From Salpingoeca rosetta (Eukaryota; Protista; Choanoflagellata), in assembly GCA_033442325.1 (NCBI GenBank), contig JAWQFM010000012.1, forward strand, positions 1,597,793-1,661,792: 64,000 nt of DNA, given 5' to 3'. This document shows, one piece after another, positions 1 to 64,000 of the stretch. Numbering within the stretch: the first letter of the stretch is position 1; each line of letters begins with the position of its first letter. The notes under the pieces were generated by a model. The model was not told where the DNA came from, searched no databases, and was given only the letters and a program-made list of their open reading frames with translations. The translations under genes were made by a program, and so were the position numbers.

Positions 1-2314
1 GCCAATTCAAGGTGATGCGTTTGTGCGTCTGTGTGTGTTGTGTGTGGTGTGTGTGCATGTGTGTGGTGTGTGTGTACACAATACTGGCATCTGTGGTTCG
101 TGTTCCGTGGACGGTTGCAAAGTGTGTATCTGCACACATTGTACCTCCTGCCTCCATTTCAATCCATCGGTCCCTCCATCCAGCCCTCACGGTGATGTGG
201 TTCGTGCAGACGATGGCGCTGGAGACGCTGCTGTGGCGCGCAGAGGACATTCCCGATCTCTTTAGGGAATTGCAGGGCAAAGGCTTGCTGTCCCTCATCA
301 AGCACCACCACACAGAGACACAGGCCGTTGTGCTCTCCATCCTGAAAGTGCTCCTGCACCACCTGAACGCTTCCAGCATCAAACAGTTCCTCCCCTCCGT
401 GGTGCGTGTCCGTGTTGTGTGTTTGCGTGTGTTTGTGTGTGTGTGTGTGTGTGTTTGTTTGTGTGTGTGTGTTGTGTGTGTGTGTGTGTGTTTGTTTGTG
501 TGTGTGTGTGTGTGTTGTGTGTGTGTGTGTTGTGTGTGTGTGTTGTGTGTGTGTGTTGTGTGTGTGTGTGTGTGTGTTGTGTGTGTGTGTGTTGTGTGTG
601 TGTGTTGTGTGTGTGTATGTGAAAGTGGGAAACCATGTCAAATGAACCACCGTTGCATCATCGTCTCTGCATGCATTCCTACCCCTCATACTGAGTCATT
701 TGCCCCACAACCTGCTTGCTTGCGAACATCGCCCCTCCTCTGCCCTTCTTTGCACGAATCAGACGGCCAACTGCTGCTCCCACGACGACTACACCGTCCG
801 CGCCATCGCATACGACATTCTCATGGCCGTTTACGACCAGAAGCTCAGGTTCGAGCACGTGTAGGACGGATGGTTGTTGCGCTGTGTGTTTGTGCATTTC
901 TGTTTGCCTGTTGGCTCCATGTGTGTGTGTGTGTGCGCGCGCTCTTAGAGCGACGACGTGCAATGAGCAGTCGCTCTGTGTCGTGCCTTTGTTGATGCTA
1001 ATGTTGTGTCCCATTTACTCATCCACACACGCGTACGTGTCTCTGATGTGCAGTCATGAGCGCGGGGACGTGGTGCTGGCAGACGATGAGACGGCGGCGC
1101 TGACCGAGATTGCACAGCTCGCCCGCACGCACCTGCTGCTTGGGCTGCAGGACTCGAGCCCCAAGCTGCGGCAGTCCATTGTCGCCTACTGGGACCAGGA
1201 GAAGCGCCTCGCACGCAACCCGGTATCGTCGCAGATGTGGTGGAGTGTTGGTTGGGTTGGGGGGGGGGAGGGGGCGCAAGGGAATACAGGCGGTGGTGCA
1301 TATAAGGAGGAGACATGTGATGTGGCTGACGAGGCAGTGACAACGCAATCTTATGATGTTCACGCACAACCTTTCCGACAACAAACATACACACACACAT
1401 ACATATACGCACACACACGTACGCAGGTTCAACGGTTTTATGATGGCCTGACGAGCTTGTATGTGCCGGAGGCTGAGGAAGCGTATCTGCAGTTTGTCAC
1501 GAACGTGATGCTACAGCTCACCAAGCACAGCCCAGACTACGACCGTGAGCTGTTTGCACGCCCACTCTCCAGCAGTACCTGGCGCAATTATCGCGTGGAC
1601 GCGTCGTGGCGGCAGCGGAACGCGCACATGACACCGCTTTTTGCGGCCACACAACAGTCGCAGGCCAGTGCGGGCGAGGGTGAGGGCGAAGATGAGGACT
1701 TTAGCGGCGTGCGCGCAACGCAGGCGTCGCTGGCCTTCACGCCAACCATGGCCTCTCTCACAGGCACCGCCGCCACCGCCGCCACCTTTGAACCGGGCGG
1801 CATCTCCGGGCAGACGCTCACGCACACGCAGTACACGGCCGCGCAGCAGGTGCTGCTGTTTGAGCGCCGGCGCAATCGCGGGGCGAACGTGAGCGTGGAT
1901 CCCTCGCTGGCAACACCACAACGTGCAGCGGAGCGACAGGCGCGCGAGGCGAGAGAGATTCAGCGGCTCAGGCGCCGGTTTGTCAAGTCGAAGGACAAGC
2001 GGGCGCAGGCAGCCATCTTCCACGCCAAGCGCATGGCTGCACGCAAGCAAGAGGCAAGGCGGTTGATTGAACTGAGGCGCAAGGCGCGTGCGGCCCAGGT
2101 CACGCTGTTTCGATCATACAGGACAGGCGAGGTGGGTCAACAACCCATGTCCATGTCTCAGGCGATGCTTGCTTGCTTGCTTGTTTGTTTGTTTGTTTGT
2201 TTGTTTGTTTGTTTGCTTGTTGTTGTTCAAGTTGTTTAAGTTGTTGTTGTTTAAGTTGTTGTTGTGTTGTTGTTTAAGTTGTTTAAGTTGTTTAAGTTGT
2301 TTAAGTTGTTTAAG

Positions 2315-2372
<58 letters not shown>

Positions 2373-3289
2373 AGTTGTTGTTGTTGTTTAAGTTGTTGTT
2401 GTTGTTTAAGTTGCTGTTTAAGTTGTTTAAGTTGCTGTTTAAGTTGCTGTTTAAGTTGCTGCTGCTGCTGCTGCTGCTGCTGTTGTTGTTGTTGTTTAAG
2501 TTGTTGTTGTTGTTGTTTAAGTTGTTGTTGGTGGTGGTGGTGGTGCCACTGTTGTCGTGACCATTGCTGCTACATTTTGTTATCACAATTCTTGTGGCTG
2601 TTGGGCGTTTGTGTTTCTGCCCCTCTCTGCTCTTTGTGCACTGCACATACCTCACACCCCCACGCAACCCCCGCAACCCCCGCAACGACACACAACGGCA
2701 CAACCACATGCAAACCACTTGTTGGCGACATTCTTCCACTGCTTCAGCTCCCCGACATCCAAATCAAGCAGCGTGAACTGCTGCAGCCGTTGCAAGGCCT
2801 GGCCCAGCGCGACCCGCAGCTGGCTCGCATGGTGTTTGAGTCGCTCTTCTACGGCGTGCTGCACGAACTCCCCGACATCTTGTCTGAGCGCGACGCCGCC
2901 AACATGAAGGCCGAGTACAACAAGGCCGTCAACGGCCTGCTGCAGGCGACGCGCAAGGGGTACACGCCCTTCATCGCTGCGCTGCACAACCTCATGCGGG
3001 CCTCGGATCCGGCCATCGTCAGCCCTATGACGGTGAGTTTGACGAGCGCGGCTGGGCGATCCTTCCACACGGGTGCGCTGCTGCTTGAGAGCACGCTGGC
3101 TGCGGCGGAGGAGGAAGCAGCAATGCAGCCGTCCAAGCGAAGCAAGATGCGCCGCGCCCGCAACGGTCTGACCGATGACGAGATTGAGCGGTGGATTTAT
3201 CTCGGCCGGCTCTTCAAGGAACTCGGGGACTACGACACCCTCCACGGCATCTTCTCAAACCAGGTGCTGTCGTTGTAGTGCTGTGGTGT

Positions 3290-3321
<32 letters not shown>

Positions 3322-3886
3322 AGTATGTGAGTATGTGTGTGTGTGTACGTGTGTCAGTGTGTCAGTGCGTGTACAAGTGTGTGTGTGTGTGTGCTCACAT
3401 GTGTGCGTGAGGGTGTAAATGCGTGTTTGTGCGGTGTGCACAAGAACTGTTCCATTACTCCAAACGCGCGTGCACACACACACGCACACACACACTCACT
3501 CACTCATTCGTACATGTGTGCCTGTGTGTCATGCAGACGTCGAGCGAGGCAACGCAGCGAGCGGCGCGGCTGGAGGCGGCGGGTCGCTTTGACGAAGCAG
3601 CGGAGGTATACAAGGAGTGCATGTTCAAGGAGGAGGACGAGGAAGATGACGACGTGCCGGCATGTGAAGTCGACCTGTGGGAAGAAACGCTCGGTAAGAT
3701 GGCGAGCGAGGGGAGATGCGTGTTAGAGGTTGCTCAGGCGTCGTGGGATGCACGTGTGCGTGTGTGTGTGCGTGTGTGTGTTTGTTTGTTTGTTTGTGTG
3801 TGTGTGTGTTTGTTTGTTTGTTTGTTTGTTTGTTTGTTTGTTTGTTTGTTTGTTTGTGTGTGTTTGTTTGTTTGTTTGTTTGTTTT

Positions 3887-3976
<90 letters not shown>

Positions 3977-4358
3977 CGCACCCGGCTTTTTAATTGATTT
4001 TTTTTTTTGCGCTTGGTCCTGCGCTTGCTGTCACTTCATCGCCATCCTGCTCACATCATTTAACACCCCCCCCCCCCTAACGTGCCTGCTGCAACAGCGG
4101 AGTGCAGCCTGCGCCTGTGCGACTGGGGTGAGTTGGAGAACAACACGCTCACGTGCATCAACCCCGATGTGGAGTATGGCGAAGGCACGGATCTGGCCGA
4201 GGTCATTGACGCCAACAACATCTGGGTGCAGCCGCGCCTCCTCCAGCGCCACCTCCCACACCTCATCACCGTACGTCTTGAACTCGGCATTTCCGCAGTC
4301 GTGTGTGCGTGTGTGCTGTGTGTTTTGTGTGTGTGTGCTTTTGTGTGCTTTTGTGTCC

Positions 4359-4436
<78 letters not shown>

Positions 4437-5032
4437 TGTTTGTGTGTGTCGCACGTTCACACGCGTGCCCTTTGTCATTGCTCACTCAGCCCGCGTGTTT
4501 TGTCTCCTTGGTTCACCATCACCTTGACCCCTGTGCCGCACACTCTCCGCGTTACCTTTTCCACGCAGGCCCGCCTTCGCCATGCGTGCGAGCAAGTGGT
4601 GGCTGTTGGCGCTGCTGCCCAGGCGTCGCCAACGAAGATTGCGCAGCTGCAGGCGTTTGTTGAAGCTGCCCGCCCGCACGACGACCGCTGGGCACACCTG
4701 CAGTACCACTTTGCCATGGAGCTTGCCATGCTGAGCGTGCTGCGTGAGGACTTTGATCTTGCGCGCTATCACCTTTCGCAGGCGCTGCAGCGGTTTCTGG
4801 ACGACTGGACGACGCTCAGCCCGCTCATGACGGAGACCCGCCGCGCGTCCCTCCAGGTTTGTGGCGTGTTTGTGAGTGGAATTGGGAGTGTCTATGTGTA
4901 TGTGAGTGGGTGTGTTTGTGCGTGTATGTATGCGTACGTGAGTGGGAGTGTCAGTGTGTGAGTGTGAGCACGAGTGTGTGAGTGTGAGCATGAGTTTGAG
5001 CACACCGTGCCTCTTACGCAAATCCCACTCTC

Positions 5033-5066
<34 letters not shown>

Positions 5067-6696
5067 TCACGCGACGCTTCCACAGCGGCTGCAATGCATG
5101 GTGGAGCTTCAAGAGTTCCTTGACTTTGTTGGGCAGGAGACGAACCTTGCCTCGGAGACGAGCGTGAACACGCTGCTGTCGTCGTGGTCCAAGCGAACGC
5201 CAACGCCATACAAGGACCCCATCCACGTGTGGGACGAGGTTACCATCTTTCGCCGCGTCTACTTTTCAAAGATCATCCACGTGAGACCACTCGCACCAAT
5301 GCTCTCGACGTTGCACACGCGTGCACTGCTGGAGGTGGAGGTGGTATGGTTGTTTGAGACTTTCTTGCCGTGTTTTCTGTTCACTCCATTCTCATTCTCG
5401 GTTTCTTGTTCTTCCATTCCACCGCACCCACGACACACCCACTCGCCATCAACGCCCCCACTCATCTCCCGTCTTTCCACCACGTCCATCCAGGGCTGCT
5501 ATCGTCCACGCTACGGCGCAAAAGCAGCGGAGATGTTGCAACAAGTTGATCTCACAGATTCTCGCGCCCCTTTGCCCGCACGCATTCGCCGCCGCCTTGT
5601 TGGTGCGTGTGTGTAAGGATGTGTGTGTGTGTGTGTGTGTACTGCAAATATGTGCGCGTGTTTTTTTCTTTTGTGTGTGTGTTTCTCCTGTCACTGGCTC
5701 TGACAACCCATTGTGCGCGTGCATTCACCCTTGTCTGCCTTTGCTCTGTGTTTTTCGTGCTGCCTTGACCACAGTTGAGGATGCTGAGCAGTGCCTGCGC
5801 ATGGCACATCAGAGCAGCGAACAAGGACCGCTCAAGGTGGCGGAGAAGTACCACAAGATCGTCCACCACATCCTCAACACATACACGTTTGATGACGACA
5901 CGCGTCTGGATCTCAACCTGCAACAGGTCTTGTCGACCCCCCGTGTTTGCTGCCCGAACATGACCCCTGCTTTTATTTGTGTATGCCGTTGCAGCGTTTG
6001 ACCATCAGCACCTTGCTTCAGACTTGCTTGCGACTTGCTTGATGAAGCTCGTTCTGGTCCGCCCCACTCACGCAAACACCACAACACACAACACACAACA
6101 CACAATACCATACCCGCTGCCATCGCCACCACCGTCAACACCTCTTGCACGGCTTCATCGTTTCATCAGGCACATGGGTTGGTGGCGTACCACCTTCACG
6201 AGTTCAACCTCGGTGTTCGCGAGCAGAAACACTACTTCCGCGCGTTTGCCCGTGATCTCGACCGCCTCAACAAGTGCAGCGCTGATCTTCCGCCGTCAAA
6301 GTCGGGCGCACACTCGCTCTACAAGGCAGAGGTCTTGCTCAGCCTCGGCAAGGTGTGTGTGTGTGTGTGTTTGCTTGTGTGTTTGTTGGCATTGTTCGTG
6401 TGTTTGTTCGCATTGTTTGTATGTTTGTTCGTTTTGCGGTGTGCTCCTGTGTCTCTGGCATCTCACAGTGTCCCCTGCTTGCGCATCACGTCACCGGCCG
6501 CAGATTGTGCCGCTGTGCCCTGCAACGGACGAGAACAAAGTGCTGTGGGACCACATCATTGCAGAAGTGGATGCGCCCGATGCAACACGGGCCGGCGAGA
6601 AGTAAGCACCTTGCTCCGTGTGCGTGCATGTGTGTGCATGTGTGTGTGCGTGCGTGCATGTGTGTGTGTGCGTGCGTGCGTGCGTGCGTGCGTGTG

Positions 6697-6791
<95 letters not shown>

Positions 6792-7851
6792 AATGGGCAT
6801 TGTTTGCGCCATGTTTTCGAGGTCCACCATGACTGTAACGTCCTCCTGTACCGCCTGCCATTCTTTCGTCACCTCCGTCGCAGGTGCATCGTGCGGGCGT
6901 TTGACGTGCTGCTTGAGACGGCCCAGCGTGCGCCCACAGACCCCAAGGCGCTCCCTGTCGGCTGGCGCAAGGTCCCGTCCAAGCGCCGCGCAGGGCAGTT
7001 TGCATATGTGTCTCCGTTTGGCGATCGGGTGGGCAACGTGCCCTCGCACGCGCCAAAGTTCAATAACAAGCCGCTGGATGTCCTCTTCCCATCGGCCACG
7101 GCCTATGGAAGCGAAACGCTAAACGCGTTTGTGCGGCTTGCGGAGTTTTGCGCCGATGTTCTGCAAGACAGGATTGCCATGCCCAAGGACAGCATGGGCC
7201 GGGTCAAGCAAGTCTTTGTTGAAACGGCGCTCGCCGCCATGCGGTGCGTCCTCACGTGCCGCGCACGCATGCACACGTGTTGCCTGTGCTGCCGTATGTG
7301 CGTATGTATGTGTGTGTATGTGTGTGTGTGTGCATGTGTGTGGTGGGGATCGTTTGTGCTGTGCGGTTAGCATCTGGGTTTAGTTCGCCTCACGTGGTTG
7401 TCGTTGCTCATTGCACTCAGGTCTGGAAACGTTCTGATGCGCCAGTACTTTCCGCAGTTGCTCAATCTTGGTGAGAGGCGTTTGGCATTGCATCAGTGCC
7501 CCGACTGTTGTCAGCACTCGTGCAGCCGACATGTTCATTGGTCCCGTTCTCGCACGTTGTCTGTATTGCGTTTGCTAGCGTGTTGCCCACCCTATCACCG
7601 CCAAGAACTTACCGCCACCACCACCACGCAACAACAACGCTCGCCACATGACTGCACCGATTACAGCCACGGACAGCGACCACCTGCAGCGCGTGCTGGC
7701 GAGCGCGACCACGTCCGTGCCCTGCTGGATGTTCCTCAACTGGATCCCACAGATGCTCGTGAGTTGGTTGTATGATGGCGTGCATGGCTGTTGTACCGCA
7801 ACGCCGGAGGACATGAGCTCAGGGGGCATGCTCGCCTGGTCTTGGCCATTC

Positions 7852-7900
<49 letters not shown>

Positions 7901-9120
7901 TCACACACATACACACACACACACAATTCACACACATACACACACACACACAATTCACACACATACACACATGCACATACACACATGCACACACGCACGC
8001 ACACATGCACATACACACATGCACTCACATGCACACACATGCACACGCGCGCGCACTGTCTTGTAGGCGATTCTGGATGCACCCGAGGCACCGGTCGTGC
8101 AGCAAGTGCTGAAGACGATTGCGTCCTCGTACCCACAGGCGCTGTGTTTCCCCGTGATGCTGAGCGAAGAGAAGCTCAAGTTTTCGGGCGCTGCTTCAAG
8201 CACGCAACGCACCTTCTTCACCAATCTGGTGCGCATGGTGACAACAGACCACCTGCGCCGCTTTGTGACGGAGCTCAAGTGCCTGACCAACCCCGTGATG
8301 GCATACATGGATTGGCTGGAGGAGCAGGATCAAGCCATCAAGAAGCGCGACCAAGACGCGCTGCTGACGGCGTTCAAGCACTTGAAGTCGGAACTCCTCG
8401 TCACATCGTAAGTTTGTTTGTTTGTTGTTTCTGCGACAGCGCCTGTAACCGCAAGTGTGTATGCGCTTGAATGTTCGTCGTCCCTCGTGCCTCACCCCTC
8501 CCCCTCCCTCGCCCTCCCCTCAATCCTGTGCCAACTGCAACAGGTCCACGACTGCCTCTGATCGTGAGGTCGGCTCTGCGTGGAAGGCGGCTGCAAAGAA
8601 GGCGTCGCGAAACTTCATGGACCAGTTTGGCACGGACGGCAGCAAGCTCCTGCGTATGGACGCAAAGGCCTACGCAAAGGTGACGCATGACGCCCTCAAT
8701 CATGTCGAGCCATGGTAGTGGTAGTGGTGGTGACAGCGGGTTGTATGCGTTGTTTGCTGTGCGCGTGTCTCGTGTTGGTATTCAAGTCACTGAGTCAGCA
8801 CGACATGTCATCACCAACCCGCATCACTGCTACTGCTGGCTGCTGCTGCTGCTGTTGTAATTGATATTGTTATTATTGTTGTTGCAACCGCCAATTCAGG
8901 TGAAGAAAGTGCTGAAGGCCAAGCTGCGGGAGTATGACACCAAGAAGCCCCCACGCACGCTGAAGGAGTACTCACCCTGGCTGTCAAAGTACAGGTCGCC
9001 AGGCGCTGTGTTTGACATTGAAATCCCGGGACAATACGGAGGCACAGAGATGTAAGTGCAGCCTAGTCCTGTGTGTGTGTGTGTGTATGTATGTGTGTGC
9101 GAGTGCGTGTGTGTGTGCGA

Positions 9121-9158
<38 letters not shown>

Positions 9159-9355
9159 TTGCTGTTTTTTGTTTTTGTTTTCTGAACTTGCAGATGGTTA
9201 GAAAATGCTGACGTGCAACGCATCTTTGGTTCCAACTACTGCGTTTGGTGTGTGCCAGGCCGATTCCCGAAGAGCACGCGAAGATTGAAGGCTTCGACGA
9301 GAAACTGCTCATCATGGCCTCCATCCGCCGCCCAATGCGCCTCACATTCCGGTCC

Positions 9356-9450
<95 letters not shown>

Positions 9451-10632
9451 TCGTTCGGCGCTCTCCGCGCATGCACCCATGCCGTGGTGCATGTGTTGAC
9501 GTTCCTGGAGGACACACACTGTTATTATGTCACAATGACCCCAACACCTCGCATAACTTGTGTATGTTGTATCTCATACATGTACAAAAACACCCCACAT
9601 GCCTACACCATCCCACGCCATCATCCTACAGTGGAAGCGACGAGCGGGAGTATCGGTTCCTGGTGAAGGCCGGCGAGGATCTGCGAACAGATGCGCGCAT
9701 GGAGCAGCTGTTTGCAGTGATGAACCAGGCCCTGGCGGCCGACCCAGCCTGCGGCGAGCGCGGCCTCAGCCTCAGGTGCGGCGCATTGTGTGTACATGCG
9801 TGCGGTTATTTGCTGGTCTTTTCGAGCTCCGACTAAAATACACACACACACACATGCACACATAAACACACACACACACACACACACGCACGCGCACACA
9901 GGACGTACAATGTTGTGCCCATGACCACTCGCATCGGCATGTTGGAGTGGGTGCCCAACTCGTGTGTGTTCAAGGAGATGATCAACCTGGGAATGACGGA
10001 CGCAGAGCGAGAGGATGCAAAGAAGCGGAAGGCGACACAACTCCCACAGGTGCCCACACTGTTTGTCTGGCGTGCTGTTCTTGTTGGCTGTGCGATGGCA
10101 TCCCTTGCTGCGTGAGGCATGAGTGCATGGTACACACGCTGAAGCTGTGCGACGACACAACACGCACATATGTACAAACAATCGCCTGCGTGACAGAACC
10201 ACTTTTCCCAGTTTGCGAACCGTTTCTCGAAGGACCCCAGTCCACTCAAGATGTACAGCAGCGTCATGACCAAAGCAAAGCGTTCAGGTCCGTGATCGTC
10301 ACGTGTCACCAAATTGCGCGCTTCGTGTGCTGTTGCTGTCCCGTCTGCCTTGCTGCCCGTGCATCATCGTCTCACCGCCAGTGGTCTCGTGTCTTCGTTC
10401 CAGACATTTCTCGCAGTTTCCTGGAGCGACAGGCGCTGGTCCGGCCCACACTGCTTCGCGACGCCCTCCTGCATCTGTCCACAACACCAGAGGCATACCT
10501 CACCACCCGCCAGCTGTTTGGGCGCACGCTCGCCACCATGAACATCTGCCAATACATTCTCGGCATTGGCGACCGCCATCTCAGCAACTCCATGATCGAC
10601 CTTCGCACGTGCGCTGCAATCGTGGTCATGAG

Positions 10633-10710
<78 letters not shown>

Positions 10711-11016
10711 TACGTGTGGATGTGAGTGTGTGAGTGTGAGTGTGAGTGTGAATGTGAGTGTGAATGTGAGTACGTGTGTGTGTGAGTACGTGTGGATGTG
10801 AGTGTGTGTGTGAGAGAGTGAACAAGCACAAGCTTGCTATTGTGTGCCTTGCCTTGTCTCGCGCACGATGTTGTGTGACTTGCTCACGTGTTCATCGCCG
10901 TTGGGTGGTGGCAGGGGAGGTGTTGTTGGCATTGACTTTGGCCACAACTTTGGATCAGCCACGCAGGAGCTGCCCATCCCTGAAATGATTCCCTTCCGCT
11001 TCCACAACAGAGCGCG

Positions 11017-11055
<39 letters not shown>

Positions 11056-11245
11056 CGCGTGTGAGTGTGTGTGTGTGTGTAAGTGCGCGTGCGTGTGTGT
11101 GCGTGTGCGCATGCGTGTGTGTGTGCAGCGAGAGAGTGTATGTGCNNNNNNNNNNNNNNNNNNNNNNNNNNNNNNNNNNNNNNNNNNNNNNNNNNNNNNN
11201 NNNNNNNNNNNNNNNNNNNNNNNNNNNNNNNNNNNNNNNNNNNNN

Positions 11246-11294
<49 letters not shown>

Positions 11295-11791
11295 ATGTAC
11301 CAAGCTTGTTCCTTTCTTTCGCTGTGCGAGCTGTATCTATGTCTTCAACTTATGATGTCGCTCTCACCCTTCCTATCCTCCCCCCCCCCACCATTATATT
11401 TGCCAACAACTGCGCAGGCAACTCGAGGCAGTGTTCCTGCCGCACAAGAAGGAAGGACTGGTACAGGAAGTCATGGTGCACGTCTGTGTGTGCTAATGAG
11501 TGCGTGTCTTGCATGTTCACCTCACTTTCGCCAGGATTTGCATTTGCGACAACGCTGCCGTGCTTCCTTGCTCACATATCGATCACCACCTCTGTGACTG
11601 CTCCTCTAGATTGCCGTCGCCAAACGCAAGCTCGCTGGTGACAACCCAGCGCACATCCTCATCTCGGAGCTAGAGTCGAACCGCCACGTCACGAGCGACC
11701 GCTCCTGGCACCGCAAGGCCAAGGACATCATCGCCGGCGACGCCCAATCAAACATCAGGTGCGTGTGTTCTTGTGTTCTTGTTTGTTTGTG

Positions 11792-11882
<91 letters not shown>

Positions 11883-12111
11883 GCGTGTGTGTGTGCGCGT
11901 TTCATGTCACGTATGACGCTCTCCCTGCATCCCCAATCCACTCCCACCCACTCACACCACAACCCCCCTCCCCAACGCAAACCGCAACGGCAGGGCGACG
12001 ATGCCTGAGCACGGCCTCTCTGTTGAGGACCAGGTGCGCTGCTTGCTGGATCAAGCAACAGACCCCTGCATCCTCGGCGTCACCTGGGCAGGGTGGGAGC
12101 CGTGGAAGTGA
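1..12111 (+). CDS. PRKDC: DNA-dependent protein kinase catalytic subunit, 3' portion (M-HEAT end, FAT, PI3K-like kinase, FATC); multi-exon, 5' end outside window
   Basis: Spliced exons give DNA-PKcs-specific motifs: [37 protein letters not shown]|[75 protein letters not shown], and [35 protein letters not shown]-stop (TGA 12109-12111). Confidence 0.96.
434..617. repeat. Intronic (GT)n microsatellite, representative of dozens of (GT)/(CA) tracts in nearly every intron
   Basis: Directly visible tgtgtg run inside a DNA-PKcs intron. Confidence 0.95.
2218..2530. repeat. Compound (GTT)n / GTTGTTTAA / (GCT)n intronic microsatellite
   Basis: Directly visible; lies in the DNA-PKcs intron between the YRTGE and LPDIQIK exons. 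Confidence 0.9.
11146..11245. other. Assembly gap (100 N)
   Basis: Run of N flanked by (GT)n. Confidence 1.
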
Positions 12112-12687
12112 CACGTACTGTTGTTGTTGATGATCATTGTTGCCATGGCCGCTCCTGTGGGTGTTTTCTTGATTGCTCTGCTTTATTTGTGCGTTTCCTG
12201 AGCGTTTTCGTTTGTTCCCACGTTGGCTTCCAGTCACAGTCATGTCACATCTTCCCTTCAGTACTTGCTTGCCACCTCTTATCACCCCATGTCTCCACAC
12301 ACTCTCTCCCTCGCACACACGATCGCTGCTTCGTGAACTGCTGCTGGTGCATACCCGAGAGCTAAACGTTCATTGTTGCCAATCAATCAGAACCGAGAAA
12401 GCAAATCAGTCACATTGCACACCGGAGTGTGCAGCAGAGGAATCAATCAAGCAAACACAACATCACAACAACACAACACAGAAGACATGTCCATGGCCAC
12501 ACGCACACAAGCACGCACACACACACATGTGAAGAGAGGGTCAGAGCAACAACAACAACAACAACCAACAAAAACAACAAACAACAAACAACAAACAACA
12601 AACAACGACAGGCACGAGACACCAACGACAACAACAAACGACAGCACGTGGGAGGGGGTTGTTTTGGTTTCTGTTTGGGTTGATTCG

Positions 12688-13077
12688 TTACACGACGGCA
12701 AGGTGGCCCATATCATCTGCAGCCTTATCGGCGCTCTCCTCCTGCGCATCATCACCATCGCCCTCATCGTCATCAGCAGCAGCATCAGCATCGGCACCAC
12801 CCTCTGCAGCCGCCTCCTGGTTTGCCTTGATCACGCCAATCATGTACTCAAAGGTGTTGACGGGCTTGCACGAGCCGCCCATGAGCTCTGGGATGGCGGT
12901 GGCGGAGATGCCAGCCTCCTTCATCTTCTTCACGGCGTCGCTCACACCGCCGTGGATGTTGATCTTCGCCTGCGTGATGGGGTGGATCCACGGCTTGATC
13001 ATCGCCCACACCGTCTGCACATGGGAAAGGGGGGGGGGCGGCTGGTGAGCACGTTGTGTGTGTGTGTCTGTGTGTGT

Positions 13078-13109
<32 letters not shown>

Positions 13110-13195
13110 CTGTGTGTGTGTGTCTGTGTGTGTGCGTGTGTGTCTGTGTGTGTGTGTGTGTGTGTGTCTGTGTGTGTCTGTGTGTGTCTGTGTGT

Positions 13196-13239
<44 letters not shown>

Positions 13240-13635
13240 AACAAAGCGACTGACCCTGAAGAGGAATGGGGTGTTGATGACGAAAATCTTCCAGATGCTC
13301 TCGGGGAAGTTGTCAGCGCCAACAGCAAAGATCTTCTGCAGCATGCCGCGCTTCTTGCCGCCAAGAATGCCCATGCCGGTGCCCTTGAGGTCAACAATGA
13401 GAATGTACTTGTAGCGCTGCTCACCACGGCGCTTGGAGATGTCCTCCTTGTACTTGAGGTACGCCGTCTGCTTCTGGCCTTGCAACCTCAGCATGTGCTC
13501 CCTGTGTGGCGCACGGGGTGTGCATGTGTGAGTTGTTACGTACATGTGGAAGGGGGAGGATGGCAGTGGCAAGGATTTGGGACAAATAAGGCTCACCACA
13601 AACAAACAAACACACACGCGCGCGCGCAAATAGTG

Positions 13636-13696
<61 letters not shown>

Positions 13697-14360
13697 CAAT
13701 GCACAACACACAAGTGCACATGGAGGAACATGTTGCGGGAAACTCACTCGTTCATCTCTGCGAGCTTGTCTGTGTCAATCTCGGAAACGCGCATGTAGAC
13801 GATGGGGTGCCCATACTTGTCCTCGCCATAGATGGACTCTGGCCACAGCTTGTGGAACATCTCGTCCTTCTCCAGCCTCTGGTCAAGGAAATGGTAGTAG
13901 TCAACCTTGTCACGCCAGTCCGCGATCATCTGTGTCGGGGTGCACGAGCGCAGGTACCGAGAAAAGCATGTCAGCGTGTGTCATGAAGAAAGAGGGGGGG
14001 GGAGGACCATGGGTTTCGGTCACACAAGCGCTCGAACACACACACACACACATACACACACACACACATACACACACACACACACAAACACACACACACG
14101 CACACGCACACGCACACGCACACGCACACACACGCATACACACACACACAAACCTTTGCTGCCTTGACAGTCTCCTCCTTGCGTGGGTTGTATGTCTGGT
14201 AGCCGCGAATGATGGTGATGAAATCAAGCTCTGTCATCTTCTCTGCCTGCTCTGGGGTGAGGGCCTCGATGATCGCCTCCTTGTACTCCTTCTCTTCCTC
14301 CTGGAGTGGAGTCACCTCCTCCATGGCCAGGCGGGCATCGACCTCTTCTCTGCTGCCCAT
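12688..14360 (-). CDS. CRAL-TRIO (Sec14-like) lipid-binding protein, 4 coding exons
   Basis: [11 protein letters not shown]... | MIADWRDK...[15 protein letters not shown] | ...[11 protein letters not shown]...[20 protein letters not shown] | [20 protein letters not shown]...IPELMGG. These are canonical CRAL-TRIO motifs, followed by an acidic tail. Confidence 0.92.
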
Positions 14361-14466
14361 GATGGCGGTATTGCGCTCTCACGTAAGAGGGGGGGGGGAG
14401 GTCTTATGGGTGGTGCGCAAGGCGAAGCTGCCAACGTGTGCGTGCGTGCGTGTGTGTGCGTGTGCG

Positions 14467-14498
<32 letters not shown>

Positions 14499-14920
14499 AT
14501 GATGATGATGATGTTTGCGCGGATGTGTGAGATGAGGGTGATCAGGACGATGTGGCAATGGAGCAATGTGGGATGCTGTGAGATTGCTTCGTGATGACAT
14601 ACATGGCACGAGGACATGACAACGGTTTTGCGAAGAGTGTATGGTCACGTGCAGTGTCCGGTGCACACTTGTTCTCAGCCCCCTTTCTTCTTCTATTCAC
14701 TCCTCACTCAGTCCGCTCTCATGTACACAGCCCAAGCAAGACACATCACCCACACCATCACCACCACCACCACCAACATCGGCACCAAAGCTCACCTGGC
14801 TTGGTTGCAGGCTGTAGTGGGTGAGGAGTGAGTGAGGAAGGTTGTGCTGTGTTGTTGTGTGTTCGGTTTTTTCCGTGATTCGACGAAAATCGCATATATT
14901 TTTACATGATTTGGCTGGGA

Positions 14921-15471
14921 TTATTCGAGCCTGAATTCAGGAAGGAAGAAGGGCAGTGCTGGATCGAGGACAGCAACACGCACATAGTCATTGACCACAC
15001 GTTCCAGCTCGGCCGGCGACGCGCCTAAAGTAGTAGTAGTAGTAGTTGTTGTTGTTGTTGATGTGTGTGTGTGTGTGCATGCGTGTGCGTATGGAGATAG
15101 AGAGATGGGGAATGGATGTGGTTAGCGCACGCTCTCGAACTCAACAATCACACACACACAAACAAGCAAACACACCAACACACACACACACACAAGCAAA
15201 CACACCAACACACACACACACAAGCAAACACCAACACACACACACACAAGCAAACACCAACACACACACAAGCAAACACCAACACTACAACCACACAAAC
15301 AGACGCACCATCCAAAGCGTTGGCGGCGTCAAGGATTTGCGTTTCAGGAACATCCATGTGTGCTCTGAACAAAGGTGGCGTCGATGGTACGAGTGCAGCC
15401 ATTAAACGATGGTCGATAATGAGGAAGGGCGGGCGGAGAATCGATGCAAGTTCAAACTACACCGCATGCAC

Positions 15472-15520
<49 letters not shown>

Positions 15521-16192
15521 GCTGAGGAAAGCGCGAAGGAGGGCAATGCGTTGGTCGAGGGTGGGCAGGGAGAGGGTGTAGTTGCTGAAGCAGCGTGACG
15601 CCGCTGTCAGCTCCTCTGCCAGTTGTCCCGAATCTCCCGCCACAAACACAGCCGTCACCAGCATGCACTCCGCCCCTGCGCGCAGGGCCCCTGTTTTGTG
15701 GCGTGTTTGTGGCAGTGCAACACAGTGAATCAGGCAGAAAGGGCGGTGTCCCCCCTTTCCTATCTCTCTCGCGCACACACAATCTCACACAACCATTCCA
15801 TCTCTGTCTCTCTCTGTCTCTCTGTCTCTCTGTCTCTCTGTCTCTCTGTCTCTCTCTCTGTCTGTCTCTCTGTCTCTCTCTCTGTCCCTCGCACACACGC
15901 ACACACACGCACACACGCGCACACACACGCATACACACGCGCACAGAGAGAGAGAGAGAGAGAAGGAGAAACATAGGACGGCAACAGCAAAGGTGCAAGA
16001 GGTGGCACATCATCCACACATACGGTAGTTTGAAGACAAGATGGCATCCATCTCAGCAACAACTTGTGACAAAATCTGCACGGCGGCATTGGAGGTGAAA
16101 TTGGGAAGAGCACGCGCAGGTGCTGAGTGAGACCGAGGGGAAATGAAGCAGGCGATGACCACAACGACGACGACTCACTCAGGGGCACATGT

Positions 16193-16225
<33 letters not shown>

Positions 16226-18300
16226 CAGGCACATTTATACGCAGGTACAGCTAGCATAGCTTACATACACACGTGCACACGCTGTCTCGAAAGCATCAAC
16301 TCTATCATGCAGCGCCTTTGTGTCCAACGCACCCCTGATGAGACCACGCGTTCGCCGGAGGTGGAGCGAAGAAAGAGAGATGCCATGTCATCGAAGACGA
16401 TGAAACAAGGGCTGTTGCGACGCGCTTCCTCAAACACGCCGTGGATCTGTCGCTCAGACTCGCCAACCTGACACATACGCACCCACGTAAGCAGGCACCC
16501 TGACACGTCAAGCACACATAGTGGAGCACACACACACACACACGTAGATGTAGGCACAAACACGTGCACCCACAGCCACGCACACACACACACACACACG
16601 CGCACATACACCCGCGCACACGTGCACACATACACACGACTGCAATGGTGTGCCGCACCTCTCCCTTGACGATGTGCGCGAGGGAGGGGCTGATGGTGTT
16701 GACGCCGAGGACAGCTCCGATGTTGCGGCAGAGCAGTGATTTTCCACAGCCGGGTGGCCCCGTGATGGTCACCGCGACAGGTGGCGGCACGCGCAGAGGG
16801 CTCCTGCATGCAATTCCGGGAGGGAGGTTGATGTGATAGAGTGTGAGATTGGTGTGTTTGTTTGTTTGTTTGTTTGTTTGTTTGTTTGTTTGTTTGTTGT
16901 TTGTTTGTTTGTTTGTTTGTTTGTTTGTTTGTTTGTTTGTTTGTTTGTTTGTTTGTTTGTTTGTTTGTTTGTTTGTTTGTTTGTTTGTTTGTTTGTTTGT
17001 TTGTTTGTTTGTTTGTTTGTTTGTTTGTTTGTTTGTTTGTTTGTTTGTTTGTTTGTTTGTTTGTTTGTTTGTTTGTTTGTTTGTTTGTTTGTTTGTGTGT
17101 GTGTGTCATGCATGTGCTGCTCTGTGCATCATAAGCATGCTTTGCCATGGCGGTAGTTGAGTGGCACCACCCACCCGTCCTGCTGCAGAAAATATGCAAA
17201 GTCGCGACGAAGGGCCGCCAGCACATCATCCATCCCGACCAGCGCCTTCAACGCCGCGCTCTGGTGTCACATGGTGTTGCGCAGATGAAAAGAGAGAGAG
17301 GGGGGGGAGACAGGTGAAAAGGGCGGTTCGCAGAGCTCGTGTTCAGGCACGCGCAAATGCACAGTTGCACGTGCACACAAACAAACATTCTGCACGCTCA
17401 CACACATGTACACAGGTACGCTTACAGCTGTGAGTCGCGAGGCCACGACGTGCAGGCGGACAGCGTTGAGAGCCGATGCAAGCGCCGACAACTCATCATC
17501 GTCATCATCATCATCGTCTTCGTCACCAACATCACCACCACCGTTACCATCAGCTTTGGTGCCGTTGTTGTGGGCCTTTTCTTGCGCGTACCACCTGTGT
17601 GGTCGAGAGAAGTGCAGGTCATCATCAGCGTGTGTGCACGAGAAACCCAAGCCACACCGACCCACGCACCACACACTACATCGTCACCACCACCACTGCC
17701 TCATCATCATCATCACCTGCGACAGGCGCGGGCTGCTGTCTCGAGCTGCACCATCGTGCACCCGTTGGTCGCGGCAGACACTGCTGCCAGCACGCGCGCA
17801 GGAAACGCATCACTGCCACCACGCTCCAGCCGTGCAGTCTGCAACATTGTGAGGGGCGTCGACGCAGTCGGACATACACACACATGCACACAGAGCAGGG
17901 AGAGAGAGAGAGAGAGAGAGAGAGCAGAGCGCACATGAACACACATGCACACACACACACACGCACGCACGCACGCACCAAGAGGGCAGAGCGCTGATCA
18001 CGCGACGGTTTCGTGACATCGAGGACGAGGTCAAACTCATCGCGTACAAACTCGTGTACGGCCCTGCAATGAGAGCAGACGAGAGAGAAGGGGGTTGGTT
18101 GGTTGGTTGGTGTCGTGCGTGCGTGCTTTTGAGATACACCAGCCGACACACACGCACACACACGCACACACACGCACACACACACACATCTGCATACCTG
18201 TGTGCTGCTGTTTGCGCGCAGACGAGTACACCATGTGCTGGTTCAGATAGGATGGATCGGAGCAAGTCCATCTCGTGCGCTGTTTCAGCTTCCTACGCGT

Positions 18301-18371
<71 letters not shown>

Positions 18372-19783
18372 TTCATGCAAACAAACACACAAGCGTGGTG
18401 GGTGCAAGGTATTGAAGACAGAAGCGAGAAGAAGCATGCGCGCTTGAGCTCGTCGCAACAACAGCAACAGCAGCAGCAACAGCAGCAACAGCAGCAACAG
18501 CAGCAACGGCAACAGCAGCAACAGTAGCAACAACAAAGGTGTGCGCACAATGTCCTTTTGGTGCGGGAAGAGGAGATCGAGGTCTGGAAGCCAGAGAACA
18601 CACGGCGCGCTGTGACACGCCAGCTTGTGTGCATGTGTCAGCGACCCCACGGAGAGGTGCTCAAACTCATGGATGTCCACAACAGCAAGGCCTGTGAGTT
18701 CAACGAGGGCGAGAGGGGGGAGTTTGTGAGAAGCGTCGACCCAACGAGCATGGTCAAAGGACATGGTCCTGCTGAACCAAACCACTGGCGGCTGGCCAGC
18801 ACTCGCAAGTGCACACACACACACAGTCATATACGCACACATCAACGCACGGGCACTTTGAGCGCCAACCTAGACTGTGGCATACGGCGAGGGTAAGCTC
18901 GGGTTCATAATTGGCACCTGTGCCAGAGACGAGCACGCTGTGCATTGAGGGTTGTTCGCCCACCTCTGCCCAAGGCGTTAACAACACGTGCTTGAGCACG
19001 GTTTGTAGGTCTTGAAACACCTGCAAACGTTGTAAGTTTGGCGGAGTGCGAACAGCAAGGCATCAAGGCACACATGTGTGTGAATGCCCGAACGAACAAG
19101 TGCATGCACAAGAGCAGGTATGCACAACGGGGGGGGGGGTTCCCAACATACACACGTAGCGCATGCAACGCACACATATGCACAGACACAGACACACACA
19201 CGCACATATGCACACACACGCACACATATGCACACACACATTCACGCACACACACACGCAAGCACACACACGCACACGCAAGCGTACACCCACAACTACT
19301 CACGGGGCCAAAGACGAGTGGAGCGGCATCATCCAGAGGGGAGACGGGGCGCGTCGGGATGAGGGGTGCCACATGCTCTTGAAATACGGCATCGGGCAAG
19401 CTACGCAGGCTGTGGTGACACGGGTGTATTCTGTGGTATGTGCGGACACTGTGCATTGTTCGCGCTTGCAGCGCAATGCTACCCTGCACCACTGAGGTCT
19501 TTGGTACTGCTGCTACTGGTGCTACTACATGTCCCTTGCCGCCCTCATCCCCTTCATCGCCATCATCACCTGCTGCTGTCGTGGCAGCTGTCGTGGCTGC
19601 TGGTGCTGCTGTGAGGGCGAGCAGGTATCGCCGTGTTCCAAGAAACGGGTCTGGCAGTGACACCACGTCACCGTGTTGCACCACTCGGTTCTCCAATTGC
19701 TGCCTCGCCACCTTCACCGGCACCGGCACCAGTGTCTCGTCCACTGCAAACACATGCACGGCCACCATCTCCGTCATCATCAT
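14921..19783 (-). CDS. Divergent type II (two-domain) AAA+ ATPase of the CDC48/AFG2/PEX-like clade
   Basis: D2 Walker A GPPGCGKS (16737-16760), KGE|VGESERQIHGVFEEARRNSPCFIVFDD, ILSQVVAEMD, LPTLDQRIALL, and lid LDGASPAELERVV; stop TAA at 14921. D1 is degenerate (VLVSGTGANYEP; SAPCVLWLPDLDLLFP). Start codon approximate. Confidence 0.8.
16856..17095. repeat. Long (GTTT)n tetranucleotide microsatellite, intronic
   Basis: Directly visible. Confidence 0.95.
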
Positions 19784-20243
19784 CCTCTTCGTGCTGTGCT
19801 CGATTGTAGAATTTTCTCCAATGTTTTCAGTGAATAGTCGATGGAAGAAGGACTCTGAGCGATGTGGCGATGGCGATGCTGAAGGAGTTCAAGGGGGGGC
19901 GAATGTCAACTATGAGTGGCATGTCTCGCTTGCGAGCAAATACCATGCCTTTCCATCGGCGCTCTCCCATTCGCTCCTCTCCCCTTGCCGGTCTTCTTGC
20001 CTCTGTCTCAGCCTGCTTTATTCACCCATCGCCGTCGCCATCCAATACGGCCCCCCCCCACACACACACACCTCCTCAGCCCAATAGCGGCACGCGCACC
20101 TCTCTTCGTGGTCTGATCCTCCGCCATCTCGACGCACACACCCTTGCACAGTCAAACACACACGCACACGTACGCACACGTACGCACACATACACAGGTA
20201 CGTTGACGTACGGCCACAATTTGTTTGAGCTGTATCGCCCAAG

Positions 20244-20353
20244 ATGCCGTCGCCTCGATCACGGCTGTTGGCGTTATGCCTTCTTCTAGGCTGCCTGAAT
20301 TGGCCACCATCCACTCTCGCCCAAGGTACGTTTGAATCTGAAAGCGCATACGT

Positions 20354-20399
<46 letters not shown>

Positions 20400-20791
20400 G
20401 CACGCACGCAGATACACTGGAAGCCCTTGCATGCTGGCGGCCTTGACTCTTGCTTGCTTGCTTGCTTGCTTGCTGCTCTTGTGCCGCACGTCCTGTCGCA
20501 TGGCTTCTCACCATTGGGTCTTGAACTTGTACAGGGTGCACCGGTACGCAGGACTGTGGGAACGACATGTACTGTTCTGTCCTTGGCAACTGCTATCCGT
20601 GCGGTGAATGCTTCTTCTACGACGACGCCGTTGGAGGCGAGTGCCCGGAACACTGTCTCGAGGCCACCACCTGCTTTGTCACGTCGCAGTGCCCGCGAGG
20701 GTACTACTGCAATGCCATGAACACCTGCGCCTTTTGCGGCTCCGACTGCTGGAACGGTGACCCATCCATGTGAGTATCATCACCAAAGACC

Positions 20792-20839
<48 letters not shown>

Positions 20840-23800
20840 ATGTGTGTGTGCGCGCGTGTGTGTGTGTGTCTCATTCTGTTGTTGTTTGCACATCACTTGT
20901 CATGGTGACATGAACGTTGGCACCAGTGCCAATTTCTCAATGAATACCGCTCACCCTCATGCTGCTCATGCTGCATCACCATCCCTTATTCAACAGCGAG
21001 CAATTGAGATGTGAGGTCATCTGTGCGCAGCCGCCGCCGGATAATGGCTACTACCTGTGTGACAGCCACGACGACTGCAGTGCCGACACGTATTGCGACG
21101 CAAACAACAACTGTTACACTTGCGACGAATGCTTCAAGTGCGGTCCGCATGTGTGTGTGTGTGTATGTGTATGTGTGTTTGTGTCAGTCAGTCAATCAGT
21201 GAACCAGTCAATACGCCTGCCTTGTCTGCGTGACACCTGTGTGCTTGCGTGACGCCTGCATTTGTATGCCTGCGTCCCCACACTTGCCTTCCTCGCCACT
21301 CTTTGATATCGTACACGCTCATCTTCCATCTACGCTCCACGCCATGACAGCTACAACGACCCGTACGATGGGACGGGCCGCTGCCCAGAAAAGTGCCGCA
21401 CAGATGGGCTGCAGTGCGAGGCAGACTACCACTGCCGCCCAACGCAGTTCTGCACACGCACAAACGCCTGCCACGATTGCAGCACCTGCGACGACTCCAT
21501 GCTCACGTACGCAGACACTCGAACACATGTCAAGACCTGTGTGTATGTGTATCTGTATGTGTAAGAATGTGTGTGTGTGTGTCCATCTGTGTGTCCATGT
21601 GTGTGTGTGTGTGTGTGTGTTTGAAGGAAAGGAGGGCTGTCTCATGAACACAACTTACATGTCGATGCTCACTCCCCCACTTACCCGATGCAACACACAC
21701 ATACACACCATAAACACATGTGCATAAACACAAACACACAAAAACACACCCCATCAATTCATCAGGTTTGGCGTTACATGCGAGGACGTGTGCGAAATGA
21801 CCACGCAACCACCACCATCATCCTCTTCAGCTTCAACCGTCATGTCAACACCAACACCGTCGCCATCCAGCCCAGCGTCAACACGCATCACCTCCACTAC
21901 CATCGATACCACCACCCTCCCAGTCAGCAGCACAAGCAGCAGCAGCAGCAGCAGCAGCACGAGCACCTCCTCAAGCACAAGCACAAGTACAAGCAGCAGC
22001 TCAAGCACAAGTTCGTCTACATCATCCAGCAGTACCACGTCCAGCAGCACCAGCACCAGTAGCAGCTCAGATGACAAGATGAGTGGTCCCGCTGCGCCGC
22101 TGTGCTGCCTATATGCGGACGTGAGTGGTGCCACGGGCCTGCTGTGGGCACCGGCTGCGTGCGGTTTGCATGTACAGGCCTGTCCAGGCAGTCTCGGAGA
22201 CGTCACGCGGGAGTGCACCATCAACGGATGGGCCGATGACGAAGACACATCCACGTGTCTGCATCTGACGCTGGCAAACATTGTGCAGAACTTGCTTAAG
22301 GCAGACTCGATCACCCTCCAGACAGTGCTCGAATTTCTCGAGCAAGCGCGAGCCCTCGGTACGCACTCCTTCAAGCGCGTGTATGGTTGTATGGTTATGT
22401 GTGTTTGTTTGTTTGTTTGTTTGTTTGTTTGTTTGTTTGTGTTTGTTTGTTTGTTTGTGTTTGTTTGTTTGTTTGTTTGTTTGTTTGTTTGTTTGTTTGC
22501 TTGTGCTTGTTTGTTTGCTTGTGCTTGTTTGTTTGTGTGCTTGTGCGCATGGGAGAGAGTACCATGTTAGTTGTATGAAATGGCCCAGATATGTTTTGTC
22601 GTCGTGTCGCGCATGCCTTGCCCATCACCAGCTCACCAACAACGGCAACCGCTCCCGTGCATGCATCATGTCACTGCAACGTCACACCGCATCTGCAGTC
22701 CTCAAGCCGGCTGCGCTTGGCTCCATCGACTGGGAAAACATCATCTTTGGATCGTCACACATTGCGGCGAACGTGGGAGGCCTCTCGCCTGCTGATCACC
22801 ACCGCTTCCTGGACGTTTTGGATGGCCTGCTCACCGCAACCGCAGCAGGTGCTGGGCAGAAACGAACACGCACAACCTGTACAACATGTGCGGCTTCATC
22901 ACAACCAAACCCACACACACAGAATCCGACGCACACGCACACATGTGCATGCACACACAACACACAACACACATCACACATCACACACACACACACACAC
23001 ACAATCAAACACCCTCCCCCTCCCCCCCCCCCCCACACACACACACAAAATCAGACACACACACACACATGCACGCACACTACCTTGTCTGTTGTGAACC
23101 CCCAACTGAATTCGTGTTTCCGTTGTCACCAATCCTCCTTGCAGACACCGTGAATGCCGGCGCCATCAATGCAACAGCAACACTGCGCGCAACGCTTCTC
23201 GATGCATTTGATGCCGCATGTGCAGATGCGCTCACATACTCCAACGGCACATTCGACCACACAACCGTCCTCTTTGCCCACCGCACGCAACACATTGTGC
23301 TTGAGTGCCACATTGTTGCGCTCAACCAAGATGGCGATGTGCTGTGGCAGCCAAGCTACCCCACTGCAGAGCCATTCCTCCGCCTTCCCTCCCATTTCCT
23401 CTCCGATCTCCACACGCACGTCAGGCGCTACTCGGCCTCGTCCAGCGCCTTCTCCACATCATTCCGCTCCTACTCGCGGTCCAGCAGCAACAGCCTTGCG
23501 TCCGGCACATCACCATCGGGCGTTACATCTGTCCTACTGCAGCTCACATCGCTGCCGTCATCAGCATTCATCTCCCGCCGCGTCAACACATCCCTCCCCG
23601 TGCTCGGTGTCAAGGTGCCTGGTCTTGCTTCAGACTTTACGCGTGGCGACGGGGTTGCGTTTAAGGTGACTGGCCAGGCCGCAGCTCAGCCTGCCCGCGC
23701 CGTGTGCGCCTGGTGGTCGGAGGACAAGTGGTCCACTCTTGGCTGTGACACCACCATCGACATTGACAACACCATTCTCTGCAACTGCGAGGTGAGCCAG

Positions 23801-24193
23801 CAACACGTCACAGTTGCTTGTTCGGTATGCATGTGTGCATGTGTCTGCGAGTGTGTGCTTGTGCATGTGTTTATGTGTCTGCGAGTGTGTGTATATGTGC
23901 ATGTGTGTGTGTGTGTGTGTAAGTTCCCAGCATCAATTGTATTTCGCGCGGTATCATCGTACATCATTCACTTGCTGACACGCCCACATGGACCCGTGTG
24001 CTCGTCAGTCCTTGGGCATGTATGGTGTGCTGGCAACATCAAACGTGGAGGTTCACGCACAGGTGGACGCATCCACCAACGATGCACTTGTGCCGGATCT
24101 GTGGACGTTTGTGTTCCTTTCCCTCGCCCTCGTCATGAACATCAGCGTCCTCGCTGCTTTCTTGTTTGTTCGCGTAAGTTTGCCGCACAATGT

Positions 24194-24260
<67 letters not shown>

Positions 24261-25096
24261 CTGTGTGTGTGTGCCTGTGCATATGTGTCTGTCTGTGTGC
24301 CTGTGTGCCTGCGTGCCTGTGGTTCTGTGCTTTCAACTCCCATTGGATTGTGTTGCGGTTTCCTTGTTTACCAACGTGTCACACAACTGTCGTGTTTGTT
24401 CTCAATGTGCAGAAATACTCGGATTCGCCTCGCCGCTTCATTGCAGTGCAAGTCACCATCTCCCAACTCGTCCTCACCGTAAGCCTTGAACACTAACACC
24501 ACCACCACCACCAGCAGCAGCACCACCACCACCACCACCACGCCTTGCATCTATGTTCCGCTCCAGTCCACACCCCTGCCTACGTCTCATGTCTCTATGG
24601 TTTTGCTCGTGCCAGATTGCCGTGCTCGCTGCTATCACCAAGGCCTTCAACGGCGCGTGCTCCTTCTTTGGGCCAGCGGTTCTGGTACGCTGCTTTCAGA
24701 GGGAGAGCACTGTGTAGGGTTCACGTGAAGTGTGTTTATGGGATCTGTCATCCCGCCACAACACGCTCACTTACACGCACTGCAATGCAATGCATTGTTG
24801 AACCGCGTTTCTAACGCCCGTCTCGCTCCCACCATTCACCTGCTCCGTCTGATTCCAGTGTGCATTCTTCACGCAGTTTGTGTGGCAAGTGGTTGCACTC
24901 CGCTTCGTGTACATTGTGGGTGGCCTTCGCTCCAACGGCTCAGCGCCCAGCAGCACAAGCATGCTCACCACGGGCTGGGGCCCAGGCTTGCTGCTCCTCA
25001 TCATCTTCGTTGCCATTGAATACGGCACAGGCGGTTCCGTCGACCAGGTGCGCTTGCATGAACACATGTGTGTGTGCGCGCGCACGTGTGTGTGCG

Positions 25097-25158
<62 letters not shown>

Positions 25159-25175
25159 TGTGTGTGCGTGTGTGC

Positions 25176-25246
<71 letters not shown>

Positions 25247-26561
25247 TGTGTATGCGTGTGTGTGTGTGTACGCGTGTGTATGCGTGTGTGTGTGTGTGCA
25301 CGTGTGTATGCGTGCACGTGTGTATGCGTGTGTGTGTGCACGTGTGTATGCGTGTGTGTGTGTGTGTGTGTGCACGTGTGTATGCGTGTGCGGGTATGCT
25401 GAATTGCTTGACCTCATCTGCGCCTGCCCCATTCACACCTTTTCTCGCGTACCACATCCCTCTGACCCTCACTCACATGCATTCATACGCAAACTCGCAT
25501 ACGCAACCACACACGTACTCGTCACCGCTGCCACCTTGAACCCCATTCAGTCGATTGGCGACCATGTGTGCTGGCTCAAGGGCTCATTGGTGCTTGGGCT
25601 TGCTCACCTGCCCACCACCATCGTGTTGGTGACGTGCCTGGGCTTCCTTGTCGCCATGTGGCTGCTGGATGGAACGCTGTACGACCCGGCTCGAAACCTC
25701 ACGTCGCTCAAGCCAAGCATCTGGCCCTCCTTCGCTTACTTCTGCCTCACCACCCTCACCTGGGTGCGTTTCTTCTTCTCTGATGGCGCAATAAAATGTT
25801 TGCGACAGTGGCAATTGGGCGCTGCTTGTTTTGATCGGGTGTGCTTGTTCGCTTGTTTGGATTGAGAGTGCTTTGTTTGTGTTTGTTTGTTTGTGTTTGT
25901 TTGCTGTGCTCTCGTAACGTGCTCGTTGAAACATGCACCACTGCACCAACGCAGGTGACGATGCTGTGGGCATTCGAAGCGCAACAGGAGAATGCGTTGA
26001 CGCTCATGGCATTCATCTGGCTGCTGACCAGCGTCTTCTTCACTGTGATGCAACTCACCGTCGCAAAGAACGGTACGCGTGCATATGTGTTGCTGTGGAT
26101 CCATGCGCGTACCACTGCCTGCCTGCCACACACACACACACACACACACATACACACACACACACACGTATGTGGCCCTGCAACACTTGTATGCCTTCAT
26201 TGACCACAATGCTGCAACAGGTGCTACAAGCACACGTGTCATGTGACGCAATAGTGCATGATACACCGAGTGTGTGCGCGTATGCATCGCTCACGCTGGC
26301 TTCTCATCCCCCACAACCTGCGTGACTCTGTGCCTGATGTTGCTCTTCACAGAGCTGACCCAACACAAGGACGTTGAGTTTGTGAGCGTGAGCCACGAGC
26401 GGGAGATGCGGCGATCGCAGAAGCTGGCGGCGCTGGAATCGCGGGCAGACCAGGTGTACAGGCAGCAGCTGGTGAGGGAGGCTGTCAGGGAACGCTACCT
26501 CGGCGTGCACAACTACAGTCGTGCAGACCTCTTTGCGTGCATTTACATGCAAGTTGGCTGA
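20244..26561 (+). CDS. Adhesion-class GPCR: signal peptide, four 8-Cys repeats, Ser/Thr stalk, HRM-like domain, GAIN/GPS, 7TM
   Basis: MPSPRSRLLALCLLLG signal; HRM-like W..AACG.HVQACPG..GDVTRECTINGW....TSTC; GPS CAWWSEDKWSTLGC...ILCNCE|SLGMYGVL; TM motifs GWGP, CWL and LTW. The 3' end is uncertain and may splice further. Confidence 0.88.
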
Positions 26562-26612
26562 GCGTGAATGAACTTTGTTGCTGTGTGTGTGTGTGTGTGT
26601 GTGTGTGGGTGT

Positions 26613-26670
<58 letters not shown>

Positions 26671-26846
26671 CGGAGGGGAAATTGAGCGTGATGTATGTAT
26701 GTGTATATGATGAAATGAAGAGTCGTGGTCGTAGAGTGGTGATGAAGTGATGCCGACGCCTTTGTTTATATCGGTGCATTGCATCATTTGTTGTGTACAT
26801 GACATGTTGTGGTTTTGTTCACTTGCTTGCGTGCTGCTGACTGTAT

Positions 26847-28229
26847 TTGCTGATGACACGATCGTAACAATGAACAAGCAGCCAGTGCCAAACACAGAGA
26901 ACAAGAACGAAAGAAGGACATGGAAAGACGTACACGGTCAAGAAATGAAGCTAGCTGCTAGTGGTAGAGAACAAAGGGAGAGAGCACAGCAACAAAGACA
27001 GCACAAAGGAAGCTGTGCGAGCGAAGACACGTATGTTATGTGCATTGATACCGTGCACATGCGCGCGAGAGCACATCGCAGTGACAATGGTGCTGTACTT
27101 CAAGATGGGGTATGGCGGTCGCTCTTGCGGATACGGTGGTGCGGTAACTGCAGTGATAGGGATACATAAACGACGACAAGCGGAGTTAGGGGCAGACGCG
27201 TGTGAGCAAGCAAGCACACACACCCACACATACAACAGCAAGACGGTCTAGGTCATGATGAGTGCACGAGCGTCAAGTGACAGAAACTACCGCGGCGCCA
27301 GCATGACCATACCGAAACGAGGTGGTCGAGGTGCTGTGGGCGGTCTGGGTCGTGGCGCAGCTGATACAAGATCTGCATGATGGCATGTGCGTATGTTTGG
27401 TGTTGGGGGTGGAGGTTGGTGGCAACAAAGAGCAAGTACAAACAAGGCTCACACACAGACGCAGAGAGAGAGAGAGAGACAAACTCTCACACACACACAC
27501 GCACGCACACGCACACGCATATCACATACATACGTGTATGATGGCGGATAATGTTGCTGATGACACGATCGTAACAATGAACAAGCAGCCAGTGCCAAAC
27601 ACAGAGAACAAGAACGAAAGAAGGACATGGAAAGACGTACACGGTCAAGAAATGAAGCTAGCTGCTAGTGGTAGAGAACAAAGGGAGAGAGCACAGCAAC
27701 AAAGACAGCACAAAGGAAGCTGTGCGAGCGAAGACACGTATGTTATGTGCATTGATACCGTGCACATGCGCGCGAGAGCACATCGCAGTGACAATGGTGC
27801 TGTACTTCAAGATGGGGTATGGCGGTCGCTCTTGCGGATACGGTGGTGCGGTAACTGCAGTGATAGGGATACATAAACGACGACAAGCGGAGTTAGGGGC
27901 AGACGCGTGTGAGCAAGCAAGCACACACACCCACACATACAACAGCAAGACGGTCTAGGTCATGATGAGTGCACGAGCGTCAAGTGACAGAAACTACCGC
28001 GGCGCCAGCATGACCATACCGAAACGAGGTGGTCGAGGTGCTGTGGGCGGTCTGGGTCGTGGCGCAGCTGATACAAGATCTGCATGATGGCATGTGCGTA
28101 TGTTTGGTGTTGGGGGTGGAGGTTGGTGGCAACAAAGAGCAAGTACAAACAAGGCTCACACACAGACGCAGAGAGAGAGAGAGAGACAAACTCTCACACA
28201 CACACACGCACGCACACGCACACGCATAT
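26847..28229. repeat. Direct tandem duplication of ~676 bp (26847-27522 and 27554-28229), carrying the 3' end of the TBC gene
   Basis: Matching sequence at a 707-bp offset; identical ORF translations at 26951/27658, 26961/27668 and 27253/27960. Confidence 0.95.
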
Positions 28230-28781
28230 TCACATACATACATACGTACATACGTACATACGTACATACATACATACATACATACATACATACATACATA
28301 CATACATACATACATACATACATACATACATACATACATACATACATACATACATACATACATACATACATACATACACAAGCCAACGCAAACCAAGCGC
28401 AAGCCATGTTAGTCTTATCATCAGCAACAGGGACGTACTTGTCTGGCAGTGGCGATGACTTTGGTGACATCGAGTGTGCCGGCGAGACGCGTGTAGAACT
28501 CGAGCACTTGATCAGGCGGGCGATCAGCAGCCATCAGCGCAGGCGCCGTCACCTTCAGCACAGCAGCAGCGACAAACACAGGAAAGTCGCGTGTGCGGTA
28601 CTGGCTCCACATTAAGTCCCACAGCATCATCGTCTGGCAGAGGGGTGAGGTTGGGCGGGGACGGCATGGATGTGGGGTGGTGAGACGCAATTAAGGATGG
28701 CGAGGGTATGCATGTTGACGAACTGTTAAAACTGCACCAAAACAACACAACACAACAACACAACAACACAACAACACAACA

Positions 28782-28812
<31 letters not shown>

Positions 28813-30505
28813 CACACAACACAACAGCAACGACAAACAAGCCCACCTCCTGCATGGAGAATTCGCGCTTGAAGGAGAGGAGGAGCCAGCGGTAGCAGAA
28901 GAGCATGGTCACGACATCACGGTGACACAGATAGTCGTGCAGTTCCGGTATGGCATAGCGGACCAGCGCTTGCAGGTCAGCCAGCACCTGGCTCATGCGC
29001 AGGCCCTGTGGGGGCACATCAATACAAGGGGAACGGTCAGTAGAGCAGGGCTGGTGGAGGAAAATTGAGGTGAAGCAAGGAAAGACAGAGAGAGAGACAG
29101 AACCACACGGAAAGCTGTAGTTTGGGTTGCTGGCGCACACTTGCACTGTCCCACAGGCTGTGCCTCATCACACATGTGAATGTGTTATCGCCACGCAACG
29201 TTCACTACATGCCTGCAAGCAAACATCGAATGAACCAACCAGCTCATCAAAGACATTCGCATCTCTGTGCATGAGTGCGTCAAAGCACCAGAAGGCAAGT
29301 GCCTCATCCTGCACAACAGCCAGGATGGGTGCGAGCAAATCACTCATGCCCTGGCCGCAGCAAACGAGGAAAGGGGGTGGGGTGGGGTGCAAAGAGTGTG
29401 CGGTGGGACAGAGAGGATTGGCGTTGGGCGTGAGCTGACGCGGGTGGACTCGAAAGGACAGCTACGACAGGGAAATGATGTTTCGCTCACACTCACACAC
29501 ACACATACATACACATACATGCACGCACATGCACTCACACACACACATGCACACATGCACACATGCACACACTTATGCACACACCTGGCTGTATGATCGG
29601 TTTGGAGCATCAAGTGTCCAGGTGGCAAGAATGTCCACCATCGCCTCCAACCACACGTTGTTGGCGCCCTCAAACATGGCAAACCCGCGGTCCGTGCGTG
29701 CTGCGTCTTTCACAATGTCGCGCACAACATGACGCACGTGCGATGCGTCACAGTCGGCCACAGAGGTCCACGCCAGTTTGCGCGCAGCATACTGGTCTCG
29801 TTTCCTCTGTTTCAGTGACATGAGCAGACAGGCGAACAGATGACGAACGTGGGTTTGAGCGTACTTACGCATGCGCATGAGAGAGTGTGTATGTGTATGT
29901 GTGTGTATGTGTGTATGTGTGTGTGTGTCGATGGAAAGTGCGCGTGCCAGCAGCACGCGTGAACACACAACACAGGGGTTTCCCGCGAACTAACCCTGTA
30001 GATGCGACGGCGCTGCTCAGCCGTGGACCAGGGCGTAAACACGTCAAGCAGGAATGGCCACACCTGTGGAATGTCCGGGGGGGGGTTGGGGTTGAGCGAG
30101 CAACAAGGCAAGGAAAGAGACCGCACAACCAACAACACATCCAGTTGAGCATATGCCCCGCATAAGCGTGTGCATGTGTTCAGACGCAAACACGCACGGC
30201 ACTGCTTGGAAACTAAACAGACACAGACACATGTGCAGTGGCAGAGATTCTGCACAAGAACACACACACACACACACATACACACACGGAGACACACGTG
30301 CAAACATCCACAACGTACCCACGCACCTGCTGCCTCACTGTCCAAGAGAGGGGCTTGAAGAAGAGGAGTTTCCGAAATGCATCAAACTCCGAGAAGCGGC
30401 CGTCCTCGGTCAGATACGAGCGCAGCACATCCGACGTCACCCGCCCCTCTGCACCCACAGCCAGCATCGTGGTGAACACGTGGTGCTTTGTTTCGGTGCG
30501 TGGTG

Positions 30506-30545
<40 letters not shown>

Positions 30546-31692
30546 TGTGTGTCTGTGTGTCTGTCTGTCTGTCTGTCTGTCTGTGTATGTCTGCGTGTCT
30601 GTGTGTGTCTGTGTGTATCCGTGTGTGTGTGTGTGTGTGTGTCTGCGTGTGTGTGTGTCTGTGTGTCTGTGTCTGGTTGTGTCTGTCTGTGTATGTGTGT
30701 GTATGTGTGTCTGTCTGTCTGTCTGTCTGTCTGCCTGTCTGTGTGTGTGTGTGTCTGTCTGTCTGTCTGACTTTCGCTGTGGGTGTGTGCGTGTGCAAAG
30801 TCCCCTCATCTGTCGCATGGAATGTCTTCTCACCTTGGGCGTCGTCATCGGCCTCAAACTGCCGCGACCAAGCGCACGCATACTGAAACCCTGAAAACAA
30901 CGCATTCACACGCATACAAACACAGACAAAGGCACAATCGGATCAGCAACGCTACAGCCTTGCTTCATACACATTCCCATCCTTCCATGCCCTCCCCAGC
31001 CCTCCAGACGTCTGATGATGGCAGTGCAGTGCAACGGACCGATGTCTGCGCTTCTCCGCGCGTGGCGCTCGGCGAAGATGGCGCGTTGCAGCTCCTTCGT
31101 GTTGACGTTCATATCCCAGTCCGGCAGCACCTGCCGCACGTGGCACGCCCTGCACTTGGTCAGCGTGTGCGCCAGCGTTTGCAGCTGAAACAGCGGGAGC
31201 TCAAGCACAAGCGCCTCTGTCCGCGTTTGCGCATCGCGAAGCACCGATGCAAACGTGTGGCGCTGCGGCGATGTGCAGCCGGCATCAAACTCCACCCCGT
31301 CATCAGCACGCAGCACCCCACCACCACCATCATCATCATCGCCACTGTAACCGCTGCCATCATTACCATCTCCACCACCATCACGGCTGCTGCTGCTGCT
31401 GCTGCTGTTGTTGTTGTTGTTGTTGTTGTTGCTGCTGCTGCTGCTGGTGGTGGTGGTGGTGGTGGTGGTGGTGGTGGTGGCTGCGGCGGCAGTGCGTGCG
31501 CGGCTGAGCATGGCTGCCCTGCCACTCACGCTGGCGGCGCGTGACGATGCAAGCCCGCTCGGGTGCCCCAGCAGCGCAACAATGCCCGTGTCCTCGCCAC
31601 TGTCGGAGACAACAAAGTACACGTCAAACGGGTGCGTTGGTCGCAGCTCCAGCGCCACCTGCCGCCACGATCGAGATGACAGCACAGCACGC

Positions 31693-31778
<86 letters not shown>

Positions 31779-34700
31779 CATTAGTGGAGAGCGGTTTGTC
31801 AGCGCACGGTGGATGTCACCATATGCGTGTTTGCATACGTGTGTGTACATGTGCGCAACAAACACACGACGATTGGCAAATGTGTGCGTGTACGTGCGTA
31901 CTGCGTCTGTGGGTGTGGGTTCGTTTGCCAGCGGATGTGTCCACTACAAAACCGCAAGGAAACCAATGGTGCCACGTTGTAGCGTGGTTGATGAGCACAG
32001 GTGAGGCAAATGAGGACAGGTGTGAACAGTTGACGACATGTACACAGGCGCACGACACAGGCACACGACACAGACGCAGATACATAAACGCATGCACGTC
32101 GAAAACTATGGCAGAGGCACAACAGCACAGATGTGGCACACGACCGGGCAGCAGTGCACGCACCGTTGTGATGCGCGTCTGCTTGTTGATGTAGTAGTTG
32201 TGGCCCGTCACGGGGTCATATGCGCTATCCCACCCAGGCGGCAGTCCTGATAGTGTGGTCGACAACATGTGTGCACGCAACAATATGAGTTAAGCGTATG
32301 CAGCACATGCCGCAGGCTGATGCAGGCGCGCATGCAAGCACACACACGCACGCAAAGAAGCACAAGTGGAAACAATTGCAAACACACACTCACACACACA
32401 AACACACAAACACACAAACACACACACAAACACACAAACACACACACACACAAATATAACCAGGCATGAAAGTGCATAAGCGCACGTGATGGGTGTGTGA
32501 GGGGCAGGAGCTCCACGTTTGGGGTCCACACAACTTCGAGCGTTTCAAATGCGCTCTCCTCCGCCTCGTCCACATGTGCTGGCACCGCTGTTGGTGACGT
32601 CATCGGTATTTGCACACACAGATACCCCTCCTCCACCTCCTCATGCTGCTGCTGTCGCCCTTGCTGCTGCTGCTTGCGGCTTTGTCTTCCTTGTTGATCT
32701 TCCTTCACGCCGTCATTCGCAGCGCTGGTCAGTCTGGTCCCATCCGTCGCCTTTGCATCCACCACACATGTCGACACGCCCGCAGCCGTCGCACTGCTGG
32801 TGGTGCTGCTGCTGCTGGTACTGCTGACTGTGGAGTGTGCACTTTTGTGTTGGCTTCGTTTGGGTGCCGATGATGATGATGATGATGTCGTTGTTGTGGC
32901 GGTGTGTTTGGTGGTGGTGGTGGCGGTGGTGTGTTTAATGGCGGTGGTGTGTTTGGTTGTGTCAGTGCCTGCGTGTCCACGGGTGTTGTTGTGTGTGCCG
33001 CCATAATCGTTGGTGGTGGTGGAGACGTCCTCCCGCTTCCGTCGAAGATGCTGCAGTGCAACCGCTGCCGTGACAACAGAGATGATGACAGTGGTGACGG
33101 TGATGATAGTGAGTTTTGATGGTGGTGGTCGTGGTCGTCGTGAAGCAGTCTTTGTTGCGGAAAACGCTTGCAGTCAGAGGGCAAACAGTTTTGTGGGCTG
33201 TGGTGACAAGTGCCACGTGGCGGCACGCGGAGAGCTGTCGCATATTGCGCACCTGCGTGGCTGTCTCTTCGTGAGAGATTGGCCGTGGCCACAAAGCGGA
33301 GACGCGCGTGGTTTCGCGCAAACACAATCGGCGCCTCTGCACCATCAGCAACACACGCATACACACGCACACACGGCAGTGAGCTGATGGTGTGCCACTC
33401 GCTGCAACGAACTGAAAAACAGATGCTTAAGCTCCACCGACACATGCACCCAGCACACACACACACACACATGCACACACAAGCACACACATTGACACAC
33501 ACATGCACACGCACGCACGCACGCACGCACGCACGCACAGACACACACACACACACACACACATGCACACGCACACACACACATGCATGCACACGCGCAC
33601 GCATGCATGCTCACGTGGGTTGAATTTGCGCGCGACAATGGCGACGGGGCTCGGTGCGTCCACGCGCTCTTCAAGCGCCCGCAGAATCGAACACAGACAC
33701 GCGCGGTCCTGCTCGCACAGCAGCAGCGCACACGGGTGGTAGTAGCAGCGGGCCACGTCTGCTTGCCGGTAGGCTGTTGGTGGCGCGGGAAACACCGTGC
33801 AGAGTGGCGGTAAGAGGGAGGCGGAGGGGGAAGCAAGTGAGTATGAATATGGTGTGTGTATGCAGTGTGTCTGTGTGTGTGTGTGCGTGAGTGTGTGTGT
33901 GTGTGAGTGTGTGCGTGAGTGTGTGCATGAGTGTGTGCATGAGTGTGTGCGTGAGTGTGTCTGTGTGTCTGTGTGTACTTGTGTGTATGTGTCTGTCTGT
34001 GTGTACTTGTGTGTATGTATCTGTCTGTGTGTCTGTACGGGGGTGTTTGTGAATCAACTCGTACATACGCGTTCACATACCTGCTTCAAGCGTTGTGCTC
34101 AGTCGCTTCTCGTCAAGTTGCACAGAGAGCCATTGCTGTTGAAATGGAATGGAAACAGCACAGACCAGGGACGAGGATGAGTGCAATGCCACAACACTTC
34201 ATGCGAGCAGTGCAGATAATGCCACCAACGAAGCAGAAACACAAACATACACACACATACATACACACCTGCAAGGCGACGGCTGCGTGGAGCGGACGCT
34301 CCAAGATGGCTCGATCTTCAACGTCACACTGTGCGATGGCAATCATGATGGGAGCAGGAACAGGAAGTGATCAGCAAACACACGGCGTTTGAGTGGGACT
34401 GAAGAAGAACACAACAGAACAGAGCACACACACAAGCACACACACGCACGCACACATGCACGCACACGCACATACACACACGCTCTCACACACACGCACA
34501 TACACACATACGCACGCACACACACACCACGCACACACACGCACATACACACACACGCCCTCACACACACGCACATACACACACACGCCCTCACAGATAC
34601 GCACGCACACATACACACGCACACATACACACGCACATACACACACCTCCAACAGGAATCGGCGTGTGAGCTCGTATGCTGTCGTTGAAGAGCTGTGTGT

Positions 34701-35082
34701 GGATGGTGCGGTGATGCTGGTGCAGGTTGAATCTGCTTCCTCCCCAGTATCGCTCACGGTCGCTGTTGGTGAGGATACCAGCGGCGGCGTGCATGAAGGT
34801 GGCGATTCTGTTCCATCACCAGGGTCCGCATCGAGGCCGCTGTCAAGGACGGACCACAGCGGCTGCGGCTGCCCTCTTCTTCGCGTTGAATCGGATGACG
34901 CCAGCATCGGGCTGCGAAAGAGATTGGAAAGAGTTGTGTGTTGTGAGCTGGACGAAGGACGGAGGACGCATGCGCCACAGGAACACTGGCGCACATGTGC
35001 CTTCGATGGCAAAGAAGGAAAGGCGGGTCTTCACATCACAAGGCAGATTGCAATGGCAGGAAAGGCCAGCGTTCACGACGCA

Positions 35083-35125
<43 letters not shown>

Positions 35126-35137
35126 GCACACGCACGC

Positions 35138-35175
<38 letters not shown>

Positions 35176-35296
35176 GCCGCTCTGATGGTGCTGCTANNNN
35201 NNNNNNNNNNNNNNNNNNNNNNNNNNNNNNNNNNNNNNNNNNNNNNNNNNNNNNNNNNNNNNNNNNNNNNNNNNNNNNNNNNNNNNNNNNNNNNNN

Positions 35297-35332
<36 letters not shown>

Positions 35333-35333
35333 G

Positions 35334-35389
<56 letters not shown>

Positions 35390-35809
35390 CACACACACAC
35401 ACACGCACGCACCGGCACACACACAGATACACATGCACACACGCACACACCGTGTTCTGGCGCCGTGGGTGCACGCTTGTAGGCAGAGCAAGACGAGGGT
35501 TGTTGACGGCGACGACAGGGATGATGTCGATGCCGTTGACGAAGTGGATGTTGCTGGGGGCAAAGAGCTGCTGGACTGTGTGTTGAAGGATGAGCAAGAA
35601 GGTGCAGTGGCATCATCGCCAGCAGTGTCGAGCGTCTTGGCACCACCATCGCTCACGGGTGGCGACGTTGGTCCTATGGCTGTTCCACTGCTTGTGCTTC
35701 GCTGCCGCTGCGCCTGCTCTGGCCCCAGCACGGCCCCTATCAGCTCGCACAGGATGTCATGCTTCTCCAGCACAGGGTGCTCCAACAACGACGACCCCGA
35801 CACACTCAT
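27807..35809 (-). CDS. RUN + PH-like (with WW insert) + TBC Rab GTPase-activating protein, SGSM/RUTBC-like architecture
   Basis: TBC: VWPFLL, R-finger [11 protein letters not shown]-finger YSQ|[30 protein letters not shown]-like pieces: [38 protein letters not shown]: [27 protein letters not shown]|WTHP. Stop at 27807 if the last intron is spliced, otherwise 27960. Confidence 0.85.
28231..28377. repeat. (TACA)n microsatellite, intronic
   Basis: Directly visible. Confidence 0.95.
35197..35296. other. Assembly gap (100 N)
   Basis: Run of N. Confidence 1.
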
Positions 35810-35925
35810 CCTCACACCACAACAACAACAACCAGCAAAACAAACAAGAGAAAGTGCTGTGGTTTGTGTTTGTTTCTTGCTGTTGGTTGTTGTGTGTTGA
35901 CCGTTGCGGAGAAGCCACGTTCACG

Positions 35926-36083
35926 ATGGATGATGAGTTGCTGGCTGTTGGCAGCTGCTTGGAAGGGATGCAGGAGGTGGTGCAGCGCGTGACAGCGGCA
36001 CACGGCGCGATCCTTGACCTCAACGAGGAGATTGTCGTGACCACATCCACCCTCAGAAAGGTTGGCGCGGTGGTGGTGGTGGT

Positions 36084-36157
<74 letters not shown>

Positions 36158-36541
36158 TGTGTGTGTCTGTGTGTCTGTGTGTCTGTGTGTGTGTGTGTGT
36201 GTCTGTTTGTCTGTTTGTCTGTTTGTCTGTCTAAATGTGTGTGTGTGTGTTTGTCTGTTTGTCTGTCTAAGTGTGTGTGTGTGTGTGTGTGTGTGTGTCT
36301 GTCTGTCTGTCTGTCTCTCTGTCTCTCTGCCTCTCTGCCTGTGTCGACATCTCGTCGTTTGTCGTCCCTCACATCACTGTGTTCTTTCACTGTCTTGGCA
36401 TGAATGCTCCTATTGACACTGTACCCACGCATGCCCACGCGCATGCATACCCCCCCCCCACACACACACGTGCCCATCCATGCGCAGTTTGCACAAGGCT
36501 TGGATCTGGGCGCGGTGCCACCGTCGTCAAAGTCGTCGTGA
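35926..36541 (+). CDS. Small two-exon helical protein (62 aa), possibly DASH/Dam1 complex Dad1/Dad4-like
   Basis: Exon 1 is 35926-36060 (good Kozak context cacgATGg), GT..AG intron 36061-36487, exon 2 is 36488-36541. Product: MDDELLAVGSCLEGMQEVVQRVTAAHGAILDLNEEIVVTTSTLRKFAQGLDLGAVPPSSKSS. Head-to-head with the TBC gene. Confidence 0.6.
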
Positions 36542-36606
36542 TGTTGCGGCCTCCTGCTGCTTGTTACCATTCCCTTGCTGTTGAATCGGCCGAACACACA
36601 CACACA

Positions 36607-36665
<59 letters not shown>

Positions 36666-37035
36666 CGGGTGTTATGCACAGCCCTTTTGCGCCATGTTGG
36701 TTGCTACTACTCGCCTCTGTTCTTGCTGATCGTCGTTAACTTACTCTGTCAAACTACCAAGGCAGATGCTGCTGCTGTGACGCATTGATGTTGCTCTCAT
36801 GCCATTGCAGTAGCTGTTCCTTTCTTTACACGCTCAACCGCAATGAATGAACGAACGAACGCACGAGTGAAGCGAAGCGACGAGAAGTCCCCTTGTGGTA
36901 ACAGTAATAGCAGCAACTTGAAGGAGGAGGCTGCAGCCCACTCATGGTTGCATACGATACCCACAGCACACATGCAACACAACGCATGCACACGCACACA
37001 CACACAACGCATGTACACACTGGCGTGAGATTACA

Positions 37036-38486
37036 TCACTGCGACTGGCGGAGGCGGCGCTGGTAGCACTCCTCGTGGATGAAGCTCGAGTCAGGGAGGG
37101 TGCGCCACGCGCCAGAGAGATGCTTGGCCGGGTTGGCAAAGATGACGTCAAAGCACGAGCAGCAGCGCGGCCCAGCGCGGTACTGGTAACACTCCACATG
37201 ATACTTCTTGCCCTTGTATTCGCCCCATACCCCGCTCAGGTTCATCTCCGGGTGCGGGTACAGCGTGCGCCCACAGTACGCGCAGTGCGGTGCAGCACTC
37301 TTCTCGTAGCACTCCACATGGTACGTCGACACGCCCTGCTTCACCGCCAGCCCGCTGAACCCACGCGGGAGGTCCGGCCGGATCACGTCAAAGCACGATG
37401 CACAGCGCACCTGCGCGCCCTCTGCTGGGCGAAACGTCGGCGGCGGTGCGTTGGCGGTCTGCGGAGCAAACAGCTCGCGTGCCTCGCGCATCTTGCTCAC
37501 ACCGGGCTGCTTCACCTTCTCGTCAAGCGCTGCAAAGTACGATGGCGGCTTGGACGCGGCAATGGTGCCTGGCGATGGCGGACGAGCGTGCATGGACACC
37601 CCGCCAGGCGCCGCATATGGGGGCAGCGTCGATGACGACGCAGGCGGAGACGCCCACGTGCTCGCCGTCAACGGCTGTTGCTGCTGCTGCTGCTGCTGTG
37701 ATGCGCTGTCGTGCTGCTTCTCTGCAATGGCGGTGGCGGCCGAGTACGCGGGCGGGTGCTGGGCAAACGTGTCGTGGAAGTGCTGCTGCTCCTGCTGTGA
37801 TGACTGCGGCGGCGGCGGGGGATACAGCGCAGATGATGATGGCGCCGATGACGACGCCGGCTGCTGATGGCCGGTGGCCGGTGGGGGTGGGGCGGTCGGG
37901 TAAGGAGACACCTGGCCTTGGGAATAGCCTGGCGGAGGCGCGTGTTGGTCCTGGTAGTGCAGGCCCAGCGGGTTGGTGAGCTGCTCTTGCAGTGCCACGG
38001 CACGCTCCATATCCTTTGCCTCCCTCAGCCGCCGTGCGAGCGCCTCTCGCTCCATTAGCTCTGCGGCCTCCTGCTCCTCCAGCTCGTGATCAAAGCGTGC
38101 GGCGAGGCGAGACACGTCGTCCAGATCCTGCACCTGCCGCAGCTGTCGCTCATGGTGGTGTGTGGTCTGCTGGACGAGGTTGCTCGAGGAGCCCGTGACT
38201 CTGTCCCTGGTGGCGCTGGATGTAGACGTGCCAAAGGAGAAGGAACTGCCCCAGAGGCGCTCGTGCTCTGCGTTGATTTGTGTTCGCCGTGCTTCCTCGG
38301 CGAGTTCGCGCTCGCGATGGCTGCGCAGCTGCTGCTCAAACTCGGCCTGCTCCCGTTGCTCCATGTGCCGCTGCCTGGTTGCAAGGAAGCGTGTGTGAGG
38401 GGCGAGGAGTGTACATGTTTGGGAGATGGTGAAGAAGGGAGAGCTCGTGGTGTGTGAATGCATGCGTGTGCATGAGAGGAGTTGCA

Positions 38487-38525
<39 letters not shown>

Positions 38526-38999
38526 TATGTGTGTGTGTATGTGTGTATGTGTGTATGTGTGTATGTGTGTATGTGTGTGTGTGTATGTGTGTGGGTATGT
38601 GTTGGGGGGATCTGCGATCAAGGCTCAGCATCCCATCACACGAAGCACAGAGAGAAGAGAGAAAGAGCGAGGCGTACACACGCACACACGCACACACGCA
38701 CACACGCACACACGCACAAACAAACATACGCACACACGCACGCACGCACACACGCACACACACACGCACACACGCACACACGCACACACGCACACACGCA
38801 CACACGCACACACGCACAAACAAACATACGCACACACGCACACACGCACAAACAAACACACGCACACTGCTGACCTTTCTTCTTGTTCCATGCGTTCACG
38901 CCTGAGTCGTTCATCACGCTCTGCTGCCGTCTCCCGAAGCAGGGAGCCTACAAACGACTTTCCAGACTTCCAATCGCTGTTCCAGTCATACCCGCTCAT
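37036..38999 (-). CDS. Coiled-coil / PY-motif protein with three C-terminal LIM-like single zinc fingers, 2 exons
   Basis: Exon 1 38999-38875 ([10 protein letters not shown]...), exon 2 38374-37036. Three CxxC-x~22-HxECY units; PPGY, PPAY, LPPY and PPSY motifs. Confidence 0.85.
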
Positions 39000-39175
39000 G
39001 CTTGCGACCTCGTTGGTGGGTGGATGTTGTTGTGGTTTGTTGTTTGTGGTTGGTGTCGTCAGCGATCTCGGAGATTTTTCGTTGATGATTTCAATCAAAC
39101 TTCCACATTCAACCGCCAGCGGAAGACAGCGGAGAAGCAAGAAGTCGAAAAGCAAACAGACGACAGACAGCAGAT

Positions 39176-39645
39176 ATGGATGGGCTTGTCGACAGGAGCA
39201 ACCCAGACTGGGTGTCTGCGGAGCACAAGACTGGCGTACGTTGCTGTTTGCGGGGTTGCTGTTCAGCCATGTGTATGTGTGTTTGTGTGTGTGTGGGGGG
39301 CCGGTTGATAAGGCGTGTGGAATGTGGAGAGAGCCAAAGGTTTGGATTGGGGGCGATTGTGGGTTTGGGAGTTTGCCATTGGTTTTGCTGACACGGATTG
39401 TACGTGATTGTGCATGTGCATGCACGTACGTTGTGTGTGCGCATGCGCGTGTGTATGCGTGTAAATGTGGTTTTGGATGTGTGTGTGTGTGCGTGTGCGT
39501 GTGCGTGTGCGTGTGTGTTCTTTATGTGCTGTGCATCCCTATGTAGACAACCATCATGGCTGTGGAGTTTGCAGACGGCGTGGTCATTGGCGCCGATTCC
39601 AGAACCACCACTGGGTAGGAGGAATGCTGTTTTGTGTGTGTGTGT

Positions 39646-39682
<37 letters not shown>

Positions 39683-39976
39683 TGGGAGCGGTGATTGTGG
39701 TTGGCGGAGCACGACATCTGTCCTTTTTGCTCACATTCGACGACCACCACCCCCCTCCCCTTTCTTCCCGGATACTGCAGCGCATATGTGGCCAACCGCG
39801 TCACGGACAAGCTGACGAAGCTGACCGACTACATCTACTGCTGCCGTTCCGGTTCAGCAGCCGACACACAGGCCATCGCCGACATTGTGCGGTACTACCT
39901 TGAATTGCACAGGTAATCAACTATGTGTGTGGGTGTGCATTGACGCCGTGTTATCATTGTGAATGCGAGGCCTGTG

Positions 39977-40027
<51 letters not shown>

Positions 40028-40858
40028 AAAGGTGCAGCTGTTGATGGGATTTGTTTGTTCTGGTTAGTTGCTCGGGGGGTTGTCAAGAAGCCGCGCGCTT
40101 GGAAGATTTGCGCGACCACATCTTCACTCACTGGGGCGCGTTATGAACCTCATGTTTGCCTCGACTTGTGTGCCAGTGTGGAGATTGACGAGGAGCCACG
40201 CGTGGGTGTTGCTGCCAGCATATTCCGTGAGTTCTGCTACAACAACCGCGACCAGCTCACAGCAGGCATCATCTGCGCCGGCTTCGACGAGCACAAGGGC
40301 GGCCAGGTATGTCCAGAGAAGGAACGTGTGTTTGTGTATGTGTGTATGTGTGTTTGAGGGATGGCCACATGCGTGCTGGGGCGGCTGTAGCTTGTCCTGT
40401 TTTCCTTTCTTCTCTCATGAACGCTGTCTGCTGCTCTTGATATTTTTCTTCTTGGCAGGTGTACTCCATCCCACTTGGCGGCCTCGTTGTCCGCCAGCCA
40501 TTTGCCATTGGCGGTAAGCCAACCCGCGAAACGTGTCTGTCTTGCACGAACCGCTACTGCTGCTGCTGCTGCTGCTGAAGACTATCATGATGGCATGCGT
40601 GCATGCATTCGCACATGTGATCACACCACATGAACACTGCCACACCACACGCATGCATCATGGGCCTGTGCCTCATTGTGGTCTTGTTCGATGTTGTGGC
40701 GCAGGGTCCGGCTCCACCTTCCTGTACGGCCACTGCGATTCCACGTTCAAGGAGGGCATGGCCAAGGACGAGTGCCTCACATTTGTTCGCAACGGTGAGC
40801 AGCAGTAGCAGCAGCAGCAGCAGCAGTCGCCGTGAATGTTCTCTGAACGACATATGCT

Positions 40859-40898
<40 letters not shown>

Positions 40899-41454
40899 GC
40901 GACGGCCGCTTGCCTTCTGGTTCCCCATGCCCTGTCATTGCCATGTCTCCTGCCTTGCTTGCTTGTGTGTGCGTGCGTGCGTGTGTTTGTTTGTTTGTTC
41001 ATCCTCCTCGCTCACATCGACGGTTTTGAAATACTGTTTCTCCCTTTCCCTCCCCCCCCCCCCTCTCTCTCCCCTCTCTGTTTTCTGGGTGTATCCAGCG
41101 CTTGCACTTGCCATGTCGCGGGATGGGTCCTCTGGTGGCGTGATCCGCACCGCCGTCATCACAAAGGACGGCGTCGAGCGCGACGTACGCTGCTTTGCTT
41201 TTGCTTTGCTTTTGCTTTGCTTTTGCTTTGCTTATGCTTTGCTTTGCTTGGTTGTTATTGTGGTTGTCGCTGGACCTGTATCTGCGTTGTATGCTTGCTT
41301 GCTTCCTTCCTTCTTTTGCTTCCTTCCTTTGCTTGTCTCGTTTTGGCTTGTTGCTCATCACACCATGCACCGCCCTGTCCTTTCTTTGTGTTTTGCTGCC
41401 ATCCACATGCAGGTGGTCCTGGGTGATGCGCTGCCCACGTTCTACCAAGGCTGA
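39176..41454 (+). CDS. PSMB6: 20S proteasome subunit beta1 (beta type-6)
   Basis: Propeptide ...[11 protein letters not shown] | mature [66 protein letters not shown]. Confidence 0.97.
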
Positions 41455-42606
41455 AGAACATCGTCGACCCTGACAGGTCCCAATGCGCGTCTGTCTGTCT
41501 CTGTGTTTGTGTCTATCTGTCTGTCTGTGTGCGTGCGTGTGTGAATGCACACCTCTACATGTGTGTGTGTGTGTGTTTCGTTGCCTGTTTGTTGTTGGAT
41601 GCACCATCCCAGGTGCGCCATCCACATTCTCCTCCAACCCCCAGCTCCAACATCAACAACAACAACCCACCCCTCCAACAACAAAACAAAACGAACCCCA
41701 ACAATTAAAACCATCGTTCCCGATTCGATGCCGCAATAAGCAGCTGTGGGTGCACTTCCAAAAAAGAAGAAGAAGAACCTCTGCTGCTGTTTTGCTTGCT
41801 TGCGTTTCTCTGTTTTTGTTGTTTTTGTCAAGTCGTCGCCGTCGCCGCGTCGTGCCACCTTCTGTCCCCCAGCACTTGCGCCTGGCACGCTTCCCTCCAC
41901 CAAACCCACCTTTGCCTTTTCGCACCCACTCTCACCCATTCCACAACAACAAAGGACACAAGCCAGCACAGACAGTGCAGCAGACGCGCCGCAAACACTG
42001 TCCATGCTGCTGCTGGTGCCTTGTGCTCGTCCTTGAGTGAAGCGCCAGCAGCGACAACACCCTTCCTTCTGTTGTTTCGTTCATTTCTTCCGCTTTCTGT
42101 GTTTTTGTTTCCCGCGCAAGTCGCATCCAATCAAAAGGTGAGCGTGACCAAAACGAGCGATGGGGGGGGGGGGGGGGGGGGGGGGGGGAGAAAAATTTTG
42201 GGGCCCAACCCCCCCAGGGGGGGGGGGTTTTTTTTTTTTTTATGGGTGGGGGTTGGCCCCCCCCTTGCCCCCCAAAAAACCCGGGGAAAAAAATTGGAAA
42301 AGGAGCCCAAAGCGGGGGCGGTTTTTTTTTTTGTGTTGTTGTATTGCGGCAGTTGTTGGGGCCCACGTTGTTGTATTGTGGCAGTTGTTGTATTGTTCTT
42401 GGTTGCGGTGCTCACGCCCATGGTGCGCAACTCTTCCCTCCGCCCTTCCTTCCACCTTCGTCCCCCAACAGTTGCGCGTGCTGGTTGACAGCTGGGCCCG
42501 TGCTTGGGGCTGAGAGCCAACCTCTCCCCCCCCCCGCCCCTCTTCCCTTCGTTTCATTCAACCACCCACTCACTCCCCAACCCATCGCCACACTCAGACA
42601 AGCAGC

Positions 42607-43223
42607 ATGGAAGAGGGTGATCGACAGCCGGCACAGGGCGGGGCAGACCCTGCCTGGGCAAGTCGCATTCGCGAGGCACAAGCAGGTACGTGCAAGCGCG
42701 AACCCGCCTTGTTGCACTGCCATCCATTGTGTGTGCAGACATAAAGGTGCGCCCTCATCGACTCCAACCCATACACAATGCACCCTCTCTCGCAGTCTTG
42801 TCTCGGCACCTTCCACACAGATCAAGCAAGGAAGAACTCGTCCAACGCAACATCCTCAAAGGTCTGCTTGCCAGTTTGTTCGCGCCTGTGTTTTGCGCAT
42901 GCGTGCGTCTGTGTGTGTGTGTGTGTGTCTGTCTGTCTGTGCGTGTCGTGTATGTTTCTGGAGCTACCAAGGCGATCCAACTCCTCTGCTTCATCTGGGT
43001 GCTCACTAAATGCACGTGGTGAACTTGATCCCGTGATGTACTCAAACAGGCTTTGGCACTGCACACAATTGCATGCCATGCAAGGCCAACTGCAACGAGC
43101 AAAGGTGAGGTTGCTGTCGANNNNNNNNNNNNNNNNNNNNNNNNNNNNNNNNNNNNNNNNNNNNNNNNNNNNNNNNNNNNNNNNNNNNNNNNNNNNNNNN
43201 NNNNNNNNNNNNNNNNNNNNCTC

Positions 43224-43272
<49 letters not shown>

Positions 43273-46053
43273 TGACTGTGTGTGTGTGTGTCTGTGTCCA
43301 CGTGTTGTCGTACGGCATCTCTACTCTATGGTTCCAAATTGTCCGCCGCTCATGCCCATCGCCCTAACTTGCGTTTTGTCGCCCATACCCGCCCCCAAAC
43401 CCAGATTGGAGACTCGTTGGAACGAAACCTTGCCAACCGACCCTCCGTCGAACAGCTCCAGAACAACAACATCCTGCGCCGTAAGTGACAACCAGCGAGC
43501 TGTGATGCGTGCTGTTTTGGACTTGTCGACCCAGCGCCCCACCTTCCTGCGAGCTTGCCATCCAAACTATCGCCGTGCTGCAACACTGCACCTGGCGATT
43601 GCTGCGCTGGCAGTTGTTTGATCCTCGCGGCTGTTGTTGGAGTTTTGGTTGTTTTTTTTCTCACAGTGTAGCTGCGGTGGTGATTGTGGTGGTGACACCC
43701 TCGCTCTGGCGTGCATGGGTTACGTAGACACATCTGCGGATCCCCATGTCGCGGAACGCGTGCAGGACATCAACAAGCACCAGCTACAGTCCCGCCTCTC
43801 CTCCCACCTCACCGCCCGCCCGCCTGTCGCAGACCTCGTGCGTTGCTCTCCCTCTCTCTCTCTCTCTCTCTTTCGTGTGCTTGCGCAAGGTCACGTCTGC
43901 AGCTCCCGCAACCCACCACACACAGCAACACACGTTCAAACAAACACACACAACACATACACACTCATACACACACATACACACGACCCCAAACACAAAC
44001 ACAAACACAAACACACACAGCACACTTGCGCTCCGTCCCCTTGTGTTTAACATTTGTTCGTTCACACTCCATGCGTCGGCTAATCCCCTGTCTCGCTCAC
44101 CCACACTCATGCACAGGTCCATCGCAACATCTTGCCTGCGGACAAGGAAGCCGCTGGCCCGCACGGCCACAGCCCGCTGGCATCCTCTGTCATATCATCC
44201 TCCACACACGCCCTGTCCCCAATGCAACAAGACCAACAAGAACAGCAATACCACCACATCGAGGGCCCGGACTTTGATGGCAATGATCTTGGTGGCGATG
44301 GCCGTTTCCCACCAACGCCGCCGCCGCCTCCAGCCACGTCTGCTGCTGCCCCGCCCACGTCCTCTTCATCCTCGTCGTCGTCCGCCTTCGCCAGCAGCCA
44401 ACAGCAGCCCATGCAGGCATCCGCGCCTATCAGCGCACGCGAGGGCAGTGCATTTCAGCCCAAGCAGCCGGTGGCCGGACAGCAGGTACGCTTGACGCCG
44501 CTCAAGGCGCCGGCAACGCTGCCCTCAAACACGCGCGTGGTGCTGGTCCCTCCCGGGCAGCAGTACATCATGGCCAACGTAACCATCGTGGGGGCGCAGC
44601 AGCAACATCAGCAGGCAACCGGCACTTCCCCCATGAGCAGCAGCGGCGGCGCAGGAGTCCCTGAAGCCAATGTGGGCCAACAAGGGATGGTGGCATCGCC
44701 AGCAACTTCCACATCAACGTCCACCACCGCCTCGACGTCCACCTCTGCCTCGGCATCGACGCCCCCCACAGCGCTGGCCACGCCCGTTGGTGATGCCGGC
44801 AGCTCGCAGCTTTCGGGCAAGGACGGCGCGAAGCGGCGGGCAACGGTTGTGCTGCAGCCGCACCACGTGATGCTTGCACCGCAGCCGGCGCCCGTGCCTC
44901 GCGACCCGCAGCACAAGCACATTGTGGACCAGGAGCTGAAGCGGTACGTGCAGGAGAACATCAAGGTTATGCGCAAGCAGTACCCCGACCAGGAGAACGA
45001 GGGCCTGGAGCAGTTTGTGGAGCAGGCGGTCTCGGAGCAAGCGCGCGCCTACCTCAAGGTGACGACGCAGCTCACTGCCGTGCAGAAGAAGGCCACCCTG
45101 CCGCACAGCGACGTGCGCGCGCGCATCAAGGCGCAAGAGCCTGCGCAGGCGCGAGCAGAGGTGCACCAGGAGCTGCAGGCGTTCCAGGCGCGCTCGGCCC
45201 TGCCGCATCGCCAAGTGCGCACGCGCCTCACGGAGCACCGCAAGTCGCAGTCTGCATCGTCCAAGGGCGCGTCGTCGTCGGCGTCGTCATCGTCGTCGTC
45301 GGCGGCGGCGGCAGCGGCCAAGGCGGCGGCAGCCAATAGGCGGCGACGTTCCCGCAAGAAGGGCGACACGCAGCGGGCGAGCCTGCGCAGTGGCAACAGG
45401 AAGGCGATGAAGCGGTTCAAGTACCACGAGTACTTGCCTGTGGACGGCGAGCCCAAGGCAGGGCGCCGGCGCAGCCACTCGTCATCCCCCATCACGTTCC
45501 TGACGTCGCCTGCAACGGACAACTCCAACCCAGCCACCCCTGATGAAGAGATGCGCGCCGTTGGTATCAAGGGCGTGTCCCCTGCAACACACATGGAGTG
45601 CGCCCCAGACACCCCGTGCGTTTCCCACTGTTTGTTTGTTTGTTTGTTTGTTTGTTTGTTTGTTTGTTTGTTTGTTTGTTTGTTTGTTTGTTTGTTTGCG
45701 CAAGTCTCCGTCCTTCACCACCTCTCGTTTGCATGTCTTCCTCACACACACACACACACACGCACACACACACACGCGCGCACGCACGCAAACCACCACC
45801 ACCGCCGCCGCATCAGGGCGAGTGCGACTGCTGCGTCCCCCGATTCCACTGCGCCTGCGCGGGACCGCAGCACGCGCCGCTCCCGCCGCCGTTCCAGTCG
45901 CCGCAGCGCCTCGAGACGGCGTGCAGGATCAGAGGCCACAAGCGCATCGCGCGCAGAGAAGCCGCCAGCGTCCCCGCCACGGTCTTCATCCGTGTCGCAC
46001 CACCACGCGGCAGCAATGCACCAGCAACATCATACGCAGCAACACCAACAAAC

Positions 46054-46092
<39 letters not shown>

Positions 46093-47785
46093 TGTTCAGC
46101 AGCACAGCCGGGCGATGCCGCCACGTGACATCTTCTCGCTCAGCTGGTCGGGCCCGGGCACCATGATGTCACAGGCCGTGCAGATGCAGGCAGCTTCGCC
46201 CATGTCGCCAGAGGATGATTCAGTGTCACCACAGCACCACCAGCACTACCCACATCCCCACCACCGGCAGCACTACCAGCAGCACCAGCAGCACTACCAG
46301 CAGCACCGCCCCGCGTCGTTGCAGCTGCCAGGACAGCCCCACCCTCACCACCGCTCATGCGATGTCACGCCCATGATCCGTTCCCCGCAAGGTGAGCTGG
46401 CGCCGGCGCCGGCGCCTTCCTGGGACATGGGGCAGTCACCAGGTGCAGTGGACAGCGAGATGCATGCGCTGATGATGCGGCACAAGCAGCAGCAAGCCAT
46501 GCTCCAACACCAGCAGATGGCTGAACAGCACATGCTGCAGCAGCGCCGCGTCATGCGGTTCCCTGCTGCTGACCTCCACCAGTCACACCACCAGGCTGCG
46601 CTTCATGGTGTCGCGAGCAGCGGACCACGCGCCGCCCGGCACCAACGCTCGCTGTCGGACGTGAGCGTGTATCCATTCCACGCCCACCACAGCCAGCACC
46701 ACACCCACGCCAACCCGGACACGGAAGCAGCACAGCTTGAGCGACCGCACACAGGCGAGACCTTGAACGTCGACAGTCATGCAGCCGGTGGTGCTGCCCA
46801 CCACCTCCAGCAGCAGCAGCAGCATCAGCATCACCAACCCGATCAGCAGCAGCAACAGCCCTGGGAGTACACACAGCAGCAGCACGACGCCACGCACGTT
46901 GCTGGGTCTCCACCGGATGTGCTGCACTTGCCGCCAAGCGATCAGCTCCTGCAACAGCCGCTCCCTCTGCAGCACCAACCACAACACGAGGCGCAAGCAC
47001 AGCAAGTACCCCTTTTCCACCAGCAGCAGTCGCAACATCTTCATCAACCGCGAGAGCAACCGCAAGAGCAGCAACCGCACCATCAAGAACAACAGCAGCC
47101 ACAACAACAGCAACAGCAGCCACAACAACAGCAGGAAAACCTTACACAGGCCACATCACCGCTGTTTGAGCTGCTGCCTGAGGAGCTGTTTCCGTTTCCG
47201 GACGATCTGGAAGGACTGGCAGACCTCACAGCACCCGACCTCCTCGACCCCTCGCTCATGCTGGACGAGCCCCAGCAGAACAGCGCCCACCAGCACCAGC
47301 AGTCAACTGATGGTGTCGGTGTACAGGCGCACTCCCCAGCCAACCCGGCCAACCCGACGGCATCAGCGGATGTTCGCCAGCAGCAGCAGCAGCAGCAGCC
47401 TGAGCCGCTGTTGTCCCTGCAGCCGCGAGCACACGACCGGAGTGCATCCTGGAGCGGCAACCCGTCATCGTTTGGCATTGACTTGTCCTCTTCTGCACAA
47501 CTTCACCACCAGCAACATCACCACCAGCAACATCAGCCCCAGCAACAGCACCAGCAACAACAGCCTACAACTGTGGATGCGTCCAGCGCCGCCACGTCAG
47601 TTGCCCCGTTGTCTGGCGGCATGTTCTCCATGGATGAGGCGGGCGATTTAGCCACTTCCCCAACTGGCCTTGACGCCCTCATCAGCGACGACCCGCTCAT
47701 CGGTGAGCGCCAGAGTTTGTGTGTGTATGTGTGTGTGCGTGTATGTGTGTGTGTGTGCGTCTATTTGTCTGTTCTGTCTGTCTGT

Positions 47786-47817
<32 letters not shown>

Positions 47818-48015
47818 CCTGTCTGTCTACCTGTTCTGTCTGTCTGTCTATGCTTCTGCATGTCTATGTGTGTGCATGTGTGTAATGTATTGTATCTTGT
47901 ATTCATGAAAAGTTCATGCATGTCTGCCTGGCTCCGTCTTGCTCGGCTCACTGATTGTGTCACTGACAATGTCCTCGTCTTTGCTGCAGGTGACTTTGCT
48001 CTATCGGGCCAATGA
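42607..48015 (+). CDS. Myocardin-related transcription factor-like protein: three RPEL motifs, B1-like SRF-binding motif, Q/H-rich and acidic C-terminus
   Basis: RPEL1 LSRHLPHRSSKEELVQRNIL, RPEL2 LERNLANRPSVEQLQNNNIL, RPEL3 LSSHLTARPPVADL|VHRNILP; KAMKRFKYHEYLP at 45401-45439. One apparent 1-nt error in exon 43050-43104, next to the gap. Confidence 0.82.
43121..43220. other. Assembly gap (100 N)
   Basis: Run of N. Confidence 1.
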
Positions 48016-49185
48016 TGGCAGTGACCCAAGTGCGCCCACAAGAAGCAAGTGTTGTCCGTGCTCCTCCTTCCCCCTGGTCCTGGCAGCTTGCAGTTGCCAG
48101 GGGTTGTGAGGATGCATGTTGTTGTTTTTCTAATCCCATCTGCTATTCCTGTCATACGTTTGCCAACGCGCAACGCTACCACGACTGGGCCCACACAGGT
48201 CGCTGCCTGCGTCCGCTGATAAGTCTCAGAGTTTTAATTGAATCCATTTTCACCTGCTTGTGCCACGTCTGTAAAGTCAGCCTTGTTGTCTTTTTTGGGT
48301 CGAGCGTGGCGCTTATTGCTTTTTCCTGCCCTTGTGTTTGCGGCCATTCCCTTGCTGTTTGTTTTCCCTTTCAGTCCCGTGTTAAACTCTAATTCCTGGA
48401 TGCGTGTGATGTGATGTGACTGCTTTCCTGTCACTTTTTTTTTTCGTTCCTCCCTCTAACTTGCTTTCGTTGCGAACCGACAACGTGTTAACTGGCTTTG
48501 TTGTAGCGGCGGCTGTTTGCGTGCCCCATTGCCCCTATTGCCGCCTGGTTTTGTGTGCTTTTGCTGACATGAATGTGCCGCGCTGTGGTCGTGGCTTCAT
48601 CTCTCTTCCCCTCCCTCTCTCTCACGCGCGCGCTCTCTCCTACGTCCCGCCCATGAATGCATGCGCCCGTTGTGCGCCCATGCTGCCTTTGACGGGGCGT
48701 AGTGTGCCCGCGTGTGACGGAGGGCGTTCCTTGCTACCTTGGACATGAATGCCAGCCCCCTTCTCTCCCTCCCCCTGTCCCCTTCTCTTCCTGTACCTCG
48801 GATGAGTAGACTTTCAACGAGAACGGCAAGATGCAAACACAGCACATGACAACAATGACGGCTTGACGGTGTGGTCACGGACACGGCTCACTGTCTGGTT
48901 GTGGATTGTGTTGAGAGGGGGGGGGGCATTTAATGCTCGAGTACTTGCGTATCTCAGTCGTTCCTGGCCAATGAGTGTAAGCAAACCGAGGCTGGGTGTG
49001 ATGCATGCATGACCCCGCATGCACAAGACAGCGACAGAACAGCAATGCAAAAGTGAACACATCGATCGTGTCACGCAGCAGTGTGTATGTACGATGATTG
49101 GACGAGCGATAACGTGACACCAAGACTGGGATGGGATGACATCTTGCTTGGGTGTGTCATGTCCAGGGCATGGTACAACACACGT

Positions 49186-51017
49186 TCACAACAACTGGTG
49201 GTGGTGGTGGTGGTGGGATTGCTGGGGATTGCTGTTGTGGTGACTTGGTGTAGTGTGTTGGGTGGCAGTGCCGGCAGGTGCAGATGATGACTGCGGCACA
49301 TCTGTTCCATCCGTATGCACCCTGGCGAGGTGATCGAACGTGTGCACCTCGTGCATGTCAATGGGTGTGTTGAGCTGCTCCAACAGCCGCAGCCACGCCT
49401 CGTCCGTTTTTGGTTGGTCGCCACTGCATCAAGTGGGCAGACGGGGAAGAGGGTGGGCAAAGGATTGCAACAGGTGAGGAGAAGGCAACACAACTCGCAC
49501 GCACGCACACTCGCATACACACGCACGCATACACACACGCATACACACATGCACACACGCATGCACACATGAGACGCACCAGAGGCAGTTTGCGAGGCAT
49601 GTGCAGAATGCGCCACACATGCAGTTGTCCCAGGGACACAACAGCTTCTTTGCGTCCTCCAACCCAAGAACAGATTGTGAGCGAAGGCGCGATTGCAATT
49701 GCAGCTGCAGCTGGTGTCGCGTGGCCCCACATCCGCCTCCATGCGGTGGTGGTGGTCGTGGTGGTGGTGTTGTTGTTGTTACTGTTGCTGCTGCTGTTGG
49801 TGGTATTGCTGCTGTTGTTACTGGTTCGTGCTGCTGCTTGACCACAAGTGACGACGGCAGGCGTTGTTGCTGCTGTTGGTGTGGATGGTGCTGGGGTTGT
49901 GATTGACAAGACTGTGGCTCGTGAATGTTGACTTGCTGTGGTTGCTGCTGCAATTGTGGCTGCAAGAGCGGCTGTGTCTGCTGCTGTGGTGCGTGCGCGA
50001 GATGAGTCGGCTGAGAAAGGTTGACGGGAGGGGCAGCAGCGTCAACTGCAGAGTCAGGTGCGTGCGGTGGCAAATCCTGGGCTGCGGTTTGCTGTTGAGT
50101 TGAGCAACAGCTACTTGACAGCCGTGCTTGCTGCTGTGCAATGTCGTCAGTAACGAAGGATGCAGGCGGGAACGAGCAAGCTGTTGTGGACAATGGGACG
50201 GTTGTGGCCGGTGGCGCTGATGGAAGCATGGAAGGGTTGGGTGACAGCGGTGCTGGACGACAGCACGCCGAGCCTTGCGCAGGCTCCGTGTGCATCGAGT
50301 CTGGGCTGAGCATGGGCGTATCGGCCTCCTTGATTGGTGTGCCCATGTGCCCACAGCACGTTGGTGTGGCCGCAGGTTGTTGTTGTTGGTGGTAGCAGTG
50401 GTCCACGAGGTCATGTTGATGCTGCTGCTCGTGATGTTCGCTGCTTTGTGCGGCTTCGCGAATCCAGTCTTCGTCCGTCTTCTCCACCGTTCCGCTGCAC
50501 ACACAACCGATGAAAGTGTCAGCAACGAGTAATCACCCCAGACAAAAAAAAAACAAGCTGTGCAATGGCACGCACACATACACACGGATGTTAGCGCGTA
50601 AGCACACACAAGCACACAAGCACACACACACACAAATGCACGCACAGAAATACATGCACACATGCACACAAATGCACGCACCACGTGCAGCTTGAATTGC
50701 AGTAGCAGGCGCCCTGGCAGTGGCAGTCCTTCCACCGACACGACTCCTCCCGGCGAAGAGCGGCCGCAAGCAGTGACAGCACCTGCTTTGGGGTCTGCGA
50801 AACCGCACTGCCCAATAGCGCCGGGTCGCCGCTGCCAAGATGCTGGTGACTGTCAATGTGGTGGTGGTGATGGTGGTGGTGGGTGGCGGTTGTGGGTGCC
50901 AGGTGTACTGGCTGTGGGGTCGCCTGCGCAGTGACGGGCATGCTGGTGGCGGCTGACAAAGCGTGAGCGTGTGGTGCCGGTGGTGCCGATGATGGCTCCT
51001 GAGACTGGGGGTATTGC

Positions 51018-51072
<55 letters not shown>

Positions 51073-51089
51073 GCTGCTGTTGTTGTTGC

Positions 51090-51135
<46 letters not shown>

Positions 51136-51350
51136 GATGCTGTGGTTGACGTTGTTGTTGTTGATGCTGTGGTTGACGTTGTTGTTGTTGATGATGTGGT
51201 TGACGTTGTTCTTGTTGCCGATGTTGTTGTTGCTGGTGGTGCTGATGTTGATGCTGTTGGACAGCAATGCGGTGGTCCGAGGCGACGAGTGACGCAAGCT
51301 TCTTGTTCATCTCCGCGACACGATTTGCACTGGCACGCCTGCCATTGGTA

Positions 51351-51390
<40 letters not shown>

Positions 51391-52516
51391 TTCGACTCGC
51401 GTGTGCACTGCCGTTGGTGTGAACAGGGTCACGGCCACTGTTCGGGCTGGTGCTGCTGCTGGTGGAGTTGCAGGTGCGGCTGGAAGCGGGCACGGCCGGG
51501 GCGGTCGCATCGTGTGCACGGCCTGTGCCAGACGCTCCGCATTGCATGTCGGCACTGGCAGNNNNNNNNNNNNNNNNNNNNNNNNNNNNNNNNNNNNNNN
51601 NNNNNNNNNNNNNNNNNNNNNNNNNNNNNNNNNNNNNNNNNNNNNNNNNNNNNNNNNNNNNGTGTTGCCAAAAGCGTTGCTTGAGTAAGGTACGGTGGAA
51701 AGCAGGACCCGTGCCTTGTGAATACCTCGAAAGCATGCAAGCACACACACACGCACGCACGCATGCATGTCAGCACCCACACGTACACGCATGCAATCAC
51801 ACGCACACGCATATGCATGCACACGTGTGTCCACTGACGCGATAGTCGCTGCTGCGGACAAAAGTGGCTGAGCATATGCAGCACTGGTACGGCCGTTCGC
51901 CAGTGTGCACGCGCTCATGGACGCGCAAGTCGGACTTTCGGGTGAAGGTGGAGGAGCAGCCTGGAAATGGGCACGGGAACGTGGTCTGCTTCCCAAAGTG
52001 GGTCTGCTGCTTGTGTCGCCATAGATTTCGCTTCTGGGGAAACATGTGTTGAGCAAAGCAATGCGGAGACAAACAAGCATGAGACCGTGGAAATGGGATC
52101 AGGAGCAGGAAGGACAGCACACCACCACGCCAAGGAGTCCGCAGGATCGGACACGACGCGAGGGAGGAGTTGTTGCAGCCGCAAGGCAACAGTCGAAAGC
52201 ATCAGAAGCCACAAACGAACATCAACCAAACGAACCAAAGTGTCACACGCACACACACACACACACACACACTAGAACCTACATGTGCATAGTCCTTCCC
52301 GCATATGTCGCATGTGAACCGAGACGATGCTGAGGATGATGACGATGTGTGTGGCGTGGCATCGTCTGATGTCGCTGTGGATCCTGTTGTAGTTGGTGTG
52401 GTTGGAACAACGGTTGCTGGTGCAGGTTGCGAGGCCGGCACTGACGACCCCGCCATGTTACACAGCAGAGACAGATATCCTACGTGTGGGTATTGCCGCT
52501 GAGTGGCTGATGGCAG

Positions 52517-52547
<31 letters not shown>

Positions 52548-52591
52548 ACTGGGAGAGGAGAGGCGCTCGTGTTGATGGATGGGATGGACAT
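49186..52591 (-). CDS. C2H2 zinc-finger transcription factor with polyQ, two Cys-rich (CxC)3 modules and His-rich segments
   Basis: [12 protein letters not shown]|[59 protein letters not shown] (rest of finger presumably in the gap). Downstream exons splice in frame to a stop at 49186 after [10 protein letters not shown]. Confidence 0.85.
51015..51230 (-). repeat. Coding (CAA/CAG)n polyglutamine tract
   Basis: (GTT)n on the + strand, in frame within the C2H2 gene. Confidence 0.9.
51562..51661. other. Assembly gap (100 N) interrupting the C2H2 gene
   Basis: Run of N. Confidence 1.
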
Positions 52592-52748
52592 GTGTAGAAC
52601 AACAAGAGTGGCTTCAAGCACAGCATGCGTTGCGTTTGGGCCAAAACGCGCGGCGCGGTGGGAAATGTAGATATTTGGTGGAAATCTTTTTATGACATTC
52701 GGCAAAGTGAGAGGAGACAAGCCAGCCAAGTCAGGCAAGCAAGACACA

Positions 52749-52934
<186 letters not shown>

Positions 52935-53056
52935 GAAAATGTACAAAGGTCAGGCAGAGCAAGAAGCAACAGCAAAAAGGCGAGGAATAACGGTTGTTGC
53001 TCGCTTGACATTGCTGTGGCGGTCGTTAGAGTCGTGTAACGTAAGAGGGCACGCTG

Positions 53057-53434
53057 CTACTGGAGAGAGCAGAACCCTGATGTGTTGGACTGTGACTTGA
53101 TGGGTTTTCGTGTCGGGGAAGCATCTGCCTGCTGTCCAAGGCTTGCCACGCTCTCGCGCTCCGCATGGCTCTGTACAGGGATGGACGTCGTCACCGCTTT
53201 CAACTGCAAGCACAATGTCGGTTGTGCATGTGTGTGTGTAAGAAGGCTGCTGCAACCCGCATGAACATGAACATGCAAGCGCACACAAACACACAAACAC
53301 GCACAAACACACACAAGCACGCGCTCACCCTGACGGCCTCCTGTTCCTGCTGGGAAACGCTCACACCGGTGATCTCCGCAATGATTTCGCGGAACATGAG
53401 CTCAATCTGGCACACACACACACACACACACACG

Positions 53435-53475
<41 letters not shown>

Positions 53476-54020
53476 GCACGCACGCACGCACGCACGCATA
53501 CACACACGCGCGCGCGCAGCCACCAAGGCCAATGTGAACAGGGGAGGGAAGAAAAAAGGGGGTTGTGGGTTGAGGGAAGGGGAGGTGGGTGGGTGGAGTG
53601 GCAAGTGAGTGGAGGAGCGATGGGGTTGTGGTTGCAAAGGTGCTTGCTTGGGTGTTTGCTGCGTGCGGTGAAGCTGCTTGGTTGCTTGGTGAGCACATGC
53701 ACACCAAAGGCCACGGGTCACAGCGGCCGCTTACATGCATCCAACAGCCAACGGCCAACAGCCAACAGCCAACGGCGACAACAACAGCAACAATACAAGC
53801 TCAAACTACACCATATCTGAATCACGCTTGGCCTCCAGCAAGCGCACATGCGCACGCGTGCACGCACCGCCTTTGAGTTTCTGGCGGAGACGTGGAAGGA
53901 CATCCAGCCCGAGTTATTGCAGCGCTGGGCATGTAGGGCGGGGGAGACGGCACGCTGGTGCTCGAGATCAACTGGTCGGCGGTGGTCGTGGTGGTGGTAT
54001 CGTTGTTGTTGTTGTTGTGA

Positions 54021-54063
<43 letters not shown>

Positions 54064-55407
54064 GGGGCATCGTTGTTGTGTGTTGTTTGTTGGGGTTGTT
54101 GGTGGTGGACATCGTCGTCGTCGACGTCGTCGTCGTCGTCGTCGTCGTCGTGGGTGTTGTGCGTGTTGTGGTGGTTGGTTGGCAGCGAGCGTGTGCGGAA
54201 GAGAAGGCAGTGGCGTGCATGGAGGTAGAGATGTGAGTGACCGTGACAAGAGGTGGGGCACAGAACAAAGGTGGTGAGGCGTTACAATGAGAACTTGTTG
54301 AAGAGCGAGAGAGGGGGAGGGGGACAAACACCAGCGCGTCACCGACCTTTGTTAGCGACGAGGGCACACTTTGGCTTCTTTGGCTTGTCCACAAATGTCT
54401 TTGTGACAATGGCCCGCCAGTCATTGAGGTTCTCAAAGCTCTCGCGGTTGGAGATGTCGTACACAAACAGCACCACCTGGTCGCGTGGACGTGCGCGCAT
54501 GTATTGTTGGGGGTGGATGGTTTAGTGAGTACGGTGTTGGGAAGCACAGGGGCTACGCGGTGAATCATTGAATGGTAATCGGTAGGGAGGGGGTGGTGGG
54601 GTGACGAATGCAACTGTGTGTGTGTGTGGGGGGGGGGGGGAGATGCGTGCAAACGGGCGGGGCAAGCAAGCTTGCTTGCTCGCTCGCAAGGGAAGGCATG
54701 GTAACGCACGAAGACCTCACACCTGTGCGTTCTCCAGGTATGTCTTCAGCATCTTGCCGCCAATACTCTGACCACCAACGTCCCATAACTGCATGGTTAC
54801 GTGTTTGTCCTCTGCCCGTGTATCATTGGATACGTGAGGCGGGTGAGGCGGGGCGGGGGGTGGAAGTTGGAGAGGGAAGAGGTAGGCGCGGACAAGGGAC
54901 AGAGGCAGAAGAAGCGGAGAAATGCCACAACAGGCGAGAAGAGGCACATGCACACACATATCCACACACACACGCACACGCACAACTCACGCACGCACGC
55001 ACGCACATGCACACACTTGGAAGGTCGACGCGCTTGAGGAAAAAGTCCAGGCCAACGGTTTGGTTGTAGGCGGGTGCAAACGCGTCTTGGCAGTACCGTG
55101 TGATGATGGACGTCTGTATTCGTGCATTCGTACATGGTGTTAGATCTTGTCATCACAGGCATCGTGTCATATCAACTTGGCGGAGTGCTCCGCAAAGAGA
55201 AAGGGGGGGATGGCTGATGTTGTGTGCGTGTGTGTCTGTCTGTCTGTCTGTCTGTCGCACGAGATGTACACACAAGTACACTTGCATGCGCACCACTCAT
55301 GCACGCATACAGAGACACACAGACACACAGACACACATACGCACCTTCCCCGTGGATCCATCACCGACAACCACCACCTTGATGGTTTGTACGCTGTCGT
55401 CTGCCAT
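53057..55407 (-). CDS. RAB28: Rab28 small GTPase
   Basis: GDGSTGK|[12 protein letters not shown], Rab28-type G3 [17 protein letters not shown]|VDLEHQR, HVSAR, C-terminal CaaX CSLQ-stop. Confidence 0.93.
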
Positions 55408-55736
55408 GACGATGTGTTTGTGCTGGTGCTCGCGTGTGTGTATGTGCGGTCTGCTCCTGGTGGAGTCAGCAGCAACAGCAGCAACAGCAGCAACAGCAGC
55501 AGCAGCAGGGAGGGCAGCAGCGGTCAGTCGTGCGTTTCCGTTGTTGTTTTGGTGCCGATTGTTGTGTTGTTGTTGGTGACGATTGATGGTCGTTCCCATC
55601 CCTCCATTTCTTAATTCCATCCACACACCCTTTCTTTCCTTCATTCTCCTTCTCTTGCTTCATTGAGTCCTTGCTCGCTCCCACATGTTCATTCGTTCCA
55701 AGGATGGCAGGCTGCACACCCACAGAACACACATGA

Positions 55737-55768
<32 letters not shown>

Positions 55769-56066
55769 CACGACACACGCACACGACACACACACACGCA
55801 GTCAAGGAACCCACCATAACCACAGCACCTCTTGCACTTGAATTCTTCTTGCGTCCTAGAACACGCACCACGCCCACACTGGCACCACACCTCCGCTCAA
55901 AACGCACTCGCTTCCTTATCAAACACACACTCACATCCACACGCAGACAGCACCAAGCGATGTGATGGCACATCCATATGGGAAAGCGCCATCACCGCTC
56001 CTGTTCCTCCGCCTCCTCTTCCTGCTGCTGCTGCTGTTGTTATTGTTGCTGTTGTTTTCTCGCGCC

Positions 56067-57037
56067 TCAGCGGCCCTTGAGGAACTTCTCGAGGAAGGTG
56101 GGCTGGGGCTTGGGACCCTGTTGTGGCAATGGGAGGAGGAGGGTGAGCAAGGATGTGGTGGGAATGGGGGGGGGGAGGGAGAGAGAGGGAAGGGAAGGAA
56201 GAGGTGAGGTGAGGTGAGGTGAGGGGAGGTGTCGCCACAAGGCCGTCATCAAACCTGACACGAACATGCACACACATGCACGACGCACACACATGCACGA
56301 TTACATTCACTTACATGCGAACGCATGCACGCACAGACACACACACACACACTCAGACGCACGAGTGCATACACATACGCACGAGTACATACACACACAC
56401 ACACAATGTCGACGAAAGACGTACCGCGGGGTCTTCCCAGAAGCGCATCACGTGCGTTTTTTGTTTCCACACCTTCATGGTCTCATCCAATTCCATTTGA
56501 CCCTGCACATACACACACGTGCGGTGATGTTGTAAGCCACCCAAAGCCGAAACAAACGCCATGTCTCCGTGTCATAACCCTTGCGTTTCGTTCGCAAACG
56601 CCCGCATCCTTTGTGTACACGCACACGCACACACACACACACAACACAATACCTTAATGGTGAGCATGTCAATCACGCGCACGTCGTCCACGTCCTTGTT
56701 CACCATGAACTTCTCCTTCAGCTGCACGGGGCGGGAAACAAGATAACAAAGCAGGGTGAGACCAACACAGAGTCAAACAGAGAGAGAGAGACGAGGAAGG
56801 AGTGGGAGGGAGGGGGAGTAGGAGGGCAAGTGGGAGTGGGAAAGATGAAACATGCGTGTACACACAAACACACACACACACACAGGTCACACAAAACACG
56901 ATGAACAATATAGTATGCACAGCTTCGCATGGGTAGTTGTACCTTGTCCCTGCACTCCTGTGGCGTCTTTTCCAAACGGAAGATTTGGATAATCTCGGGA
57001 ATCTGTGTGCATGAAGAGGAAGCCACGAGACCAACGA

Positions 57038-57073
<36 letters not shown>

Positions 57074-57327
57074 CTATTCCTTTGTGGAAACAGCGGTACT
57101 CTCAGTCCAATACAAACACACAAACACACAAGTGCACACCCGCACGCACTCCACACTGCACAAAAACAACTTGCACTGCAAAACAACACCACCAACACCA
57201 ACAACAACCTCAGACGCAAATGCGCACGCACCGATCTGAACCAGGCCCTGTAGAGACCAATCACACGTGTCCTGGCAACAGCCTTGTTGGGCGAAATCAT
57301 GCCCTCAACCAGCGCCTTTCCACTCAT
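56067..57327 (-). CDS. NDUFA6: Complex I LYR-motif subunit B14 (NDUFA6)
   Basis: [15 protein letters not shown]|[13 protein letters not shown]|[23 protein letters not shown]-terminal FLEKFLKGR. Confidence 0.93.
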
Positions 57328-57598
57328 GGTGTGCGTATGCGTGTGTGTGTGAGGTCGGGCAAGACAAGGCAACGAGAGGAGGCAGAAGTGAAGACAGTGT
57401 GGAAGCAGCAGACAACTGAGACAGCGGCGGTCGCGAGCGAGAGAGAAATGTGGCTACACCATGTGATGTCGCAAAAGTCACCGTGCGTGCGCCCGCCTGA
57501 AATTCAAGTTCAAACGTGAAACCGGCCGCTCACCTGATTCCCAAAGTGCCTGCAATTTTTTTTGCTTTGCTTGCAGCTCCTCCACACTAAGACCCAAG

Positions 57599-57944
57599 AT
57601 GATGGTGGCTGGTGTACTTGTTCGTGCTGGCGTGAGCGCTGCTCGCACTGGCGGCGTTGTGGCCGCTGCGGCCGTGGGTGCCGCCAACCGCGGAGGCGCA
57701 CCCTGGGCCGGCGTGCGCTCCATGATGACAGACACCGTGAGCGACCTCACCGACACCCAACTCGAGGTAGGTAAACTTGGATGATGTGGTGGCGGCGATC
57801 GAAGGCGCTCATGCGCGTGTTGTGACATGAATTGCAACACACCACCGCACCAACCAAAACCAAACACGCCAACGGAAGCACAAACCCTTTATTAAGGGTG
57901 CCCTCCTTGACATGTCGCGTTGTTACCTCATATGGCTGACCATG

Positions 57945-58029
<85 letters not shown>

Positions 58030-58489
58030 ATTGTGTGTGTGTGTGTGTTTGTTTGTGTGCGTTCGATTGTTTGTCGTTTCGAAATGACAGCTCAAGGAGA
58101 CAATCAACAAGTTTGCGCAGCAAGAGCTTGCCCCCTATGCGCAGGACATTGACAAGAACAACGGCTGGGACAACCTTCGGGTGCGTCGTCGTCTTGTTGT
58201 GGTCGTTGTAGTTGTAGTTGTTGTTGTAGTTGTTGTGGTCGTTGTAGTTGTAGTTGTTGTTCTTGTTGTTGTTGTTGTTCTTGTTCTTGTTCTTGTGCTT
58301 CTCTCTTCTCCTTCTCCCTCCCTTTCTGTCTTCTCTTCTTCTTCCTCCTCCTCTCCCTGTTCACTTGTGGTTGCCGTTCGTTGCTCCCTTTGTTTAACGT
58401 TTTACAGGAGTTCTGGAAGAAGCTGGGTGACCTTGGCCTTCTTGGCATCACCGCACCTGGTATGCGCCGTCCTGCGCTCAACGCTCGCG

Positions 58490-58548
<59 letters not shown>

Positions 58549-60346
58549 TGTGTCTGTGTCTGTGTGTCTGTGTGTGTGTGTGTCTGTGTGTCTGTGTGTG
58601 TGTCTGTGTCTGTGTGTGTGTGTGTGTCTGTTTCCACGTTGAGCATTTGTGTGTTCCATTCACGTACGCACGTGCGTGGTGTGTTTGTAGAGGAATATGG
58701 TGGCTCTGCCCTTGGCTACACGGAGCACGTGATTGCCATGGAGGAACTCTCCCGCGCCTCTGGTTCCATTGCTCTTTCCTACGGTCAGTTTTGCTGCGTG
58801 TACAGTCATGCTCTTGCGCCACAATTATTGCACGCACACACACACACACACACACACACGCAAATACGGAATACTTTCCTGCTTGCATGCGTACGTGCTC
58901 ACAATACTTGCATCTGCCTTTTGATTTGCGTGTGCAGGTGCTCACAGCAACCTGTGCGTGAACCAGATTGTTCGCAACGGCAACGAGGAGCAGAAGCAGA
59001 AGTACCTGCCCAAGGTGCACGGCCTGTGTGTCTGTCTGTGTGTATGTGTGTTTCGTGTCTGCGTGTCAATGTCAACAATGTGCTGGTCTGGTTTACGCTC
59101 TCGCTGCACCGCAATCACCACCACAAACACCAACTCACTCACCTCTCCTCCTTGCCTTGCGTGTGCACCAGCTCATCTCTGGCGAGCACATGGGTGCGCT
59201 GGCCATGTCGGAGCCCGGCTCTGGCTCGGACGTCGTCTCAATGCAGCTCCGTGCACAGGAGGACGGTCAGTCGTCGTGGCAGTGATAGTGATGGTGGTGG
59301 TGGCGGTGGTGCTGTGCTGTGGTGCTGTGGTGCTGTGGTTGTAATGAGAGTGCATGTACACCCCCAGTTGTCGCTGCTGATACTGCGCTTTTGTTTGATG
59401 GCGGTATTGTGCTTCCCTATGTTTCCCCTCATCAATGTGCCCACGCTCTTACTCGCCCCTAACATCCTCTCCTCGTCTCATGGTGCCAATTCATTCACAC
59501 CAACAACAACAAAAACAACAACAATAACAACAACCAACAACAACAACAAACAACAAACAACCACCGCCACCACAGGCGACTCGTATGTGCTGAACGGCAA
59601 CAAGTTCTGGATCACCAACGGCCCCGACGCCGACGTGCTCGTCGTCTACGCAAAGACAGATATGAGCGCACACCAGCACGGCATCACCGCGTTCCTCGTG
59701 GAGAAGGTACAGGCGCCCGGCCGCGTCACTGTGTGTGCCTTGGTGTGTGTGTGCGTGTGTTGGTGTGTCTGTGTGTCTGTGTATGCGTTGGTGTGTGTGT
59801 GTGTCTGTGTCTGTGTTTGCCTGCGTGCGTCTGCCTATTTGTCTGCCATTGCTTACACATGTATTTCCTCCTCATTTCTCCCTCCCCCCCCCCTTTTTTT
59901 TTCTCCCTTTTCGACCACCGCTGCCAGGACTTTGAAGGATTCAGCACTGCGCAGAAGCTTGACAAGCTTGGCATGCGTGGCTCAAACACGTGCGAGCTTG
60001 TTTTCGAGAACTGCCGCGTCCCAAAGGGTAAACGCACACCCACGCGCGCACACGCATACACGCGCGCGCGCCGTCACCCCTGATGCAATGGCGTGGGTGA
60101 TTGTTGGTTGTGTTGGGGTGTGAGGTGGGTCTGCGAGGGTGTGCACTTGTTGTGCTGTGTTGTGTTGTGTTGTGAACCAGAACGCTCCCTCACTTTGCAA
60201 GCACGGTTGCCTGCGCCTGTGTGCAGAGAATGTGCTTGGCGAGGTGAACAAGGGCGTGTATGTGCTCATGTCTGGTCTCGATCTTGAGCGCCTCGTCCTC
60301 GCCGGCGGCCCACTCGGCCTCATGCAGGTACAATCATGCACGCACG

Positions 60347-60386
<40 letters not shown>

Positions 60387-61556
60387 CGCGCGCGCTCCCC
60401 TGCCACCTGCGTGCTTCCACGCCTCCGCCACCTCGTGCGCTCACGCGCTCACACCACCATTCCCCCCCCCCAACCAGGCCGCTGTTGATGTGTCCTTTGA
60501 TTACGTGCACGAGCGCAAGCAGTTTGGCAAGCCCATCGGTACCTTCCAGGTGCGTACATATCCATGTCCACCACCACCACCGTGATCAGCACAACGCGTC
60601 ATCACCTTGCTGCCGGAAGCGCTTGCTTCACGTTCCGCTGTCCTCACACACGCTCGTTGTGTTTGGCGCCTGCTGCCCTCAACGTGCCAAAACCATGCAA
60701 CAACGCTGACACCAACGAAACCACCACCGACCACTCCCATGGCGACTGCTTGCCTGTGGCAGATGATGCAAGCCAAGCTGGCTGACATGTACACGACGCT
60801 CAGCGCCAACCGCGCATATGTCTACTCCGTCGCCAAGAAGTGCGACAAGGGCATTGTCGAGAGCAAGGTCGGTGCGCCATGTGTGTGTGTGTGTATTTGT
60901 CCATGTTGCTGTCTGTCTGGCCTTTGTGCTTTGTGTGTATGTGTGTGTGTGTGTGTCTACTTTCCAAGACCTGGTTGCCCTGTTTCCCCCTCCCCCCTCC
61001 TTGCTTCACCTCCTCATTTCCACCCATGTCGTCTTCCTCTTGCCATTTCTTGTTGCAGGACTGTGCTGGTGTGATTCTTTACTCTGCCGAGGCCGCCACC
61101 AAGGTTGCCCTCGACGCCATCCAGTGCCTCGGTAAGCACAGTAGCCAATACAGTGTCCCACCGTACGACCAGGCACCAACCACAACACACATATTGCACA
61201 CACACCCACTCACTCACACACACACACACATTTTGCACGCACGCACACACACACACACACATTGCGCACGCACATTTTGCACACACACACATTGCGCACG
61301 CACACACACACACACACACAACAAACACGCACACAACACACAACACACACACTCTCTCTCACGTATCCTGCTCTCACAAACATGACACAAATACAACCCC
61401 TCTCCCCATTCCACTACCACAGGCGGCAACGGGTACATCAACGACTACCCGACTGGGCGCATCATGCGCGATGCCAAGCTGTACGAGATTGGTGCCGGCA
61501 CGAGCGAGATCCGCCGCCTTCTCATCGGCCGCGCCTTCAACTCCATGTACCGCTGA
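57599..61556 (+). CDS. IVD: Isovaleryl-CoA dehydrogenase, mitochondrial
   Basis: Arg/Ala-rich transit peptide; [59 protein letters not shown]-type catalytic Glu in [38 protein letters not shown]. Confidence 0.97.
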
Positions 61557-61735
61557 GCACACACCACGCCACGTGCCCCTGATGCTCCTGTCTGTGGCCC
61601 TTTCTCCCTTCACCCTCCCCCTTCTTTGTAGTAGCTGTCAATGCTTTTGAGTATGTGTGTGTGTGTGTGTGCTTGTGCAGATGTCGTCCTTCCATCCATC
61701 TCTGCCCGTGTCTCCTCCGTTGTCTCTGCATCCTG

Positions 61736-62475
61736 CTATGCGTGAGTCAAGTCTGTGCTAGTGGCGTCGCTGCTGCTGTGCTGTTGGCTCCCGCCCCCAT
61801 GGTGTGGTGATGTGTGCTGCACGTGCGTGCTTGTGTTGTGCGCCACTGCTGGCGATATTGCGCTGCCCTGCTGTTGTGGTCCCAATAGAGACGTTGCAGT
61901 GGCAGGTGATACAGATGACACGTGTGGGCCGGCGTGCTCTTGGTGCGCGTGCTGTGTTTCGAGAGATTGGCCTTGCTGGCCTTGCTGTTCCTGCTTCATC
62001 TTCTCTGCCTTGGCCAGGTTCTTGGCGCGCACCTCATGCAAGCACGCCTGTGACGCTGTGAAGGAGGTCGCTGCGCTGGCAACCGATGCAGACACTGCAG
62101 TCACGCGCAGAAGAGCGGGTTGTGAGTGTGCCGTAACCATGTTGTGTGGGCGCCCGATACATGCGAGTCAATCCAAACCAACAACGCGCTTCCCCAGTGA
62201 GCAAAACAGAATGTGAACGTACACAAGTGCATGGGCGCACATGTACGCGCGCAGGTACGTCTAACCACGTCGTTCTCCCTTTCCCTCCCCCTCTCTCCCG
62301 CTCTCTTTGCCTACCCTTCCCTCACTGTCTGTGTGGCACATACGCACCGATGCTGCTGACGAGGATGTAACGGTGGAACGTTGGGTCGACCCGCCTGGCA
62401 TACGTGCGACCGCCCAGGAACACGAGGCCGCCCATGGCAACAAATGCCAGCGCACCTCCCTTCACCGCCTTCCAC

Positions 62476-62507
<32 letters not shown>

Positions 62508-62508
62508 T

Positions 62509-62590
<82 letters not shown>

Positions 62591-62800
62591 GTGTGTGTGC
62601 AGGTGTGTGAGGAAGGAAGGGGGAACAAATGTCATGTGTCACGGGAGAGAGAGAGAGAGAGACGCGCGGTCATGGCAATCATTGCCGGAGTGTAGGGGTC
62701 GCTCATCGTGGCCTTGCCTCACCTGACATGTTCGCAGCACGTCCAAGTCATCCTTCTTGTGAGGATACCTGCGGCGAACCATCTCACTCAAGCTCGTCAT
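61736..62800 (-). CDS. TMEM141: TMEM141-like two-TM membrane protein, 3 exons
   Basis: MTSLSEMVRRRYPHKKDDLDVLRTCQ|WKAVKGGALAFVAMGGLVFLG...YILVSSI|VSASVASAATSFTASQAC. This matches my recollection of the TMEM141 pattern (CQxxA..G...FV; S..S.......S..C). Confidence 0.65.
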
Positions 62801-63048
62801 CGTGCCAAGTGGTCCCTACGTATGAATTAGTGTGCAACGCGAACGTGTTGCGGTGTGTTGTGCTATGTTGTGTGTTGTGCGATGGGCTGTGGGCTGCTTG
62901 TCAACTGTTGCGACGAAAGAATGAATTGATTGGCGGTCGCGTCATGCATGTCATCTTGGCTGCAATCGCGTTCGGAGCATCCAGGTGATTTCATGAACAT
63001 CTTCTACCAATTTTCCACAATCGAATCCACTCGCTGCGTCGATCAACG

Positions 63049-63310
63049 ATGGTGGTGCGAGGTGTGGGTGCTGTGGCCGCTGCTGCGGCGGCGGCGATGA
63101 TGGCCGTGCTGGTGGTCATGGCATGCGTGCTGGACGTGCGAGAGCATGCGGCTCTTGCGTGTGGCATGACAACGCACAACGTGATTGCCCAGCGCGCACG
63201 CCAGTGGTTCAAGGACACCAACGGCATTGATGCAGAGGACATGATTGCGCGCCACCTCGATGCGCTCCAGGTGAACAACACCGTGGCTGTTGTTGACCGT
63301 GTGCTGTTGG

Positions 63311-63359
<49 letters not shown>

Positions 63360-64000
63360 GATGGTGATGTGTGATTTGTTGGTGTCTATACCGTGCGTTG
63401 CTGCTTCGTCTGTTTTAATCACACCACTCCCCCCCCCCCTCTTCTTGGGCGCTCGTTTTCATTTTGTGTAGGGTGGAAGCCCCTACCCCGATTATTTGTA
63501 CACGTGCGGAACGGACCACAACGCTGGCGAGGTTCGCTCATGTCAGCAAGTTCACTGTGGTTGCACATGTTTTATCCACGCAACTAAACCGTGGCTCGAC
63601 CCACATCTCTCATACACCCCCATCGTCCAACGCTCCGATCTCTGTCCGACCCTCTCATGTAATTTTCAACACAATACTACAACCATGCTTCTAACCAATT
63701 GCACAACCATGCTTCAAATGTTCCTCCCTTTGCACATCACATCACGCCACTACAACCCCTTCAGGACGCTCACTGGTGAGATATTTTGGTGCACTGACAC
63801 GTGTGCTGCCGTCCTCGCCCGGGAACTAAACATATAGACGCCTCGCTACTGTACACACCACGACACCCTGCGAATGCACATCCCCGGCCTTCTGCATCCT
63901 CACCTCCCCCCCCCCTTCCTCTCCCAAACGCTCACGTGCACTTCCCCTCGCTCTCCCCCTCATTCATCCACTCCTCCCACCATGCTTGTGCCCTTGTGAT
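63049..64000 (+). CDS. GPLD1: Glycosylphosphatidylinositol-specific phospholipase D (zinc-dependent N-terminal domain), 5' part; continues past window
   Basis: Signal peptide, then CGMTTHNVIAQRA...DALQ|GGSPYPDYLYTC...AGE|DAHW, matching the GPI-PLD motifs CG..TH..I..RA, AG..FPD and E..HW. Confidence 0.85.

Follow-up and report, generated by a model that had tools for sequence, protein, structure and literature searches.

The 64,000 nucleotides of Salpingoeca rosetta DNA analyzed here (the window) carry a gene on the + strand at 42607-48015 that, by direct reading and exon arithmetic, has eight modelled exons and a predicted product of ~1,265 amino acids. Every modelled intron has GT..AG borders; the acceptor is CAG in six of the seven modelled cases and TAG in the seventh. 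In the model, exon 1 ends in phase 1 and joins RPEL1 in frame. The summed coding sequence is 3797 nt as assembled, one below a multiple of three. A CA-rich simple repeat was observed at 43938-43986 in intron 5 (43838-44116). The modelled features are the following:

42607..42685, + strand: exon 1, with a putative start codon (MEEGDRQPAQ...) and the donor GTACGT
42796..42861, + strand: exon 2, RPEL1 LSRHLPHRSSKEELVQRNILK, codons from 42798
43050..43104, + strand: exon 3, spacer 1, LWHCTQLHAMQGQLQRAK in the frame starting at 43051
43121..43220, no strand: assembly gap (N) within intron 3 (43105-43404)
43405..43480, + strand: exon 4, RPEL2 IGDSLERNLANRPSVEQLQNNNILR
43728..43837, + strand: exon 5, spacer 2 (H-TSADPHVAERVQDINKHQLQ) and the first half of RPEL3 (SRLSSHLTARPPVADL)
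44117..45615, + strand: exon 6 as a whole, an open frame of 499 codons plus 2 nt
44117..44134, + strand: start of exon 6, the second half of RPEL3 (VHRNIL)
44903..45244, + strand: conserved helical middle domain, with invariant columns in a 3-species alignment
45356..45445, + strand: basic box and B1-like motif, KKGD...RKAMKRFKYHEYLPVD
45817..47702, + strand: exon 7, with RS-rich, polyQ, Q/H-rich, and acidic-hydrophobic parts
45860-45922, + strand: RS-rich stretch of exon 7
46037-46102, + strand: polyQ of exon 7
47162-47272, + strand: acidic-hydrophobic stretch of exon 7, LFELLPEELFPFPDDLEGLADL...
47990..48015, + strand: exon 8, the last codons (…GDFALSGQ*) and the TGA stop

The product begins with an N-terminal triplet of RPEL motifs, the first of which starts near model residue 28. 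All homology searches were made exon by exon. Against the Pfam RPEL model (cut-off, 23), RPEL1 (42798-42860) scores 29.2 bits and RPEL2 (43405-43479) scores 25.7 bits; RPEL1 also reached 28 bits in an RPEL scan of the organism's own genome, and the RPEL2 window was the best match to sponge RPEL2 (z 6.3). RPEL3 (LSSHLTARPPVADL|VHRNIL) is interrupted by intron 5 and is beyond exon-by-exon Pfam scoring; read across the intron by eye, it fits the consensus. A loose RPEL regular expression, run in six frames over the window, matched RPEL1 and RPEL2 only. Two relatives from other samples share the split of RPEL3 between exons 5 and 6 and also have a B1-like motif. VHRNIL stands directly past the intron acceptor in the relative L011, whose homologous exon (80-189) is 61% identical to exon 5, and VDRNIL stands there in L009 and L010.

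All three motifs have the invariant Arg, a helix 2 of the form [ED]L..x.IL, and two helix-1 Leu residues at offsets -7 and -3. These Leu residues occupy the positions of L74 and L78 in MRTF-A, where the LL74/78AA mutation abolishes actin binding (PMC4963197). RPEL1 has HR-S in place of the consensus RP, so that Ser substitutes for Pro; the corresponding motifs of MAL (QRRTREEL; PDB 3tpq) and sponge MRTF (CRADRDDL) also lack the Pro. In MAL, the RPEL Arg residues are found at 15, 59, and 103 (PDB 3tpq), a period of 44; in MRTFs, the spacers between the motifs take up additional actins. The Arg-to-Arg distance from RPEL2 to RPEL3 is 43+89 = 132 nt, exactly 44 codons, whereas that from RPEL1 to RPEL2 is 43+55+33 = 131 nt as assembled, 1 nt under 44 codons. 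The sequence-only reading had claimed three RPEL motifs (the third of which is conserved in L011 and L009), a Pro-less RPEL1 as in MRTF, and a 44-residue spacing; the first two claims hold, and the third holds as it stands for RPEL2-3 and for RPEL1-2 would need the 1-nt correction that the reading assumed. The linker between RPEL2 and RPEL3 contains TSADP (43730-43744), whose proposed counterpart in the MRTF linker is TSAEP.

Exon 6 runs from the end of RPEL3 through a low-complexity linker and the conserved helical domain to a basic box and the B1-like motif RKAMKRFKYHEYLPVD (45398-45445), whose core, FKYHEYLP, ends the basic box. The B1 of Mkl1 as printed is KPKVKKLKYHQYIPPD, and LKYHQYI has been identified as the SRF-binding core of MRTF (PMC2819691; PMC3933235). 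The core is FKYHEYL in S. rosetta, LKYHQYI in mouse, and LRYHEYI in sponge, and the relatives retain the motif as FKYHEYLP and FTYHEYQP. In an ungapped BLOSUM62 scan of the 96,074 six-frame positions of the window, the B1 site scored 50 and the next best site 23; against the sponge B1, the score was likewise 50. The DNA pattern K-Y-H-x-Y-[ILVMF]-P has one site in the 55.4-Mb genome, and it lies in this gene (control, 0). These results bear out the proposed match to the MRTF B1 motif. The motif lies ~430 residues C-terminal of RPEL3, in the exon that holds the end of RPEL3. Separate transcripts for RPEL and B1 are very unlikely, because the second half of RPEL3 and B1 share the open exon 6; by the anatomy of the gene, RPEL3 is completed only by the splice from exon 5 to exon 6.

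Taken singly, the RPEL motifs closely resemble those of Phactr1-4, and the best PDB match of RPEL exons 2 and 4 was Phactr1, ahead of MAL; PDB searches with exon 5, with its 2-sequence profile, and with the B1 segment returned no match. In Phactr proteins the RPEL triplet is C-terminal and is followed by a PP1-binding tail, whereas in the choanoflagellate protein it is N-terminal with a B1-like box downstream. The RPEL period of Phactr1 is 38 (4b1z), in contrast to 44 here. The combination of RPEL and B1 thus sets the protein apart from Phactr, as had been proposed: the period is 44 and not 38, the triplet is N-terminal, and B1 lies in the exon that completes RPEL3. Other RPEL carriers have one to three motifs joined to unrelated domains; fungal RPEL-rhodopsin fusions and lone RPEL exons elsewhere in the genome share RPxxxEL but have no B1 core.

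Mouse MRTF-A (MAL/MKL1) and myocardin share with the choanoflagellate protein three N-terminal RPELs, the 44 period (exact as assembled for RPEL2-3), the Pro-less RPEL1, and a basic B1 box with the core [LF][KR]YH[QE]Y[IL]P, followed by Q-rich sequence and an acidic C-terminal part. They differ from it in having a SAP domain and recognizable nuclear localization signal (NLS) elements within the RPEL domain; in addition, the choanoflagellate B1 is much farther from RPEL3, and an extra conserved helical domain lies between the two. The closest motif match is the MRTF of Ephydatia muelleri (Colgren & Nichols 2022, PMC9287330, supplement). Its B1, KRLRYHEYIPP, has YHEY in common with the choanoflagellate KRFKYHEYLPV; its stretch from spacer 1 to RPEL2 (LLQRAQIADTL...SRA) parallels QLQRAKIGDSL...NRP at the same 44 offset, and its RPEL1 also lacks the Pro. 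The sponge protein differs in having a SAP domain (…ELKVSCLKTACKEMRLIVSGKKAELVERLLEH…), a Q box directly after B1, a spacer 2 that is one residue longer as printed, and ~140 residues between RPEL3 and B1, compared with ~430; it has no counterpart of the middle domain. We consider the locus to encode a ~1,265-residue protein without a SAP domain, a pre-animal member of the kin of the MRTF/myocardin coactivators, a reading to which we assign a probability of roughly 60%.

The genome has two MADS genes, one of MEF2 type and one of SRF type (76.4 bits; ...GTEVLLVIASPAGSIFTFSTPRLRPLI), and the SRF partner that had been sought is represented by this single SRF-type gene. The MADS core of this SRF is interrupted by an intron, and a foreign SRF-type core was for that reason used in structure prediction, in which a 40-residue B1 segment was combined with two copies of P0005:22-112. 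The segment scored 0.38, compared with 0.15 for the best of three controls. Among 78 solved complexes, 51 pass the mark applied to such predictions, as against 2 of 108 mismatched pairs; the passes at 0.60 or less comprise only 5 of the 78 solved complexes and all 4 of the passing mismatches (of 180). Contacts agreed between runs by at least 62%, and the partner pLDDT was at least 44. The prediction, made with a foreign core, supports the proposed B1-SRF contact weakly. The CArG boxes anticipated at actin genes did not appear: no consensus box was found within 1.5 kb upstream of six actin genes, nor anywhere in the window. Genome-wide, there were 300 CArG sites compared with 214 in a reversed control, an excess whose interpretation would require gene positions.

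A true RPEL relative of MRTF might instead carry a YHEY basic box that is not an SRF dock, serving as an NLS or binding another partner such as the MEF2-type MADS factor or an unrelated protein, which would make the protein a nuclear factor regulated by actin but with no part in an SRF circuit. The weak complex prediction and the actin upstream regions without CArG boxes are in keeping with this. So is the sequence DRERLQRYLCC in helix alpha-II of its SRF, which is unlike the animal-like GKALIQACL, and so is FTYHEYQP in one relative, which alters two positions flanking YHEY; the strongly basic stretch around the motif (NRRRRSRKKGD...RKAMKR) would suffice as an NLS. Conservation of the motif core argues the other way. 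Three distant relatives show no variation in Y-H-E-Y, in the Pro that comes next, or in the [LF] ahead of it, and these residues coincide one by one with the mapped SRF-contact core of MRTF, an invariance for which a plain NLS has no need. We consider a box without an SRF-docking role unlikely and continue to read it as a candidate B1 dock.

The regions between and beyond the motifs raise the question of common ancestry. Among 1.84 billion representatives, a phmmer search with exon 6 found two non-animal relatives (P0001 and P0002) only, with no animal MRTF among its matches, and HMMER detected no similarity to animal proteins outside RPEL and B1. Because exon 6 matches no animal MRTF, the claim of homology rests on short motifs and is open to convergence. 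A profile of three sequences recovered P0001 as the sole relative; metagenome scans with the family alignment and a degenerate exon 5 pattern recovered no relatives, and a protein homologue search with the read-through open reading frame gave nothing new, low-complexity words having probably swamped the candidates.

Across the three relatives, conservation is highest in the middle domain between RPEL3 and B1, which has the pattern D.QHKHIV.QEL.R.V.ENI ... FVE.AV..QA..Y..VT.QL.AVQ...LPH..VR.R and a second copy, ALPHRQVRTRL. An AF2 model of this domain consists of two long helices (pLDDT, 70 to 83) with a pTM of 0.21, which is too low to justify a fold search; the domain has no Pfam match and no usable ESM Atlas match. 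We know of no such helical domain in animal MRTFs. It is a lineage-specific addition that possibly serves for dimerization, the role of the leucine zipper in animals.

No SAP domain was found in exons 6 and 7 (Pfam, E up to 10) or in the available parts of the relatives, and none of the 15 SAP matches in the genome is on the contig of the MRTF-like gene. Exon 7 gave no match to any Pfam family (E up to 10). Its polyQ lies ~130 residues past B1, and because the exon 7 product as a whole is 20% Gln, the polyQ is not specific as an MRTF Q box; the C-terminal half is Q/H-rich with the acidic-hydrophobic stretch.

These observations could be accommodated by a choanoflagellate-specific RPEL protein whose core is the middle domain and whose MRTF-like motif arose by chance, with no MRTF ancestor. 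Such a protein would account for the missing SAP domain, for the lack of an animal match to exon 6, and for a domain that is most conserved in the relatives and has no counterpart in sponge MRTF; RPEL motifs do occur in unrelated fusions, for example, in fungal rhodopsins (bioRxiv 10.64898/2026.05.25.727616). It would nonetheless have to assemble several independent MRTF-specific traits in the right order, from the N-terminal triplet with its 44 period and Pro-less RPEL1 through an LQRA.I.D.L spacer, also seen in sponge, to B1, and to place the single genomic B1 pattern site in this very gene. Convergence on this scale appears to us distinctly improbable, and we favor descent from a common ancestor with MRTF.

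The earlier reading had allowed for a 1-nt correction in exon 43050-43104, and the 131-nt spacing and the 3797-nt coding sequence both agree with this caveat. As assembled, exon 3 is one base out of phase with exon 2, and the 44-residue spacing of RPEL1-2 consequently depends on an unverified correction at their junction. Compared in fixed register with spacer 1 of sponge and mouse MRTF, the exon 3 frame from 43051 gives a z of 3.6 (about 1e-3), against z below 0.6 for each of the remaining two; the signal lies mainly in the last six codons, QLQRAK. The N gap begins 16 nt past the exon 3 donor, GTGAGG. Apparently no coding sequence was lost there, because the gap is within intron 3 and the junction ...LQRAK|IGDSL... 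aligns ungapped with sponge MRTF (...LQRAQ|IADTL...) and also without gaps with mouse MRTF. Three alternative splicings were considered. A donor at 42874 would bring in 12 more nt without changing the phase, and skipping of exon 3 breaks the frame. An acceptor at 43084 (AAG) preserves the frame, but the exon shrinks to 20 nt and the spacing to 32 residues, and this option was retained only as a minor rival.

A gene-model or assembly artefact (a real frame break, meaning a pseudogene or a start after RPEL1; the micro-exon 43085-43104, with its AAG acceptor and RPEL1-2 spacing of 32 residues; or an exon hidden in the N gap, the length of which is merely estimated) would fit the 3797-nt total, and the micro-exon would keep the six codons that hold almost all the likeness to MRTF spacer 1, but we judge it very improbable, since RPEL1 and RPEL2 are intact and their frames are reconciled by one added base, the break lies less than 70 nt from a contig end and adjoins the N gap in an assembly with evident low-quality runs (42160-42330), the acceptor at 43049 has the CAG found at six of the seven modelled for the gene, 131 nt is 1 below exactly 44 codons, the sponge alignment is gapless, and the downstream exons are kept in relatives.

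Taking the locus as an MRTF relative, we infer a functional circuit in which the protein would bind G-actin, dock on SRF, and control contractile genes. When G-actin is plentiful, monomers would load the RPEL array and the protein would be held inactive or in the cytoplasm; actin polymerization would set it free, and the basic box could then drive nuclear entry. There, the YHEY strand would dock on the organism's single SRF-type MADS factor, and the Q-rich and acidic tail would activate transcription. The masking of import may differ from that in animals, because the basic NLS elements of the animal RPEL domain are not evident in the choanoflagellate RPEL domain.

The MRTF-SRF pathway is the main route in animal cells from actin dynamics to contractile and cytoskeletal gene programs. 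Its known history reaches back to sponges, in a study that took a choanoflagellate SAP protein as the root of its MRTF tree and, given that root, recognized no choanoflagellate MRTF (PMC9287330). A full-text search of the literature found no report of a choanoflagellate MRTF. We tentatively propose, with a little less than even confidence, that the actin-MRTF-SRF switch predates animals and is run in choanoflagellates by a SAP-less MRTF with its own helical domain.

A choanoflagellate RPEL sensor with an SRF-docking core would make this switch older than animals, and it would suggest that the SAP domain was either a later addition or lost in the choanoflagellate lineage. If this is true, S. 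rosetta could link its cytoskeletal state, as in flagellate-to-amoeboid and colony contractility transitions, to gene expression through an SRF-type factor that possibly acts on a site other than the classical CArG box. The gene would give direct genetic access, in a tractable organism, to the question of how cytoskeletal sensing and transcription became connected before there were muscles.

The MRTF-like gene lies on the + strand, and we modelled eight exons in 42000–48300 by direct reading, with phases checked by script. All of its introns are GT...AG, and the exons sum to a modelled coding sequence of 3797 nt. All searches and fold predictions were run on individual exons or segments of them. 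The features are as follows.

42607–42685, + strand: exon 1
42796–42861, + strand: exon 2, encoding RPEL1, LSRHLPHRSSKEELVQRNILK
43050–43104, + strand: exon 3, spacer 1, LWHCTQLHAMQGQLQRAK in the frame starting at 43051
43405–43480, + strand: exon 4, encoding RPEL2, IGDSLERNLANRPSVEQLQNNNILR
43728–43837, + strand: exon 5, first part of RPEL3
44117–45615, + strand: exon 6, with VHRNIL (the end of RPEL3) at its start
44903–45244, + strand: conserved helical domain, in which the motif ALPH..VR.R[IL] is duplicated
45398–45445, + strand: B1-like motif RKAMKRFKYHEYLPVD, within the exon 6 open frame
45817–47702, + strand: exon 7
47990–48015, + strand: exon 8

GT/CA or GTTT/GTCT microsatellites fill nearly all introns (42862–43049, 43221–43300, 43838–44116, 45616–45816, and 47703–47989), and the same filling is seen in the introns of a relative on a marine metagenome contig (L009). 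At its start, exon 7 has an Arg/Ser-rich stretch, RDRSTRRSRRRSSRRSASRRR (45860–45922), reminiscent of splicing-factor RS domains; just upstream is a weak Pfam match to SR-25 (E 0.0033, below the cut-off).

The three RPEL motifs claimed in the sequence-only reading were recovered. RPEL1 (29.2 bits) and RPEL2 (25.7 bits) exceed the Pfam RPEL gathering score of 23, and RPEL3, LSSHLTARPPVADL joined to VHRNIL, agrees with the RPEL consensus but is not scorable by Pfam exon by exon, since it is split by intron 5. A loose RPEL pattern run over six frames of the 64-kb window matched only the two intact motifs, so neither RPEL1 nor RPEL2 is a chance match. RPEL1 has Ser in place of the consensus Pro, which is likewise missing, as had been proposed, from RPEL1 of mouse MAL (QRRTREEL) and of the sponge MRTF (CRADRDDL). 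Single RPEL-like exons occur in two other genes of the genome (L003 1504–1563, G000:C3:1409565–1409627; L004 ~1560, G000:C13:1327958–1328011, − strand); they read LNKYLRARPKKQELVSKGII, at 20.7 to 22.3 bits, just below the cut-off, and LEQLAQRASVSELIERRIL.

RPEL motifs are not diagnostic by themselves, and fungal rhodopsin fusions also carry them. The individual motifs score higher against Phactr1 than against MAL, but their spacing differs from that of Phactr1. Measured between the conserved Arg residues, the period is 44 in MAL (Arg at 15, 59, and 103; PDB 3tpq chain M) and 38 in Phactr1 (Arg at 18, 56, and 94; PDB 4b1z chain M), according to PDB alignments. RPEL2 to RPEL3 spans 43 + 89 = 132 nt, exactly 44 codons, and the array thus has the MRTF period. 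The proposed 44-residue spacing therefore stands for this interval, whereas RPEL1 to RPEL2 is 43 + 55 + 33 = 131 nt as assembled, 1 base under 44 codons.

That shortfall, like the 3797-nt coding total, agrees with the caveat of the sequence-only reading that the first spacing assumes a 1-nt correction in exon 3. Exon 2 leaves phase 1, and exon 3 is sensible only in the frame from 43051, which requires phase 2. With the register fixed at 44 residues, this frame matches MRTF spacer 1 (sponge, LSTSPVLYGQTQLLQRAQ; mouse MRTF-A, LKSPAAFHEQRRSLERAR [PMC4963197]) with z = 3.6, a value reached at about 1 in 1,000 window positions, with the signal mostly in the last six residues and weak in the first twelve (z 1.2 to 1.7); the remaining two frames gave z < 0.6. 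We favor a one-base assembly error, because exon 3 is no more than 70 nt from a contig end, low-quality runs are clear just upstream (42160–42330), the acceptor at 43049 is CAG like six of the seven modelled acceptors, and 131 is the MRTF period minus one base. A less likely but plausible alternative is the acceptor at 43084, with which exon 3 would shrink to 20 nt and the frame would stay intact, at an RPEL1–RPEL2 spacing of 32 residues; this acceptor is AAG, unlike the modelled ones (six CAG, one TAG). The upstream runs are homopolymers (G ~40, T ~14, also C and A) that probably reflect poor assembly and not a biological feature, and they lower our trust in nearby single bases. An N gap (43121–43220) starts 16 nt past the exon 3 donor, within intron 3. 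Across the exon 3/4 junction, ...QLQRAK followed by IGDSLERNLANRP aligns without gaps to sponge ...LLQRAQ followed by IADTLKKKLSSRA, which suggests that the gap hides no coding sequence.

The resemblance to the MRTF B1 box, printed for Mkl1 as KKAKELKPKVKKLKYHQYIPPDQKQD (PMC3933235), was strengthened. Published work places the SRF-binding core of MRTFs at LKYHQYI (PMC2819691). In an ungapped six-frame scan of the window, the site scored 50 against both the mouse and the sponge query (KRYKRLRYHEYIPPS, with YHEY in common), with runners-up at 23 and 30, respectively. The back-translated pattern K-Y-H-x-Y-[ILVMF]-P has one site in the 55.4-Mb genome, in this gene, and its reversed control has 0. 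A strong basic cluster adjoins the motif; in animal MRTFs, by contrast, basic nuclear localization clusters lie inside the RPEL domain, where none is evident here.

An exhaustive phmmer search with exon 6 found only two relatives, P0001 (marine metagenome contigs L009 and L010) and P0002 (L011, a 6.2-kb contig of an AT-rich genome), and no animal protein. Both keep the B1-like motif (FKYHEYLP and FTYHEYQP) and its basic lead-in, KKGD...SG. On L011, an upstream exon encodes SSVEPRVAGRMQDINRHQLQTRLASQLTARPHATEL and the following exon begins VHRNIL; on L009 and L010, the exon begins VDRNILPNDK immediately after a CAG acceptor. In the modelled anatomy, RPEL3 is completed only by splicing exon 5 to exon 6, whose single open frame runs from VHRNIL past RKAMKRFKYHEYLPVD, making it very unlikely that RPEL and B1 belong to separate transcripts, which the sequence-only reading had named as a refuting outcome.

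The helical domain (P0001 ~262–400; P0002 ~445–560) is the best-conserved block among the three relatives, had no Pfam, PDB, or Atlas match, and lacks a counterpart in the sponge MRTF; it is a lineage-specific module of these choanoflagellate-like sequences. In a further departure from animal MRTFs, Pfam detected no SAP domain in any exon or in the available parts of the relatives, and none of the 15 genome SAP matches is on this contig.

A candidate SRF partner is present: L007 (76.4 bits) is the single SRF-type MADS box of the genome, next to a single MEF2-type box, L008 (73.4 bits). An intron interrupts the SRF-type core (L007 1683–2005, G000:C23), falling after strand beta-II and before helix alpha-II. 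P0003, an open reading frame from a relative, stops at the same point, and helix alpha-II reads DRERLQRYLCC in L007 versus an animal-like GKALIQACL in the metagenome protein P0005. Because of the split, the complex of a 40-residue B1 segment was predicted with two copies of a foreign core (P0005:22–112). The score of 0.38 (best of three controls, 0.15) gives B1–SRF docking weak support, with a foreign core standing in for the organism's own; at least 62% of contacts agreed between runs, and partner pLDDT was at least 44. Of 78 solved complexes, 51 attained this mark, as did 2 of 108 mismatched pairs; with scores of 0.60 or below, it was attained by just 5 of those 78 and by all 4 passing mismatches (of 180). 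The CArG boxes anticipated at actin genes did not appear: the 1.5 kb upstream of each of six actin genes holds no consensus site, and neither does the 64-kb window. The consensus (CCW6GG) is rare genome-wide (300 sites in 55.4 Mb versus 214 for the reversed pattern), and the downstream part of the circuit is thus without support yet.

The features of this gene are real and jointly far beyond chance. In full-text literature searches, no paper turned up that describes an MRTF or RPEL coactivator from a choanoflagellate or any other unicellular holozoan; in the sponge MRTF study, the root of the family tree was a SAP protein from a choanoflagellate (PMC9287330). The most likely reading, to which we give a probability of roughly 0.6, places the protein inside the MRTF family or as its sister: pre-animal, lacking SAP, and predicted to sense G-actin via its RPEL array and to dock on the SRF-type factor. 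Its binding to actin and SRF, its shuttling, and its target genes are all predictions.
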